Below are positions 1-64,000 of a DNA stretch of 64,000 bases, piece by piece. Origin of the DNA: a virus. Each line of letters starts with the position of its first letter. Position 1 is the first letter of the stretch. Made by a program: the position numbers and the translations under genes. The stretch spans positions 32,001 to 96,000 of the IMG/VR virus record IMGVR_UViG_3300023174_006137; one strand, written 5' to 3'. The notes under the pieces are model-generated. The model searched no databases and was not told where the DNA came from. It saw nothing but the letters and a program-made list of their open reading frames with translations.

Positions 1-306
1 TTCGAGTAGTGAAATTGGTGATTTAGTATTTGGATCTAAATACATTAAAATTATATCAGATTTTTCTAATGCATTTATTTCCCATTTTACCTGTTGATTA
101 AATTGCGGATTTTCATAAGTTTGAATCCAAGAAGAATCCCAATCAGTTCTTCTTGGATTAAAAATATTATAACCAATATCAAGCAACCATTCACCAATTT
201 CTTTTTGCCAATCTTTGGCAACGCCCATTTCAATCGAACCAGCAAGAAAAATTGATTTCTTACCACGATCTCTAATAGCTATATTTTGCGGTGGTATAAA
301 CAACAT
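1..306 (-). CDS. Nucleoside 2-deoxyribosyltransferase-like protein (runs off the window edge)
   Basis: Not in the ORF track. Manual translation from ATG 306: MLFIPPQNIAIRDRGRKSIFLAGSIEMGVAKDWQ...FNPRR...QQVKWE...SPISLLE; the IFLAGSI, WQ, NPRR and SPISLLE motifs fit this family. The start overlaps the upstream stop (TAATG). Confidence 0.8.
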   Translation of the reverse strand, partial: MLFIPPQNIAIRDRGKKSIFLAGSIEMGVAKDWQKEIGEWLLDIGYNIFNPRRTDWDSSWIQTYENPQFNQQVKWEINALEKSDIILMYLDPNTKSPISLLE

Positions 307-1097
307 TACCAAATAAATAAAGGTATAAACCAAATAGGAGATACATAAAATGGATCCCAGTATGGATCGTAATAAACTAAATCATCTTCATATTCCTCAA
401 TGATTTCAGTAGTTTCAACAATAGTTTCTTCAACATATTCTTCGCCAGCAGGAGCCATTTTAGCTTCTTCTAACCTCTTTTTATTAAAATCAATTTCTTG
501 CTGAATTAAAGACATCATTAATTCAGTTCCCATTTTAATCATATTTTCCATTGCATCTTCACCAATATCAGTAATCGTAATTGCACTAGTAACTATGTCA
601 TTAATTTCTGCCCAAAATGTATCACTAACTAAGTCATTTTGCCAACCAATTCTATTGGTATCAAAACGGTTTTCGTTAATAAATGACATGAAAACTATTT
701 CGTGTGGATTCATTTTTTTGAAAAAAGCAACTGCAATACGAACATCAAAAAACCTTTCTTGAGATTTATATTGATTCCATTCTTCATCTGTTTTAAAACT
801 AAAATAGTTTTCAAAAGCAAATTCGCCTTTATCCAAATCAACAAATGAGTAGATATCAAATACTTTAAGATATTCTTGATATCTTTTATTAAAGTTATCA
901 AAAACTTTGATCGCATCATCTGTAGGAACAAATTTATCCTCTTGTATAACAAGATAATTTTGTGCCATTAGTTGAACAAATATAGGTTCAAGTAATTTAT
1001 CATTATCGGTAGCAATTGTTTTAAATACTCTACCATTGTTAATCATTTCATTTAATAAAATGATTGCTGTAAAATTTTTAGAATCGTTTATATTCAT
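306..1097 (-). CDS. Hypothetical protein with acidic region and Tyr/Trp/Pro-rich hydrophobic C-terminus
   Basis: 263 aa ORF with normal composition, ending YYDPYWDPFYVSPIWFIPLFIW. Confidence 0.75.
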   Translation of the reverse strand: MNINDSKNFTAIILLNEMINNGRVFKTIATDNDKLLEPIFVQLMAQNYLVIQEDKFVPTDDAIKVFDNFNKRYQEYLKVFDIYSFVDLDKGEFAFENYFSFKTDEEWNQYKSQERFFDVRIAVAFFKKMNPHEIVFMSFINENRFDTNRIGWQNDLVSDTFWAEINDIVTSAITITDIGEDAMENMIKMGTELMMSLIQQEIDFNKKRLEEAKMAPAGEEYVEETIVETTEIIEEYEDDLVYYDPYWDPFYVSPIWFIPLFIW

Positions 1098-1126
1098 AAA
1101 ATTATTGTTTTAATTATTAAATAATG

Positions 1127-1163
1127 ATGTAATAATAACCTTTTAAAAAGGTTATTATTACAT
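1127..1163. terminator. Perfect 18-bp inverted repeat, probable intrinsic terminator
   Basis: ATGTAATAATAACCTTTT-A-AAAAGGTTATTATTACAT immediately after the 1177-2073 stop. Confidence 0.6.
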
Positions 1164-1176
1164 ATTTGAAATTATT

Positions 1177-2073
1177 TTATCTTCTGCGTCCTCCAAAAGA
1201 ACTTCTACTACCACCAAAAGAACTTCTTGAGCTTGAACTTCTACCAAAAGAACTTCTTGAAGAAGATGACGAAGAACGGAATCCATTAGAGCTACTACCC
1301 GAACTTCTAAAACGGCTGCCTTCACCAGAGTTAAAACTTCTTTGAGAAGAAGCAGGTGCAGAAACGGTAGTTCGTGCTGTAGTAGAATACGAAGGCTTAG
1401 AATAAGAAGAAGATGTTGATTGTCTATAACCACTGGAAGTGGATGGACGAGTGTATGTCCTCGTGGTTGTAGTTCTAGTTCTCGCATAACTTGAAGTATA
1501 AGGACGTCCATAACGGGAACGATATGGATGATATCCACCATAGTAGCCTCTACCATAACCCCAATATGGATGGTAATAATGATGTGGTGTCATAAGCCAT
1601 GTTAAAAACATATAATCACCAAATGTTAAGCCAGTAGGAGAATTATATACATAATTAGGACCACAATATGCAGGAGTGCCTGTGACAGCATAAGAATTAT
1701 TAGTAGTATTAACTGTTAAAGTAGCAACTTGAACTTTACCACTTGGCAATTCATCATAAACACCAAGAGAAGTATTGCCAGTTTGATCAACTTTAAGGTA
1801 ATCAATATTACCATCGTTGTCAAGGTCAAGGTTATTAATGTTATTTTTAGGATCATTAATAGCTTGTGTAAGCACATCAGGATTAGTTGTTTGTTTTAGT
1901 AAATTAGCAAAAGCATTTACATCAAATCCAGGGATGTCATTTGACTGAACATTAACATCCTGCTGAGGAGCGTGTGAAACTGAAACATTGTTTTGAGCAT
2001 TGGTTGGTGTGTTATTACACGCTGATACCAATAAACTGATGCCTACAAAGGCTGAAAGAATGATTTTTTTCAT
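1177..2073 (-). CDS. Lipoprotein with EF-hand-like loop and Ser/Arg/Gly-rich disordered tail
   Basis: Signal peptide with lipobox LLVSA-C; DLDNDGNIDY Ca-binding-like loop; C-terminal SSRSSFGG repeats. Confidence 0.8.
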   Translation of the reverse strand: MKKIILSAFVGISLLVSACNNTPTNAQNNVSVSHAPQQDVNVQSNDIPGFDVNAFANLLKQTTNPDVLTQAINDPKNNINNLDLDNDGNIDYLKVDQTGNTSLGVYDELPSGKVQVATLTVNTTNNSYAVTGTPAYCGPNYVYNSPTGLTFGDYMFLTWLMTPHHYYHPYWGYGRGYYGGYHPYRSRYGRPYTSSYARTRTTTTRTYTRPSTSSGYRQSTSSSYSKPSYSTTARTTVSAPASSQRSFNSGEGSRFRSSGSSSNGFRSSSSSSRSSFGRSSSSRSSFGGSRSSFGGRRR

Positions 2074-2091
2074 TGTTGATTTTTTAGACTA

Positions 2092-2099
2092 CAAAGATA
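2092..2099 (-). promoter_or_regulatory. Bacteroidota sigma-A -7 element (TATCTTTG)
   Basis: TAnnTTTG consensus 18 nt upstream of the lipoprotein ATG; no clear -33 box. Confidence 0.6.
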
Positions 2100-2123
2100 A
2101 AAAAGTTTTTTGAAATAGAAAAG

Positions 2124-2747
2124 TTAAAAGTTTGTTAAACGCTTAAAAACATATTTTTCAGGGTCACGATTTGTTAAATGTTCCCATATAGTATCAACCA
2201 TCTCTAATATGTTAAAATCATCATAATTAGAAATTATATAATCTGATTTTTTAATTTTAGTAAGTGAATCAATTTGTTTCTTCATCCTATTATCATAATC
2301 TTCAGATGTCAAACCAGATCTTTCATATGCTCTTTGAAGTCTTATTTTTTTTGGCACATAAACATAAATAATTCTATCTAATTGTTTATCCATTTCTGTT
2401 TCAAACAAAGTTGCTGTTTCAATAAGACACCATTTAGAATCTTTATTTTCAGAGTAAAATTTATCTATATCAGCATATATAAAAGGATCAATGATAGAAA
2501 CTAATTTTTTTAGTTTCGTATCATCGTCTTTTAAAAAAACTAAATTAGAAAGATTTTTATAGACATTACCTTCATAAATTGTTTCACCAAATTCTGCTTT
2601 AATAGATTCAATTAAATCTGGATTTGTAATTAATAATTTTTTAGAATTATCATCACAATTGTAATAAGGAACACCTTTAGCAACAAATAATTTTGAAATA
2701 AATGATTTGCCCGCTCCAAGTTCACCCGTAATTCCTACTTTTAACAT
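2124..2747 (-). CDS. coaE: Dephospho-CoA kinase
   Basis: VGITGELGAGKS P-loop; LFE, D.IIYVY, R..KQ and DYIISN motifs; 207 aa. Confidence 0.85.
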   Translation of the reverse strand: MLKVGITGELGAGKSFISKLFVAKGVPYYNCDDNSKKLLITNPDLIESIKAEFGETIYEGNVYKNLSNLVFLKDDDTKLKKLVSIIDPFIYADIDKFYSENKDSKWCLIETATLFETEMDKQLDRIIYVYVPKKIRLQRAYERSGLTSEDYDNRMKKQIDSLTKIKKSDYIISNYDDFNILEMVDTIWEHLTNRDPEKYVFKRLTNF

Positions 2748-2749
2748 AA

Positions 2750-3208
2750 CTAAAAATAAATTTCTTCAAAATATTTTTTTACAGATTTCCAATCGATAAA
2801 TTTATCGGAACCAAAATGTAAAAATTCACCTTCAAATTTAGTTTGTAAATCTAATTTTGATTCAACATTTATTGTGTCATCTATCAAATAGTCACCTTTA
2901 AGTAACCCTTTATCCCAACAGATAATTAATTTTTTTGCTACTTCTATTCCTAAATAGTTTTCTACCCAAACTCTTTTTTCGGTATAACATAATGGATTTT
3001 GATAGGATGGCCTTGTTAATATCCAAACATCAAAATTATTATTTAACCAATTAAAAGTTTCAATAGCACCTTCTATAGGTTCTAATGAAGTATAAAAACC
3101 ATATGTAGTTTGTGGCAAACGGATTAAATTATTTTGTAACTCATAAAATCGTTTCCAATAATCACATAGCACACCATCCATGTCACAGTATATAATCTTC
3201 TTTTTCAT
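2750..3208 (-). CDS. 5'(3')-deoxyribonucleotidase (HAD, NT5C family)
   Basis: DMDGVLCD, EKRVW and KGLLKGDYLIDD motifs. Confidence 0.9.
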   Translation of the reverse strand: MKKKIIYCDMDGVLCDYWKRFYELQNNLIRLPQTTYGFYTSLEPIEGAIETFNWLNNNFDVWILTRPSYQNPLCYTEKRVWVENYLGIEVAKKLIICWDKGLLKGDYLIDDTINVESKLDLQTKFEGEFLHFGSDKFIDWKSVKKYFEEIYF

Positions 3209-3217
3209 ATACTAATA

Positions 3218-3703
3218 TTATCTCCATAAAGGTAAAGGATTAATTATATCTCTTAGTGATTTTATTTTCATACCACCAATAGAAGCAAGCCATTCGTCAT
3301 AATTTTGATTTTCCACTTTGATAAATTTTTCGCTCAATTCATCATAAATAAACCCAAAATCAGGATATTTCTTTTTATTAAAAACTCTTTCATCCAATAT
3401 AAGTGCAATTGCGGTCATTTGATCCCCTAAATCAGGTTCATAAAATGCTTCACAATCAACTCCTAAATCGAGTAATTTTTGATAATACTGATTTATTGTT
3501 CCCAATTTTTCAGGGTTTAAATTAGTGGTTCCACCATTTAAAACTACTGAAGTTTGCCAATTATCAGCCCAATCAATATATCTATTATCGTTTTGATATT
3601 TTCTACTATACCTTGTTACTGCATGCTGAAACTGTATTCCCGCTTGTATAGGCATTAATTGGTATATAGCTAAACCATACATTCTTAATTCTAAATTATT
3701 CAT
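3218..3703 (-). CDS. Peptidyl-tRNA hydrolase type 2-like protein
   Basis: GIQFQHA...W...VVLNGG...FYEPDLGDQMTAIAL pattern of phage PTH2-like proteins. Confidence 0.55.
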   Translation of the reverse strand: MNNLELRMYGLAIYQLMPIQAGIQFQHAVTRYSRKYQNDNRYIDWADNWQTSVVLNGGTTNLNPEKLGTINQYYQKLLDLGVDCEAFYEPDLGDQMTAIALILDERVFNKKKYPDFGFIYDELSEKFIKVENQNYDEWLASIGGMKIKSLRDIINPLPLWR

Positions 3704-3757
3704 TATTTAAATCTTTTTTTATTAAAACATTTTTTACTTCGGTTGATACTAACATAA

Positions 3758-4150
3758 TTATCGTATATATGTTTTATTATTTTCCAAATCAATTATTAAT
3801 GTTTCACACCCACCAAACTGCCAATCACCATCAGTCTTATCAAAATTATACTTAAACCTAATATTTTTAAAATAATCTGTTAATCTCAAAACTTCATCTT
3901 TATCAATATCTCTATATCTTACATATTCAGCATATTTATCCTCTCTATGTTGTATAAATTCAATTGCTGTTGGTAATAATGAATGAATGAATTTTTCAAT
4001 ATCTTCTGAATCTTCTAATATTTTCCCACCACAATAATTTGTATCAGCATTGATTGTCATTAATACAACTTTTCCTATCCAATTCCAAACTCGGCAAAAA
4101 TCATTATCATAGTGAGAAACCATAATAATCTTAATATCATCTCTTTTCAT
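3758..4150 (-). CDS. Hypothetical protein
   Basis: 130 aa ORF in a tight minus-strand operon. Confidence 0.7.
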   Translation of the reverse strand: MKRDDIKIIMVSHYDNDFCRVWNWIGKVVLMTINADTNYCGGKILEDSEDIEKFIHSLLPTAIEFIQHREDKYAEYVRYRDIDKDEVLRLTDYFKNIRFKYNFDKTDGDWQFGGCETLIIDLENNKTYIR

Positions 4151-4152
4151 AT

Positions 4153-4329
4153 CTAATCTCTATATTCAATAGCATTTAAATCAAATTTAAATTCTATATT
4201 ATCGCTTAAGCCATAATCATATTTTAAGATTTCTTTTATTTTTTCAATAGCTTGTTCTTCCGAAGATACATCATCGATGTCAATATCTACTTCAATTAAT
4301 AATTTACCAAAAACATTAAAACTACCCAT
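4153..4329 (-). CDS. Small acidic hypothetical protein (58 aa)
   Basis: Below ORF-track cutoff; MGSFNVFGKLLIEVDIDIDDVSSEEQAIEKIKEIL...IEYRD*; fills the operon gap. Confidence 0.65.
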   Translation of the reverse strand: MGSFNVFGKLLIEVDIDIDDVSSEEQAIEKIKEILKYDYGLSDNIEFKFDLNAIEYRD

Positions 4330-4347
4330 TAGATTATTTTTTAATAA

Positions 4348-5427
4348 TTAAAATTTATAATATTTCCAAGATTGGCATTTCATATTTAAAAGACATTGAT
4401 AGAATAATTCAATTGCTGATTTAACATCTTTCTTATGAACCATTTCAACCGTTGTATGCATATACCTTAATGGTGATGCAATTATAGCAGTCACAGAATT
4501 AGCAAAGAAAAATCCCATTGTATCATTACCTTGACTACCAACTTCGACTTGATATTTTATTTTATTTTTATCTGCTGTATCACGAATGAAATCTAATAAC
4601 ATTCTATGATTTTGTGGAGCATATTCCAAAGTTGGACCTTTACCAGATTTAATATCACAATTTTTTACTTTTGACATATTTGGTGTGTCTGTGGCATGAC
4701 AAACATCATGAACCAAGGCAACATCTGCTTTTAATGCTTGTGCTATATTTTTGGCTCCTAATAAACCAACTTCTTCTTGGACAGAATTGACAATATAAAG
4801 ATCAAAAGGAAGTGGCATTTCTTTTTCATTTAATTTTTTTGCTACTTCTGCAATAATGTAACCACCAATTTTATTATCTAATGATTTACCACAATAAAAA
4901 TCTCCCAATTCAGAAAATTCTTCTTCAAAAGTAACAACATTACCAACTTCTACGCCAGCATCTTGAACTGCTTTTTTATCAGATAAACCTAAATCAATCC
5001 ATAAATTTTCTGGTTTAGGTGCTTTTTCGTCGACTGTTTTACGAACATGAATTGCTGGAAAACCAAATACACCAGAAACTTTACCATTTTTTCTTGTATG
5101 AATAAGCACTTTTTTCGATGGTGCAATAGCAGCATCTGAACCACCATGTTTAGTTACATACACTAAACCATCAGCATCAATATGTGTAATTATCCAACTA
5201 ATTTCATCACAATGTGCTTCAATAACTACTTTATATCTTGGCTTTCCTTTTGCCTCATTTTCGTCTTGCACTTTTGATTTTATTACACCATAAACTGTTC
5301 CATAATTATCAGAATGTAATTCATGAACATAAGGTTTAATATAGTCAGCCCATATTTTTTGTCCTTCCCATTCTTGCGCCACGGGAGAATACGCATTAAT
5401 GTAATTTTTTAAAAACTCTTTACTCAT
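4348..5427 (-). CDS. M42 family metalloaminopeptidase
   Basis: AHCDEI, KSLDNKIG, VQEEVG, DVCHATD and LRYMHTTVE metal-ligand motifs. Confidence 0.92.
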   Translation of the reverse strand: MSKEFLKNYINAYSPVAQEWEGQKIWADYIKPYVHELHSDNYGTVYGVIKSKVQDENEAKGKPRYKVVIEAHCDEISWIITHIDADGLVYVTKHGGSDAAIAPSKKVLIHTRKNGKVSGVFGFPAIHVRKTVDEKAPKPENLWIDLGLSDKKAVQDAGVEVGNVVTFEEEFSELGDFYCGKSLDNKIGGYIIAEVAKKLNEKEMPLPFDLYIVNSVQEEVGLLGAKNIAQALKADVALVHDVCHATDTPNMSKVKNCDIKSGKGPTLEYAPQNHRMLLDFIRDTADKNKIKYQVEVGSQGNDTMGFFFANSVTAIIASPLRYMHTTVEMVHKKDVKSAIELFYQCLLNMKCQSWKYYKF

Positions 5428-5428
5428 T

Positions 5429-6136
5429 TTAATTGTTTCTTATTATTTCAAAATATCTTTCTCTTAGCATTTTATAATAATCAATATTATCAATGCCATA
5501 ATTACCAATTGCCCACATATCATTATATTCAACAACGGTGTTATTTCCATTTTCTAAAATACCAACATCTAATGTATAACAAATCGGAAAATTATCTAAT
5601 GATTTAATTAAAGTTTCAACCCAAACATAATTTGGTGCAACTTTAAAATCGCCCGAATAATTTCTGGCATCTATTATTGTTTTACCTCTTATATAACATC
5701 TCCATTCACTTATTAATTTATTTTTAAATGGTTCCATTACAAAAACTTCAGTATCTTCTGGATATGGATTTAAATTAGATAATGTCATTAAATCATAAAC
5801 CATTCCTGAAAATAATTTTGGTATAGTTGGTTTTACAAATAATTTTTTACCATCTAAAATTTTTTCCTTAACTTCTTTTATAGTTGATAAAGTAAAAGAT
5901 TGAGAAGGGGTCATTGCTGGCACTGATATATTAATACGGTTAAATACTTCTTGCATAAATTCAACAGATCCGACAAATAAATGTTGTCGAATTAAAGCAT
6001 CAAATTTACCTGATTGTATTTCTTCAATAGAAGTTAAACGAATAGTTTGTCCATTATCTAATGCACCATATAAACCACAAGCTGCATCAAAATGATGTGG
6101 TAATTTTCGTTCTGAATCTGATTGTATATACACCAT
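5429..6136 (-). CDS. ATP-grasp protein (DUF4343/R2K-like)
   Basis: FVGSVEF, LFVKP...KLFSG, SEWRCYI, YTLDVG and VVEYND...GNYG motifs. Confidence 0.8.
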   Translation of the reverse strand: MVYIQSDSERKLPHHFDAACGLYGALDNGQTIRLTSIEEIQSGKFDALIRQHLFVGSVEFMQEVFNRINISVPAMTPSQSFTLSTIKEVKEKILDGKKLFVKPTIPKLFSGMVYDLMTLSNLNPYPEDTEVFVMEPFKNKLISEWRCYIRGKTIIDARNYSGDFKVAPNYVWVETLIKSLDNFPICYTLDVGILENGNNTVVEYNDMWAIGNYGIDNIDYYKMLRERYFEIIRNN

Positions 6137-6141
6137 AATTA

Positions 6142-6414
6142 TTAAATCTTCAAATTGTCCAAAATTGAATTATATTTATCTTTTGCTTTTTTGATTAATT
6201 CTTCAGCATCTTTTTGTATAGTATATTGTGCTTCAAAATATTCACAAGAAGCTTCTAAATGTTTAATTAATTTATTGCCTTTGTCAGTCATCACAATATC
6301 TCCATTTTTATTTTTCTGAAGATAATTATTTTTCAATAATTCTTGTTGTTCTACTTCACCAATAACGGTTCCTGTTTTGATAGCTAATAAAGCTAAAATT
6401 GAATGTTTATTCAT
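6142..6414 (-). CDS. Hypothetical protein, possible winged-helix fragment
   Basis: ORF 6142-6438; likely start ATG 6414 (MNKHS); L...YL....MTDKG pattern. Confidence 0.6.
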   Translation of the reverse strand: MNKHSILALLAIKTGTVIGEVEQQELLKNNYLQKNKNGDIVMTDKGNKLIKHLEASCEYFEAQYTIQKDAEELIKKAKDKYNSILDNLKI

Positions 6415-6425
6415 AATTTTTATTT

Positions 6426-8000
<1,575 letters not shown>

Positions 8001-8036
8001 AACAAAATTTTTATGAGAAAATTAAAGAAATGTTTT

Positions 8037-8057
8037 AATAATCATAAAATGATTATT
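8037..8057. promoter_or_regulatory. 9-bp inverted repeat, candidate operator between divergent RHH genes
   Basis: AATAATCAT-AAA-ATGATTATT. Confidence 0.45.
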
Positions 8058-8076
8058 TTATTTTAATATATAATAT

Positions 8077-8250
8077 ATGAAAAAATTAAAAAGTGAAAAA
8101 GATAGAAGAATTAGATTATCAATTACTTTATCAGCGGAATTGAAAAAAGAAATTGATGAGAATACAACTAATAGGTCAAGATTTATTGAATATGTCTTAT
8201 TAGAGCATTTTAATAAGTGTGGTATAGATACAAAAAAAATTAAATTATAA
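8077..8250 (+). CDS. Ribbon-helix-helix DNA-binding protein (57 aa)
   Basis: Below ORF-track cutoff; MKKLKSEKDRRIRLSITLSAELKKEIDENTTNRSRFIEYVLLEHF; NRSRFIE helix-B signature; TAATATATAA at 8064-8073. Confidence 0.75.
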   Translation: MKKLKSEKDRRIRLSITLSAELKKEIDENTTNRSRFIEYVLLEHFNKCGIDTKKIKL

Positions 8251-8251
8251 A

Positions 8252-9052
8252 ATGATTTTGACAAAAGAAAAAGAAATAATAGTTAATTCAAGAGTAGTTT
8301 CGTATTATAGAAATCTTGGTTATAATGCACATCCAAATAAAAAATTAATAGTACCGGTAGAACATCTTAATAAAGGAAGTCATATTGAAATAAATGTTAA
8401 ATGTGATAAATGTGGCTTTGAAAGTTTTATTCAATATAAAACATATTATATGATCACAAAATATGATGGATTATATTATTGTCGTAAAAATAAATGTTTT
8501 ACTGAAAAAGTTAAGAAAACAACATTAGATAAATATGGTGTAAGTAATACTTCGAAATTAAAAGATAAACAAAATAAATGGAAAAAAACTAATTTAGAAA
8601 AATATGGTGTTGAAAATACATTCCAGTCAGAAATAATTAAAGAAAAAATAAAACAATACTATCGTGATAATTATGATGGAGCAGAGTGGAATACACAAAT
8701 AAAAGAAATTCGTGATAAAAATGGTTGGATACCAGATGAAAATTTAGAAGGATTTGAAAAATATATCAGAATTGTTAGAAGATTAACAAAAAGAAATAAA
8801 AAAGAATTATTTGAAAAATGGAATGGATATGATTATTATGACGGTGAATGTATCAAAAATAATTTTATATTGAAATCAACTGATAAAAATTATCCAACCA
8901 TAGATCATAAAATTAGTATTAAATATGGATTTCTAAATGGTGTAGATGAGAAAATTATATCTTCTATTGAAAATCTATGTATAACCAAAAAGAAAATCAA
9001 TTCGACTAAAAATTATAAAATAGAAATTGATTTTATCAAAAATAATATATAA
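8252..9052 (+). CDS. HNH-type homing endonuclease with Zn-finger and KYGV repeats
   Basis: VKCDKC; two T.L.KYGV.N repeats; C-terminal TIDHKISI...NLCITKKKINSTK HNH-like motif. Confidence 0.75.
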   Translation: MILTKEKEIIVNSRVVSYYRNLGYNAHPNKKLIVPVEHLNKGSHIEINVKCDKCGFESFIQYKTYYMITKYDGLYYCRKNKCFTEKVKKTTLDKYGVSNTSKLKDKQNKWKKTNLEKYGVENTFQSEIIKEKIKQYYRDNYDGAEWNTQIKEIRDKNGWIPDENLEGFEKYIRIVRRLTKRNKKELFEKWNGYDYYDGECIKNNFILKSTDKNYPTIDHKISIKYGFLNGVDEKIISSIENLCITKKKINSTKNYKIEIDFIKNNI

Positions 9053-9055
9053 AAC

Positions 9056-9361
9056 ATGAAAATAATTAAATACAACGAATTTCTGGATAATGAAGAAACA
9101 TTAATTAAAGGATTGATAAAAGAAAGTGAATTCACCTCATCGTCCGATTTAGAGTTTATAGCAAATCGAAATTGTTATAAAGAACTAATAAAATTAGGTG
9201 AAAAAGTTTTACCTTTTATTTTCGAAAGTAAACACCTTTTGATATGGGATATCGCTTTAAAAAAAATAACTAAAATTGATTTACCAGACTTTGATTCAAA
9301 CCAAAGAGTGAAATTTTGGAAAAATTGGGCTATGGAAAATGGATATATTAGAAGAAATTGA
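9056..9361 (+). CDS. Helical hypothetical protein with capsid-targeting-like N-terminus
   Basis: MKIIKYNEF start; YKELIKLGEKVLPFI...W..AL..IT...W..W...NGY; TAATATATAA at 9043-9052. Confidence 0.7.
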   Translation: MKIIKYNEFLDNEETLIKGLIKESEFTSSSDLEFIANRNCYKELIKLGEKVLPFIFESKHLLIWDIALKKITKIDLPDFDSNQRVKFWKNWAMENGYIRRN

Positions 9362-9773
9362 ATTGTGGTTTCCTAACATAGTAGGACATCCATTAAAAAT
9401 ATATAAAACCGAAGAATTAGACTATAATTGTTTAGCACATGTTTTAGGATTGAAACATTGGATTTGGACTAACGAAAAATGGCCTAAACCAAATGTACCA
9501 AGAGATTTAGGATTAGAATCATTTAGATTATTATTCAAAGAATATGGATATTCGATTATAACTGAAAATTCTTATGAAATTGGTTATGATAAAATTGCAA
9601 TTTATGTAAAAAATGGATATCCTACACATGTATGCAAGCAATCACAAAATATGTGGCAAAGTAAATTAGGAACAAGATTTTATATATTAGAACACAAGTT
9701 AGAATGGCTGACTGGTGATACTGATGATGCCTATGGTGAAATAGGTTTAATTGTTAAGAGAAAAATTATTTAA
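9339..9773 (+). CDS. Uncharacterised protein with Cys/His (papain-like) motifs
   Basis: YNCLAHVLG...KIAIY...PTHVCKQ...WQSKLG...LEH...YG. Confidence 0.7.
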   Translation: MDILEEIELWFPNIVGHPLKIYKTEELDYNCLAHVLGLKHWIWTNEKWPKPNVPRDLGLESFRLLFKEYGYSIITENSYEIGYDKIAIYVKNGYPTHVCKQSQNMWQSKLGTRFYILEHKLEWLTGDTDDAYGEIGLIVKRKII

Positions 9774-10038
9774 CTATTATTTTTTGTGGTATAACAATTT
9801 TTATTGGTGTTTTTGTTATACTTTTTGTTAATTCTTTTTTAGTTACACGCTTTGTTTTCTGTTTAGGTTCTTTTGGAACATAAAGTGGTGCAGTGCATAC
9901 CCAACCTTTCATAACATCTTCCATCGTAACATCATCTTCAATTAGAATCCAATTAGAACCAGAACAAGCGTATCTACCAGATATCGTATTTATAATAGCA
10001 GGTGGTAAAAAACCTTCTATTTTAATATCTTTATTCAT
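9766..10038 (-). CDS. Hypothetical protein with Lys-rich tail
   Basis: Likely start ATG 10038, coupled to the upstream stop. Confidence 0.6.
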   Translation of the reverse strand: MNKDIKIEGFLPPAIINTISGRYACSGSNWILIEDDVTMEDVMKGWVCTAPLYVPKEPKQKTKRVTKKELTKSITKTPIKIVIPQKIIVK

Positions 10039-11041
10039 CTTCGTATTCATCATCTTCATATTCTTTTATATACTCATTATTAATTTCTGCAAATTTTTCG
10101 AGTATTTTTTGATGTTCTTTTTTCTCACCACACTGCGGAGTTAAATACTGAACAAATGGTGCCCAATAATGAGACATGCAATGTAAATTAAATTGAATTG
10201 AAGTTAATTGACACAATAAATCACCAAATGTTTTATAATCATCAAGATATTTGTCAGTTAAATTAGATATTTCAACTTTATTTATATTTAGTCTTTTATA
10301 AAATAGTTTAGAACTCCAACTATATCCATCCACCCCCATTACATTAAATAATAATGATGCAACTTTTTCTTCAGGATATATACTCCACATTTCCCATTCA
10401 TATTTATTTTTCAAATCATCAAGTTCTTTTTCAATTCCAAACTTTTTAGCAAATTGAGAAATAAGATAAACACTAGCAGCTTTATCATTTTTATCAAATT
10501 GTATCCAAGTTCCATCAGAATAAAAAACTTGTTCACCACGAGTCCATATTTGGTTATATCTTTTTGGATCATAAGTTGGATTGTTATCGCTTTTACCAAT
10601 AAAAGTACATCCAAGATGTGTCAATAAAGTTTCATCCCCCATATCAAAACTTCCAATGCCACCAAACGATTTATTACGATTTGAAACTAAAAAATCATAA
10701 ACTTTACGGTCAATCCACATATATGTCCAATTTTTTATTTCTTCAACCTTTTTTAAGTATTGTGGAAAATCATCTTCATCATCTCTTATTGGACCTCTTG
10801 TTAGAAAATAACAAAAATCATGAATAGTGCAATTAAAATGTTTTTCTATCAATTCAGTATTTTTATCACTTTGTATATTTTCAATACCACCATAATCATC
10901 ATATTCTCCGAATATTGGAAGTGTTGCTGGTATATAAGGAAAATTTCCTACAGGTGGTTTTTTCAACGGAAGAAAAACACATTCTTGTCCTGATGTGATA
11001 GTAATATTACTTAAACCGCAATAAACTGACCATGAACCCAT
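10031..11041 (-). CDS. Hypothetical phage protein
   Basis: 336 aa; MGSWSVYCGLS...PIFGEYDDYGG; host-type promoter upstream. Confidence 0.8.
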   Translation of the reverse strand: MGSWSVYCGLSNITITSGQECVFLPLKKPPVGNFPYIPATLPIFGEYDDYGGIENIQSDKNTELIEKHFNCTIHDFCYFLTRGPIRDDEDDFPQYLKKVEEIKNWTYMWIDRKVYDFLVSNRNKSFGGIGSFDMGDETLLTHLGCTFIGKSDNNPTYDPKRYNQIWTRGEQVFYSDGTWIQFDKNDKAASVYLISQFAKKFGIEKELDDLKNKYEWEMWSIYPEEKVASLLFNVMGVDGYSWSSKLFYKRLNINKVEISNLTDKYLDDYKTFGDLLCQLTSIQFNLHCMSHYWAPFVQYLTPQCGEKKEHQKILEKFAEINNEYIKEYEDDEYEDE

Positions 11042-11068
11042 ATATTTTTATATTTTTTGATTAAAAAG

Positions 11069-11097
11069 CAAAGATAAAGAAAAAAAATTGAAACAAA
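11069..11097 (-). promoter_or_regulatory. Bacteroidota-type promoter TTTG-N17-TATCTTTG
   Basis: -33 and -7 consensus upstream of ATG 11041. Confidence 0.7.
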
Positions 11098-11181
11098 AAA
11101 TTTTTGTGAAACACTTTTTGTTATATATGTTTTGTCGAAGATCGGCAACATCATGATATAATATATACTACTATTATAATA

Positions 11182-11895
11182 CTATATGAATATTTCTTTT
11201 ATGTCATTCATTACAAATTCCATACCTTCGGTTGCTTTTTCTTGTACATGTGTGAAGAATGGTCGTTTTTGTTTTGGAACAATAAATCTTATATCATCTG
11301 GGTCTATATAATAGATTAAACAATTTTCAGGTGTTTCCCAAGGCATACTTGCTGCTGTTTGTACTTGCATTGAAGTTCCAACTATAATTAAAATATCAGC
11401 CTCATAAATTGCATTTAAAGAATTTTGATATTCCTCGTAAGGTAAGTTTTCACCAAATAATATAATATCAGGACGCATTTGTGCACCATCAGGACATACA
11501 TCACCTGGTTTTACATCATCAATATAATCAATAACATATGCAGGATTAAATGATGAACGCAATTTTGATAAATCACCATGTAAATGATATATAGTTGAAC
11601 TACCAGCCTTTTCATGAAGATTATCAATATTCTGTGTTACTACGGTAACATCAAATAATTCTTCTAATTCTTTACAAATTAAATGAGCCTTATTTGGTTT
11701 GATTGTTTTCATTTCATTTTTTCGTAAATTGTAAAACTTACAAAAATTTTCCAAATTATTTTTTATAGCATATGGTGTTGCTACATCTTCAATTTTGAAT
11801 TCATTCCAATAACCATCTGCTGAATCACGAAATGTTCTAACACCAGATTCTTTGCTAATACCAGCTCCGGTTAAAATTACTATTTTTCTTTTCAT
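11182..11895 (-). CDS. cobB: Sir2/CobB NAD-dependent deacylase
   Basis: TGAGISKESG.TFRD, TQNIDNLHE, HG, RP.I..FGE and VGTS motifs. Confidence 0.9.
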   Translation of the reverse strand: MKRKIVILTGAGISKESGVRTFRDSADGYWNEFKIEDVATPYAIKNNLENFCKFYNLRKNEMKTIKPNKAHLICKELEELFDVTVVTQNIDNLHEKAGSSTIYHLHGDLSKLRSSFNPAYVIDYIDDVKPGDVCPDGAQMRPDIILFGENLPYEEYQNSLNAIYEADILIIVGTSMQVQTAASMPWETPENCLIYYIDPDDIRFIVPKQKRPFFTHVQEKATEGMEFVMNDIKEIFI

Positions 11896-11903
11896 ATTAT
11901 CTA

Positions 11904-12197
11904 TTAATCAATTATTTTAATTACTTTACCAAATACATTTTTAGTCCAACCATTTACATATCCATGATTATTAGAGATTTGAACTCCTTTTATATCATTT
12001 TTTGCTGTTACTAAGTGAGTATAGTAAGAACCTTTAACTTTACAAAATACTATATCACCAATTTTTACTTCTTCTAATGTAATTGGTGCCAAAATATGTT
12101 TTTGATTTGATTTTATAAGAGGTGTCATTGAATTTCCTTTTTCAGATGTTTCGAATGTTTTACCTTCTTGTAATAATTTTTGTTTATAGTGTATCAT
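11904..12197 (-). CDS. Peptidase S24/S26-like small protein
   Basis: GNSMTPLI...GDIV.CKV...H.V pattern. Confidence 0.6.
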   Translation of the reverse strand: MIHYKQKLLQEGKTFETSEKGNSMTPLIKSNQKHILAPITLEEVKIGDIVFCKVKGSYYTHLVTAKNDIKGVQISNNHGYVNGWTKNVFGKVIKIID

Positions 12198-12199
12198 AC

Positions 12200-12709
12200 T
12201 TAATCTTTATCATAAATAATTTTCAAATTTTCCAATTGTTTACACATATTGTTTATAAAATCGTTAAAATAATTTAATTCTATGTTATAGTTTCTATAAG
12301 TAATCATTTGCCAAATAAATTCATCTGTTTTTTTAAATAGATTTTTTGATAAGTGAAAATTATTACTATTACATAATTCATATAAATAATGATAATTAAA
12401 ATCAATAGGTAATTTTAATCTTAAGTGTGATTCATAATAAATATGATTTTCATTTTTTATTTGTTCTGGTTGCAATTCAACTTTTTGTCTAATTACTTTA
12501 TATTTGGTTTCTAAATTAGAAACTAGATAATTTAGTGTAGAAAGATAATGACTTCCTGAATGTTTCGAGGAAGTCATTACTTGATATAAAAAATTATCTT
12601 TATTTTGTGTTTCAATTATAATAGGTTTAACACCTATATTAGAACAAAATGATTTAAATTCTTCTAAATTATCGCAATTGGATATTGTTATATGGATCTC
12701 GTAATTCAT
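12200..12709 (-). CDS. Hypothetical protein with two E-x-H repeats
   Basis: YEIHITI and YYESHLRL repeats; QVMTS. Confidence 0.7.
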   Translation of the reverse strand: MNYEIHITISNCDNLEEFKSFCSNIGVKPIIIETQNKDNFLYQVMTSSKHSGSHYLSTLNYLVSNLETKYKVIRQKVELQPEQIKNENHIYYESHLRLKLPIDFNYHYLYELCNSNNFHLSKNLFKKTDEFIWQMITYRNYNIELNYFNDFINNMCKQLENLKIIYDKD

Positions 12710-13178
12710 ATTTATTAGAAAGTTTAATTAATTTCTTTTTATAATCAGGAGATTTGGCATAATTTCTATGCAAATACGCTATATATTGTGCTTTCGTTTT
12801 TATATTATTTCTGGCAAAAACATAATCTTGATATAATTTATAATCAGCAATACATTGAAACCAATGTGAATATTTAGCATAACCATGATTATTAACAGCA
12901 AATGTTTCTCTTTTAGATGGAACCGTCATGCCTAAAAGATTATTATTTATTTTGCATAATTTTGAAGTTAAATAACCGGATTCAATCATAATTTGTGATA
13001 ACACAACTTTTGGAAATCTAATGTTATTTAGCAATAAAGCTACATAAACATTTTCTTCTGTAAGATTAGAATCAATTGATATTGGTTTATTATTTTCTGG
13101 CGCTGAGTTTGCTTTTTGGCTATTATTTACTAAAAAAATAGATAAAAACAAGCAAAAGCAAATGATTAATTTTTTCAT
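12669..13178 (-). CDS. Secreted glucosaminidase (GH73-like) peptidoglycan hydrolase
   Basis: Signal peptide; LSQIMIESG, NNLLGM and YAKSPDY.KKL motifs. Confidence 0.8.
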   Translation of the reverse strand: MKKLIICFCLFLSIFLVNNSQKANSAPENNKPISIDSNLTEENVYVALLLNNIRFPKVVLSQIMIESGYLTSKLCKINNNLLGMTVPSKRETFAVNNHGYAKYSHWFQCIADYKLYQDYVFARNNIKTKAQYIAYLHRNYAKSPDYKKKLIKLSNKYELRDPYNNIQLR

Positions 13179-13200
13179 ATGTTATTTGTTTTTATTTTTG

Positions 13201-13231
13201 CAAAAATACAATAAAAAATTGAGATTTCAAA
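13201..13231 (-). promoter_or_regulatory. Bacteroidota-type promoter TTTG-N19-TATTTTTG
   Basis: Consensus upstream of the GH73 gene. Confidence 0.7.
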
Positions 13232-13278
13232 AAAATTTAAAATCTCAATTAAATTATAGTATATTTTATATATAAAGT

Positions 13279-13551
13279 TTAAATTTCTGAATTTTTAGCT
13301 GCTGTATTCCAGCCATTATTCCAAGCTGTAATTAAATTTGGATTTGGAAATTGTTCTTTTTCATAAGGATTTTCTTTTTCATTTTTTTCAAATGCTTCAA
13401 AACCTTTTTGAAAAGCAATTGTTTCATCATCATAAGAATAACCTCTGTATGGTAGTGTAATAGTATTATTTAATTCAGGTGTTCCTCTATTTCCAGCAGT
13501 CCAAACCGCACCAACATAAAAATTTTCATTAAATAATTTAATATACTTCAT
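13279..13551 (-). CDS. Small protein with capsid-targeting-like N-terminus
   Basis: MKYIKLFNENF start; AFQKGFEA...NPY...AWNNGW; TATATA box just upstream. Confidence 0.7.
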   Translation of the reverse strand: MKYIKLFNENFYVGAVWTAGNRGTPELNNTITLPYRGYSYDDETIAFQKGFEAFEKNEKENPYEKEQFPNPNLITAWNNGWNTAAKNSEI

Positions 13552-13564
13552 TTAGTATATATAA

Positions 13565-13590
13565 AAAAAGCACAAAATTGAGTGCTTTTT
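13565..13590 (-). terminator. Intrinsic terminator
   Basis: AAAAAGCAC...GTGCTTTTT hairpin with T-tract after 13612-14145. Confidence 0.55.
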
Positions 13591-13611
13591 AAACCAGAAA
13601 ATAAATTAAAA

Positions 13612-14145
13612 TTATTTTTTCTTAGTATTAGATAGTTTAGCTTCCATTTCATGGAAAATTTTATCACCAATTTTTTGGTAGAAACTTTCTAATTTATAGA
13701 AAATGCGGTTGAAGATTTTAACAATAGGATTGCTAATTAAAGTCCAAATACCAGAAATTGGCCAGTAAATCATCCAGTGCGTAATCAGAACTTTATTTTC
13801 AGATGCCTGGAATTTACCCTCGCTTGCATTAACATAAGGGTCGTGTAATTTTTTATTACTTAAATCAATTAGATGAAGATACCATTTTACAATTGAGTAA
13901 AGTGTTCCTGCAACAAAATAGCCGACAAAAAGTAATAAAGAATAACCCCAATTCTGAGCAATCCAAGTAAAAATAGTTTTCATTTCAACTTGACATCCTA
14001 GTTTGTAAAGAGCAAACATTGTTGCTACAAATACAACATCAGCCCAGCCTTCATTCTCGTTTTCAATAAGTGCAACGATGCTACAAAACGATACAAAAAG
14101 TAGCACCCAAAATCCAATGGATCCAAATAAAAAAAGTGTTAGCAT
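13612..14145 (-). CDS. Multi-pass membrane protein
   Basis: Three to four hydrophobic segments; host-type promoter upstream. Confidence 0.8.
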   Translation of the reverse strand: MLTLFLFGSIGFWVLLFVSFCSIVALIENENEGWADVVFVATMFALYKLGCQVEMKTIFTWIAQNWGYSLLLFVGYFVAGTLYSIVKWYLHLIDLSNKKLHDPYVNASEGKFQASENKVLITHWMIYWPISGIWTLISNPIVKIFNRIFYKLESFYQKIGDKIFHEMEAKLSNTKKK

Positions 14146-14177
14146 AAATCTTTTATGTTTTAATTGTTTATAAAACG

Positions 14178-14209
14178 CAAAGATACACTAACACTTTTAA
14201 TTTAACAAA
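14178..14209 (-). promoter_or_regulatory. Bacteroidota-type promoter TTTG-N20-TATCTTTG
   Basis: Consensus match. Confidence 0.7.
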
Positions 14210-14220
14210 AAAGTTTATAT

Positions 14221-14745
14221 TTATTTTTTCTTAATTTCTTTTGGTTTTAAAGTCATTAACCATTTATTACCTTCTAATTTAGGTAGAGCTTCAGGTGCTC
14301 CTACATTTTCAACTAAGGTTGCGAATTTTAGCATTACTAATTCACCTCTTTCGGGCATCATATTTTGTCTACCTCTTAATTGAATAATACATTTTACTTT
14401 ATCACCATCTTCTAAAAACTCAACTGCTTTTCTTGATTTGGTATTTAGATCATTATCAGCAATTTCACAAGAAAGTTTAATTTCATGTATTTGGTTTTTA
14501 GCAGCATTTTTTTTACTTTCTTTTTGCTTTTTATGAAGATTATAAAGGAATTTATTGTATTCTTCAATTTTTACAACTGGTATTCCATTACCTTCGGAAA
14601 TTACAATTAAATCTTTTTGTTGATTAAAAGCAATTTTTAATGCTTCTGTTGTTGACAATATAACCGGTTCGCCATTACCGACTAACCTTACTTGCGTTGT
14701 TTTAATATCCGTGTTAATTCTGTGCAGCTTTTCAGGCTTTTTCAT
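14221..14745 (-). CDS. infC: Translation initiation factor IF-3
   Basis: RIN..I...VRLV, DL..I....PV.KI..Y.KFLY, EIKLS..I...DL.TK....FL..GDKVK...RGRQ. Confidence 0.93.
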   Translation of the reverse strand: MKKPEKLHRINTDIKTTQVRLVGNGEPVILSTTEALKIAFNQQKDLIVISEGNGIPVVKIEEYNKFLYNLHKKQKESKKNAAKNQIHEIKLSCEIADNDLNTKSRKAVEFLEDGDKVKCIIQLRGRQNMMPERGELVMLKFATLVENVGAPEALPKLEGNKWLMTLKPKEIKKK

Positions 14746-14775
14746 TAAAAGAAATTTTTGTTACGAATTTTTATA

Positions 14776-14807
14776 CAAAATTAAGAAAAAGTTTTTAATT
14801 AATCAAA
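14776..14807 (-). promoter_or_regulatory. Bacteroidota-type promoter TTTG-N20-TAATTTTG
   Basis: Consensus upstream of infC. Confidence 0.65.
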
Positions 14808-15338
14808 AAATTTTTTAAAACTCTTTAGGTATTTAAATGTATTATTTTCTTTTAAATCATTTAACATTTTAAGATATTTATAATATGCTTCTTTATCATT
14901 TTTATCAAGAGCTTTTTGGATTTCTTCTTTTATTTCTTCTGATGAAAGTGGGTTTTCGGTTAATTTCATTGCTAATGCTGGATTTTCTCCTTCTATTTCA
15001 ATTTTTATATTTTGTCCAAAAAGGTGTCTTAATCTTGATTCTAAGTAATCATGTAAACTTTGGTTTGTAAAATCAAAAAATTGTCCTTCACTTTCATTTA
15101 AAATCTCGATAAGAACCTGTATAAAATCTGCCAACGAATTTTCAGTTTCTTCAGTATAATTGATAGAAATATTAATATTTCTATCACCTCCATATTCGTG
15201 AAAATTAAATTCAATTTGATTATTATTTTTTTTTAAAAATAATTCTGATCCTCCTTCGATAGGAATTCTATATTGACCAGCAATTTCTTGGTAGTTTATA
15301 TCAGTAAAATCTAAAAAATCACCTAAATTATTTAACAT
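14799..15338 (-). CDS. Hypothetical protein with IDEAL-like helix and C-terminal KYLKSFKKF motif
   Basis: EIQKALDKNDKEAY segment; 179 aa. Confidence 0.65.
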   Translation of the reverse strand: MLNNLGDFLDFTDINYQEIAGQYRIPIEGGSELFLKKNNNQIEFNFHEYGGDRNINISINYTEETENSLADFIQVLIEILNESEGQFFDFTNQSLHDYLESRLRHLFGQNIKIEIEGENPALAMKLTENPLSSEEIKEEIQKALDKNDKEAYYKYLKMLNDLKENNTFKYLKSFKKFFD

Positions 15339-15447
15339 TTATTTTATATTTTTTATGTATATATTTAATTTTTATGTGTTGAAAATTTCATTAATTCAAA
15401 ACTTTACTTTATATTTGCAATATACTCTTATAAATGTTTATTTGGAT

Positions 15448-15936
15448 ATGCAAATTAAAATAACACCAGAGGACATCGTTAAGCGTGGTATGTGGGATTT
15501 CTACACATATTACATTATCGGTTCAGAAAAAGAGTCACAAGAACTTTTAAAGAAAAATGAAGAATTTATTTTATCTGAAAAAGATGCAATTGTAATCGGT
15601 TTATTGAAAGTAATGGAAACAGATAATCTTATACATAGGTTTAATGATTATTTGGTTCATTTTTTATCAATTCGTTCAATAAAAGAAAAATCTGATGCAT
15701 TAATTAAAAAGAAAACATTAGAATCTGCAATTGAAAAATTTATGGGTAAATTTCCTATTTATTGGAAAGCACCTATAAATTATCAAAATTCTTTAAAAGA
15801 TTTAAAAGTATATGTGGATGATTTAAACGCAAAAATTTCAGAACTTGAAGTAATGGCAGTTACAATTCAAAATATAAGTTATGATTTTTATTCAACCAAT
15901 GCAATAAGGAAAATGTTAAATTTTAATAACTACTAA
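15448..15936 (+). CDS. Hypothetical protein
   Basis: Track ORF 15355-15936; TATATTTG -7 box at 15410-15417 favours ATG 15448 (MQIKITPED). Confidence 0.7.
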   Translation: MQIKITPEDIVKRGMWDFYTYYIIGSEKESQELLKKNEEFILSEKDAIVIGLLKVMETDNLIHRFNDYLVHFLSIRSIKEKSDALIKKKTLESAIEKFMGKFPIYWKAPINYQNSLKDLKVYVDDLNAKISELEVMAVTIQNISYDFYSTNAIRKMLNFNNY

Positions 15937-15942
15937 TATAAT

Positions 15943-16434
15943 ATGAATAACAAATTAGATTTAGAACAACTAGCCTTTGATAATCCTAATGATTTTGAAT
16001 TAGGTGGCAAAATTAGAAAAACAATTAATGAACAAGATAATTTGGATGAATTACAACCAGATTGGAAAGATCTTTATTTAAGATTATCAGCAGAATTTGA
16101 TAATTTCCGCAAAAGAGTTCAAAAAGAAAAAGAAGATTTAGTTATTTCAACTAAAACGGCTATGATTGAGCCTATTCTTGATTTAGATAATGATTTATCT
16201 ATTGCGGCTAAACATTCTAATGATCCAGGTATTAGTTTAATTATATCTAAATTAGATAAATTTTTACAAAATCAAGGAATACAAACTGTTCAAACAGATA
16301 CTTATGATGAGAATTTACATGAAGTTGTTGCTATCACACAAACAGGTAGTAAGAAAATTCATGAAGTTGCATCAAAAGGTTATATGATTGGAGATAAAAT
16401 AATAAGATATCCAAAGATTGTTCTTTCTGAATAA
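15943..16434 (+). CDS. grpE: Nucleotide exchange factor GrpE
   Basis: YLRLSAEFDNFRKR, D.NLHEVV and KGYMIGDKIIRYPKIV motifs. Confidence 0.92.
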   Translation: MNNKLDLEQLAFDNPNDFELGGKIRKTINEQDNLDELQPDWKDLYLRLSAEFDNFRKRVQKEKEDLVISTKTAMIEPILDLDNDLSIAAKHSNDPGISLIISKLDKFLQNQGIQTVQTDTYDENLHEVVAITQTGSKKIHEVASKGYMIGDKIIRYPKIVLSE

Positions 16435-16450
16435 TTTTGGATATCTTATT
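16401..16450. terminator. ~22-bp hairpin, bidirectional terminator between convergent grpE and endolysin
   Basis: AATAAGATATCCAAAGATTGTTC-tttct-GAATAATTTTGGATATCTTATT. Confidence 0.65.
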
Positions 16451-16463
16451 GTAAGTTAATTAA

Positions 16464-17057
16464 TTAAGCTAAAAGATTATAAAATTCTTTAGTGTGCTTT
16501 TTTCTATCTTCTAAACCGATAGTCCCACCATTAACACATTTGGTAACAGCAGTGATTACATCATCACCTATGCCTGCATCACATTTTTTAACACAATTTT
16601 TGCTAAAAAACCATGCAGCAGAAGCAAGAGCATATTTGGTTGCAACTAAATCTGGATTAGCAGTTAAATCTTCACCGATGGCTGCGCCAAATGCTTTGTA
16701 ATTATCTTTACCAGTTAATTGTATAAAACCACGACCGTGAAATTTATAGCCTTCACCAGATGCTTCATTGCCATTTCCCATACGATTTCCGTATACTAAA
16801 TTAGCTATTTTTTGTGGATTTCTATGGTAAGCAGCAGTATCTTTACCTTTAAAGTATTTTGGGAAAATAGCCAAAAGTCTATCTCCTGAATAATTAAGGT
16901 TTTCTTTAACAAGTGAAAAATTACCTGATTCATGTCCTGCTTGACCTAGGAAATGTGCTAAACGATAAGGAGTATTAATTTCAAACTTTTCCATTACTAA
17001 TGGAATTTGAGCTAATACTGAATCTGGAATGTGTCCTTTTAATTTGTCCAAGTTCAT
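16464..17057 (-). CDS. GH19 chitinase-like endolysin
   Basis: AHFLGQAGHESG, ENLNYS, GRGFIQLTGKDNY, SAAWFF and VNGG..GL.DR motifs. Confidence 0.92.
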   Translation of the reverse strand: MNLDKLKGHIPDSVLAQIPLVMEKFEINTPYRLAHFLGQAGHESGNFSLVKENLNYSGDRLLAIFPKYFKGKDTAAYHRNPQKIANLVYGNRMGNGNEASGEGYKFHGRGFIQLTGKDNYKAFGAAIGEDLTANPDLVATKYALASAAWFFSKNCVKKCDAGIGDDVITAVTKCVNGGTIGLEDRKKHTKEFYNLLA

Positions 17058-17092
17058 ATAATAATCTTTTTTTATTATATATAACTTTTAAA

Positions 17093-17119
17093 AAACAATT
17101 TTATTAATTTTTAATATAA
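17093..17119 (+). promoter_or_regulatory. Candidate phage promoter AAAC-N17-ATATAA
   Basis: Same bipartite motif precedes ssb, HU and the glyco island. Confidence 0.4.
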
Positions 17120-17152
17120 ACAGTTGCAAATACTAAAAAAAATAATTTTAAT

Positions 17153-18193
17153 ATGAATCCATATGAAATTTTAGGTGTTGATAAGTCAGCATCACCCGAT
17201 GAAATAAAAAAAGCATATAGAAAATTATCAAAAGAACATCATCCAGATAGAGGTGGTAATGAAGAAACATTTAAAGATGTTGCTGCTGCTTATGATATTC
17301 TTTCCGATCCAGAAAAAAAGCAAAATTTTGATATGTTTGGTGATGCTAAAGGTAATCCAAACCCATTTAGTGGAGGTTTTGGCGGCTTTGGTGGAGGTTT
17401 TGGCGGCTTTGATGATTTTGTGTCACAGATGTTTGGTGGAAGAAGAGGACAACCTCAACAAAGAAAAGGTTCTAATATAGGTGTTAGAGTTCAAATGTCT
17501 ATTTTAGACACTTTGCAAGGAGCATCAAAAACAGTAAAATATGTTAAAGAGGAAAAATGCAATACTTGTGATGGCAAAGGTGGTAGTGATATTTCAAATT
17601 GTGGCACTTGTAATGGCACCGGTCAATATGCGCAAACTATGCAAACACCATTTGGTATTATGCAACAAGTTGTTTCATGTCCTAAATGTAATGGCGAAGG
17701 TAAAACTATTAAAACACCTTGTAATACCTGTAAAGGTTCTGGTGTTACTTCAAAAAATGAAAGTGTTAATGTAACAATACCTGCTGGAACTCATAATGGT
17801 CAAAATTTAACTATGCCGGGTGGTGGAAATTATATTCGTGATGGTATTGCTGGTGATTTAATTGTAATAATTGAGGAAATAGCTGATCCTAATTTTAAAC
17901 GAGAAGTTACACCAGATGGAATTACTAACAATATGAAACATGATATTTGGATTTCTATTTCAGATGCAGTTCTTGGTGCTAAAAAAATAATTAAAGCGCC
18001 ACTTGGTGATTTATCGTTTAATATAGAACCTGGTTGTCCAAGTGGAAAAATTTTCAAATTTAATGGTAAAGGTTATCCAACAAATAGTGGACACGGAACT
18101 GGACATTTATATGTAACGGTAAATGTTAAAATACCAACTAGTGTCACAGATGAAACAAAAACATTATTTGAGGAATTAAGAAAATATGATTAA
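17153..18193 (+). CDS. dnaJ: Chaperone DnaJ (class A)
   Basis: J domain with HPD, G/F-rich linker, four CxxCxGxG repeats, C-terminal domain. Confidence 0.96.
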
Positions 18194-18223
18194 ACAAAAT
18201 TAATTTTTGACATACATATAAAG

Positions 18224-18520
18224 ATGAAACATGAACTAAAAATAGAATATAAAGATACAAAAACATTCTCCAATTTCATAAAATCATGTTATGATAATGG
18301 AGTTTTGGTAAATAAAGATGCAAAAATAATTTTTGATAAAAAAAGTAACTTTTATAATTTATGTAAAGGATTATCTAATCATACCATTCGTTTAACTAAT
18401 GAAGAATTAATTGATGGTAGTTTAAGATTTTCTATTCAAGAAGAAGGTGAAATAATAGCATTATATCCTTGTTCTATAATTTATGAAATGGACGATAATA
18501 AATACTCATTTGTAATTTAA
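18224..18520 (+). CDS. Hypothetical protein
   Basis: 98 aa ORF coupled to guaC. Confidence 0.65.
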   Translation: MKHELKIEYKDTKTFSNFIKSCYDNGVLVNKDAKIIFDKKSNFYNLCKGLSNHTIRLTNEELIDGSLRFSIQEEGEIIALYPCSIIYEMDDNKYSFVI

Positions 18521-18524
18521 TAAT

Positions 18525-19475
18525 ATGAAATTTGATTTTGAACAAATAAATTTAATTCCACAAAAATGTATAGTGGAATCTCGTTCCGAATGTGATACTT
18601 CTGTCAAATTCGGAAATTTTACTTTTAATATGCCCATAGTTCCAGCAAACATGGAATGTGTTATTGATGAAACATTAGCAACAATTTTATCTAATAAAGG
18701 ATATTTTTATATAATGCATCGATTTGCTGATACATTAAAGTTTGTTAGAAACTACAATAATGCTAATTTAATTAGCGATAAAAAAATGCCAATATCTATT
18801 TCAATTGGTGTTAATCAAGATTCTTATGATTTAATTAACACTATTATATATGAAAAATTGAATGTTGATTATATAACAATTGATATTGCACATGGACATG
18901 CCATTAAAATGGAAAAAATGATAAAATGGTTAAGAGAAAAATTACCAAATGTTTATATAATTGCTGGTAATGTTTCTACAAAAGAAGCTGTTTTAGATTT
19001 AAAAAATTGGGGTGCTGATTGCGTTAAAGTAGGTATAGGACCAGGTTCAGCTTGCACAACTTGGCCTTCAACTGGTTTTGGTTCTCGTAATTGTCAAGCA
19101 TCGACTATACTAGAATGCGCTTCTGATGGTGTTGATATAATTGCTGATGGTGGAATTAAAGTTCCAGCTGATATAGCAAAAGCATTAGTTTTAGGTGCTA
19201 AAATGGTTATGGTTGGTGGTATGTTATCGGGATTTAAAGATTCGCCAGGTAATTTAATTGATTTTAATGGAATTAAGAAAAAAGAATTTTGGGGTTCAGC
19301 ATCCGCCTTTCAATCAAATAAAAAAAATAGAATTGAAGGAACAAAAAATCTAATTGATTATAAAGATAAATCAATTTTAGATGAAATTAATTATTTACAA
19401 GAATGTTTACAATCGTCTATAAGTTATGGCGGAGGTAAAGATTTATCTTGTTTGAAAAACGTAAAATGGCAATAA
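18525..19475 (+). CDS. guaC: GMP reductase (short type, no CBS domains)
   Basis: FD...[19 protein letters not shown]...F..P.VPANM N-terminus, [32 protein letters not shown]. Confidence 0.88.
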
Positions 19476-19476
19476 A

Positions 19477-20805
19477 ATGGTAGAATTAATGGCAATTAGT
19501 CCAATTGACGGGCGTTATGATAAACATACAAACGTATTTACAGATTATTTTTCTGAATATGCACTTATTAAATATCGTGTTTTAATAGAAATTAAATATT
19601 TAATTTCACTTATTAATGAAGGTATAATTAAATCAAAAAAGGAAAATATAATTAAAGAATTAGAAGCAATATGTGATAATTTTTCAATTGCTGATGCTGA
19701 AGACATTAAAAATATAGAAAGGGAAACCAATCATGATGTTAAAGCTGTAGAATATTTTTTGAAAAATAAAATTACAGAAATTGATTCTTCTATTGTAGAA
19801 TATATACACATTGGTTTAACTTCACAAGATATAAATAATACTTCTATTCCATTATTATGGAAAGATGCGATTAAAAATGTATATAAACCATTATTATTTC
19901 AATTAATTACAGATTTAAGAATAATGGCAAATACATGGATAAATATACCTATGCTTGCTAAAACACATGGACAATCAGCATCACCAACGACAATAGGAAA
20001 GGAAATTTTAGTATTTGTTGAAAGATTAGAATCACAAATTGATATTTTTAATTATATACCATATTCTTGTAAGTTTGGTGGCGCAACTGGTAATTTTAAT
20101 TCATTATGTGTTGCTTATCCCGACGTAAATTGGATTTTATTTGCAAATCATTTTTGTTATACATTAGGTTTAAAAAGAATTAAATATACAACACAAATAG
20201 AACCATATGATAATTTAGCGGCTCAATTTGATTCTCTTAAAAGAATTAATACTATTTTAATTGATTTTTGTAGAGATATTTGGCAGTATATATCTATGGA
20301 TTATTTTAAACAAAAAATTAAACAAAGTGAAGTTGGTTCAAGTGCTATGCCGCATAAAGTCAATCCAATTGATTTTGAAAATGCTGAAGGTAATTTAGGT
20401 ATAGCTAATAGTTTATATGAGCATATGTCAGCAAAACTTCCTATTTCAAGATTACAAAGAGATCTGACTGATAGCACCGTTTTGAGAAATATAGGAGTTC
20501 CTATGAGCCATAGTTATCTATCTTTATTATCAATTAGAAAAGGTATTTCTAAATTAATTTTAAATGAAGATAAATTAAATGAAGATTTAGAAAATAATTG
20601 GGCGGTAGTTGCAGAAGGTATTCAAACTATATTACGAAGAGAAGGTTATCCAAAACCATATGAAGCTTTAAAAGAATTTACAAGAGGTAAATCTAATTTA
20701 TCCAAAAAAGATATAATAAAATTTATCGACTCATTGAGTATTTCTGATGAAATAAAAGAAGAATTAAAATTAATAACACCACAAAATTATATTGGTATTA
20801 TTTAA
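19477..20805 (+). CDS. purB: Adenylosuccinate lyase
   Basis: SPIDGRY, TNHDVKAVEY, GSSAMPHKVNPIDFEN and SRLQRDLTDS motifs. Confidence 0.97.
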   Translation: MVELMAISPIDGRYDKHTNVFTDYFSEYALIKYRVLIEIKYLISLINEGIIKSKKENIIKELEAICDNFSIADAEDIKNIERETNHDVKAVEYFLKNKITEIDSSIVEYIHIGLTSQDINNTSIPLLWKDAIKNVYKPLLFQLITDLRIMANTWINIPMLAKTHGQSASPTTIGKEILVFVERLESQIDIFNYIPYSCKFGGATGNFNSLCVAYPDVNWILFANHFCYTLGLKRIKYTTQIEPYDNLAAQFDSLKRINTILIDFCRDIWQYISMDYFKQKIKQSEVGSSAMPHKVNPIDFENAEGNLGIANSLYEHMSAKLPISRLQRDLTDSTVLRNIGVPMSHSYLSLLSIRKGISKLILNEDKLNEDLENNWAVVAEGIQTILRREGYPKPYEALKEFTRGKSNLSKKDIIKFIDSLSISDEIKEELKLITPQNYIGII

Positions 20806-21152
20806 CCTAAATATTTATCAATATTCCAAATAATAGTATTTATTTCTTCAATGTGTCTTTTTATTTTTGTATTACTTTTTGTATCTTTATAAAAGGAATT
20901 TAAAGATTCCTTAACATTAGTTAAGGATTTTTTATATGCTAATTTTTCCTTTTTATCTATTTCCTTTTCTTTATTTAGATCAATTGTTAATTTATTTAAT
21001 AATTTATTTGCATCATCATATTCTTTTTTATACCTATTGTAAAGCATGTCATCTACCTCATTTTGCATCTTTAATTTTAAAGATTGCAATTTAATTTTAT
21101 TGTTATTAATTTGTTGTGTTAATTTTATTATATTTGCTTCTCTTAGTTCCAT
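20802..21152 (-). CDS. Coiled-coil hypothetical protein
   Basis: Likely start ATG 21152 just downstream of a TATATA box. Confidence 0.6.
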   Translation of the reverse strand: MELREANIIKLTQQINNNKIKLQSLKLKMQNEVDDMLYNRYKKEYDDANKLLNKLTIDLNKEKEIDKKEKLAYKKSLTNVKESLNSFYKDTKSNTKIKRHIEEINTIIWNIDKYLG

Positions 21153-21188
21153 AAAAATATATATCATTAAAATTAATTTTCCCAAATA

Positions 21189-21219
21189 AAAAAAGTGTTA
21201 TCTTAAATAACACTTTTTT
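21189..21219 (-). terminator. Intrinsic terminator
   Basis: AAAAAAGTGTTAT...ATAACACTTTTTT overlapping the stop of 21203-21901. Confidence 0.6.
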
Positions 21220-21901
21220 GTTTATGTATCCATTTATCAACTTTTCGTAAGACTTTATAGATTTTATCTAAATCAAACTCATCATTAGTTCTAACACCAG
21301 TTTCCATATCTATCCATACTTTAGTATTTTCATCAGCATGATTAAATATTTTCTCACAAATCCAATCAGTATTTTCAACATTTAAGCCACCTGAATATCC
21401 GGTATAAATGGTATCAAATGGTTTCTTAATTTCATTGATTTGTGTGCCTCTACCACCAGACGCATCAAATAATATATTGGTATTAGATGTATTGAATTGA
21501 TTAATTATTTTGTTTATAGCTATATGATTCGAACCATTATATTGTAATATAAATTTTTTATCAATATATACCTGAGTTAAATTTTGATAATTAATTAAAT
21601 CATGTTTGCTATTTAAAAAATTAAAATTAAGTTGATAACGATTAAAGAAATCATATTTTAATTCTAACATACCATCAGTTAAAATATTTCTACTCCATTT
21701 ACCACATAAATGCAGTGCTAAATTTAAACCATTATTTTTTAATTGTAAGATGAAATCTTCAGAAGGATATCTATTTCTACCTTCATTAGAAGCTATAAGT
21801 ATGCCCCATTCTACAAATGAGAATTCTTTTTGTATTTGTTTAAGAGCTTTTATGTCAGTTTTGTTATCCGCACCTGTAAAAGTAACTTTATTAATAATCA
21901 T
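21203..21901 (-). CDS. TIM-barrel protein, phosphoribosylanthranilate isomerase-like, function unknown
   Basis: QLNF, LFDASGGRG, GYSGGLNVEN and WIDMETGVR phosphate-binding barrel motifs. Confidence 0.65.
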   Translation of the reverse strand: MIINKVTFTGADNKTDIKALKQIQKEFSFVEWGILIASNEGRNRYPSEDFILQLKNNGLNLALHLCGKWSRNILTDGMLELKYDFFNRYQLNFNFLNSKHDLINYQNLTQVYIDKKFILQYNGSNHIAINKIINQFNTSNTNILFDASGGRGTQINEIKKPFDTIYTGYSGGLNVENTDWICEKIFNHADENTKVWIDMETGVRTNDEFDLDKIYKVLRKVDKWIHKQKSVI

Positions 21902-21916
21902 AGTTTAATTTTTAAA

Positions 21917-21947
21917 CAAAATTAAGAAAAAGTTTTGATTTCTCAAA
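21917..21947 (-). promoter_or_regulatory. Bacteroidota-type promoter TTTG-N19-TAATTTTG embedded in an inverted repeat
   Basis: Consensus match; AAAAGTTTTGA-tttc-TCAAAACTTTT overlaps the -33 box and spacer. Confidence 0.65.
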
Positions 21948-21952
21948 ACTTT

Positions 21953-22150
21953 TTAATTATGTACTAATGGCGTTAACTGAGTCATTAATTGCTCTTTTAA
22001 TTGGAAATAATTAACATTTTTAATACTTAAGCAATAATCTTTATAACAAGATTCTATTGTATTATATGTTGAATCGTATCCGTTTCTTATAATCTTGTTA
22101 ACAACACTTATTTTTGAAGCAATGTCATCACGATCATGATTTTTAAGCAT
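21953..22150 (-). CDS. Small hypothetical protein
   Basis: 65 aa; TAAATATATAA upstream. Confidence 0.5.
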   Translation of the reverse strand: MLKNHDRDDIASKISVVNKIIRNGYDSTYNTIESCYKDYCLSIKNVNYFQLKEQLMTQLTPLVHN

Positions 22151-22224
22151 TTGTAAATATGGTTAATTTTTAATTATATATTTATTTCTAAAAACAAAAA
22201 AGTTATTTATGAATATATAATTTT

Positions 22225-22611
22225 ATGGGAAGAAGAAATAGAGAACACACCTTAATTATATCTTTCGTGGAAAACAATCAATTACAACAAGAAACTATTA
22301 CTTGTGATAATTTATATGAAGCATTGAATCATGCCAGAACTCATCATCATGATATAAAATCAGTTCAAGTTTTTGATTGTTTAGGAATTGAAATTCATTC
22401 TAATAATAAACATATTTTGGATTTTACACCAGAAGAAATAACAGAAATAGTAAACACAATTGAAATAATTGAAAATGAAAAGGTTATTGAAGAACAGCCA
22501 GAAGTTATCGAAGAACAACCAGAAGTTATTAAGGAAGAAATTGTAGTTCCTAAAAAAACAGCTACTAAGAAATCGGTAACTAAAAAGACAACAACTAAAA
22601 AAAGTCAGTAA
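22225..22611 (+). CDS. Hypothetical protein with EEQPEVI repeats and histone H1-like Lys/Thr tail
   Basis: IEEQPEV x2; KKTATKKSVTKKTTTKKS. Confidence 0.7.
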   Translation: MGRRNREHTLIISFVENNQLQQETITCDNLYEALNHARTHHHDIKSVQVFDCLGIEIHSNNKHILDFTPEEITEIVNTIEIIENEKVIEEQPEVIEEQPEVIKEEIVVPKKTATKKSVTKKTTTKKSQ

Positions 22612-22613
22612 TT

Positions 22614-23741
22614 TTACTGACTTTTAAATTTCCAAATAAAATTATTTGAGTATTTGTATTTTCCTATACAACAATAATAAATTCCATTAGAATTAGAATT
22701 GGTTAATTTTGCAGCTTGTTGCATGCTTTTATATTCAGCTATAAAATTATCATTTAAATCAAATTGAATTACTGGATTAATTTTTTGTTTAGATGTATAT
22801 TTATCTATATTTTCCAATTTATTATATTTCCAAATAAAATTTCCACTAGATTTGCTTGACATTTGTATTTTAATTCCAGTTATATTTCTTGCATCAGTTA
22901 ATGATTTATATTCTGTTATAAAATTTCCATCTAAAGTATATTGATAAACTCTCTTCATTTTTTCACTTTCTAAATTATTGACAAAATCGTTTATATCAAT
23001 TTCATCTTTTTCATATTTCCAAATATAACCATATGCAGTTTTAGCTTTACCTAAACAACATCTAGATATTGAACCACAATTTTTATTTATACTTTTTGCG
23101 GCTGATTTTATACCACTATGTTTTGAAATTAAATTACCTTCCAAGTCATATTGCAAAACAATATTTCGCTCCAATATTCTTCCTTTGACTGGTGTCTTAT
23201 TTTTGCATTGTTTTTGCCAAATAAATTTATCTTTCTTTATGTTATATTCTTTTAGATTGGTGAGAATTGTAGATGCAGATGTGTTAAAAAAAATTTTGCA
23301 ATCATTTATAGATAGGTTTTCAACAATATATTTTTGATATAAATCTTCTTTCGCAATTAGATAAATTTTATCACGGCATTTATTGTAATTTGGAAATTCT
23401 TTATGTCTTAACTTCATTTTTTCTTTTGTGTTAAAAGAATGTTTTTCCAAACCATTTCCACCTTCGTCTATATTAGTTAATTTTTCACCTTCTTTTTTTA
23501 ACTTATTTATCCAGTATTTTTCATAAAATTGCCACTCTAAAATATTAACTTCTTCCAAAATTTCAACTATTGGTTTTTTATTTTCTTTCAATAATGATTG
23601 TATCCATTTATTTTTGTGTGTATGTGTTATATAACATGAATGGATATGGTCATATAATCTTTTTACTGGATTATTACTTTTACCAACATATCGTATTTTA
23701 TTTGTATTTGGATCTTTTAATGCATAAATAAATGTTTTCAT
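22614..23741 (-). CDS. GIY-YIG homing endonuclease with three NUMOD1-like DNA-binding repeats
   Basis: FIYAL.DP...IRYVGKS...R...H, E..WI, LTN...GG; repeated V.Q(Y/F).L.GN.I....S...AA...IWK(Y/F). Confidence 0.88.
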   Translation of the reverse strand: MKTFIYALKDPNTNKIRYVGKSNNPVKRLYDHIHSCYITHTHKNKWIQSLLKENKKPIVEILEEVNILEWQFYEKYWINKLKKEGEKLTNIDEGGNGLEKHSFNTKEKMKLRHKEFPNYNKCRDKIYLIAKEDLYQKYIVENLSINDCKIFFNTSASTILTNLKEYNIKKDKFIWQKQCKNKTPVKGRILERNIVLQYDLEGNLISKHSGIKSAAKSINKNCGSISRCCLGKAKTAYGYIWKYEKDEIDINDFVNNLESEKMKRVYQYTLDGNFITEYKSLTDARNITGIKIQMSSKSSGNFIWKYNKLENIDKYTSKQKINPVIQFDLNDNFIAEYKSMQQAAKLTNSNSNGIYYCCIGKYKYSNNFIWKFKSQ

Positions 23742-23828
23742 ATAAATATAAATTTTAATTTAATTATATATAAAAATATTCTGCTTTCCTTTATATTTTA
23801 ACCTTAAATGATTGTGTATAAAGCAAAA

Positions 23829-24593
23829 TCATTTCTTGACCATCACCAGGAATCCACCATTATTATTCATTTTGAAGATTTCATCTTCGACTTCTTTCAT
23901 TTCTTCTTTACCTTGTGTGACTAATTCGGAAGAATTTATTTTTACAGAACCAGGTAAATTAAAATCATATCTTCCCATCAAATTACCTTGTTGTTGTTTT
24001 GCCCAAGCTGTTACATATTTAATAAAATATGGATCAGCAAAAAGATTTTCTTGCGGTATATTAACATAACATTCTAAAATCATTGAAGTATTAACATGTG
24101 TTAAAATATTCAATCTTCCGGTTTGCATATTATAATTATATTTAGCAGTAAATAGAGTCATTTGATCCAACATATCTGACATTGAATCTATAATTGCTTT
24201 ATAAGTTCCGAGTTCACCAATTGTTGTTACATATGAAGAAAGATATGGCTGATTTGTAACACCCAAATTAACAGATAAATTTGGAGAATTTAAACCTAAT
24301 TGTAAAAGATAAGTATTTCTAACCAAATGAATCCAACTAATTGATTGTATTTCACAAGGAAGTTGAATATAACTATAACGAGTAAATTCTTCAGATTGAA
24401 AAGCAGTTTTATCAACATAATAATACATTAAAGAAACCGCATATATATAATTCATCTGAAACCATGGAAGTGCTCTAGTTTCTACAAATTGTCTTATAGA
24501 TTGATCTGGCAATGTTTTTGGTAAAGCACCGTATATAGTTATATCTTGTTGTATAAAATCAATTAATTCCTCTATAGAATATTGAGCTGCCAT
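23829..24593 (-). CDS. Virion neck/head-completion protein (T4 gp13-like)
   Basis: C-terminal FIKYVTAWAKQQQGNLMGRYDFNLPGSVKIN...L..QG.EE..EVE resembles gp13-type neck proteins; late-type promoter upstream. Confidence 0.7.
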   Translation of the reverse strand: MAAQYSIEELIDFIQQDITIYGALPKTLPDQSIRQFVETRALPWFQMNYIYAVSLMYYYVDKTAFQSEEFTRYSYIQLPCEIQSISWIHLVRNTYLLQLGLNSPNLSVNLGVTNQPYLSSYVTTIGELGTYKAIIDSMSDMLDQMTLFTAKYNYNMQTGRLNILTHVNTSMILECYVNIPQENLFADPYFIKYVTAWAKQQQGNLMGRYDFNLPGSVKINSSELVTQGKEEMKEVEDEIFKMNNNGGFLVMVKK

Positions 24594-24608
24594 AAATTAT
24601 TTTTCTTT

Positions 24609-24642
24609 TATATATTAAACTTTTGAGATTATAAGTATATAA
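24609..24642. promoter_or_regulatory. Overlapping divergent promoters: TAATATATA (minus, neck) and AAAC-N16-ATATAA (plus, glyco island)
   Basis: Motifs at 24609-24617 and 24617-24642 in the 66-nt divergent gap. Confidence 0.5.
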
Positions 24643-24659
24643 AAACAAAAGAAAATTAA

Positions 24660-25352
24660 ATGATTCATATTTTATGGGCAACTATTCGTCCTCAAATGTT
24701 CAATATAGTATATAAAATGTGGCTTCAAACGTGTTCTAATAAGGAAAATATTAGAACTCATGTTGCTGTTAATTCTGAATTAGATGCTAATATAGTAAAA
24801 CAAGTTTTAGGTAAAAATGATGAAGTTATAATTGTAAATTCTGATAGAAGAGGTGTTTGCTATCCTTCTTATATGCTTTCTTCAAAATTAGAAGCAAATA
24901 AAGATGATATTGTAATTTTTGCATCAGATGATTTTACTGCTCCTAATAATTGGGATATTTATTTAGAAACTAAATTACAAGGTAAAGAAGGTGCTTTATT
25001 TGTTAGAGATGGCTATCAATTAACAGATTCTTCAAATATGTTACATCCTTGTATTACAATACCTATTATGACATTTGGTTGTTTAGAAAAGATGAATAAA
25101 GTAATTTATCATCCTGCTTATTATCATATGTTTTCTGATTGTGAGTTATATTTGAATTTAAAAGAATTAGGATTAATAATAGATAATAGAAAAGAAGATT
25201 CTACAACTTTTGAACATCATCATTGGGCTGGAGGCAAAAGAACTGCTGATCAAAATGATCAAATATACCATAGTAAATGGGCAGAAGATGATAAAACTTG
25301 GAAATCAAGGTTAGCTATGACGCTTGAAGAAAGATTAAAAATAAATTTATAA
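24660..25352 (+). CDS. GT-A fold glycosyltransferase (GT2-like)
   Basis: IFASDDF DxD-like motif; YHPAYYHMFSDCE; FEHHHW. Confidence 0.75.
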   Translation: MIHILWATIRPQMFNIVYKMWLQTCSNKENIRTHVAVNSELDANIVKQVLGKNDEVIIVNSDRRGVCYPSYMLSSKLEANKDDIVIFASDDFTAPNNWDIYLETKLQGKEGALFVRDGYQLTDSSNMLHPCITIPIMTFGCLEKMNKVIYHPAYYHMFSDCELYLNLKELGLIIDNRKEDSTTFEHHHWAGGKRTADQNDQIYHSKWAEDDKTWKSRLAMTLEERLKINL

Positions 25353-25353
25353 T

Positions 25354-26139
25354 ATGTTAAGTATTGGTATAACAACATTTAAAAAACGGTTAGAGAGTGT
25401 TAAAGAAATGATTGATTTCTTGAAGAAATGTGATCCAAACATAATAATTAATTTATCTATAAATGGTGAAATTGACGAAGAATTTGATGAAAATTATAGA
25501 AAAGAAATATTACAAGTATGTTTAAATCATAATAATGTTTTTCCATTCTTTTTTCAAGAATTTAGAGCTTTAGCAAAAAGTTGGAATCATTTAATTATCG
25601 CATCAAAAACTGAATATAATTTAATATTAAATGATGATTTAGTGTTTGATAAATCACAAAATATAGTTGATATAATTAAAAATATAATAGCACAAAATAC
25701 TGGTGTAAATTTATTCACCATAAATGGCTCATTTAGCCATTTTGTGATAACAAAGAAATTATTAGATGATATGAATTATTTCGATGAAAGATTTCTATTA
25801 CATGGAGAAGAAGATGGCGATTTTGTTTGGAGATATATAGATAAATTTGGAGCATATCCGCCTTCTGTCAATTTACCAATTTTGGCTAACTTACATCAAA
25901 CAGGCAAAAATGATCCTACATTAATAGCATCTAATACAGAAATAGGTTATGCTAATAAGCCTAAATTTAATCAAGAATTTACTATAACTAAATATGAGCA
26001 TGACCCCAATGCTAAAATTTCTGGTTTATATGGAAGACCACATAAGAGAATATTGGATGACGAAAAGCAATATCCTTATGAAAAATTTTATTTTAATAAT
26101 AAGAATAATTTTAAAAAATTTGAAAAAATAAATATATAA
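25354..26139 (+). CDS. GT2 family glycosyltransferase
   Basis: SIGITT, LAKSWN, LILNDD and FDERF...GEEDGDF motifs. Confidence 0.8.
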   Translation: MLSIGITTFKKRLESVKEMIDFLKKCDPNIIINLSINGEIDEEFDENYRKEILQVCLNHNNVFPFFFQEFRALAKSWNHLIIASKTEYNLILNDDLVFDKSQNIVDIIKNIIAQNTGVNLFTINGSFSHFVITKKLLDDMNYFDERFLLHGEEDGDFVWRYIDKFGAYPPSVNLPILANLHQTGKNDPTLIASNTEIGYANKPKFNQEFTITKYEHDPNAKISGLYGRPHKRILDDEKQYPYEKFYFNNKNNFKKFEKINI

Positions 26140-26140
26140 T

Positions 26141-26986
26141 ATGGATTTTAAACATAGTTTAATTAATACTAAACCTAAAATAAAAATTGATTTTGTCGAT
26201 TTTTGGGGTGGGTTTGATAAAACAAATAATTATTTTTATAATTTTTTAAAAAAAGAATTTGATGTCGAGATTTCTAATAATCCAGATTTTTTATTCTTTT
26301 CTATATTTGGTAATGCTAATTTAAATTATAGATGTAAAAAGATACAATATATTGGGGAAAATGTTGCGCCATTTAATTGTGATTATTCATTTTCATTTGA
26401 ACCAACAACATCTACCAATTATAGATTACCACATTATATGTTATATGATGGATATTATGAACTTGCAAATAAAAAAATTGAAGAAACACTTGCTAGTAGG
26501 AAGTTTTGTAGCTTTGTGGTTAGTAATGGTGCTTGTGATACAAGGAACAACTTTTTTCAAAAACTTTCTAAATATAAAAAAGTAGATTCTGGTGGTAGAT
26601 TTATGAACAATATTGGTTATGCTGTAACTGATAAAAGGAAATTTCAATCTGAATATAAATTTGCGATAACTTTTGAAAATAATGCTTATAGACCTGAATA
26701 TCCTTATTATGTAACTGAGAAAATTTTTGAAGCAATGTGTGTTAATACGCTACCTATCTACAGAGGTGGTAGTAAAATTAATGAAGAATTTAACACTAAT
26801 TCATTTATTAATTATCACGATTTTAAAAATGAAGATGATATGATTCAATATATAATCGAGTTAGACAAAGATGATTCTAAATATTTAGAAAAATTAAACA
26901 ACTTTTGGTTTTCTAACAATATAATACCAGATAATAATAAAGAAGAAAATATTAAAAAATTTTTATTTAATATTTTTAATAAGTAA
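26141..26986 (+). CDS. GT10 alpha-1,3/4-fucosyltransferase-like
   Basis: DFW, KFCSFVVSN...R, YKKVDSGG, YKFAITFEN...YVTEKI and PIY.G motifs. Confidence 0.9.
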   Translation: MDFKHSLINTKPKIKIDFVDFWGGFDKTNNYFYNFLKKEFDVEISNNPDFLFFSIFGNANLNYRCKKIQYIGENVAPFNCDYSFSFEPTTSTNYRLPHYMLYDGYYELANKKIEETLASRKFCSFVVSNGACDTRNNFFQKLSKYKKVDSGGRFMNNIGYAVTDKRKFQSEYKFAITFENNAYRPEYPYYVTEKIFEAMCVNTLPIYRGGSKINEEFNTNSFINYHDFKNEDDMIQYIIELDKDDSKYLEKLNNFWFSNNIIPDNNKEENIKKFLFNIFNK

Positions 26987-26996
26987 AGAAAAGCAA

Positions 26997-27737
26997 ATGA
27001 AATTATGTTTTATTATAGCCTCTAAATATATAAGAGGTTATGAATCATATATTAATTATTACATTAGTAATATTAATAATTTTTATGGAGAGGACGCACA
27101 CGTCATAGTTGTTGATAATAATTCAGTCTTTAAAGAAGATGTGTTTTTGGATTTGAAAAAGTACAAAAATGTTACTATATTAGATAATAATATAGAATCT
27201 AAATTTGAAATAGGTGCTTATACCGTAGCTATAAACTATTTAATAGAAAATAATTTAAATAACAATTATGAATATTATATCTTTACTCAGGATAATTTTG
27301 TTATTAAGAATAAATATGATTTTAACATTTTGAGTAATCAAAATGTTAATGCGTGTACTATTTATTCTTACGAACAAGATGGGCTAACTTCTATAATTCA
27401 AGAAGTATTAACTAAATTAGATTTATTTAACAATTTAGATAAAATAACTTTTTGTTGGGCACTTGGATTTATTCTAAATAAATCGAAAATTTTACAACTA
27501 AGTAACTATTTTAATAAAATAGTAGTAGTAAATAGAGCAGAAAGCGAAGCTGGTGAAAGATATTTAGCAAGAATATTATATGAATTAAACGAACATAGAA
27601 ATTATGATATTGATGGTAGACAAGATTGCAGAAGATACGATTGTTGGTCAATAGATTTAAAAACAGCAATAACTGATCATTATTTTTGTAAAAGAGTTCA
27701 GCAAAAAACAGAAAAAACAAAAGATTTATGGATGTAA
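26997..27737 (+). CDS. GT-A fold glycosyltransferase-like
   Basis: IVVDNNS, FEIGAY, FTQD and ER motifs. Confidence 0.7.
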   Translation: MKLCFIIASKYIRGYESYINYYISNINNFYGEDAHVIVVDNNSVFKEDVFLDLKKYKNVTILDNNIESKFEIGAYTVAINYLIENNLNNNYEYYIFTQDNFVIKNKYDFNILSNQNVNACTIYSYEQDGLTSIIQEVLTKLDLFNNLDKITFCWALGFILNKSKILQLSNYFNKIVVVNRAESEAGERYLARILYELNEHRNYDIDGRQDCRRYDCWSIDLKTAITDHYFCKRVQQKTEKTKDLWM

Positions 27738-28627
27738 AAATTGAAAATATAAATAATTCAAATCTCATCTATATAGATGATTATGGAGCTTATCTAAATG
27801 AATATTATCATTATATAATAAAATGTTTTAAAAATTCAATTAGTAATAAAGATTTAGCAAAAAATATACTTTTTGGTAATTTTACTAAATCTAATTCGCT
27901 TGATATTAAAGTAGATGTAAATGTTGAACACACTCTAGTTAAACAAGGTGGTAGAAATAGTGAGGGTAGTCCATTAGGTAAAATAAAATATGGAGATATG
28001 TTTTATTTATGTCGTATTGTAAATTTACCATATCTTTATTCACTTGATATTATAATAGAATATTCTATGCCAAATATTAAAAATATAAAAGAATCTGGAT
28101 ATTTTGATTTTATTCTAAATAAAATTATTTATATATCTCCAATTATATTTGATATTAAAGATTTTTCTTCTAATAATAGAAAGGAAACAGTTACTATGTT
28201 TATTGATGCAAATCAAGATAGGAGAAAAATATTTTTAAACAATATTAAAGATAAAAATATAGAGTTAACAAACTATCAAAATATTTATACTAAAGAAGAT
28301 TTAAAAGCTTTTTATTCGGGTATAAAAATAATGGTAAATATACATCAAACTGATCATCATGACACATTCGAGGAACTAAGAGTATTGGGAGCATTAATTA
28401 ATGGTGTTATTATAATTTCAGAAGACGTACCTTTAAAAGAAGAAATACCATATTCGGAATATATAATTTGGTGTAATTATGACAATGTGTATGATAAAAT
28501 AAAAGAAGTACAAGAAAATTATGAATTATACTGGAATAAAATTTTTTTAGACGAAAAATTAAAAAAAATTTTGTTAAAAATGGAAGAAAATAATTATAAT
28601 AATATTAAAAAATACTTCAATATATGA
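27728..28627 (+). CDS. GT-B fold glycosyltransferase-like
   Basis: KIMVNIH...FEELRV...L.NG..IISE C-terminal donor-binding motif. Confidence 0.7.
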   Translation: MDVKIENINNSNLIYIDDYGAYLNEYYHYIIKCFKNSISNKDLAKNILFGNFTKSNSLDIKVDVNVEHTLVKQGGRNSEGSPLGKIKYGDMFYLCRIVNLPYLYSLDIIIEYSMPNIKNIKESGYFDFILNKIIYISPIIFDIKDFSSNNRKETVTMFIDANQDRRKIFLNNIKDKNIELTNYQNIYTKEDLKAFYSGIKIMVNIHQTDHHDTFEELRVLGALINGVIIISEDVPLKEEIPYSEYIIWCNYDNVYDKIKEVQENYELYWNKIFLDEKLKKILLKMEENNYNNIKKYFNI

Positions 28628-28720
28628 TAAATATTTTTGATACAACACATTTTCAAAATTATTAATCACAGAGAATATGTATATGGAGTTTATAATCATA
28701 ATTAAAAAAATAATTATTTA

Positions 28721-29551
28721 ATGAAAACAATATTAGAAGGTAATAAAATAATTAAAGAAGCAATTGAAAATTCTTTACCATTTATAGCCGGTAAAATGGG
28801 AGCTGTTGAACAGCAAGTTATGATTTACAAATTAGCCGGTAAAAAATGGGATGATAGTCTAAGATGGCATGCATCAAATCATGCTGGCATTACCCCACCT
28901 ACTGATGTTATATTAGATTTTTTCACTAATGTTTACGAAAAATCTTTACGGAATTTAGACTTATTAACAATCTGGTTTCCAGATAATTTAAATTCAAATG
29001 AATTTGCCATTTCAAATTATTATTGTGGTAAGTCGCAATTTATTTCGGGATTACAAGCTTTAGAACCTTTTTATCATGTGAATCCATGGAGTTACGCACT
29101 TAAAGGTAAAAAAGTATTAGTAATACATCCATTTGAAGATTCTATAAAAGAGCAATATTCTAAAAAAGAACTTTTATTTGAAGATAAAACGATTCTACCA
29201 GATTTCGAATTAATTACATTAAAGACACATCAAACACATGGTGGTGGCAATACAGATTTACCCTGGGATGTTTGTTATAGCGATATGTCTGAAAAGATAA
29301 TGAAAACAGATTTTGATGTTGCTTTGGTAGGTTGTGGTGCATATGGATTGCCTCTATGTGATGTAGTAAAAAATATGGGAAAACCTGCTATACATGTAGG
29401 AGGTGGTTTGCAAATAATGTTTGGTATAAAAGGCAATAGATGGGATAATATGCCAGCAGTTTATAAATATTATAATGAACACTGGAAAAGGCCTTTTGAT
29501 AGCGAAAAAACAAGAAATCATAATATAGTTGAGGGATCAACATATTGGTAA
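28721..29551 (+). CDS. GT-D-like glycosyltransferase / polysaccharide biosynthesis protein
   Basis: PWS.ALKGKKVLVIHPF, FDVALVGCGAYGLPL and HVGG.LQ.MFGI.G.RW motifs. Confidence 0.7.
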   Translation: MKTILEGNKIIKEAIENSLPFIAGKMGAVEQQVMIYKLAGKKWDDSLRWHASNHAGITPPTDVILDFFTNVYEKSLRNLDLLTIWFPDNLNSNEFAISNYYCGKSQFISGLQALEPFYHVNPWSYALKGKKVLVIHPFEDSIKEQYSKKELLFEDKTILPDFELITLKTHQTHGGGNTDLPWDVCYSDMSEKIMKTDFDVALVGCGAYGLPLCDVVKNMGKPAIHVGGGLQIMFGIKGNRWDNMPAVYKYYNEHWKRPFDSEKTRNHNIVEGSTYW

Positions 29552-29565
29552 AAAAATTTTTTAAT

Positions 29566-30234
29566 ATGAATATTTGGGAAAAATTAAACATTGGTGTCAA
29601 TGATTGGGACACTTTATTAAGATATAAATTTTTAGAAAATACAACTGCAGGGGTATTCTGTGATGTTGGCGCCTGTAATGGATTATTTACAAATTTATTT
29701 AAATATATTTGTGGAAAAAATGGTAAAGTTTATTCTTTTGAATTGAATCCACTAAATTATAATAATATTTTATGGCTTCAAGATGCCAATTGTATTATTG
29801 AAAATTTAGCTATCGCAGAAAATTCTGGCGAAGTTGAGTATTATTCTAATATAGATACTGTCGGTGATTTTACTTCAAATATAGTTGGATTCGATACTGC
29901 TTTTAATTCTATGAAAAAAATAGGTAAAGTAAAGAGTATATCTTTAGATGAATATTTTAAAGACAAGAAGATAGATTATCTTAAAATAGATGTTGAGGGA
30001 GCAGAATTTAATGTTATTAAAGGTGGATTAGAAACTATAAAAAAGTGCAAATATGTAATAATAGAATGTCATTTCCAATCTGATTGGCATAAAATATATG
30101 ATTTATTAAAAGAAAATAATTTAAATTTCAAAAATTTAACAGATGATGTTCCAATTTTTTTCGGAACAACAGAAGTATTGCCAGGTATAGCATATAATGG
30201 CATGCCATATCAAATATATTTAAAAAATGAATAA
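29566..30234 (+). CDS. FkbM family O-methyltransferase
   Basis: DVGACNG, FELNP and LKIDVEGAE motifs; likely start ATG 29566. Confidence 0.88.
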   Translation: MNIWEKLNIGVNDWDTLLRYKFLENTTAGVFCDVGACNGLFTNLFKYICGKNGKVYSFELNPLNYNNILWLQDANCIIENLAIAENSGEVEYYSNIDTVGDFTSNIVGFDTAFNSMKKIGKVKSISLDEYFKDKKIDYLKIDVEGAEFNVIKGGLETIKKCKYVIIECHFQSDWHKIYDLLKENNLNFKNLTDDVPIFFGTTEVLPGIAYNGMPYQIYLKNE

Positions 30235-30421
30235 AAATAGCAAATCACAAGTCTCACAGGCAGGATATCATTTTAGTAAAAAAGATGGTGTATTTACACA
30301 AGTTGTCGCTATTGGTGGTAATGATGATATTAATATAAATCCAATTTATGATTTAAAAATACCTTACTTTAAAAGAGAATTAGTGTATGATGCTAGTAAA
30401 TTATTTACTAAAAACAAGTAA
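30227..30421 (+). CDS. Short ORF, possible internally deleted gene remnant
   Basis: 64 aa, translationally coupled at both ends. Confidence 0.45.
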   Translation: MNKNSKSQVSQAGYHFSKKDGVFTQVVAIGGNDDININPIYDLKIPYFKRELVYDASKLFTKNK

Positions 30422-31095
30422 TGAAAAATTTAATAACTTATAGTTTATGGGGAGATGCGCCTATGTATTGGGTAGGCGCATTAAAAAATATAGAATTGTG
30501 TAAAAAATATTTCCCAGGATGGATATGTAGATTTTACATAGATGATACTTGTGATAAAAATTTAATAAAAACTTTAGAAAGCGATAATGTGGAGATAGTT
30601 CTCGTAAATTCAAAAGATTCTTTTCATGGTATGTTTTGGAGATTTTATGCAGCAAGTGACCCAGAGGTTGACATTATGTTATCCAGAGATTGTGATTCTA
30701 GATTATCTGATAGAGAGTATTATGCAATACAAGATTGGTTAAAAACAGATAAAGATTTTCATATAATGAGAGATCATCCGTATCATACGGTACCTATTCT
30801 TGGTGGTATGTGGGGTTGTAGAAATGGCATATTAAAAAATATAAAAACAGATATTGAAAACTGGACTTTTTTTTCCGAAAAAGGTTGCGATCAAGACTTT
30901 TTGGGCAAAGTAATTTACCCAAAAATAATAAATAATGCAGTAGAACATATTGGATTTAATATAAATTTTGGAGGTAATATAAAATCATTTCCTACTGAAA
31001 GAAAAAAATTTGAATATGTAGGCGATATATTTGACGAAAATGATAATAGACATCCAGAATATTGGAAAATATTACAACTTTATATTAATGATTAA
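30421..31095 (+). CDS. Putative GT-A glycosyltransferase
   Basis: YSLWG...Y..GA..N, MFWRF, SRDCDSR, HIMRDHP.H..PILGGMWG and DQDFL motifs. Confidence 0.75.
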   Translation: MKNLITYSLWGDAPMYWVGALKNIELCKKYFPGWICRFYIDDTCDKNLIKTLESDNVEIVLVNSKDSFHGMFWRFYAASDPEVDIMLSRDCDSRLSDREYYAIQDWLKTDKDFHIMRDHPYHTVPILGGMWGCRNGILKNIKTDIENWTFFSEKGCDQDFLGKVIYPKIINNAVEHIGFNINFGGNIKSFPTERKKFEYVGDIFDENDNRHPEYWKILQLYIND

Positions 31096-31115
31096 TATAA
31101 AAAAAAAAAAGATTA

Positions 31116-32171
31116 ATGAAATTTTTTAATTTAGACTGTCATATTTCAGTAATTGCTGATTTGAAAAAAATATTTGAAGATATTGGACATGAAGTAACTT
31201 CTTGGTCTGTTTCTGGACATAATTGGGTATTCAATCGTCCACCAACAGAGGTTGAGATAGTAAATGCTGATACTTGGAGAGAATTAGACGATAAAATGAT
31301 AGAAGATTTTTACAAAAAGTATAAAGACGAATTATCAATATATGATGCTTTTATATGCACTTATCCTTTAACATTTTCTCTTTTATATGAGAAATTTAAT
31401 AAGCCAATAATATTACATATACCAATAAGATATGAAGTTCCTTTTCAATCAAGACCAGAAATGTGGAATAAATTTAATACTTATTTACAAAAGGGAATAG
31501 ATGAGGGTAAAATAATACCAGTAGCTAATTCATTATATGATAAAAAATACTTTGAATTTTTCGTTAAAAGAGAATGCATTTTGATACAAAATTTATGTGA
31601 ATATACGAATACTATTTGGAGTCCAAAATATAATTCTTTTTTATATTCAAGTCGTTTAAGTGTTAACTTTAACACACCACAAATTATAGAAAAACATAAG
31701 TTAGGTAAATATGATTGGTCAGATTTAAGTAATTTTTTAGGTATTATAGTAATACCATATACATCTTCTTTAATGTCAATATTTGAACACTATATGGCAT
31801 GTATACCTTTATTTTTTCCTTCTAAAAATTTTATTATGGAATTATATAAAAAATATGGTGAAGTTGTGTTATCCGAAATAACTTGGAATAGAATTTATGG
31901 ATTAAAATCCGGCTCAGTAATAGATTGTGACAGGAGTAATGATCCTAATGACTTTGAAAATCTTGATATAATGTCTAAATGGATTGATTATTCAGATTTT
32001 TATAACTTAGAAAACATGCCACATATAACATACTTTGATTCTTTTGAAGATTTATTTGTGAAATTAAGCAACACTAATTTAAATGAGGTTCATATTAAGA
32101 TGAAAGAAAATAATATTGAAAGAAAGAAGTTAGTTTATAATTCTTGGAAAAATATTTTAAATAAACTATGA
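31116..32171 (+). CDS. Putative GT-B glycosyltransferase
   Basis: NLDCHISVIAD; IPY..S.MSIFE.Y.A.IPLFFPS. Confidence 0.7.
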   Translation: MKFFNLDCHISVIADLKKIFEDIGHEVTSWSVSGHNWVFNRPPTEVEIVNADTWRELDDKMIEDFYKKYKDELSIYDAFICTYPLTFSLLYEKFNKPIILHIPIRYEVPFQSRPEMWNKFNTYLQKGIDEGKIIPVANSLYDKKYFEFFVKRECILIQNLCEYTNTIWSPKYNSFLYSSRLSVNFNTPQIIEKHKLGKYDWSDLSNFLGIIVIPYTSSLMSIFEHYMACIPLFFPSKNFIMELYKKYGEVVLSEITWNRIYGLKSGSVIDCDRSNDPNDFENLDIMSKWIDYSDFYNLENMPHITYFDSFEDLFVKLSNTNLNEVHIKMKENNIERKKLVYNSWKNILNKL

Positions 32172-32959
32172 ATATAGTAGTAGGAGATACTTCACAACTG
32201 GCATACTTTTTTCCTGATAATTTTATAAAAATATCTTCAAGAAATATTAATATAGGTAATCAAAATTTTGATACAGTTTATCTAACATTTGCCGAACAAA
32301 GAACATTTAATAAAAATTTGTCTGAAAGTGATTTTATAGAAATAAATGTGAACTACACTACCAAAGTTATAAATGAATTATTAGATAAATCAAAAAAAAT
32401 AATAATTTATGGCACTGCTGAATTATGGAATAACCATGATGGAGCAATTGATATAAATTCAAAAATAGATTATAAATATTCATTTTATGTAAAATCTAAA
32501 GAATTACTATATGAAAAATTATTGGAAAATAGACAAAAAAGTCTTTGGCATAATGTATTTATAATACATCCGTTTAATTTTAATTCTCTTAAAAGAAAAG
32601 AAGGTTTTTTATTTCATAAAATTTATGATTCGCTTATTAATAATAAAATTAATAATGTTGGTTATTTAGATATAAATCGTGATATTATACACACTAGTTT
32701 TTTAGCTAAACAATCATTAATTTGTAACGAAGATTGTTTAGTTGGCTCAGGTAAATTAACTAATATAAAAAATTTTATAACTAATTTATTTGGAAAATTT
32801 AATAAACATTATGAAGATTTTCTAATAGAAGATAAAAACGCTTTCTCATTTCACAAAGGAAATGAGTTTTACTTAAAAAGTAATATCATTTATAATAATC
32901 TATTAAATGATACAATTTATGAAATAAATCAGTTACATGAAGCATATAAAATTAGTTAA
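32168..32959 (+). CDS. Divergent NAD-dependent epimerase/reductase (extended SDR)
   Basis: VVGDTSQLA, TAE, YVKSK (YxxxK) and RDIIH motifs. Confidence 0.7.
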   Translation: MNIVVGDTSQLAYFFPDNFIKISSRNINIGNQNFDTVYLTFAEQRTFNKNLSESDFIEINVNYTTKVINELLDKSKKIIIYGTAELWNNHDGAIDINSKIDYKYSFYVKSKELLYEKLLENRQKSLWHNVFIIHPFNFNSLKRKEGFLFHKIYDSLINNKINNVGYLDINRDIIHTSFLAKQSLICNEDCLVGSGKLTNIKNFITNLFGKFNKHYEDFLIEDKNAFSFHKGNEFYLKSNIIYNNLLNDTIYEINQLHEAYKIS

Positions 32960-34103
32960 TGATACAATAAACTCAGAAGATATTTCTGAATTGATAGAAT
33001 GGTTAAAAACAAATCCTAAACTTACAAAGGGTAATCTTACTGTTCGGTTTGAAGATGAGTGGTCAAAATGGTTAAACAGAAAATATTCTGTTTTCTTAAA
33101 TTCAGGTTCTTCTGCCAATTTAGCTATGATTTACAGTCTTTTAATCTCAAAAAAATTAAAAAATAATAAAATAATTTTACCTACTGTATCTTGGGTTACT
33201 ACTGTAACTCCTGCCATGCATTTTGGAATGGAGCCAATACTTTGTGAATGTGATAAAGATACACTAGGTGTAGATATAGAATATTTGGAAGATTTGTTTA
33301 AAAAACACAATCCGTCAATACTAATGATAGTACATGTGTTAGCATTTCCTAATAAAATGGCAGAAATTATTAATTTGTGTAATCAATATGATGTTATCTT
33401 GCTAGAAGATTCTTGTGAATCAATCGGTTCAACATACAATGATGTTAAAACAGGCAATTTTGGATTAATGAGTTCTTTCTCTTTTTACTACGGTCATCAT
33501 ATGTCAACTATTGAAGGTGGTATGGTTTCCACGGATAATGAAGAATTATATAATATATTATTATCAATAAGAGCGCATGGGTGGGATAGAGATTTTAATA
33601 AAGAATTACAAAATGATTTTAGAACAAAAAATAATGTAACAGATTTTAAAGCATTATATACATTTTATTATCCTGGATTTAATTTAAGATCTACTGATTT
33701 GCAAGCATTTATTGGATTAAATCAAATAAAAAAAATTGATAATTTTTCTAAAATTAGAAATAAAAATTATCAAATATATAATTCAAAAATTAAAAATAAT
33801 TTTTGGAAAATTAAAAAATTAGATAATTGTTTTTATTCTAATTTTGCATATCCAATAATAACACCAAATATTGAAAATCTTTCACAAGAACTTATTAAAA
33901 ATAATGTCGAGTGTCGTCCTTTGGTTTGTGGTTCAATAGGATTACAACCATTTTGGAAAAATTATTATGGACAACAAAATTTTAATTTTGGTGATATAGT
34001 CCATAATTATGGACTGTATTTGCCTAATAATCAAGATATAAAAGAACAAGAAATTGATTTTATATGCGATATTGTTAATAAATATACTAATTATGAAATT
34101 TAA
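32937..34103 (+). CDS. PLP-dependent DegT/DnrJ family, ColD-like GDP-4-keto-6-deoxymannose 3-dehydratase
   Basis: NSGSSANL, EDSCES, SFYYGHHMSTIEGG (His at the usual Schiff-base Lys), RAHGW.R, PG.NLR. Confidence 0.85.
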   Translation: MKHIKLVNDTINSEDISELIEWLKTNPKLTKGNLTVRFEDEWSKWLNRKYSVFLNSGSSANLAMIYSLLISKKLKNNKIILPTVSWVTTVTPAMHFGMEPILCECDKDTLGVDIEYLEDLFKKHNPSILMIVHVLAFPNKMAEIINLCNQYDVILLEDSCESIGSTYNDVKTGNFGLMSSFSFYYGHHMSTIEGGMVSTDNEELYNILLSIRAHGWDRDFNKELQNDFRTKNNVTDFKALYTFYYPGFNLRSTDLQAFIGLNQIKKIDNFSKIRNKNYQIYNSKIKNNFWKIKKLDNCFYSNFAYPIITPNIENLSQELIKNNVECRPLVCGSIGLQPFWKNYYGQQNFNFGDIVHNYGLYLPNNQDIKEQEIDFICDIVNKYTNYEI

Positions 34104-34884
34104 TGAATTTAACTTTACTGATAAAGATATAATAACAACAGATGGTTATTTAGATTTTTGTCTGAGTAATAATATATGTTATGTCAAAACTGATTTTTTT
34201 TATTTAAATCAACAATTTAATTGGAGAGGAGAAGTACATCCAAAATTTTTAAATAAAAATATAGTAATAGGACACTCAGATTATCCTATTGTAGATGAAA
34301 TATCGTTACGTTTTGATAAAGTATTATGTATAAATAAAGTTTCTAAAAATAAAAATACATTAGGAATGCCACTTGGTATTTGTAACGATACAGATGAATC
34401 AGAGTTACATAGAATATTTGGTAATAAAAATTGCTTAATAGAAACTAAAGATAAAAATATAGAAAAGAAAAATATAGTTTATCTAAATTTTAATATAGGT
34501 AATTTCACAAGTGAAAGAAAATTAGTTTTTGATTTATTTAACAATAAAGATTTTGTATTAAAAACAGAAATTGAACATAGTTTTGAGGGTAGAAAAAAAT
34601 ACTTAGAAGAAATAAAATCTTCAAAATTTGTATTGTGTCCCAGAGGAAACGGAATAGACACCCACAGAATATGGGAAACTTTATATATGGGTAGTATACC
34701 AATTGTTAAATATGAAGATGCTCACGAATTATTTACTGATTTGCCAATTTTATTTATAAAAGAATGGTCTTTTTTAAATAAAAATTTTTTAGAAGATAAA
34801 TACACAGAAATTATAAATAGTGATTGGAATTTAGATAAATTAAAGCAAAGTTATTGGAATAATTTCATAATAAATAATATGTAA
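34093..34884 (+). CDS. Exostosin-like (GT47) glycosyltransferase
   Basis: KFVLCPRGNGIDTHRIWETLYMGSIPIV; likely start ATG 34093. Confidence 0.85.
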   Translation: MKFNEFNFTDKDIITTDGYLDFCLSNNICYVKTDFFYLNQQFNWRGEVHPKFLNKNIVIGHSDYPIVDEISLRFDKVLCINKVSKNKNTLGMPLGICNDTDESELHRIFGNKNCLIETKDKNIEKKNIVYLNFNIGNFTSERKLVFDLFNNKDFVLKTEIEHSFEGRKKYLEEIKSSKFVLCPRGNGIDTHRIWETLYMGSIPIVKYEDAHELFTDLPILFIKEWSFLNKNFLEDKYTEIINSDWNLDKLKQSYWNNFIINNM

Positions 34885-34887
34885 CAT

Positions 34888-35643
34888 ATGAATGATAATA
34901 TCGGAATAGGAATTATGACTTCTATAAATTTAAAGGAAAGATTTACAGCCTGTAAAAATACTTGGCTTAGAGATTTTAGTAATGTTTATTTATTTGGAGG
35001 AAATATACCATGTGATGGATTGATTTCTATAAAAGAAGCTGGAGAAGATTGGTCTAGTGCGTTATTGAAACAACAATTAGGATTAAAATATATGTATGAA
35101 GATAATCCTAATTATGATTGGTATAGTATATCTGGATGTGATAATATCCTTTTTAAAAATAGAGTTATTAATGAGTTAAATAAATTTAATCCTAACACAG
35201 ATTTATTAATATCACAACCTTGTGGATTATGGAATGATTATCCACAAATACATGAAATAAATTCATCAAAAAATGATGGTATAAATTTTAGAGCAATCGC
35301 TGGTGGTGCTAGTTTTTTCATAAGTAACTCGTTGATGAAAAAATGTTATTATATAATTGATCAATTTAATAAAAAATGGAATAATATATCTGGTAGTAAT
35401 TATGGTTGCTCTGATGTAGCACTATCTTATATGTTAAAATTGTACTTTGATATAGAAGTAACCCATTCTCCATATATGCTAAGCCAGAATATTGAACATT
35501 ATCAGGGTGCAATTATGGGCGATGAAAACTCGAAATGGTACTTAGATTTTCCAATTTCGTTGTCAGAAGCTATAAAAAGCCCAATTAGTCTACATTATAT
35601 AAAACCAGAAAAAATGGAAGAAATTTATAAAAAATATATTTAA
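34888..35643 (+). CDS. GT31/Fringe-like glycosyltransferase
   Basis: R..ACK.TW, YDWY...GCD, GGA.F..S, SDVA and ISLHY motifs. Confidence 0.7.
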   Translation: MNDNIGIGIMTSINLKERFTACKNTWLRDFSNVYLFGGNIPCDGLISIKEAGEDWSSALLKQQLGLKYMYEDNPNYDWYSISGCDNILFKNRVINELNKFNPNTDLLISQPCGLWNDYPQIHEINSSKNDGINFRAIAGGASFFISNSLMKKCYYIIDQFNKKWNNISGSNYGCSDVALSYMLKLYFDIEVTHSPYMLSQNIEHYQGAIMGDENSKWYLDFPISLSEAIKSPISLHYIKPEKMEEIYKKYI

Positions 35644-35646
35644 AAC

Positions 35647-36342
35647 ATGATTGTAATAGCTACAAATAATAGTTGCGTTGAGAGAATATGTAGGGGCGAA
35701 AATATACCTAGAAAAAATTTTTTAGATTCGGTGTTAAAATCAATTAATAACATTGATTATAATGGTAAAGTGTTAGTTGTTGACACAGGTTCAACAGATG
35801 CGGAAAGTATAGATTTTTTAGAATTGTTAAAAGAAAAGGAATTTAATTTTAATTTGAAAATAGATAGGATTACACAATCTTTTCCAATGAATGCATATAT
35901 GTATGCATTTGAAAATTATGATTGTGATGAATATATTTTCATACAAGATTCAATAGAAATAAAAAATAAAGAATTTATTGAGGTAATCAATAATTCATTA
36001 AATGAAAATAATTTAATATGTTGGGTAGTGTGTTCAACTTGTGGATTTGATACCGAAGAACAAAAACAATTTGTTGTTAATGCAACTGGTGGTAGTGTTT
36101 ATGATAAATTAATTTTTGGTCCAATGTTTTTTGGTAAAAAAAATATTATAAAAAAATTATTTAACCAAATAAAAATAAAACCTTCTATTAAAAGCGAAGA
36201 AAGTGGTATGGAAAGAGGACTTGGTGTATTATGCAAAATGAATAATATTGATATAATACCAATAGATGGTGAATATAATTTTTATGCAATGGTAAATAAT
36301 TCATATAAATATATAACAAAATATCACGCAGATAGAAAATGA
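35647..36342 (+). CDS. GT-A fold glycosyltransferase-like
   Basis: VVDTGSTD, FIQDS, FGPMF and MER motifs; similar pattern to 26997-27737. Confidence 0.7.
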   Translation: MIVIATNNSCVERICRGENIPRKNFLDSVLKSINNIDYNGKVLVVDTGSTDAESIDFLELLKEKEFNFNLKIDRITQSFPMNAYMYAFENYDCDEYIFIQDSIEIKNKEFIEVINNSLNENNLICWVVCSTCGFDTEEQKQFVVNATGGSVYDKLIFGPMFFGKKNIIKKLFNQIKIKPSIKSEESGMERGLGVLCKMNNIDIIPIDGEYNFYAMVNNSYKYITKYHADRK

Positions 36343-37034
36343 AAATATGTATTCTATATACTGGACAAATTAGAATAAATGAAATAGAAAAAAATATTAA
36401 TTTTTTAATGGATGATGAAAATGAATATTTTATTCTTTTAAATACTTGGAATGATCAAGATGTGAGCGAATTTAAAAATATTTTTAGTAATTCAATAATT
36501 AAATTTAATGAACGTCCTACGGATGATTTGGTTAATAAAATCTCAGAAAATGCTAATATTGTTTACCCTAATTGTTATATAAATCCATTTTATAATTATA
36601 CTTGTAGTTTATACATAAAATATAAATCTATCGAATTTTTAGAAGAAATTAATATTGCTTTTGATGTTATAGTTATATTGAGGACAGATACTAAATTATG
36701 GAAAAATATTTCTTATTTATATAAAAATATAGAAGATAATAGTATATATACGCCGATTGGTCCAACATTTGATATATCAGGTGATGTTCTTTACGGTCAA
36801 AATTCTTGTTCCGATGTAATATTTTTTGGAAAACCAGAAACTATAAAATTAGCTTTAAACCAAATAAATAATATCGATGTAACTAAATATAATGGCAATT
36901 ATATTCATCCAGAAACAAGTTTATGTAACTACTTTAAATATTTAAATTTAAATATAGTAAGATGTCAATTTGATGCTTTTTTAGTACCAAGAGATGGAAA
37001 TCATGAATTAATAGGTTATAATTTTATATTATGA
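36339..37034 (+). CDS. Putative glycosyltransferase
   Basis: ICILYTGQIR, TW, FDVIVILRTD, SDVIFFG and HPET motifs. Confidence 0.7.
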   Translation: MKICILYTGQIRINEIEKNINFLMDDENEYFILLNTWNDQDVSEFKNIFSNSIIKFNERPTDDLVNKISENANIVYPNCYINPFYNYTCSLYIKYKSIEFLEEINIAFDVIVILRTDTKLWKNISYLYKNIEDNSIYTPIGPTFDISGDVLYGQNSCSDVIFFGKPETIKLALNQINNIDVTKYNGNYIHPETSLCNYFKYLNLNIVRCQFDAFLVPRDGNHELIGYNFIL

Positions 37035-38236
37035 TAGTAGATTTAAAAGAAAGACTAATAAAAAACTATTTACCTGCGGATGAGAATGGCAGAGAAATTA
37101 ATTTATATAAACTAAAAAATGTATCACCATATGGTGATACATTTTATCCAAATTGTCTATTTAATGATGAACAAGGCAATATATTTAATCCGTCAAGTGA
37201 GAAAGTAATGTCATTGAATGGTATTACTTTTATAAATAAAAATCAAAAAAATGAAATTATAAACAAAGAAGAAACACCATTATTTTTCTTTATTTATAAC
37301 ACTGATAATTATTATCATTTTGTTTATGATTCTTTGCCTTATTTAATCACTTTTTTAGATTTAAAAGAAAAAGTGTCAAATATTAAATTATTAATGAATT
37401 ATCCAAATTTTACTAAAACAGAATTTTATAAATTCATTATCGAGTTTTTAAATTTATTGAATATAAGTATGGATGATATATTGATAATAGATAAAAACAC
37501 AATTTATAGCGAAATTTATATATCTTCATCATATACTCATGATATAGATTCAAATTTACCACCAAGAAAAGAAATATATGATTTTTACCAATCAATAGTT
37601 AAAAACATAAAACAAAATTATACAAATACTAAAGATTTGCCAAAAAAGATATATATATCCAGAAGAACATGGATACATGGTGACACTTCAAATATAGGAA
37701 CAAATTATACTACTCGTAGAAAATTAATAAATGAGGATGATTTAGTTGATACATTGAAAAAATATGGATTTAAAGAAATTTTTACTGAAAATTTAGGCAC
37801 TATAGAAAAAATATTATTATTTAATAATGCAGATATAGTAATTGGTCCAATAGGTGGTGGATTATGTAATGTTTTATTTTCTAAAAAAGATTGTAGATTG
37901 ATATCAATAAACTCTCCGACATTTATGGATATAAATAAAAGATTTAAATATTGTTTTTCTAATATTAATACAGACTACTTTGATGAAACGGAGCACATAG
38001 AAAAAAATATTTGGAAAAAATGGATGCGTGTAAAATCTGGTAATATAGTTGGAGAAATAGAAAATGTAGAAGAGGAATATATAGACGTGATGTATACTGA
38101 CGAATCAATTGCTGGATGGAATAATGGTATCAATTATAAAAAAATTAAATTAAAAAAACAAGATTCTACGCCATTAGATAATGGGTTAAACTCAAATTGG
38201 ATTGTAGATATAAAAAAATTGATTTCTTATATATGA
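37031..38236 (+). CDS. GT61 (DUF563) glycosyltransferase
   Basis: NYYHF..D.LP, KIYISR, R.LINE and F.NA.IVIGP.GGGL.N.LF motifs. Confidence 0.85.
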   Translation: MIVDLKERLIKNYLPADENGREINLYKLKNVSPYGDTFYPNCLFNDEQGNIFNPSSEKVMSLNGITFINKNQKNEIINKEETPLFFFIYNTDNYYHFVYDSLPYLITFLDLKEKVSNIKLLMNYPNFTKTEFYKFIIEFLNLLNISMDDILIIDKNTIYSEIYISSSYTHDIDSNLPPRKEIYDFYQSIVKNIKQNYTNTKDLPKKIYISRRTWIHGDTSNIGTNYTTRRKLINEDDLVDTLKKYGFKEIFTENLGTIEKILLFNNADIVIGPIGGGLCNVLFSKKDCRLISINSPTFMDINKRFKYCFSNINTDYFDETEHIEKNIWKKWMRVKSGNIVGEIENVEEEYIDVMYTDESIAGWNNGINYKKIKLKKQDSTPLDNGLNSNWIVDIKKLISYI

Positions 38237-38976
38237 AATTTATATTTTTTACACATACAGAATATTCACATTTATGGAATATTATGTTACATTTTATTGA
38301 AATTAATAAAATAGATGCAATACTGGCAATTAATGAACCATCTGATTTTTTTATGGATAAAAAAATACAAACTATAATTTATCCACAAGATACTTACGCA
38401 AATAAAGTAAAATTCATAATATCAAAAATTGATGATGATTATTTCGTGTGGAATCATGATATATTTTTAATGATTAGTATAAATATGAATTTATTAGAAA
38501 CTTTAAAAAATATTATGATACAAAAAAATATTGATAAAATATCGATGCATGGTTATGATAATTACACCTATGATATCATTACTGTCAATGAACAAATAGA
38601 TATAGTTAGAAATAAAGATTTTTTTCTATATTCAGTAGGACCAGCTATTTGGAAAAAATCTACTTTAATAGACGTGATGAGTACATTTTCTAATAGGACA
38701 TATAGAGATATTGAAAATAATGATGTTCAAGATTATATGAATAAAAATTATATAATTTACCAAATATGTGCTAACAAAGAAGATGATATTTATCATTGGC
38801 ATCACTATTTTAATAAAAATTTCCAAATATGCCAAATATTTAATGGCGGAAAACTTGTTAATTTTGATTTAGGTAATAATAAAAATTATATATCAGATTA
38901 TAAAAGTTTAATATTTGATTATTTAGATAAAAATAAAATAGAAATTAATCAAACAAAAAGTTTTGAAAGAAGTTAA
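38233..38976 (+). CDS. Putative glycosyltransferase
   Basis: YANKV, WNHDIF and YSVGPAIWKK motifs; likely start ATG 38233. Confidence 0.6.
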   Translation: MKFIFFTHTEYSHLWNIMLHFIEINKIDAILAINEPSDFFMDKKIQTIIYPQDTYANKVKFIISKIDDDYFVWNHDIFLMISINMNLLETLKNIMIQKNIDKISMHGYDNYTYDIITVNEQIDIVRNKDFFLYSVGPAIWKKSTLIDVMSTFSNRTYRDIENNDVQDYMNKNYIIYQICANKEDDIYHWHHYFNKNFQICQIFNGGKLVNFDLGNNKNYISDYKSLIFDYLDKNKIEINQTKSFERS

Positions 38977-40409
38977 TGAAAGCAGCATTATTAATATCAG
39001 GATATATAAGAACATTTAAAGATAATTTACCAAATTTAAAAAAACAAATTTTAGATAAATTTGATGATTTAGATATTTATATACATGTTACAAAAAATAG
39101 CAATAAAGATGACAAATATTTAAATATTGGTAGTGATATTGAAGAAATTGATAAAATTCTTAATCCTGTTTGTTTATTACATGAAGATAATATTGAATTA
39201 TCAGAGGATAAATTAATTAATAATACGCTTAATTTATGGTTTAAATATTATAAGCTTAATAACATAAGAAAAAATAACGAATTAATAAAAGGTGAATATG
39301 ATATAATAATAAAATATCGCCCAGATTTAAATATTATATCAGATGGTGTATTTACTACTGATATATCAAAAAATATAATTTATATGCCAGAAGATTCAAA
39401 AATAGATAAATCTAAATTGGTAAATAAAGATGATAAATACTTATGTGATGTATTTGCTTTTGGAAATTCGTCAGTTATGAACACATACCTAAATATTTAT
39501 GAAAAATTAGAACAACTTATAGCCAAATATAAAACACATGTTTCCGAAACATTATTATATAATTATATTAATGAAAATAATTTAAAATATGAATTATTAC
39601 CAATCGATTACAATTTATTATTATCGAGATGTAATATATTTGCTATTGCTGGCGATTCTGGTAGTGGTAAAACAACTCTTGGTACTATACTACAAAAGTA
39701 CTTTACTAATTCATTTATATTAGAATGTGATAGATATCATAAGTGGGAAAGAAAAGATAATAATTGGAGCAAATATACACATTTAAATCCAGAAGCTAAT
39801 TATCTATGTAAAATGAATAAAGATATATATGATTTAAAAATTGGTAAAACAATATATCAAGTTGACTATGATCATTCAAGTGGAAAATTTACACAACCAG
39901 AAAAAATAAATAGTTCAGACAATATAATTGTAAGTGGATTACATTCTTTATATAATAATGATGACAATATTTATAATTTAAAAATATTTATAGACACTGA
40001 TTTAACTTTAAAATATACTTGGAAAATAAAAAGAGATATTGTTAAAAGGGGATATTCAAAAGAGAAAATTATAGAACAGATAGAAAATAGGAAAGAGGAT
40101 TATCTAAAATATATTTTACCACAAAAAGAAAACTCTGATATAATAATAAATTTCTTTACAGATAAACCTTTTGATATAGATAATTTAGAAGATAATTTAG
40201 ATATTAAATTAAAAATTTTAATTAATAAAAAATTTGATATCAAATCAATATTAAATAATTTTCTCGATGTTGGTATAAATTTTAAATTAAGCAGAAATGA
40301 TAATTTTAACGAGGTTGTATTCACACAATATCAATATAAAATATTGGATTTGAAATTAAATAATAATAATTATTATGACTATATTTTATATTTCATATTA
40401 AACTTATAA
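38976..40409 (+). CDS. Fusion of a putative glycosyltransferase and a phosphoribulokinase/uridine kinase-like domain
   Basis: N-terminal ALLISGYIR...YDIIIKYRPD...CDVFAFG...SET; C-terminal AIAGDSGSGKTT, DRYH, NPEAN, YDH..G.F, GLH, WKI.RD..KRG, YI.PQ. Confidence 0.85.
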   Translation: MKAALLISGYIRTFKDNLPNLKKQILDKFDDLDIYIHVTKNSNKDDKYLNIGSDIEEIDKILNPVCLLHEDNIELSEDKLINNTLNLWFKYYKLNNIRKNNELIKGEYDIIIKYRPDLNIISDGVFTTDISKNIIYMPEDSKIDKSKLVNKDDKYLCDVFAFGNSSVMNTYLNIYEKLEQLIAKYKTHVSETLLYNYINENNLKYELLPIDYNLLLSRCNIFAIAGDSGSGKTTLGTILQKYFTNSFILECDRYHKWERKDNNWSKYTHLNPEANYLCKMNKDIYDLKIGKTIYQVDYDHSSGKFTQPEKINSSDNIIVSGLHSLYNNDDNIYNLKIFIDTDLTLKYTWKIKRDIVKRGYSKEKIIEQIENRKEDYLKYILPQKENSDIIINFFTDKPFDIDNLEDNLDIKLKILINKKFDIKSILNNFLDVGINFKLSRNDNFNEVVFTQYQYKILDLKLNNNNYYDYILYFILNL

Positions 40410-40425
40410 TATCTTTATAATATAA
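40400..40425 (+). promoter_or_regulatory. Candidate internal promoter AAAC-N16-ATATAA
   Basis: Directly before ATG 40431. Confidence 0.4.
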
Positions 40426-40430
40426 ACATT

Positions 40431-41108
40431 ATGTTTAATAAATGTGAGACAGATTTGATAAAATTATCTGAAAATGTAGCCAAATATTGTGTTGGCATGG
40501 AAGGTAATATATCAGGTAAAGTTGGTAATGGGCTTTTGATAAAAGCTAGCGGAGCAAAATTAAACTGTTTATCTAAAAAAGATTTAGTTTTGTTTGATTT
40601 TAAAGGATTACAATTATCAAATTTTGATAATAAAGGTAGTATGGAATTAGAATTCCATATACATTTAATGGAGTTTGAGGATATTAATTACATATCGCAT
40701 ACTCATCCAACAAATACAATAAAAATTCTATGTAGTACAGAATATAGTAAACTTTTTTCTGAAAAAAGATTATTTCCTGATCAAGTTATTTTTAATGGGA
40801 AAAAATCTTGTTTTATACCATACGCTAAACCAGGAAGCGATTTAAATGTTGTTATTAAAAAATGTATTACTTCATTCATAGAAATAGAAAAATTTTTTCC
40901 TAAATTAATTTTATTAGAAAATCATGGAATAATTGCTTGTGGTAAAACTGTTGATGAGTGTGTAATTATAACTGAAATTTGTGAAAAAGCAGCTGAAATT
41001 TTCATAGGTGCAAAAATGTTAGGTGATATTAAATTTTTAACGGATAAAGAGATAAATGACTTAACTAATGATAAAAAAGAAAAATATAGACAAAATTTAT
41101 TAAAATGA
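40431..41108 (+). CDS. Class II aldolase/adducin family protein
   Basis: EGNIS, IKASG, SME..FH, HTHP and LENHG Zn ligands. Confidence 0.88.
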   Translation: MFNKCETDLIKLSENVAKYCVGMEGNISGKVGNGLLIKASGAKLNCLSKKDLVLFDFKGLQLSNFDNKGSMELEFHIHLMEFEDINYISHTHPTNTIKILCSTEYSKLFSEKRLFPDQVIFNGKKSCFIPYAKPGSDLNVVIKKCITSFIEIEKFFPKLILLENHGIIACGKTVDECVIITEICEKAAEIFIGAKMLGDIKFLTDKEINDLTNDKKEKYRQNLLK

Positions 41109-41398
41109 AAGTAATATACGTTGATATAGATGAAACAATATGTGAGACACCTCAGCCACGAAATTATTTTAATGCTAAACCTATTAAAAAGAACATTGAA
41201 AAAATAAATAAATTGTATGATGAAGGTCATACAATTGTATATTGGACAGCAAGAGGAAGTAGAACACAAATTGATTGGTATAAATTAACCAAAACACAAT
41301 TAGACGAATGGGGAGCTAAATATCATGAATTAAATTGTAAAAAACCTTACTATGATGTATTCATAGATGATAAAACATTACGCATTGAAGAAATATGA
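41105..41398 (+). CDS. Small HAD phosphatase (capsule-biosynthesis type)
   Basis: VDIDETIC, WTARG and KP.YD.FIDDK motifs. Confidence 0.85.
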   Translation: MKVIYVDIDETICETPQPRNYFNAKPIKKNIEKINKLYDEGHTIVYWTARGSRTQIDWYKLTKTQLDEWGAKYHELNCKKPYYDVFIDDKTLRIEEI

Positions 41399-41865
41399 AA
41401 TTAATATCACATAGAGGAAATATGATAGGCCCAAATATAGATCGTGAAAATTCGCCATCTTATATAGATACAGCAATATCAGCTGGATATGATGTTGAAA
41501 TTGATATTCGTTATATCAATAATAAGTTTTATTTAGGACATGACACACCAGATTATGAGGTTACAGAAAATTGGTTACATAAAAGAAAAGATAAATTATG
41601 GATTCATTGTAAAAATTTAGAAGCTGCGAATATTTTATCAGAAATGAATATGATATTTTTTTGTCATACACAAGATTCTTATGTTTTAACAAGTAATAAT
41701 TATATATGGGTACATGATTTAAAACTTAAAATTGGTATTAAAACAATAATACCATTATTGAGCGATAAAGATATTATAAATTATAACGGTGATATTGTAT
41801 ACGCTATATGTACCGATTTTATAAATTTTGCAAAATTTAATTTAAAAGAAAAAGGATTATATTAA
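41395..41865 (+). CDS. Glycerophosphodiester phosphodiesterase-like protein
   Basis: ISHRGN, ENSP, DVEID, LGHD, WIHCKN and ICTD motifs. Confidence 0.82.
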   Translation: MKLISHRGNMIGPNIDRENSPSYIDTAISAGYDVEIDIRYINNKFYLGHDTPDYEVTENWLHKRKDKLWIHCKNLEAANILSEMNMIFFCHTQDSYVLTSNNYIWVHDLKLKIGIKTIIPLLSDKDIINYNGDIVYAICTDFINFAKFNLKEKGLY

Positions 41866-41866
41866 T

Positions 41867-42994
41867 ATGTACGAAAAAAATTATACAATAAGAAAAAAAT
41901 GCATTTTTTGTAAAAATGATTTAAATAAAGATTACTTTAAAAGTGATCTAAAAAACTATGTTGGACATTATGCTGTTGAATTAGAAGAAACAAATTTTAC
42001 AGAAATACCTTTTAATGTTTGCATATGCGAAAAATGTAATACTCCACAAATTAAATATTTAGCAGATATAAATGAAGTTTATAAAATAAATCATGCTGAT
42101 AGTACAGGAACTACAATGGTAAATTTACATAAACTAAATTTAGAATTTATTCTTAAATATCATTCATATATCAAAAATGTGATTGAAATAGGTAGTTCAA
42201 AGGGTGTTTTAGCAGATATGATTTTAGAAAATTTAAAATTAAATTACTATATAATAGAGCCAAATTTTTTCGGTGACAGAAATAATAAAATTATTATAAA
42301 TGATTTTTACGAAAATGTAAATGATGAGGAAATAGATGCTGATACCTTAATTATTTCACATGTTTTTGAACATTTTTATGAACCATTGCAAATTTTAAAT
42401 AAAATTCATAAAAATAAAAAGATTAAAAATTTCTTTTTAGTTTTTCCTGATTTGGAATATTATATTAACAATAATGTTTTACACTTATTAAATACTGAAC
42501 ATACTTATTATATAGATAATAATTTTTTAATTAATTTGTTAAAAAGTTATGGTTTCAATTTAGTTGAAAAAATTGATTATATAAATCATTCAGTTTTATT
42601 TTATTTTAGAAGAGAAACAGTTAAACAAATCCAAGATTTGGATTTTAAAAATAAAAATTATAATATTGATTTATATTTTAATCGGATTAATAAAACTGTT
42701 GAATTATTTAATTCTGTATTGGAATTAAATAATACTGTTTATTTGTGGCCTGCCTCGATACACAGTCAATATTTATTTATATTTGGATTAAATTATCAAA
42801 AATTAAAAGGGTTATTAGATAATAGCAAATTGAAAATAAATAAAAAAATATATGGTTCAAATTTAAATGTATATTCATTTTCTGATACTATTAAAAATAA
42901 TGATATTATATTTTTAATAAATGGTGGCGTTTTCTATAAAGAAATAGAAAATACTTTAAAACAAAATAATATCAAATATTATACAAATGAATAA
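41867..42994 (+). CDS. Zn-binding SAM-dependent methyltransferase (NDP-sugar C-methyltransferase-like)
   Basis: CIFC...CEKC, IEIGSSKG, SHVFEH, EH.YY; C-terminal LDNS..K. Confidence 0.8.
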   Translation: MYEKNYTIRKKCIFCKNDLNKDYFKSDLKNYVGHYAVELEETNFTEIPFNVCICEKCNTPQIKYLADINEVYKINHADSTGTTMVNLHKLNLEFILKYHSYIKNVIEIGSSKGVLADMILENLKLNYYIIEPNFFGDRNNKIIINDFYENVNDEEIDADTLIISHVFEHFYEPLQILNKIHKNKKIKNFFLVFPDLEYYINNNVLHLLNTEHTYYIDNNFLINLLKSYGFNLVEKIDYINHSVLFYFRRETVKQIQDLDFKNKNYNIDLYFNRINKTVELFNSVLELNNTVYLWPASIHSQYLFIFGLNYQKLKGLLDNSKLKINKKIYGSNLNVYSFSDTIKNNDIIFLINGGVFYKEIENTLKQNNIKYYTNE

Positions 42995-44552
42995 TATACA
43001 ACTTATTATACCAATGTCTGGTATAGGTAAAAGATTTTTAGAAGCAGGTTATACTAATCCAAAGCCATTAATTGAAATTGAGGGGAAGCCAATGATTCAA
43101 CATGTAGTTGAGTTATTTACTGGTGTTAAGGATGTTTCGTTTATTTGTAATGAGATTCATTTAAAGGAAACAAATATGAGGCAAATATTGGAAAAAATTG
43201 TTCCAAATTGTAAAATTTATTCTGTTTCAAATGAAAATAGAAAAGGACCAGTTGATGCAGTTTTACAAATTAAAAATTATATTAACGATGATAAAGAAGT
43301 TATTGTTAGTTATTGTGACTATGGAACCGTATGGGATTTTAAAAATTTTTTAAATGAAACAAGAAAAGCTAAATCAGATGGTGCTATACCATGTTATATA
43401 GGTTTTCATCCACATATGTTAGGTTCCGATAATTATGCTTTCTGTAAAACAGAAAGAAAATTTTTATTACAAATAAAAGAAAAAGAATCTTTTACTGATA
43501 ATAAAATGAACGAATATGCTTCTAATGGAACTTATTATTTCAAATCTGGCTCAATACTTAAAAAATATTTTCAAAAATTAATTGATTTAGATATCAATCT
43601 AAAAGGAGAATATTATGTTAGTTTAGTTTATAATTTATTAGTAAATGATGGTTTGAAAGTCAATATTTTTGAAATTGAGAAAATGCTACAATGGGGAACT
43701 CCTTATGATTTAGAAATTTATAAAGGATGGTCAAATTATTTCAACAATATTAAAACAGAACAACCAAAAATTAAACACAATGATGACGTAACTTTAATTC
43801 TTCCAATGGCTGGAAAAGGTAGTCGTTTCTCAGAACAAGGTTATAAAAATCCAAAACCATTAATTGACGTTGATGGAAAACCTATGATTATAAAAGCAGT
43901 TGATTGCTTACCACAAACTAATAAGAAAATATTTATTTGTTTAAAAGAACATGTGGAACAATATAAAATTGATAATATCTTAAAAGAATACTATAAAAAT
44001 ACAGAAGTTTTAAGTATAGATACAACTACGGAGGGTCAAGCATGCACATGTGAATTAGGAATTAATGAATTTAATATAGATTTAGAAAAACCTATTTTAA
44101 TTTCTGCTTGCGATAATGGTGTATATTATGATACTCAAAAATATATAGATTTAGTTAATGATGAAAATAATGATATAATTGTTTGGAGTTTTAGAAATAA
44201 TCAAACAAGTAAAGTAAATCCAAATATGTATGCTTGGTTAAAAGTTGATGATAATAATTTCATAGAAAATGTATCTTGTAAAAAATTCATATATGACGAT
44301 CCATTAAAAACCCATGCTATAATAGGAACTATGTTTTTTAGAAAAGCAAAATATTTTATTGACGGTTTAAACAAAAATTATATTAATAATATAAGAACTA
44401 ATAATGAGTTTTATGTTGATGATGTATTAAACCAGAACATTAAAGATGGTTTAAAATTAAAAGTTTTTGAAGTAAAAAACTATATTTGCTGGGGCACACC
44501 AGACGATTATAAAACATATAATTATTGGAAAGATTTTTTCAAAACATTTTAA
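42987..44552 (+). CDS. Tandem two-domain nucleotidyltransferase
   Basis: [10 protein letters not shown]...PKPLI...EYYVS...WGTP repeated as [10 protein letters not shown]...PKPLI...EFYVD...WGTP. Confidence 0.9.
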
Positions 44553-44568
44553 AATTAATGTAAGCTAC

Positions 44569-45657
44569 ATGAATAAAAAAGCATTTATCACAGGAATCAC
44601 AGGACAGGACGGCTCTTATCTAGTCGAACTTTTAATATCAAAAGGATACACAGTACATGGTTTAAAAAGACGTTCTTCTTCTTTTAATACTTCAAGAATT
44701 GATCACTTGTATCAAGATCCACATGAAGAAAACAAAAAATTAATTCTTCATTATGGTGATATGACAGATTCTTCTGGATTAATTAGATTAATTCAACAAA
44801 TTCAACCAGACGAAATTTATAATTTGGCAGCACAATCACATGTCAAAGTTTCATTTGAAACACCAGAATATACAGCTAATGCTGACGGATTAGGTACACT
44901 TCGTATATTAGAAGCAATTAGAATTTTAGGCTTGGAAAAGAAAACTAAATTTTACCAAGCATCAACTTCTGAAATGTTTGGTAGAGTTCAAGAAATTCCA
45001 CAAACTGAAAAAACACCTTTTTATCCAGTATCGCCGTATGGTTCAGCTAAATTATACGCACACTGGATAACAAAAAATTATCGTGAATCTTATAATATGT
45101 TTGCTTGTTCTGGCATTCTTTTCAATCATGAAAGTCCGGTTCGTGGTGAAACATTCGTAACGAGAAAAATTACAAGAGCTGTTGCCGCTATTTATCATGG
45201 TTTAAATAACGTGCTTTATATTGGAAATCTCGATGCTGAAAGAGATTGGGGACACGCAAAAGATTATGTTGAGGGAATGTGGCTTATGTTACAACAAGAA
45301 ACACCGGATGACTATATTTTAGCAACTAATCGCAAAATGTCAGTTAGAAGATTTATTGAATTATCATTTGCAGAAATAGGTAAAAAAATAAAATGGTCTG
45401 GCGAAGGTGTTGATGAAATAGGATTTGATGTTAATACTGGTGATGTTTTAGTTAAAATTGATCCTAAGTATTTTAGACCAAATGAAGTTGATTTACTTTT
45501 AGGTGATTATACAAAAGCAAAAACAGAATTAGGTTGGGAACCTAAATATACAGTAGAAGAAATAATTAAAGAAATGATAGAATCGGATATTAAATTATTT
45601 GAAAAAGATAAATATTTACAAAACGGTGGATTTGAGATTTTTAATCATTACGAATAA
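44569..45657 (+). CDS. gmd: GDP-mannose 4,6-dehydratase
   Basis: [49 protein letters not shown] and RDWGHA motifs. Confidence 0.97.
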
Positions 45658-45679
45658 TTTAATATGTGAAATTTTTAAC

Positions 45680-45716
45680 AAAAAAGCAAATATTTTAACA
45701 AAATATTTGCTTTTTT
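45680..45716 (+). terminator. 17-bp stem terminator ending the glyco operon
   Basis: AAAAAAGCAAATATTTT-aac-AAAATATTTGCTTTTTT; the 3' arm contains the TTTG of a probable downstream promoter (TATTTTCG at 45730-45737). Confidence 0.65.
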
Positions 45717-45760
45717 CGTTTATTTATACTATTTTCGTAAAAAATTATCTTAAAAGAAGT

Positions 45761-48067
45761 ATGAATAAAATCACACACGGAGGTATCTATAAAATACATA
45801 GAGCCAAATTATTTGAAAATGTTAATAGTTACACAGATTTAGTAAAAACTATCAAAAAATGGGGTAAAAATAACCCAAATGAAAATGACACAGGTTACAA
45901 TAAATTAGTAGGTATGGCTTATGAAATTTTCTTCCATTTTTGGGGATTAACTTGTGGTCATAATGTGGGTGTTAGTATAAAAGATTTGCAAGATACGAGT
46001 TATGATGAACATAATCGTGGTGATGACTTTTTATACACCAGTTTATTTGATGAACCTGGTGGAATACAGGTTAAATTTCGTTCTTCTGGTATTTATCAGT
46101 TTCATAATGGAGCATTAGATGGTTTTTTACAAAAAACACGTGCCGTGAATCACATGTGTCGTCCTAATAATACAATATTATTTATAAGTATAGACGATCA
46201 TCCAAAATTATTTCATTATGCTTATGATGCGGCGATAAGGAGAGAAATAAGAATAATTGATAGAAAAGTACAAGAATATTATATAAACCTTGAACCAGAC
46301 TTTTGGAATAGATTTAGAGAATGTATAAAAGAATCAGCAAAAAAAGAATTCCTTGATGACCCTGAACTAAGAGATGTGCAAAAAACTATCTTATATGGTA
46401 ATCAATTTTATAAAGGTACACAACAAGTTATTAATAGGCTAACAGAAAAAGGAAGAGTTGAAGCTTCAACCGCTACCGGTAAAACACTATGTATTAAAAA
46501 AGATATTGAAAATGCGTTTAATACTAAAAGAAAAATTGTTGTATTAACAATACCATGGCGAGCATTGATAGGGCAAACTTTTACAGATTATTATACACAT
46601 AAATTATTTGGTTGGCAAGACAAACAAGGTGTGATTCATAATCAAGATAAACCATCTTGCGTGGTTGTTATGTCAGGCGAAAATTTGTGTTATGATGATG
46701 AAATAGCTGATGTGCATCAATGTTTAACTTCTGAACTTTTGGAAGGAAAAATTACTTCAAATTTAGTTAAAGATAAAAAAACTCTTATTATTATAACTAA
46801 GGATTCTTATGATAAATGGTATGATAAAGAAAAAAATAATGGTGTTTTCACAAGCTTAATTGAAAAAAAATTAATCAATAAAGATGATGTTTTTGAAATA
46901 TTTGACGAATATCATAACATGATTCCAATTACTGGTGATAGAGATAAACATCTTTTAACTGCTAATTTTTTACAAACTTTATCTGAAAGAAATTCAGGAA
47001 CAATTTTTTATAGCGCAAGTAATAAAAATGGTGAATTAGTTAGTTCTTTTAACGAAAAACAATTTGGAACACTTTTAGCTAAAATAACAAGAAATGATCT
47101 AAGAGTCAGAGGTTATGTTTGTCCTGGTTTAGAATTTCGTTTTATATCAATAAAAAATATTTATGCCTCGGCTGAGGATAGACGAAGAATGGAAAATAAA
47201 GGAGTTGATTTAAATTTAGCACAAATAGAAGCAGCTGGTATAGTTACGGCATATGAAGATATTGTCCGCAATTACTATAAACAGCCTAATATGATGACAT
47301 TTGGTAGTCATGTTCCGGGTTGCGCATTTATAAATGCTGATGAAGGAATAAAAGATAAATTACAAGATGTTAATTTACATCTTATGTATTGCGACACGCC
47401 AAATACAGATAGAGCAAAAATTATTGACATTATTAAAAAAACAGGAAATAATATTTTAAATCAACATTCTGTAGCTGGCGAAGGTGTTAATATTCCCAAT
47501 TTACATTCTATTATTATACATCGTGGAATGAGTTTTAAAAGTTTGCAACAAGCAATTGGTAGAAGTGATAGAGCATTACTTGAAGATACTATAAACTTTC
47601 AAAAAGGTCTTATAACATTAGATAATCCAATTGGATGGAAAAAATATTGGAATATAGTTTATGTAATCATTGATGATGATGATGATAAAAATACACAACG
47701 CTTAATTATAGAGTTAGCTAAATATCTTTTAAATAATGGTATTCCGGAAAATAAATGGGCTTTTTCTGCAGTTGAATATGAGCAAAAAGTTGGTGTAGAT
47801 AATAAAATGCAAAAAGGAGCTTATCGTGATTTTGAGACAAATTTTGATAGGAATAAATTGGATAATATGGTCAATAAAGCTATTATTAAAGCAAAAGAAG
47901 AAGTTGAAAATGAATTAGCATCGCTTGATGACATTTATTTTAAAGAAATTGATTTTGAAAAAGAAATGGCTAATTTCGAAGTTGAAAAATGGTATAACAA
48001 TTTAAGTACTGAAGAATTATACCAATATGCAAAAAATATTTGTGAAGATAAAAATGACAATAGATAG
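45761..48067 (+). CDS. Mrr-like nuclease plus SF2 (DExH) helicase, restriction-subunit-like
   Basis: N-terminal E...GDD...IQVKF (D..QxK); TATGKT, FDEYH, SAS, GEGVNIP and QQAIGRSDR motifs; likely start ATG 45761. Confidence 0.8.
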   Translation: MNKITHGGIYKIHRAKLFENVNSYTDLVKTIKKWGKNNPNENDTGYNKLVGMAYEIFFHFWGLTCGHNVGVSIKDLQDTSYDEHNRGDDFLYTSLFDEPGGIQVKFRSSGIYQFHNGALDGFLQKTRAVNHMCRPNNTILFISIDDHPKLFHYAYDAAIRREIRIIDRKVQEYYINLEPDFWNRFRECIKESAKKEFLDDPELRDVQKTILYGNQFYKGTQQVINRLTEKGRVEASTATGKTLCIKKDIENAFNTKRKIVVLTIPWRALIGQTFTDYYTHKLFGWQDKQGVIHNQDKPSCVVVMSGENLCYDDEIADVHQCLTSELLEGKITSNLVKDKKTLIIITKDSYDKWYDKEKNNGVFTSLIEKKLINKDDVFEIFDEYHNMIPITGDRDKHLLTANFLQTLSERNSGTIFYSASNKNGELVSSFNEKQFGTLLAKITRNDLRVRGYVCPGLEFRFISIKNIYASAEDRRRMENKGVDLNLAQIEAAGIVTAYEDIVRNYYKQPNMMTFGSHVPGCAFINADEGIKDKLQDVNLHLMYCDTPNTDRAKIIDIIKKTGNNILNQHSVAGEGVNIPNLHSIIIHRGMSFKSLQQAIGRSDRALLEDTINFQKGLITLDNPIGWKKYWNIVYVIIDDDDDKNTQRLIIELAKYLLNNGIPENKWAFSAVEYEQKVGVDNKMQKGAYRDFETNFDRNKLDNMVNKAIIKAKEEVENELASLDDIYFKEIDFEKEMANFEVEKWYNNLSTEELYQYAKNICEDKNDNR

Positions 48068-49547
48068 AGAAATAATTTATAATATAAATTTCCAAAAATG
48101 TAAATTAAATCCTTATTTTAATTTTTTTGAAATAACAAATTTGGAAAATCCAGAGAATATTAAAAAAGCATATTTTCTGTTAAATAATGATAAAAAATAT
48201 GCTTTGAATATTTTAGAAATTATTAAAAAGAAAATTTCTAATCAAATTTCTTGGTATGATTATTTTGAAGAGATAATAGATATATATCAAAAATTTAATT
48301 CAAAAACATCAGATTTTATACCACTTTATATGGTTGATAAAATATTAAGTAATTATACATCAAAAGATTTTTCAAATACATTATTAAAATGGTTTAATCC
48401 ATCTAACGCAGAGGGTATCTTTATATTTCGCTTAATTCAAAAATTATTAGAAAATTTAAAAGATATAAAATGGCTCGAAAATGAAAATATTCGTTATAAA
48501 TGGATAATTGAAAAAATGATATATGTTTGTGAAAATGATTCATTGTCAATGTTTAATTATATGTTATTAATTGATCCTGATTGTAAATTTAAATTAAATG
48601 CATACTATGGTTCTTATATAACAAAATCTTTTGATAAAGTAAAAGAAAATGATTGGAAATTAGGTACTGATACTCGTATTTTTGGAATTCCTCCATCTAA
48701 AAATACTTTGAGTAGAAGTTGTGTTAAATTTATTAATAAATCTTTAACCATTTCTAATTATATTAACTTTATAACACCTCATTCTATAGCATGGTCAATT
48801 AGTAAAACTATTACGGAATTGAGAAAAAAAATGCAAACAACCGAAAATTATATAGATAATAGAGTTGAAAGCAAAGATGCATTTACAAAAGGAAAAATTA
48901 TAGTAACAACTATTAAATCAGAAAAATTAAACACTAAAATACTAAACAAAGACGGTGTAATAGAAATAGATAACAAAGATATACACAAAAGACTTCCAAT
49001 TAAAAATAAAGTAGTAACTTCTATAATAAATAAAATAGATTCTAAGCCAAATAAACTAGAATATGTGTATGATTTTAAAAATCATACTAATAAAACAACC
49101 TCTAAAGAGTTATTAAAATATGGGTTAGCTTCGGAAACACAGGATGATATTTTTAAATATCCAATGCATCATTCTTCTTCTAAAATTCTCTATGTTAGAG
49201 AAGAATTCAAAACTTGGAAAAAATTAAAAGTAGCTTTTAATTATAGTGGAAATTTTATAGGCAAAAATAGAAAAGGCGGAGAACATATGTTTTCAACAAC
49301 AAATCTTATAGGAAAACAAATGGTGGGAGTATTAGTTAATTCACAAGAAGAAGCTAATATAATTATTCATAATTATTCTAATAAAATTTTTGAATTTTAT
49401 ATAAAAAATGAAAAATCAAGTGGATTTAATACTGGACTTCATTATCTACCTAAATTGCCTCTTGTGAAACTTTCGGATAAAGATCTGTATACTTATTTTG
49501 ATTTTACACAAGAAGAAATTAATTTAATTGAAAAAATTAAGATATAA
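48054..49547 (+). CDS. Degenerate N6-adenine methyltransferase-like protein with TRD-like C-terminus
   Basis: FIPL.MVDKIL, WFNPSNAEGIF (motif I eroded), FGIPPS (NPPY eroded), FITP.S; ends LY.YF.FT.EEI.LIE. Confidence 0.65.
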   Translation: MTIDREIIYNINFQKCKLNPYFNFFEITNLENPENIKKAYFLLNNDKKYALNILEIIKKKISNQISWYDYFEEIIDIYQKFNSKTSDFIPLYMVDKILSNYTSKDFSNTLLKWFNPSNAEGIFIFRLIQKLLENLKDIKWLENENIRYKWIIEKMIYVCENDSLSMFNYMLLIDPDCKFKLNAYYGSYITKSFDKVKENDWKLGTDTRIFGIPPSKNTLSRSCVKFINKSLTISNYINFITPHSIAWSISKTITELRKKMQTTENYIDNRVESKDAFTKGKIIVTTIKSEKLNTKILNKDGVIEIDNKDIHKRLPIKNKVVTSIINKIDSKPNKLEYVYDFKNHTNKTTSKELLKYGLASETQDDIFKYPMHHSSSKILYVREEFKTWKKLKVAFNYSGNFIGKNRKGGEHMFSTTNLIGKQMVGVLVNSQEEANIIIHNYSNKIFEFYIKNEKSSGFNTGLHYLPKLPLVKLSDKDLYTYFDFTQEEINLIEKIKI

Positions 49548-50180
49548 TTAAGTATTATTTAAAATAATTGGCACAATATTAGGGTTACTATTACCAAGTA
49601 CAGCTGGATTTCCGACATCAACAATTTTGGTTTTATTTAATAAGAAATCTAATTCAATAAAATTAAAATTAAAGGTAATCGTAAATTCAGCTGGATTTAT
49701 CTTTTGAACCGAATAATCAAAAAGACAATCAGATAAATTCATAGCAATTAATTGATAAAACCTTATTTGATATACAGAATTTCTCCACATATCAAGTGTT
49801 GTTATAGTAAATGGTTCGATAAATAAATTTTGAGTATCTAAATAATGTTTTTGAAAAATATCATACATTAACATATAATTAGCATGTCCATCTACATCAC
49901 GAAAAGTAACCGTAATTTCATGTGATGCAACTATATCTTGAACTGGAGTAGCTGGTTTATAAGAAATTTTCTTACCTCTCATAATTGTTTGCGAAGGTGG
50001 TGTAATAGCTAGTCCTGGAAAACTTACAGATTTAATTGTTGAGTTTAAATAATCAATAATATTTTCATATGGCATTTTATATTTTTCCAAAAATCCACGG
50101 TAATCATTTATTACCGTTGGTGGTAAAAAATCTGATGGAAATTGAAATATAAATGAACTACTTAATGTAGAAAGTCTCAT
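49548..50180 (-). CDS. Tail tube/baseplate-like structural protein
   Basis: IKSVSFPG, ITVTF.D.D...NY and F.ITF.F beta pattern of T4 gp19/gp54-like proteins; TATATA box upstream. Confidence 0.55.
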   Translation of the reverse strand: MRLSTLSSSFIFQFPSDFLPPTVINDYRGFLEKYKMPYENIIDYLNSTIKSVSFPGLAITPPSQTIMRGKKISYKPATPVQDIVASHEITVTFRDVDGHANYMLMYDIFQKHYLDTQNLFIEPFTITTLDMWRNSVYQIRFYQLIAMNLSDCLFDYSVQKINPAEFTITFNFNFIELDFLLNKTKIVDVGNPAVLGNSNPNIVPIILNNT

Positions 50181-50217
50181 AAAAAAAAGATGTTTTTATT
50201 ATATATTTAATTATATT

Positions 50218-52590
50218 TTATCTTGTCCCAGTTCCCCTAACGGCCTGATTAGCATTTTTATTATTACTGACACCACCGCCACCACCAGCTCCGCCAGGAT
50301 TATAAATTCCTGATGGCAATGTTATGTAGTGTAATAATCCGTAAGCATATATTGAACCGTCTTTATTTGTAGAATCAAATAACATTTGACCATTATTTAT
50401 ATTACCATCAGGTGATAATAACCATTTACTATCACTTGTTCTTAAATACATTACTATCTTGCTTCCAACTATTTTACCTGTTCCGCCTTCTTTATTATAG
50501 GCATCAGTAACTTCTTGTAATGTATAAGATTTAACTATTTTAGAAGATACATTTTGTATGGTAAGTGTAGTATCTGTATACCATAAATTGTATGTACCAC
50601 CGGCATAATTAAACGAACTAATAGTTGGTACATTACTTGGTGTTGTTGCTGGTGCTGTTGCTGTGATATTATTTCTTGTTTTTTGATCTTGTGAAGAAAT
50701 TGTATTATTTCTTGTTTTTTGATCTTGTGAAGAAATTGTATTATTTCTCGTTTTCTGGTCTTCAATAGAATTGGTTATTGTGTTATTTAATACATAAGAA
50801 TTTTGCAACATTTCTTTATCTATTGTTGCTACTTTTGCTGGTACAGAAACGAACATTTCATTTTTATCTTTCAAGTCTCTAACATTTAGTTGTACTGGTG
50901 TTGAAGCAGCCGCTATTTGATTAATCGCTGATTGTAACAAATTATTTATATTTGTAACAGAATCATACATATCAAATAACCCAGAATAAATAACAGAAGT
51001 TGAATTTTGTTGTGTGCTGGTTATATAAAATACATTAGTTCCTGAATTCGCTATAGTTCTTAAATTAGAAACAGAAGATGCTGGAATTAAAAATGTTACA
51101 ATTCCTTTTGATATGTCTAAATCTGAATTATTCGTATAAAGCGGAAAATCATATTGTGATTGCGCATTTTTAAAACTAATTTTAATAGTTCCATAAGATG
51201 TTAAATCATATGGTGCCAAATCAGCAGCACTTGCAGATGCTCCACTTGCTCTTGAATTATATAAATTTATTTTAACATATGTGTCAAAAGGTTTAAGGAT
51301 AATCAATAATTTACCTTCTCCATAATATAGTTTTGATCCAGCCACTACATTATCTGATTGTGCAACTACATTTGCAGACTCAACTAATACAGAATATGGA
51401 ATACTCACTGTTTGAACACTTGTTACAGGTGAAACTTGATAATTACTATTACCATTATTATTTCTTGTATTATATATTTTTGGCTTAGTAGCGTTTGATA
51501 AATTAATTTTACTTAAATATCTACTAAATTTAGAAACTTGATTTGGTAACATACCATAAGATGCCTTTCTAACAATTGTAGAATTATCCACAGCATCAAT
51601 TATATTCATTTCAACTTGTATTATAGCTGTTGTGCTTGAATATTTAATTATAGGACGAAATTCAATTGGTGTATTAAAATTATCTGTAACGGTTATTTTT
51701 AAAGAATTTCCCCTTATATTTTGCTCATACATAGTAATTGTGTAAACAACATAATAGCGATTTCCTAAATAAATAGAATTATTAATCCATTCATTAAATC
51801 CAGCAATCGTACCGTCAAATATGCCATAAATTTCAAAGAAATCGCCGTCATCTGCAGGTTGAATTACAACACCTACTTGTTGAAATTCTGGTAATTGTGG
51901 TATATTTGTAAGTAAAGGACCACCTAATTTGTAAGTTTTAATACCATTAATTGTTTGTGAAGTATTAATAAAACTAAATTCAATAAAAATTGGTGTTTGT
52001 TGATTTAAACCTATTCCTTGTGTTAAATTAAAATTAACACTATTTTCTGTTGTTATATTACTTGTTCTTTGATTAGATAAAGCATATACAGAAGGAATAG
52101 AAATAGTTAATTCTTTGCCCCATAAAGTTTCATTATAGATAAAAGGAGGATTTGTGTAGTTTATATAACTTTTGGTATTTACATTAGTTACATCATAAAA
52201 GAAATTACATAAATCATATTGTTTTAAATTATTGAAATCAAATGCATAAACTCTTAAATAAAAGCCTATATTATTTCCAAATGTATAACTAATAGGTAAA
52301 TGTATAATGATAGTATCGTATCTTAAAGGAAATCCAGTTGAATAATTATTAACTTGTAAAAACGAATAATTTGACACATCAGTAATACCATACGTTCTTG
52401 TTATAGAATCTATTGGAAATAAATTATTAGATATAGTATTTAAAGAACCAGAAGTAGTAGATAAAAAAGAATTTTTTGAATCTTTTGTATTAACCAAAAT
52501 TTCATATGGTTCGCTTATCAAATTGGAATCATCGTAAATGTATTCCATTAAGATATTTGCATCAAGATTAACATATTTAGAAAGTCTCAT
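50218..52590 (-). CDS. Large virion structural protein (baseplate/tail-associated), Ser/Thr/Asn-rich
   Basis: 790 aa, beta-rich composition; TATATA box upstream; structural context. Confidence 0.65.
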   Translation of the reverse strand: MRLSKYVNLDANILMEYIYDDSNLISEPYEILVNTKDSKNSFLSTTSGSLNTISNNLFPIDSITRTYGITDVSNYSFLQVNNYSTGFPLRYDTIIIHLPISYTFGNNIGFYLRVYAFDFNNLKQYDLCNFFYDVTNVNTKSYINYTNPPFIYNETLWGKELTISIPSVYALSNQRTSNITTENSVNFNLTQGIGLNQQTPIFIEFSFINTSQTINGIKTYKLGGPLLTNIPQLPEFQQVGVVIQPADDGDFFEIYGIFDGTIAGFNEWINNSIYLGNRYYVVYTITMYEQNIRGNSLKITVTDNFNTPIEFRPIIKYSSTTAIIQVEMNIIDAVDNSTIVRKASYGMLPNQVSKFSRYLSKINLSNATKPKIYNTRNNNGNSNYQVSPVTSVQTVSIPYSVLVESANVVAQSDNVVAGSKLYYGEGKLLIILKPFDTYVKINLYNSRASGASASAADLAPYDLTSYGTIKISFKNAQSQYDFPLYTNNSDLDISKGIVTFLIPASSVSNLRTIANSGTNVFYITSTQQNSTSVIYSGLFDMYDSVTNINNLLQSAINQIAAASTPVQLNVRDLKDKNEMFVSVPAKVATIDKEMLQNSYVLNNTITNSIEDQKTRNNTISSQDQKTRNNTISSQDQKTRNNITATAPATTPSNVPTISSFNYAGGTYNLWYTDTTLTIQNVSSKIVKSYTLQEVTDAYNKEGGTGKIVGSKIVMYLRTSDSKWLLSPDGNINNGQMLFDSTNKDGSIYAYGLLHYITLPSGIYNPGGAGGGGGVSNNKNANQAVRGTGTR
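50667..50774. repeat. 36-bp in-frame tandem repeat (2 identical copies and 1 degenerate)
   Basis: Unit TATTATTTCTTGTTTTTTGATCTTGTGAAGAAATTG encoding TISSQDQKTRNN. Confidence 0.9.
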
Positions 52591-52604
52591 ACATTATATA
52601 TAAA

Positions 52605-52630
52605 AAAATAACCTTTATAAAGGTTATTTT
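52605..52630. terminator. Perfect 26-bp palindrome, probable terminator
   Basis: AAAATAACCTTTATAAAGGTTATTTT. Confidence 0.6.
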
Positions 52631-53006
52631 ATAGTTGTGAATGTAATTCTTTTTTTAATTGCTCATCTGTTTTGCTAGGATATTTTTCCTTTAATGCTTT
52701 ATATAAAATATTTTCTTCTTCACGCAATTTATCTATTTTATCATTTATAGGCTTTACCAAATTAGAGATTTTTTTCTCTTCTAAATCTATTTCTTCTAAT
52801 TTTTTTATTAAATTTTGTGACATTTCAGTTAAATCCGATTTACTTGTAATTTTTACAGATGTTAAACCTTCTAATTCTTTAACCGTATCTTTTAAATATT
52901 TTGATAAATTTTCTAAATCAATTTTATATACCTCTAATTTTTTATTTAGAGATAAAAATTCAGATCTTATATTTCTGGCACTTTCTATAAATTGTTTATC
53001 AATCAT
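52629..53006 (-). CDS. Coiled-coil hypothetical protein
   Basis: 125 aa with heptad pattern; coupled to the upstream gene. Confidence 0.7.
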   Translation of the reverse strand: MIDKQFIESARNIRSEFLSLNKKLEVYKIDLENLSKYLKDTVKELEGLTSVKITSKSDLTEMSQNLIKKLEEIDLEEKKISNLVKPINDKIDKLREEENILYKALKEKYPSKTDEQLKKELHSQL

Positions 53007-53956
53007 ATTGTTTCAGTATTTTTATCTTCAGTATTTTCTGTTTCAGGTTTTTGTTTCTTTTCTTCTTTCTTTTCCTCTTTGGAATTTTTATTTATTTTTT
53101 TATCTAACATACTTCTTAATTCGTCAGCAATTTTTGTTTTTATTGCATTAGGATTGGAAAGAATTTGTTCCGTAAATTCTTGTGCTAAATAATCAATAAT
53201 TGAAGTTTCATATGAATCTTCCATCATTTCAATGAAATCTATACGAGGAATTTTATTATCAATATCAACGCTTATTTTAAAATTAGTCGTTCTTTTTGCT
53301 TTTTGAAACATAGATATTATTGGATCAACATAATTGGCAGATGGTTGATTGTATTTATTTTCCATTACTGGATCAACTTGTCTTATTTGTGGTTGATAAT
53401 CATAATTATCTCTTGGTTGAATCACTGGTTGTGTCTGTTGCACTTGTGGTTGATAATTCATTTCTTCGGAAATCATTTTGCCTAATTTTGGATCATTTAA
53501 TAATCTATTCATTTGCGCATTTGCTTCTTCAATTGCATTACTTGAAACAGAAGTAGATGTGGAATTAATACCATATTTTCGTTCAAGTTCCCTTCTTTCC
53601 ATTTCTGGATCTTCCGGAATAACAGCAAAAGAATTATTAGAAGGATAAAAATTATCTCTTTGCGATGAAAAATCATCAGTTGGCAATTTATCTAATAAAT
53701 CAGTAGAAATAGATCTTATTTGTTCTAAAATAGGATTTCTTTGATTATTAAAAGCATTTGGATCAATTCTATCCATTTGATTGAAATTATTTACATTTGA
53801 TTGTTGTATTGGTAATTCAACAAAATATTTTTTATCTAATAAATATTTTGTTTCAACTCTGGTATTATCTTCAAATGTCGTCACACCTTCATGTATATCT
53901 TTAACTGTGCAAATTTTACCAGATTTATTTTTAAATCTTTTCCCAATTAGATTCAT
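53003..53956 (-). CDS. Hypothetical protein with Gln/Pro-rich linker
   Basis: 317 aa ORF. Confidence 0.75.
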   Translation of the reverse strand: MNLIGKRFKNKSGKICTVKDIHEGVTTFEDNTRVETKYLLDKKYFVELPIQQSNVNNFNQMDRIDPNAFNNQRNPILEQIRSISTDLLDKLPTDDFSSQRDNFYPSNNSFAVIPEDPEMERRELERKYGINSTSTSVSSNAIEEANAQMNRLLNDPKLGKMISEEMNYQPQVQQTQPVIQPRDNYDYQPQIRQVDPVMENKYNQPSANYVDPIISMFQKAKRTTNFKISVDIDNKIPRIDFIEMMEDSYETSIIDYLAQEFTEQILSNPNAIKTKIADELRSMLDKKINKNSKEEKKEEKKQKPETENTEDKNTETI

Positions 53957-54009
53957 ATATAATTATTAGAATTTAAATTATATATAACAAAATGACCTAT
54001 TTGTTGTTT

Positions 54010-54468
54010 TTATTCTGTTAAATCATCTATTATATAATATATAAAATCATTTAATTCATTTTCAAGACCCAAACAAAATTCCCAAATATCGTAAGTTGTA
54101 TTATTCCATTTTTTTTCAAAATTCAATTCATATAAACCATCTCTAACTTCAATTTCACCTTCTAAAATACCTTCAATTTTTTGACCATTTTCAAATTCAA
54201 TTGATGGTACATACATAGTTCCTTTATAAATTTGATAATCACCAAAATCTTCCATATCAATAAATTTAAAACTAAATAAATTATTTGACGAAATATATTC
54301 CTTTGTACCCATTTCTCTTTCGATTTTACTCATTTCTTTTTCTTTATCTTCTGCATGAGCTTTTAACCAATTTTTTTCCAATTCTGTCAAAGAATTATAA
54401 CCAGAATCATTTATTTTATCTAATAAGCTATCGAGGTAATTATTTTCAAATGTTTTCAAATATTTCAT
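54010..54468 (-). CDS. Acidic protein with capsid-targeting-like N-terminus and DUF6576-like helix
   Basis: MKYLKTFE start; LDSLLDKINDSGYNSLTELEKNWL. Confidence 0.75.
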   Translation of the reverse strand: MKYLKTFENNYLDSLLDKINDSGYNSLTELEKNWLKAHAEDKEKEMSKIEREMGTKEYISSNNLFSFKFIDMEDFGDYQIYKGTMYVPSIEFENGQKIEGILEGEIEVRDGLYELNFEKKWNNTTYDIWEFCLGLENELNDFIYYIIDDLTE

Positions 54469-55196
54469 AATATTATATATTCTAAATTATTTCTTTTAAT
54501 ATCTCTATTAATTTTTGAGCAAAGCGGTTGTAAATTTGAATAATGATTTAATCTTAAAATATCTTCTTCGGTTTTAGCTGTATCTAAAGGTATAATATGA
54601 TCAATGTCTCATCCATAGTTAAATTCACCATTATATAACCCCTTATTTTTCCAATTCATCCAAATTTCAAATTTATTTTCCAAGTATAATTTGAAATCTT
54701 CATATGAACAACCTAAAATTTCATATGTTCTTGATTTTTTTGAAAATCCCTTATTTTTAAAACAAGAATAAATTATGTTTGTAATAGAACACTTTAATTT
54801 AAAAACAGGATCATTTATTTTTCTTAAAGAGGTTAATTTATTTCTCCTATTTTTATAAGTTTTTGCATATTCTTTTTTATATGTTTTTATAATTTCTTTA
54901 TTATCGTGTGCATATTTTTTTTGATAAGCAATTTTTTCCTCTGAATTATTTTCATAATAAATTTTACTTTTATTCTTTATATACTCTTTATTATTTTCAT
55001 AATAAATCGAACTTTTTTCTTTTATAGAATCCAAATTTTTTACATGATAATCCTTTTTATATTCTCTTATTTTATCTTTATTAGAGTTAGCAAATTCTTT
55101 TTGATATTCTATTTTACAAGATTTACATTTGGCATTTCCTTTATAGAACTCTTTAATATCTTTTTCTATTCCGCATTTATTACATAATTTAGTCAT
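54465..55196 (-). pseudogene. HNH homing endonuclease interrupted by an in-frame TGA
   Basis: CNKC...CKSC Zn finger; reading continues NYG*DIDHIIPL...LNHYSNLQPLCSKINRDIK to a stop at 54465; TGA at 54609-54611. Confidence 0.8.
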
Positions 55197-55206
55197 ATAA
55201 TGTATA

Positions 55207-55247
55207 TTAAAAATCCACAAAGAAGTTTTTTCTTTGTGGATTTTTAA
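55207..55247 (-). terminator. 18-bp stem terminator after ssb
   Basis: TTAAAAATCCACAAAGAA-gtttt-TTCTTTGTGGATTTTTAA. Confidence 0.7.
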
Positions 55248-55264
55248 AAATTGTTTTTTGAAGA

Positions 55265-56239
55265 CTAGAAATCTGCGAAGAAATCTTCTGAATCGTCTAC
55301 AACAGTAGCTTTAGGTGCCGGTGATGTTGGTTCTTCAAAATCAAAATCATTTGCTGCAACCGTATTTGCTTTTGCGAAAGAATTAGAAGCTTTACCTGTT
55401 AAGAAATTAGAAATTTCTGTAATTTTAGATTGTTGTTCTTCTGTTAAACGCTTTGGTGAAAAGTCTTCCAAATTATGTTCTCTATTCATTAAAAATTCTT
55501 TTACTGTATTTCTAAATTTAGGATCGATATTACCTTCATTTAAAGGAACATTTTTGAATTTACCAGTTTCAGGGTTGAATAATGGTAATGAAGATGGATT
55601 TGGTTTAAATGCTGAAGAATTATATTCAGGGAAAATTTCTCCATTTGGTCCGCTTACTTCTTTAACTATTAAAGTTAAATCTTTACCTGCGTTCAAATCA
55701 AATACATTACAACTTTCGCCAGTAATATCACCATTTAATTCTGCTTTAATTTTTTCAGAAATTTGTTTTCCATATTGGAAAATCATGATTTTGCCAACTA
55801 ATTCTGGTTGTTGTTCATCTTCAATTACTAAACAATAAGAATAATACTTTTTTGAATACTTCAAACACTTTGCTTTTTCAATAAGCACTGCATTTTTAGA
55901 ATTAACCATTTGATAATAAAGGTCTGTTAAAGGACATTTTTCGCCAGGGAAATTTTTTGCGCTATCAAACCAACCTGATAAATCTTTGTTGTTTTTGATA
56001 TCAACATAATGTGTAATTTTTTCAATTGCTGATTGACCTACACTGCCTTCTTTTGTTAAGTTAGGAAGTAATCTAATTACTGATCTCCAACCTTTCTTTT
56101 TGTCTTTTACTTTTTCAAGGTCTATGCGATAAATACCATCGCTGTTTTTTTCTGCTTTCTCATTAAGAAAGTCAACTTTGTTGTTAATGCCGCCTGCATT
56201 AAATAATGAATCCAATTCGTGTGATGCTTGTGATGCCAT
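55265..56239 (-). CDS. Single-stranded DNA-binding protein (T4 gp32-like)
   Basis: SVIRLLP, KCP, Y.Y.LVI.D...PE..GKI.IF.YG..I..KI, VFD...G.D..L.V, YN.S.F; acidic tail DDSEDFFADF. Confidence 0.85.
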   Translation of the reverse strand: MASQASHELDSLFNAGGINNKVDFLNEKAEKNSDGIYRIDLEKVKDKKKGWRSVIRLLPNLTKEGSVGQSAIEKITHYVDIKNNKDLSGWFDSAKNFPGEKCPLTDLYYQMVNSKNAVLIEKAKCLKYSKKYYSYCLVIEDEQQPELVGKIMIFQYGKQISEKIKAELNGDITGESCNVFDLNAGKDLTLIVKEVSGPNGEIFPEYNSSAFKPNPSSLPLFNPETGKFKNVPLNEGNIDPKFRNTVKEFLMNREHNLEDFSPKRLTEEQQSKITEISNFLTGKASNSFAKANTVAANDFDFEEPTSPAPKATVVDDSEDFFADF

Positions 56240-56291
56240 TTTTTGCCGTTTATTTTTTATTATCAAACATTTTTGTTTGCTTGATTAAGTA

Positions 56292-56318
56292 TTATATGTG
56301 AAAAATTTGTTAAAGTTT
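56292..56318 (-). promoter_or_regulatory. Candidate phage promoter AAAC-N17-ATATAA
   Basis: Upstream of ssb. Confidence 0.4.
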
Positions 56319-56349
56319 AATTTTTAGAAAAAAATTATTTATTCCTTCA

Positions 56350-56390
56350 AAAAAGAAAAAAGCGGATTAATTATCCGCTTTTTTCTTTTT
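56350..56390 (-). terminator. Intrinsic terminator
   Basis: AAAAAGAAAAAAGCGGAT-taatt-ATCCGCTTTTTTCTTTTT. Confidence 0.65.
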
Positions 56391-56735
56391 CTTATTTTTA
56401 TGATGTAAATGTTTTGGTTCATGTGGATAACCATTTTTAGGTTTTACACCAATATATTCTCGAGGTGTTTTTTCTTGATTTTTAAGTGGATTTTTACTAT
56501 CAAAATCAGCATGAAACACTTTATCTGTATCTTTTTCAAAATCTTCATAAGATTCTATTCCAGTATCTATTGGATTTTGAACATAATGTATATTGGCACT
56601 TTTTTTACTCATATCAGCAATTCTGTCACCAATATCAATTCCTTTTGTTAATTTTCTCAATTTTTTTAACTGATCCACCGAACTTTTTCTTGGTAAAGAT
56701 TCAGTAATAAATTCTTCATAATTATAAATTTTCAT
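56367..56735 (-). CDS. Basic protein with capsid-targeting-like N-terminus (candidate internal head protein)
   Basis: MKIYNYEEFITE start; His/Lys-rich tail. Confidence 0.7.
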   Translation of the reverse strand: MKIYNYEEFITESLPRKSSVDQLKKLRKLTKGIDIGDRIADMSKKSANIHYVQNPIDTGIESYEDFEKDTDKVFHADFDSKNPLKNQEKTPREYIGVKPKNGYPHEPKHLHHKNKKKKKADN

Positions 56736-56920
56736 ATAATTTCTTTTTGTTTTATTGAATTACAGACGTTTTACGCTACTTTTGAAGCAAATGCTTAGAG
56801 AGTTATTAGATTAGTAATTCAAGCTAAATTCAAGCAAATTAAACATAATTACAAACGATTTCAAAAGTAATTTCAAAGCTGTCAAGAATATATATTATTT
56901 TTATAAATCAATTTAAAAGC

Positions 56921-56960
56921 AAATAAAAAAAACCACTCAATTGAGTGGTTTTTTTTATTT
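56921..56960. terminator. Perfect 40-bp palindrome, terminator after clpC
   Basis: AAATAAAAAAAACCACTCAA|TTGAGTGGTTTTTTTTATTT. Confidence 0.75.
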
Positions 56961-59157
56961 ATTCTTCAGATTTTTTCTTTCTGGTTTTCTTTGGCTTTTC
57001 AACTTCAATTTCCATTTCAGAGCCATTTAATTGTGTATCTTCAGCTTTTACTTCTGATTCTGGTTTTGGTTCTGGATTTATTGCTGATATACCAGTTATT
57101 TCATTATCAGAATCATAAGTTAAATCTAATTGGGTTCCTTCAATTGGACTATTCTCCAAAATATAATCTGTTAAATAATCATCTACCCATCTTTGAATTG
57201 CTCTTTTCATCGGACGTGCACCATATTGAGGGTCATAACCAACAACCGAAAGATGTTCTTTCAATTTTTCGTCAATAGTTATTTTATAACCAATTTCGCC
57301 TGCTCTTTTTACACTTTTTACTAATTCAAGATCAATAATAGAATAAATATCTTCTTTACTTAAATCTTTAAAGTAGATAATATCATCAATACGGTTGATA
57401 AATTCTGGTGGAAATTTCTTTTTAAGTTCTTTCTCTAATTTATCTTTGATATTATCAGATTTTTTAGCTTCTTTAGCTTTTGTTGAAAATCCAACACCTG
57501 TTCCAAATTCTTTAACTTCTTTTGTTCCAACATTGGATGTCATTAGAATTACCGTGTTTTTGAAACTTACTTTTCTACCGTGTGAATCAGTCATATAACC
57601 GTCATCAAAAACTTGTAAGAAAAGATTATAAATATCTGGATGTGCTTTTTCTATTTCATCTAAAAGAATTACAGAATATGGTTTAGTTCTAACTTTATTT
57701 AGAAGTTCTGAACCTTCATCATAACCAACATAACCAGGAGCGGCACCACTAATACGAGAAGCAGCAATTTTTTCCATATATTCACTCATATCTAATCTAA
57801 TTAAAGAATCTTCTGAATCAAACATATATTTTGCTAACTGCTTAGCCATTTCTGTTTTACCAACACCAGAATTACCAATTAACATACCAACAAAAATAGG
57901 TTTATTTGGGTCGGCAAGTCCGATTCGGCTACGTTGAATTGAACGAACTACTTTATTTACTGCATCGTCTTGACCAATAACTTTTCCCTTAAGTTCAGGT
58001 GACATCTTTGACAACTTAGAATTTTCGTTTGTAGTTATTTTTTGTAATGGAATGCCTGTCATCATAGACACAACTTGTGCTACATTTTCTTCTGTAACCA
58101 TTTGTCTATGTTTTTTCTGCTCATTTTCCCAACTAATTCTTGCTTTTTCTAAAGCATCATTCAATTGTCTTTCTTTATCACGAAGTTTAGCTGCATCTTC
58201 ATATCGTTGACTTTTAACAACCGATTGTTTTTCTTCTTTAACTTTCGCAATTTCATTCTCTACATCAATAATTTCTTTTGGAACATTAATATTAGAAATA
58301 TGAACATGAGAACCAGCTTCATCTAAAGCATCAATTGCTTTATCGGGAAGAAATCTATCTTGGACATAACGAGCCGTTAGTGTAACACATGCTTTTAATG
58401 CTTCTGGGGTAAATCTAACCGAATGGTGATTCTCATAATTTTCTTTAATATTATTAAGAATTTGTAAAGTTTCTTCTTCGGTTGCAGGTTCAACTAGAAC
58501 TTTTTGAAATCTTCTTTCTAAAGCACCATCTTTTTCAATATGCTTACGATATTCATCCAAAGTTGTAGCACCTATAATTTGCAATTCACCTCTTGATAAA
58601 GCTGGTTTGAACATATTTGAAGCGTCCAAAGAACCTGAAGCTCCACCTGCACCTATCATTGTATGTATTTCATCAATAAATAGAATGATATTAGGTTCTT
58701 TCTCCAATTCAGCCATAAGTGCTTTAATTCTTTCTTCAAATTGTCCACGATATTTTGTACCAGCAACCATAGAAGCTAAATCAAGTGTTACGATTCTTTT
58801 ATTAAAAAGAACACGACTAACTTTCCTTTGAATAATTCGTAATGCTAAACCTTCGGCAATAGAAGATTTACCAACACCTGGTTCGCCAATTAAAATTGGA
58901 TTATTTTTCTTTCTTCTAGATAGAATTTGAGATACACGCAAAATTTCTTTTTCACGACCTACAATTGGGTCGATCTTTCCTTCTTCAGCCATTTTAGTAA
59001 GGTCTTTACTAAAAGAGTCTAAAACAGGTGTTTTTGATGTTTTGTCACCCTTTTTGTTTGGTCTTGAAAATTTACTATCTTCGTCATCATCATAGTCATC
59101 CAAAGCAGCCACAATTTTCACCTCTTTAATCGATTCAATGTTGTGTTTTTTATTCAT
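56959..59157 (-). CDS. clpC: ClpC-type AAA+ unfoldase lacking the N-terminal Clp-repeat domain
   Basis: GEPGVGKS/FIDEIH, DKAIDALDEAG, UVR M-domain YEDAAKLRD, GNSGVGKT/LLDEIEKAH, VGF ClpP loop, YGARP. Confidence 0.93.
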   Translation of the reverse strand: MNKKHNIESIKEVKIVAALDDYDDDEDSKFSRPNKKGDKTSKTPVLDSFSKDLTKMAEEGKIDPIVGREKEILRVSQILSRRKKNNPILIGEPGVGKSSIAEGLALRIIQRKVSRVLFNKRIVTLDLASMVAGTKYRGQFEERIKALMAELEKEPNIILFIDEIHTMIGAGGASGSLDASNMFKPALSRGELQIIGATTLDEYRKHIEKDGALERRFQKVLVEPATEEETLQILNNIKENYENHHSVRFTPEALKACVTLTARYVQDRFLPDKAIDALDEAGSHVHISNINVPKEIIDVENEIAKVKEEKQSVVKSQRYEDAAKLRDKERQLNDALEKARISWENEQKKHRQMVTEENVAQVVSMMTGIPLQKITTNENSKLSKMSPELKGKVIGQDDAVNKVVRSIQRSRIGLADPNKPIFVGMLIGNSGVGKTEMAKQLAKYMFDSEDSLIRLDMSEYMEKIAASRISGAAPGYVGYDEGSELLNKVRTKPYSVILLDEIEKAHPDIYNLFLQVFDDGYMTDSHGRKVSFKNTVILMTSNVGTKEVKEFGTGVGFSTKAKEAKKSDNIKDKLEKELKKKFPPEFINRIDDIIYFKDLSKEDIYSIIDLELVKSVKRAGEIGYKITIDEKLKEHLSVVGYDPQYGARPMKRAIQRWVDDYLTDYILENSPIEGTQLDLTYDSDNEITGISAINPEPKPESEVKAEDTQLNGSEMEIEVEKPKKTRKKKSEE

Positions 59158-59169
59158 ATGTATTATTGT

Positions 59170-59694
59170 TTAAAATTTTAAAAAGTTTGCTAAATTACGA
59201 TTTGATAATTCTTTAATATCCGTAATTTCTAAAATAATTTCTTTTTGTATAAATTCAGGTATTTCTATGTTATATGTTATATCTGGTATTTCAATTTCAG
59301 CTATAATTAAACTAAAATTAAAAACATCAATTTCCCATTTTATATTTTTAAAATCATTATCTCCGAAATCTGCATTAGTTCTGGTGTGGTAAATATATCG
59401 TGTTTTATCTAAAAATTTAGCTTCATACATTCCAGAATGTATATTATTCATTAGTAACTTATATTCATCAAAAGAAAAATCTTTTTCTTCTTCATATGTT
59501 ATACCATCGCTATAAGTTTTAATTGTATGTAAATAAGTTATTCCAAATATTGAAGATTCTATTTTTCTAATTCTATTCCAAATTCCATCTACTAAATAAT
59601 AGTATTGTTGTATATGCTGCACTTCTGGCATATCTTCAACGGTATTAATAGGAAGATTCTTTAATAAAAATCGTTTTTCAATCTCTTTTTTCAT
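59170..59694 (-). CDS. CYTH domain (triphosphate tunnel) protein
   Basis: EIEKRFLL, RIRK, KTRY, WEIDVF and AEIE motifs. Confidence 0.85.
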   Translation of the reverse strand: MKKEIEKRFLLKNLPINTVEDMPEVQHIQQYYYLVDGIWNRIRKIESSIFGITYLHTIKTYSDGITYEEEKDFSFDEYKLLMNNIHSGMYEAKFLDKTRYIYHTRTNADFGDNDFKNIKWEIDVFNFSLIIAEIEIPDITYNIEIPEFIQKEIILEITDIKELSNRNLANFLKF

Positions 59695-59699
59695 ATTTA

Positions 59700-59730
59700 C
59701 AAATATACAACTAATTTTTGAAATAACAAA
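59700..59730 (-). promoter_or_regulatory. Bacteroidota-type promoter TTTG-N19-TATATTTG (likely leaderless transcript)
   Basis: -7 box ends 5 nt before ATG 59694. Confidence 0.7.
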
Positions 59731-59773
59731 ATTAAATATTAAATATTTAAAAAAAAAAATTATATTAAAAAAA

Positions 59774-59797
59774 AAGACTTACTTTTCAGTAAGTCTT
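59774..59797 (-). terminator. Intrinsic terminator after HU
   Basis: AAGACTTACT-4nt-AGTAAGTCTT followed by a long T-tract on the minus strand. Confidence 0.75.
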
Positions 59798-59822
59798 AAA
59801 AGATTTTTACAAATGAAAATGA

Positions 59823-60113
59823 TTAAGCATTTTCAGTTTCACCATTTACAGATGCTTGTAAAGAACTACCTGGTTTAAATTTAGCTACTTTTTTAGCTGG
59901 GATAAGAATTTCAGCACCATTTTTAGGATTACGTCCTTTTCTTTCAGCTCTTTGTGCAGTTTGGAATGTACCAAAACCTACTAAAGTTACTTTATCACCT
60001 GCGTTTAAAGCTTCTTTTACTGCTTCTACTACTGCATCAATAACTTCTGATGTCTTTGTTTTTGTTAAATCCACTTTTGTGGAAACTACGTTGATTAAAT
60101 CTGCTTTGTTCAT
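59823..60113 (-). CDS. hup: HU family DNA-binding protein
   Basis: MNKADLI...LVGFGTF...RAERKGRNPKNG.EI.IPAK.V.KFKPG. Confidence 0.95.
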   Translation of the reverse strand: MNKADLINVVSTKVDLTKTKTSEVIDAVVEAVKEALNAGDKVTLVGFGTFQTAQRAERKGRNPKNGAEILIPAKKVAKFKPGSSLQASVNGETENA

Positions 60114-60133
60114 ACGATTTATTTTTTTTTAAT

Positions 60134-60159
60134 TTATATTCAACTAAATTGAAAGGTTT
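60134..60159 (-). promoter_or_regulatory. Candidate phage promoter AAAC-N16-ATATAA
   Basis: Upstream of HU. Confidence 0.4.
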
Positions 60160-60309
60160 TAAATTTTTTAATTTTTTTTCTGTTTAATTCTTTGTCTTTA
60201 AACCACTTTCGTATTTATTTGATACATATTGTAATCGATTTTGTTATAAAAGTTTAAATTTTTGTAAAAAATTTTATGAAAATTCATGATTAAAAAGGTT
60301 TTTAGCTAT

Positions 60310-60660
60310 AAGCCGCTATTGATGCTAATTTAGACAATAGCGGCTTTTAACACATAACTCGTGGCGAAATAAGGATTTATACTTAAATTCGCCATTCACG
60401 CCTTCCTGGTCAAAGCATTAGATTTTATATGTTTTTTCCTCTCTTCAAAAAACATCGTCTGTCTTACCAGACAAAAAATATCACAAGGAGCTGAACTGTC
60501 GACTAAAATTGTTCATCCCATACCAATTAACCTTGTGGGAGCCGTAACTAAGCTAATAACGGCATCATAGCTTGATGTTTCCAGGACATCTAGATTGCAG
60601 AACTTGTTCTTTAATAACCTTTAAGTTAAGAAACTACGACTTCTACAATCGTTTCAATTT
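60310..60660 (-). ncRNA. Candidate large structured ncRNA (~350 nt, multiple helices and pseudoknots), class unknown
   Basis: No ORF of 60 aa or more; locally GC-enriched; own TTTG-N19-TACATTTG promoter; about 10 complementary segment pairs; 12-bp 3' hairpin. Confidence 0.7.
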
Positions 60661-60665
60661 CGTTA

Positions 60666-60696
60666 CAAATGTATGAAAGTTTTGTTAAAAAACAAA
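60666..60696 (-). promoter_or_regulatory. Bacteroidota-type promoter TTTG-N19-TACATTTG driving the candidate ncRNA
   Basis: Full consensus with no CDS for ~550 nt downstream; overlaps the hairpin after folA. Confidence 0.7.
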
Positions 60697-60702
60697 ACTT
60701 TT

Positions 60703-61173
60703 TCATAATTTTTTAAATGTTATATACGAATAATCAAATTCAGGACATGATAAATCAACTTTATTTTCAATATTAAAGTATTCATCAGGTATTTCCGGAA
60801 AATATGCGTCACCTTCAAAATCTTTATCAATTAAAGTTAATTCAATTGCATCAGCATATCCAAGAGTTTGCTTATAAATTTCTGCACCACCTATTACAAA
60901 TAAATCGGTTGTGCGATATATTTCAAGTGCTTCTTCTAAAGAATTATAAACAAAACAACCTTCTTGATGAAAGTTTCTATCTCTGGTTATAATTATATTT
61001 CGTCTATTTGGAAGTGGTTTTCCAATTGATTCAAAAGTTTTTCTACCCATCAAAACATTATGTCCAGATGTTAATTCTTTAAATCTTTTTAAGTCGCCTG
61101 GTACATGCCAGATTAGTTGATTGTCTTTTCCAATAACACGATTATTGGAACAAGCTGCTATTAATGTTATCAT
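60703..61173 (-). CDS. folA: Dihydrofolate reductase
   Basis: IAA...VIG..NQL.W..P.DL..FK..T, MGRKTFESI..PLP.R.N, VIGGAEIY and GDAYFP motifs. Confidence 0.96.
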   Translation of the reverse strand: MITLIAACSNNRVIGKDNQLIWHVPGDLKRFKELTSGHNVLMGRKTFESIGKPLPNRRNIIITRDRNFHQEGCFVYNSLEEALEIYRTTDLFVIGGAEIYKQTLGYADAIELTLIDKDFEGDAYFPEIPDEYFNIENKVDLSCPEFDYSYITFKKL

Positions 61174-61197
61174 ATTGGTAAATTAACTTTATTTTTA

Positions 61198-61467
61198 TTA
61201 TAAATGACCATAGTAATCTATATCATTTTCCATTAGTTTATTTAACTCAACCAAAAAATCATCATTTGTTAAATTTTTATCTGAAACAATATACCAAGTA
61301 CATTCACCATCTTCATCATAGTATGAATTTAATATTTTTGACTGTAATTCCTTTTCAGATAGAAAATTATGTATAATAATTGAATGGGGTTTTAGTTCTT
61401 TATTGTTTATAACAAAACCGCAATAAATTTTACCAACATCAGATTCTAATTTTTTAATTTCTATCAT
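61198..61467 (-). CDS. Hypothetical protein
   Basis: 89 aa in operon. Confidence 0.65.
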   Translation of the reverse strand: MIEIKKLESDVGKIYCGFVINNKELKPHSIIIHNFLSEKELQSKILNSYYDEDGECTWYIVSDKNLTNDDFLVELNKLMENDIDYYGHL

Positions 61468-61739
61468 TCTATATTTTGTTGTAATTTGAAAAATTGTCGA
61501 ACAAATTGTTCCATTTCATCAAGTTCATCCCAATAACCACTTCCACCATCTTGTGAACCAATAGTTTGTTTACCGTATTCTATCTTAGCCAAGATAAGTT
61601 TTATTTTATCTTTATCAAAATCATCTTGTATTTGCCAATTATTATACTCATCAATAATTTTGTTAAGTTCGATACGACTGGTTTTCCACCAACTAATGTC
61701 GGTATTTTCATCCCATTTTTTTTTGAATTTGTATTTCAT
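61464..61739 (-). CDS. Hypothetical protein
   Basis: 91 aa; ATGA overlap with the next gene. Confidence 0.65.
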   Translation of the reverse strand: MKYKFKKKWDENTDISWWKTSRIELNKIIDEYNNWQIQDDFDKDKIKLILAKIEYGKQTIGSQDGGSGYWDELDEMEQFVRQFFKLQQNIE

Positions 61740-61750
61740 AAATTATAAAA

Positions 61751-62047
61751 TTACCATTCGTCATCTTCATCCTCATCATACTCGTCATTTTCAACTTCTT
61801 CGTTTGATAATGAACAATAACCAAATTCTAAATCAGTTAATCCAAATTTTTTCAATACTTTAATTTCTTCATCTGTAATCTCGATAGCATCTGATTTATC
61901 AAATTCATAACTATCACCGTCAATATTACCAAATCCAGTATGTATTGATTTTGTTTCATCTAATTGTTTCTGAGTTATAACTTTAATTAATCCAACATCG
62001 CCTTCGTCAGCAACATCCATAGATAATACTACTAAATACTTTTTCAT
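61751..62047 (-). CDS. Highly acidic hypothetical protein
   Basis: 98 aa; ends EVENDEYDEDEDDEW. Confidence 0.7.
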   Translation of the reverse strand: MKKYLVVLSMDVADEGDVGLIKVITQKQLDETKSIHTGFGNIDGDSYEFDKSDAIEITDEEIKVLKKFGLTDLEFGYCSLSNEEVENDEYDEDEDDEW

Positions 62048-62069
62048 AATTTTTATTTTTGTTTAAATT

Positions 62070-62576
62070 TTACAAATTAATGATTTTATTAAATCCTTCG
62101 GAATCTTTAATGCCAGAAAAAGAGTTCATCATGTTTGATATCACATGTTCAGGAATATACTTATTTTCTTCTATTTTCCTTTTTTCATTTCTTTTTCTAT
62201 ATTCTTCCCAATCTAAAAATGGAAATATAACCGCAACTTTATAATAATCATCTTCAAAAAATGATAAATTATAAGTTCTTCTTTTAGAAGTTAAATGTGT
62301 CATGTCAATTATAACATTTTCTCTATTATAATTAGCTTCTTCCATTTTTGATATAAGTATTTTGTCAACTTGTTTTTGATTAACAGAATTGAATGCCGCA
62401 GAATAATCATTTGAACCATATTGTTCCAATACGATTTCATCACGAGAAATTATAGTAACTTCTCCATTATATTTTTCTAACCATGATTTTATAGCAGTGG
62501 ATTTCCCAACTAATGGTGGTCCAACCATTATGATAACAAATGGTGATTTAAGTGTATTTAAAAACAAAGTTTTCAT
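62070..62576 (-). CDS. P-loop kinase (AAA_33 / polynucleotide kinase-like)
   Basis: MVGPPLVGKST, ISRD, VIIDMTHL...RR and RN..R...IP motifs. Confidence 0.85.
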   Translation of the reverse strand: MKTLFLNTLKSPFVIIMVGPPLVGKSTAIKSWLEKYNGEVTIISRDEIVLEQYGSNDYSAAFNSVNQKQVDKILISKMEEANYNRENVIIDMTHLTSKRRTYNLSFFEDDYYKVAVIFPFLDWEEYRKRNEKRKIEENKYIPEHVISNMMNSFSGIKDSEGFNKIINL

Positions 62577-62580
62577 TTTA

Positions 62581-62611
62581 CAAAGATAAGAAAAAAATTC
62601 TTAAAAACAAA
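62581..62611 (-). promoter_or_regulatory. Bacteroidota-type promoter TTTG-N19-TATCTTTG (likely leaderless transcript)
   Basis: -7 box ends 4 nt before ATG 62576. Confidence 0.7.
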
Positions 62612-62619
62612 AAGAAATG

Positions 62620-63063
62620 TTAATGAGTTTCATAATTGTCTTTAAGAAATTTTCTATCAACTGGACGCAGTGAATTTATACCTTTTGATGAAATTATATC
62701 TAAAACTGTATCTAAATCAAGTTTTGAATATATCCACCTATCTAAATCATCCATAAATATATCATAAATTATTGAATTTTCTTCATCAATATAATTGGTT
62801 AGATATGAGAAATCATATTCATTTTTAATTATTTGATTTGTGATGTCATTAAATTCATAATTAATTAAATTTTTATCCAGGATTTTTAAATACTTTTTTA
62901 TTTCAATTTTAGATGTCAAAACAAAAAAATAAAAAAAATCATCTTCTTTATAATCGAAGGATGATTCTATATCTAGATTAGCAATTTTTTCCAAGTCAGA
63001 ATTAGATATGATTTGATAGGTATTTTTAAAAGAAATTTTATAAACACATAATGTATTAACCAT
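62620..63063 (-). CDS. Hypothetical protein with C-terminal DUF6576-like helix
   Basis: LDLDTVLDIISSKGINSLRPVDRKFL; TAATATATA just upstream. Confidence 0.7.
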   Translation of the reverse strand: MVNTLCVYKISFKNTYQIISNSDLEKIANLDIESSFDYKEDDFFYFFVLTSKIEIKKYLKILDKNLINYEFNDITNQIIKNEYDFSYLTNYIDEENSIIYDIFMDDLDRWIYSKLDLDTVLDIISSKGINSLRPVDRKFLKDNYETH

Positions 63064-63067
63064 GATT

Positions 63068-63107
63068 TATATATTAAAAAAATAATTATTAAGATTTTAA
63101 TATATAA
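63068..63107. promoter_or_regulatory. Divergent pair of late-type TAATATATA promoters
   Basis: 63068-63076 (minus) and 63098-63107 (plus). Confidence 0.55.
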
Positions 63108-63122
63108 ATAAAAAGTAATTTT

Positions 63123-63245
63123 ATGGCAGGTATATATGTTTTAAAAGTTAATGGACGACCAGTTTTGCACACACCAAATGTTAATTTGGTTAATACAACC
63201 AATACAGTTAAAAATAATAACAAAGGTAAAGTTGAAAAAAGATAA
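63123..63245 (+). CDS. 40-aa small protein
   Basis: MAGIYVLKVNGRPVLHTPNVNLVNTTNTVKNNNKGKVEKR*; promoter motif and A-rich leader upstream. Confidence 0.5.
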   Translation: MAGIYVLKVNGRPVLHTPNVNLVNTTNTVKNNNKGKVEKR

Positions 63246-63278
63246 TAAAATTTAATATATAAATAAACACTTAAATAT

Positions 63279-63815
63279 ATGAATATAAACTTAGAACAAG
63301 ATTGGCTTAGATTTGATAGTGCTTCATCTTTAACAGCATCATATTATGGTTATAATACAAATGTTGGAGCAGCTGATTCTTCAAATACCTGGTCAATAAG
63401 ACAAGTTGTTGGAACTAATTCAATGACTGTTACATGGAACAATAATATTCCACTTGCTTATGAAGCATCTTGGACTAACCGTGCTTATTATTTTGCTACA
63501 CCTTCAAATATATCTATTACTGGAACAGCAACAACATATGGTTCTGCTTATAATGTAACTTTTACATGGACAACTTCAACTGGTTCTTCAAGATATTATG
63601 TGAATTTTACAAGAAATAATACCACAATTTACAATACATTAGATGCGGGTGGCGATCAATTTAATCCATATCAAAATTCTCCGACTAAAGTTTATATAAA
63701 TACTAATTCAGCAACATTAGTAAATTGCCCACCTGGGTATACTTATTCGGCAAGTATTTATGCTGCTAATGGTGTAGGTGTTAGTTCAACTACTAGTTCT
63801 TCTGTTAGATTATAA
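63279..63815 (+). CDS. Ser/Thr-rich beta protein, probable virion decoration/fibre protein with FN3-like C-terminus
   Basis: VTFTW....G...YYV...L.NCPPG.TY.A.IYA.N..G FN3 pattern; TAATATATAA at 63253-63262. Confidence 0.7.
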   Translation: MNINLEQDWLRFDSASSLTASYYGYNTNVGAADSSNTWSIRQVVGTNSMTVTWNNNIPLAYEASWTNRAYYFATPSNISITGTATTYGSAYNVTFTWTTSTGSSRYYVNFTRNNTTIYNTLDAGGDQFNPYQNSPTKVYINTNSATLVNCPPGYTYSASIYAANGVGVSSTTSSSVRL

Positions 63816-63861
63816 AAAATTTAAAAGCCGCTAAATTTAGCGGCTTTTAAATTTTTTATAA
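63810..63861. terminator. Perfect 52-bp palindrome, bidirectional terminator between convergent genes
   Basis: TTATAAAAAATTTAAAAGCCGCTAAA|TTTAGCGGCTTTTAAATTTTTTATAA. Confidence 0.8.
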
Positions 63862-64000
63862 GATATAACTTGTTCCTTTTTTATATACCATAATGTAGCT
63901 TGTATTGTATTTTCAAAAGAATTTTTATTTAAAATAATATTATTCCAATCAAAAACTATATTATCATCTTCTATTTCAAATCCTTCTCCAATCATATTAG
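63837..64000 (-). CDS. 3' end of a gene entering from beyond the window
   Basis: Open frame ...NMIGEGFEIEDDNIVFDWNN...VISYKKFKSR* ending inside the palindrome. Confidence 0.55.
   Translation of the reverse strand, partial: NMIGEGFEIEDDNIVFDWNNIILNKNSFENTIQATLWYIKKEQVISYKKFKSR

What the first reader, a model, noticed from the sequence alone, without database searches (positions are those of the whole stretch)
60310..60696. Candidate novel ~350-nt multi-pseudoknot ncRNA with its own host-type promoter between folA and HU
Seen: this 590-nt gap is the largest intergenic region in the window, and its core is visibly richer in G+C than the flanks. A full Bacteroidota promoter (TTTG 60693-60696, N19, TACATTTG 60666-60673) points into it on the minus strand. 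HU has a separate upstream promoter-like motif, so this does not look like a simple 5' UTR. Pairings on the minus-strand RNA, 5' to 3': (1) GAUUGUAGAA (60650-41) with UUCUGCAAUC (60602-593), 10 bp with a U-G wobble that works only on this strand. (2) Hairpin GAUGU/ACAUC (60590-574), whose loop CCUGG matches CCAGG ~175 nt downstream (60409-405), a long-range pseudoknot. (3) Interleaved AAGCUA (60573-68)/UAGCUU (60555-50) and GCCGU (60563-59)/ACGGC (60545-41), an H-type pseudoknot. (4) Interleaved UCCCA/UGGGA (60540-36/60520-16) and CACAAGG/CCUUGUG (60537-31/60488-82) around a UGAAC/GUUCA hairpin, a second pseudoknot or a switch. (5) UGUCUG/CAGACG, AUGUUUUUU/AAAAAACAU (60455-29) and UGGCGAA/UUCGCCA (60394-62). 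(6) A final perfect 12-bp hairpin (60346-10). It lacks the hallmarks of tmRNA, RNase P, SRP and group I/II introns. Inference: an early-expressed, ornate phage RNA (ribozyme, protein sponge/anti-defence decoy or scaffold), analogous in concept to the phage-associated ROOL/GOLLD classes.
Basis: partly seen in the sequence, partly recalled or inferred. Interest (0 to 1): 0.88.

Follow-up and report, generated by a model that had tools for sequence, protein, structure and literature searches.

The report
New pseudoknotted RNA gene in huge phages
The gap between the folA and HU genes of this very large freshwater phage holds a real, previously undescribed gene for a roughly 350-base folded RNA; its helices and pseudoknots are kept by compensating mutations in six related phage lineages, but what it does is still unknown.

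Summary
Window 60696-60300 (minus strand) is a separate RNA gene with three parts:
- a Bacteroidota-type promoter (TTTG-N19-TACATTTG);
- an RNA of about 355 nt with no conserved ORF;
- a terminator hairpin.

It matches no Rfam 15 family and is not a tRNA or tmRNA.

Homologues were missed by every DNA search. I found them by fetching contigs that encode HU proteins at least 90% identical to the window's. Six lineages, 71-96% identical in the RNA, carry the element between a promoter-like motif and a terminator just upstream of HU.

Ten helices or loop-loop contacts plus a loop palindrome were tallied over 76 paired positions:
- 97.9% of cells form standard pairs;
- 31 positions show changes on both sides that keep the pair;
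- at variable positions 96% pair with their own partner strand, against 47% when strands are swapped between lineages.

The H-type pseudoknot, the long-range helix CACAAGG/CCUUGUG and the CUGG/CCAG loop-loop contact all gain support. A six-base loop palindrome switches from GUCGAC to GCCGGC, which hints at self-pairing between two copies of the RNA.

The 5' hairpin is lineage-specific. Close relatives lack the RNA, so it is an accessory gene. Function and expression remain untested.

The parts
60666..60696 (-). Bacteroidota-type promoter: -33 TTTG (60696-60693), N19, -7 box TACATTTG (60673-60666). It overlaps an 11-bp A/U-rich hairpin (60701-60676) that starts right after the folA stop codon.
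   Evidence: Motif enriched in the window. The same promoter family, with the central CAAAACTTT, precedes genes and tRNA arrays genome-wide. An equivalent motif lies upstream of the RNA in L253, L245/L271, L260 and L256. Hairpin.
60300..60661 (-). Predicted RNA of about 355-365 nt, from a start a few bases after the -7 box to just past the terminator. The ends are inferred, not mapped.
   Evidence: Promoter and terminator positions. Homologues measure 335-390 nt between the same landmarks. G.U asymmetry favours the minus strand: 97.7% against 88.7% standard pairs.
60593..60650 (-). 5' hairpin (GAUUGUAGAA/UUCUGCAAUC with an inner stem). It is peripheral and found only in the window/L243/L253 group; other lineages carry different 5' hairpins.
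   Evidence: z = -4.7, 0 of 200 shuffles as stable. Alignments.
60574..60590 (-). Hairpin Hb: GAUGU/ACAUC with loop CCUGGAA. The loop motif CUGG is present in every lineage whose contig covers this loop (five of six).
   Evidence: Five of six stem positions show changes on both sides across lineages: GUGUGU/ACACAC, GCGUGU/ACACGC, GUGCGA/UCGCAU.
60541..60573 (-). H-type pseudoknot. S1 is AAGCUA (60573-68) with UAGCUU (60555-50). S2 is GCCGU (60563-59) with ACGGC (60545-41).
   Evidence: S1: the last pair reads A-U or U-A. S2 reads GGAAUC/GGUUCC, GGAACC/GGUUCU, GAGUGGU/ACUGCUC and so on in other lineages and always pairs. Tool count on the type-2 lineages alone: S2 100% paired, 2 pairs changed on both sides, slid controls 16-49% paired. 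In the window sequence alone, 13 of 300 shuffles give an equally good pseudoknot.
60482..60537 (-). Conserved core, made of:
- P3, CACAAGG (60537-31) with CCUUGUG (60488-82);
- an 11-nt near-invariant bulge UUAAUUGGUAU (60530-20);
- P4 (60518-11 with 60496-89);
- a 14-nt P4 loop that holds CAAUUU and the palindrome GUCGAC (60503-60498).
   Evidence: RNAalifold finds P3 and P4 without guidance. Tool count for P3, P4 and P5 together: 92.1% paired against 86.5% in shuffles (0 of 500), 6 pairs changed on both sides (2 of 500), slid controls 37-55%. The palindrome is GCCGGC in the L250 and L245 lineages.
60455..60474 (-). P5 hairpin (UUGUCUG/CAGACGA) with the hexaloop GUAAGA, unchanged in five of the six lineages (L253 carries a 1-nt change there); CUGGUAAGA is invariant in all. 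Together with the U-run that follows it resembles a weak terminator.
60429..60455 (-). P6 hairpin: AUGUUUUUU/AAAAAACAU.
   Evidence: The outer three pairs and pair 7 change on both sides across lineages: CUA/UAG, UGG/CUA, CGA/UCG, AGGUUUC/GAAACCU. z = -3.3 for P5 and P6 together.
60398..60425 (-). Conserved linker AAAUCUA (60425-19), then P7 hairpin AUGCUUU/AAGGCGU. The P7 loop GACCAGG holds CCAGG (60409-05), which pairs with the Hb loop.
   Evidence: CCAG is invariant in the loop. The loop-loop contact is CUGG/CCAG plus a fifth pair that reads C-G (window), U.G (L245) or U-A (L260, L256). The P7 register slips between lineages, and L245 has one mismatch.
60362..60394 (-). P8 hairpin: UGGCGAA/UUCGCCA with inner stem UAAG/CUUA.
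   Evidence: Four positions change on both sides across lineages. A metagenome strain variant carries C-G to U-A at 60391/60365 within one contig, and L243 and L253 have the same state.
60310..60346 (-). Terminator hairpin, 12 bp. In the window lineage the tail is UUAUAGCU instead of a U-tract.
   Evidence: z = -5.7. It covaries, and in L249/L250, L245, L260 and L256 it is followed by a U-rich tail. It lies at the same distance from the HU upstream block as the folA terminator of relative L045. It shares AAAAGCCGCUA with the terminator at 63815-63850.

Best explanation
Shown. This is a gene for a non-coding, highly structured RNA of about 335-390 nt. It is carried by a small group of related, very large freshwater phages that use Bacteroidota-type promoters.

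The gene has its own promoter of the type the phage also uses for tRNA arrays and many other genes. It ends at an intrinsic terminator and always lies just upstream of the phage HU gene.

The fold has these parts:
- variable 5' hairpins;
- hairpin Hb;
- an H-type pseudoknot (S1/S2);
- a near-invariant core: helix P3, an 11-nt bulge, and helix P4 with a palindromic loop;
- four further hairpins (P5 to P8);
- a loop-loop contact between Hb (CUGG) and P7 (CCAG).

Inferred mechanism. The RNA acts in trans as a compact folded particle, not as a leader or an antisense regulator. Its invariant single-stranded motifs are the bulge UUAAUUGKUAU, the loop GUAAGA, the linker AAAUCUA and the palindromic loop. 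These would be the contact surfaces. The palindromic loop would pair with the same loop of a second copy, giving a dimer or larger assembly, possibly together with a protein partner.

Because close relatives do without it, the RNA is an accessory gene for host takeover or counter-defence rather than a core function.

My odds:
- real, selected, structured RNA gene: about 0.9;
- acts in trans as an RNA or RNA-protein particle: about 0.55;
- self-associates through the palindrome: about 0.3.
For: Homologues. Six lineages, 71-96% identical to the window, come from independent assemblies.

Covariation, own tally:
- 76 paired positions, 97.9% of 419 cells standard pairs;
- 31 positions with changes on both sides;
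- at variable positions, 96.1% pair with their own strand against 47.3% with strands swapped between lineages;
- best-stem scores are higher for own than for foreign strands in Hb, S2, P3, P6 and P8.

Covariation, tool counts:
- core: 0 of 500 shuffles reach the observed pairing or covariation score, and slid partners give 37-55% paired;
- pseudoknot region in the type-2 lineages: 97.4% paired against 16-49% slid;
- RNAalifold recovers P3, P4, P5 and the terminator on an unguided MAFFT alignment.

Strand. 42 G.U cells against 6 A.C cells.

Transcription unit. The promoter motif is kept in all full-length variants, and the other lineages have U-tract terminators.

Not coding. The only recurring small ORF has lost its start codon in L253 and L260 and is frame-shifted between L249 and L250.

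Not known. No hit in Rfam 15, and no tRNA or tmRNA.

Palindrome. GUCGAC becomes GCCGGC. The same kind of palindrome-to-palindrome change was taken as evidence of symmetric kissing loops between molecules in OLE and GOLLD (PMC12286853).

Accessory status. The RNA is absent from L045 (ClpC 86%, HU 93% identical), L070 and L247, and is cleanly deleted in L258, whose HU is 99% identical.
Against: - No expression data. The two RNA runs that were laid covered only a conserved piece of HU, so transcript ends and abundance are unknown.
- The family is narrow: six lineages, some of them closely related, so the counts partly repeat shared history.
- Several helices were located by searching for the best complement inside homologous windows, which favours pairing. 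The swapped-strand controls limit this bias but do not remove it.
- The palindrome switch is a single evolutionary event in a loop that also carries other changes.
- Four of the five pairs of the loop-loop contact never vary.
- In the window's own lineage the terminator lacks a U-tract, so some read-through into HU is possible. No terminator separates folA from the RNA, so the RNA is also part of the folA 3' UTR.
Confidence: 0.8

Rival explanations
1. It is a cis-acting leader of HU, either an attenuator or a riboswitch. Transcription from the upstream promoter would be stopped or let through at the P5 hairpin plus U-run, or at the last hairpin, to set HU levels.
For: The RNA is always directly upstream of HU. 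P5 plus the U-run matches a terminator-like pattern. The window lineage's last hairpin lacks a U-tract.
Against: The U-run is the 5' strand of the covarying helix P6. The other lineages end in strong U-tract terminators. HU has its own 170-nt upstream region, which is also conserved in relatives without the RNA: L045, L070, L247 and L258. No riboswitch family matches.
Confidence: 0.08
2. It is only a structured 3' UTR of folA, for example a stabiliser of the mRNA, and the promoter match is a coincidence.
For: There is no U-tract terminator between the folA stop and the element. The last hairpin sits where relative L045 has its folA terminator.
Against: The promoter motif is kept at the same spot in every full-length lineage while the surrounding sequence has diverged, and it belongs to the phage's own promoter family. 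The degree of conservation and three tertiary contacts go far beyond a stabilising hairpin.
Confidence: 0.07
3. The conserved feature acts as DNA, for example a replication or packaging signal or a protein-binding palindrome, or else the region encodes a small protein.
For: Both strands fold equally well by z-score. GUCGAC and GCCGGC are also DNA palindromes. A small ORF beginning MNN recurs in four of the six lineages.
Against: There are seven times more G.U than A.C cells in the helices, which only matters in RNA of the minus strand. The small ORF has lost its start in two lineages and is frame-shifted in a third. Reading TGA as Trp gives a product with no family match and no relative.
Confidence: 0.03

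Closest known systems
ROOL and GOLLD RNAs (Rfam; phage and prophage 'ornate' RNAs)
   Same: Phage-encoded, large for a bacterial non-coding RNA, with several pseudoknots and kissing loops. Neither has a known function or protein partner. Both have a conserved part plus a variable part. ROOL and GOLLD assemble into homo-oligomers through kissing loops (PMC12286853), and the palindromic loop here could do the same.
   Different: No match to either covariance model, even at E = 10. The RNA is shorter: 335-390 nt against about 580 and more than 800. It lies beside HU, not beside tRNA islands; the nearest tRNA is more than 14 kb away. Its distribution is very narrow. Oligomerisation has not been tested.
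OLE RNA loop L9.3 and the HIV-1 dimerisation initiation site (symmetric kissing loops)
   Same: A six-base self-complementary sequence in a hairpin loop, flanked by purines. It changes from one palindrome to another (GUCGAC to GCCGGC), the pattern used to support pairing between molecules in OLE and GOLLD (PMC12286853).
   Different: Only one switch event has been seen, and there is no structural or biochemical evidence here.
phi29 pRNA (from my own knowledge, not checked here)
   Same: A phage-encoded RNA with its own promoter that forms rings through loop-loop pairing between copies. The CUGG/CCAG contact could in principle be between molecules in the same way.
   Different: pRNA is about 120-174 nt and is part of the packaging motor of small podoviruses. 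There is no sequence or structure similarity and no link to packaging genes here.
sRNAs with their own promoter inside a 3' UTR, and phage 'moron' cassettes (from my own knowledge)
   Same: A promoter-RNA-terminator unit inserted between two genes. It shares its terminator position with the upstream gene and is present or absent among close relatives.
   Different: Those sRNAs are short and act by base pairing. Complementarity to the phage's own genome is not enriched here: 30 12-mers against 35 expected.

Membership tests
Any Rfam 15 family (including ROOL, GOLLD, OLE, raiA, HEARO, 6S, RNase P, SRP, tmRNA, group I/II introns, THF/ZTP and other riboswitches) | Match to the family covariance model at or near its gathering score | tested here: not met
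   No match at gathering scores in the whole window. In the gap, only noise at E up to 10; the best is 22 bits against a cut-off of 48.7. In five homologue loci the only matches are spurious miRNA-hairpin hits on a terminator.
tmRNA / tRNA | tRNA-like acceptor and T arm, and a tag reading frame (ARAGORN) | tested here: not met
   No tRNA or tmRNA gene in the window. The whole record holds 39 tRNAs and no tmRNA, none of them near the element.
Independent bacterial-type transcription unit | Promoter of the type used by the genome, and an intrinsic terminator | tested here: met
   Promoter motif. Terminator hairpin conserved, with U-rich tails in four lineages. In the window lineage the U-tract is degenerate. 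The transcript itself was not observed.
Structured non-coding RNA family (general criterion) | Base pairs kept through compensatory changes in homologues, and no conserved ORF | tested here: met
   for covariation; for ORFs. R-scape was not available.
H-type pseudoknot | Two interleaved stems, both supported, with loop lengths that allow the fold | tested here: met
   S1 is 6 bp. S2 is 5-6 bp of unrelated sequence in different lineages and always pairs. Loops are 3-4, 3 and 4-6 nt.
Homo-oligomeric 'ornate' RNAs (ROOL/GOLLD/OLE-like behaviour) | Self-association through kissing loops between molecules | not testable with these tools
   Only indirect evidence: a palindromic loop that stays palindromic after a double change. 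Native gels, SEC-MALS or cryo-EM are needed.
Riboswitch or attenuator leader of HU | Expression platform coupled to the downstream gene, with the element required upstream of that gene | tested here: not met
   HU keeps its own conserved upstream region, and relatives lack the element. Strong terminators separate the RNA from HU in four lineages.

The most novel reading that the evidence does not exclude
This is a new class of self-assembling RNA in huge Bacteroidota phages. The roughly 350-nt pseudoknotted RNA would dimerise or build a larger RNA-only or RNA-protein particle, through its palindromic P4 loop and perhaps through CUGG/CCAG contacts between copies. That would make it a smaller, unrelated counterpart of the ROOL and GOLLD nanocages, used early in infection as an accessory host-takeover or counter-defence device.
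Probability: 0.22. Interest if true: 0.85.

Novelty: new member of a known kind. Interest (0 to 1): 0.66.

Why it matters
Large structured RNAs of unknown function are rare, and each new class has so far revealed unexpected RNA biology. Here such an RNA sits in the largest known kind of phage. The window's record is related to 635-642 kb uncultured phages, from the size class placed in the Mahaphage clade and predicted to infect Bacteroidetes (PMC7162821).

The RNA is short enough for in-vitro transcription, chemical probing and cryo-EM without needing a cultured host. It has a clear testable feature in its palindromic loop. Natural variants with and without the gene exist for comparison.

There is also a lesson for the search method. 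Every nucleotide search missed the homologues. They were found only through the neighbouring, highly conserved HU protein.

Tried and rejected
Searches that found no homologue:
- blastn of the element against GenBank phages, with the window's version and with a type-2 version;
- exact-word scans of IMG/VR and of JGI metagenomes with a 21-mer and a 23-mer;
- a conserved 18-mer in IMG/VR, which gave one chance hit inside a coding region, L263;
- folA- and HU-based loci from IMG/VR and metagenomes, which held no element;
- five related viral records;
- 401 Bacteroidota genomes, which gave only scattered matches of 20-40 nt;
- single-sequence covariance models R1 and R2;
- the family model R3, which found nothing beyond the known members in related records or in LR756502.1 and LR745206.1.

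Expression. The RNA runs X19 and X20 covered only a conserved piece of HU, probably from other organisms, so they say nothing about transcription of the element.

Antisense targets. Complementarity to the phage's own genome is not enriched.

Coding. The read-through with TGA as Trp has no Pfam or PHROG family and no relative. The 21-codon ORF with an AGGAAGG motif is altered in a strain variant: AUG to UUG, A2V and A11T.

Mobile element. There are no terminal inverted repeats or target duplications, only promoter-like direct repeats.

Structural ideas left open:
- UCCCA/UGGGA shows only one-sided changes;
- a second core pseudoknot, bulge AAUUG with P4-loop CAAUU, is invariant and so cannot be tested;
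- the closing helix AUGAC/GUCAU is good in four lineages, weak in the window and absent in L256.

Technical note. MAFFT put S1/S2, P6, P7 and P8 out of register between the two lineage groups. Those helices were therefore tallied from anchor-based extraction in scripts.

Full report
**Setting.** The window is bases 32001-96000 of a 159-kb IMG/VR virus record that CheckV rates 22% complete. The record has 26% G+C and 39 tRNA genes. Its ClpC-like protein is 68% identical to those of two uncultured phages of 642 and 635 kb, LR756502.1 and LR745206.1. Phages of that size class were placed in the 'Mahaphage' clade and predicted to infect Bacteroidetes (PMC7162821). In keeping with that, the Bacteroidota promoter motif TTTG-N17-21-TAnnTTTG is enriched: 15 in the window against 6.6 +/- 2.5 expected. 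It precedes many genes and all the tRNA arrays.

**Checking the observation.**
- folA (60703-61173) and HU (59823-60113), both on the minus strand, are 589 nt apart. This is the largest ORF-free gap in the window.
- G+C rises to 35-41% at 60300-60600, against 17-26% beside it.

Folding of this one sequence is strong overall, with z = -5.2. Much of that comes from the last hairpin: without it z is -2.9. The central region, where the pseudoknots were proposed, is unremarkable for nested folds, with z = -0.3. The opposite strand folds just as well. The proposed H-type pseudoknot is the best one in the region, but 13 of 300 shuffles do as well. So the single sequence was suggestive only.

**Known families.** There is no Rfam 15 match at gathering scores, and only noise at E up to 10. 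There is no tRNA or tmRNA.

**Looking for relatives.**
- Every nucleotide-level search failed.
- The nearest relative in IMG/VR is L045, whose ClpC is 86%, HU 93% and folA 66% identical. There folA lies directly upstream of HU with a 332-nt gap and no homologue of the element.
- L070 (HU 75% identical) has a gap of only 160 nt.
- Public runs showed the element in near-identical form in other freshwater and wastewater samples. One contig carried a C-G to U-A double change in helix P8.

The breakthrough came from the HU protein. Its 90%-identity cluster has 11 members. Fetching the contigs that encode each member gave 20 loci. Blastn then found the element upstream of HU in these loci:

| Locus | Identity to the window's element |
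|---|---|
| L243 | 96% |
| L253, L254, L255 | 83% |
| L249, L250 | about 72% |
| L260, L261 | about 74% |
| L245, L246 | about 71% |
| L256 | 81% over the core |

L271 and L272 later extended the L246 lineage. That makes six lineages from independent assemblies.

**Structure.** All full-length versions share one layout: folA stop, a promoter-like TTTG-N19/20-TAnnTTTG (one mismatch in L245 and one in L256), 335-390 nt of RNA, a terminator hairpin, then the conserved HU upstream region. In window coordinates the fold is:
- a lineage-specific 5' hairpin (60650-60593);
- Hb (60590-74), with CUGG in its loop;
- an H-type pseudoknot: S1 60573-68 with 60555-50, and S2 60563-59 with 60545-41;
- P3 (60537-31 with 60488-82), which encloses a near-invariant 11-nt bulge (60530-20) and hairpin P4;
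- the P4 loop, which carries CAAUUU and the palindrome GUCGAC (60503-498);
- P5, with the hexaloop GUAAGA, unchanged in five of six lineages;
- P6, built on the U-run;
- the linker AAAUCUA;
- P7, with CCAGG in its loop;
- P8 with an inner stem;
- the terminator (60346-10).

**Evidence for the structure.**
- RNAalifold on an unguided alignment recovers P3, P4, P5 and the terminator, with 9 pairs changed on both sides.
- The tool count on the core gives 92.1% of cells paired against 86.5% in shuffles (0 of 500 as high). Six pairs change on both sides (2 of 500). The covariation score is 0.240 against 0.140 (0 of 500). With partners slid by 1-3 columns, 37-55% pair.
- For Hb, S1 and S2 in the five type-2 rows alone, 97.4% pair against 16-49% slid. 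S2 is 100% paired, with two pairs changed on both sides. The window group has an unrelated S2 sequence (GCCGU/ACGGC) that also pairs.
- My own tally, with registers set by conserved anchors, covers 76 positions in ten helices or contacts plus the palindrome. Of 419 cells, 97.9% are standard pairs. Thirty-one positions change on both sides, 12 on one side and 33 never vary. At variable positions 96.1% pair with their own strand, against 47.3% with the strand of another lineage.
- The Hb-P7 loop contact has four invariant pairs and a fifth that reads C-G, U.G or U-A.
- G.U cells outnumber A.C cells 42 to 6, which fixes the minus strand as the RNA.
- No ORF is conserved. The only recurring one has lost its start in L253 and L260 and is frame-shifted between L249 and L250.

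**What it is.** It is a stand-alone gene for a structured RNA, not a leader of HU:
- HU's own 170-nt upstream region is conserved in relatives with and without the RNA.
- Four lineages end the RNA with a U-tract terminator.

It is also an accessory gene. It is missing from L045, L070 and L247. L247 has the same HU protein as L245 but a different upstream gene. In L258, whose HU is 99% identical, window positions 60658-60324 are cleanly absent while the promoter and the 3' arm of the terminator remain. The last hairpin sits where L045 has its folA terminator. So the RNA body appears to have been inserted between folA and that terminator, and it is also the 3' UTR of any folA read-through.

**How it may work (inferred).** Complementarity to the phage's own genome is not enriched, and the fold is compact and locked by tertiary contacts. 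That points to a particle acting in trans, with its invariant unpaired motifs as contact surfaces.

The P4-loop palindrome changes from GUCGAC to GCCGGC and stays self-complementary. Adjacent bases of one loop cannot pair with each other. The same pattern was therefore taken as evidence of symmetric kissing loops between molecules in OLE and GOLLD (PMC12286853). This is one event in a variable loop, so I rate self-association at about 0.3. Expression, transcript ends, partners and timing are all untested.

**Comparison and novelty.** In concept the closest are ROOL and GOLLD: phage-borne, pseudoknotted, of unknown function and oligomeric. But neither model matches. This RNA is shorter, lies beside HU rather than beside tRNA islands, and is confined to a narrow group of phages. 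The family model R3 finds it nowhere else in the sequences I could search. I file it as a new family within the known kind 'ornate phage RNAs of unknown function'.

**Earlier notes of this scan.** The scan had noted this same stretch once before, on this same genome (e1-5725898). No look-alike was on record on other DNA.

Noticed in passing
window 63815-63850: A long, perfectly palindromic hairpin (AAAAGCCGCUAAA/UUUAGCGGCUUUU with A/U extensions) between convergent genes, probably a two-way terminator. z is about -13.9 for a 200-nt window. It shares the AAAAGCCGCUA arm with the terminator of the RNA gene.
   Followed up: partly
window 59700-59730, 62581-62611 and other sites (genome-wide list): Many promoters of this phage share an extended form (TTTG..CAAAACTTTT..TAnnTTTG). 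Several sit only 4-6 nt before the ATG, for example 59700 before ATG 59694 and 62581 before ATG 62576. That implies leaderless or nearly leaderless mRNAs.
   Followed up: partly
window 60114-60290; L045 2830-3000; L070 420-580: The 170 nt upstream of HU contain blocks conserved in all relatives: TAAACTTTT, ATATATCAAAT and AAACCTTTCAATTTAGTTGAATATAAAT, the last with the inverted repeat TTCAA..TTGAA. This could be a non-canonical promoter or an operator for HU.
   Followed up: partly
L258 324-591 (Logan contig; HU 99% identical): A natural variant in which window 60658-60324 is missing. The RNA's promoter is then fused to the 3' arm of the terminator, so the RNA is dispensable, or this contig is a deletion mutant.
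   Followed up: partly
window 60703-61173, compared with L045 2132-2668, L245 90-629 and L256 403-942: The phage DHFR comes in a 156-aa form (the window and L253 lineages) and a 178-179-aa form with a C-terminal extension.
   Followed up: no
window 56201-56500, 56901-57100, 55101-55400, 52501-52700 (minus strand): Other 200-nt windows with folding z-scores between -4 and -6. I did not examine them; some may be terminators or further structured elements.
   Followed up: no
G000 bases 106966-139515 (beyond the window's end): 39 tRNA genes in clusters on the minus strand. Each cluster is preceded by the same promoter type and by leaders that end in strong terminators of 11-13 bp followed by seven or more U.
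   Followed up: partly
L069 1-267 (HU 85% identical): Here a different ORF end, not folA or the RNA, lies upstream of the conserved HU leader. The region in front of HU is a hot spot for gene exchange.
   Followed up: no
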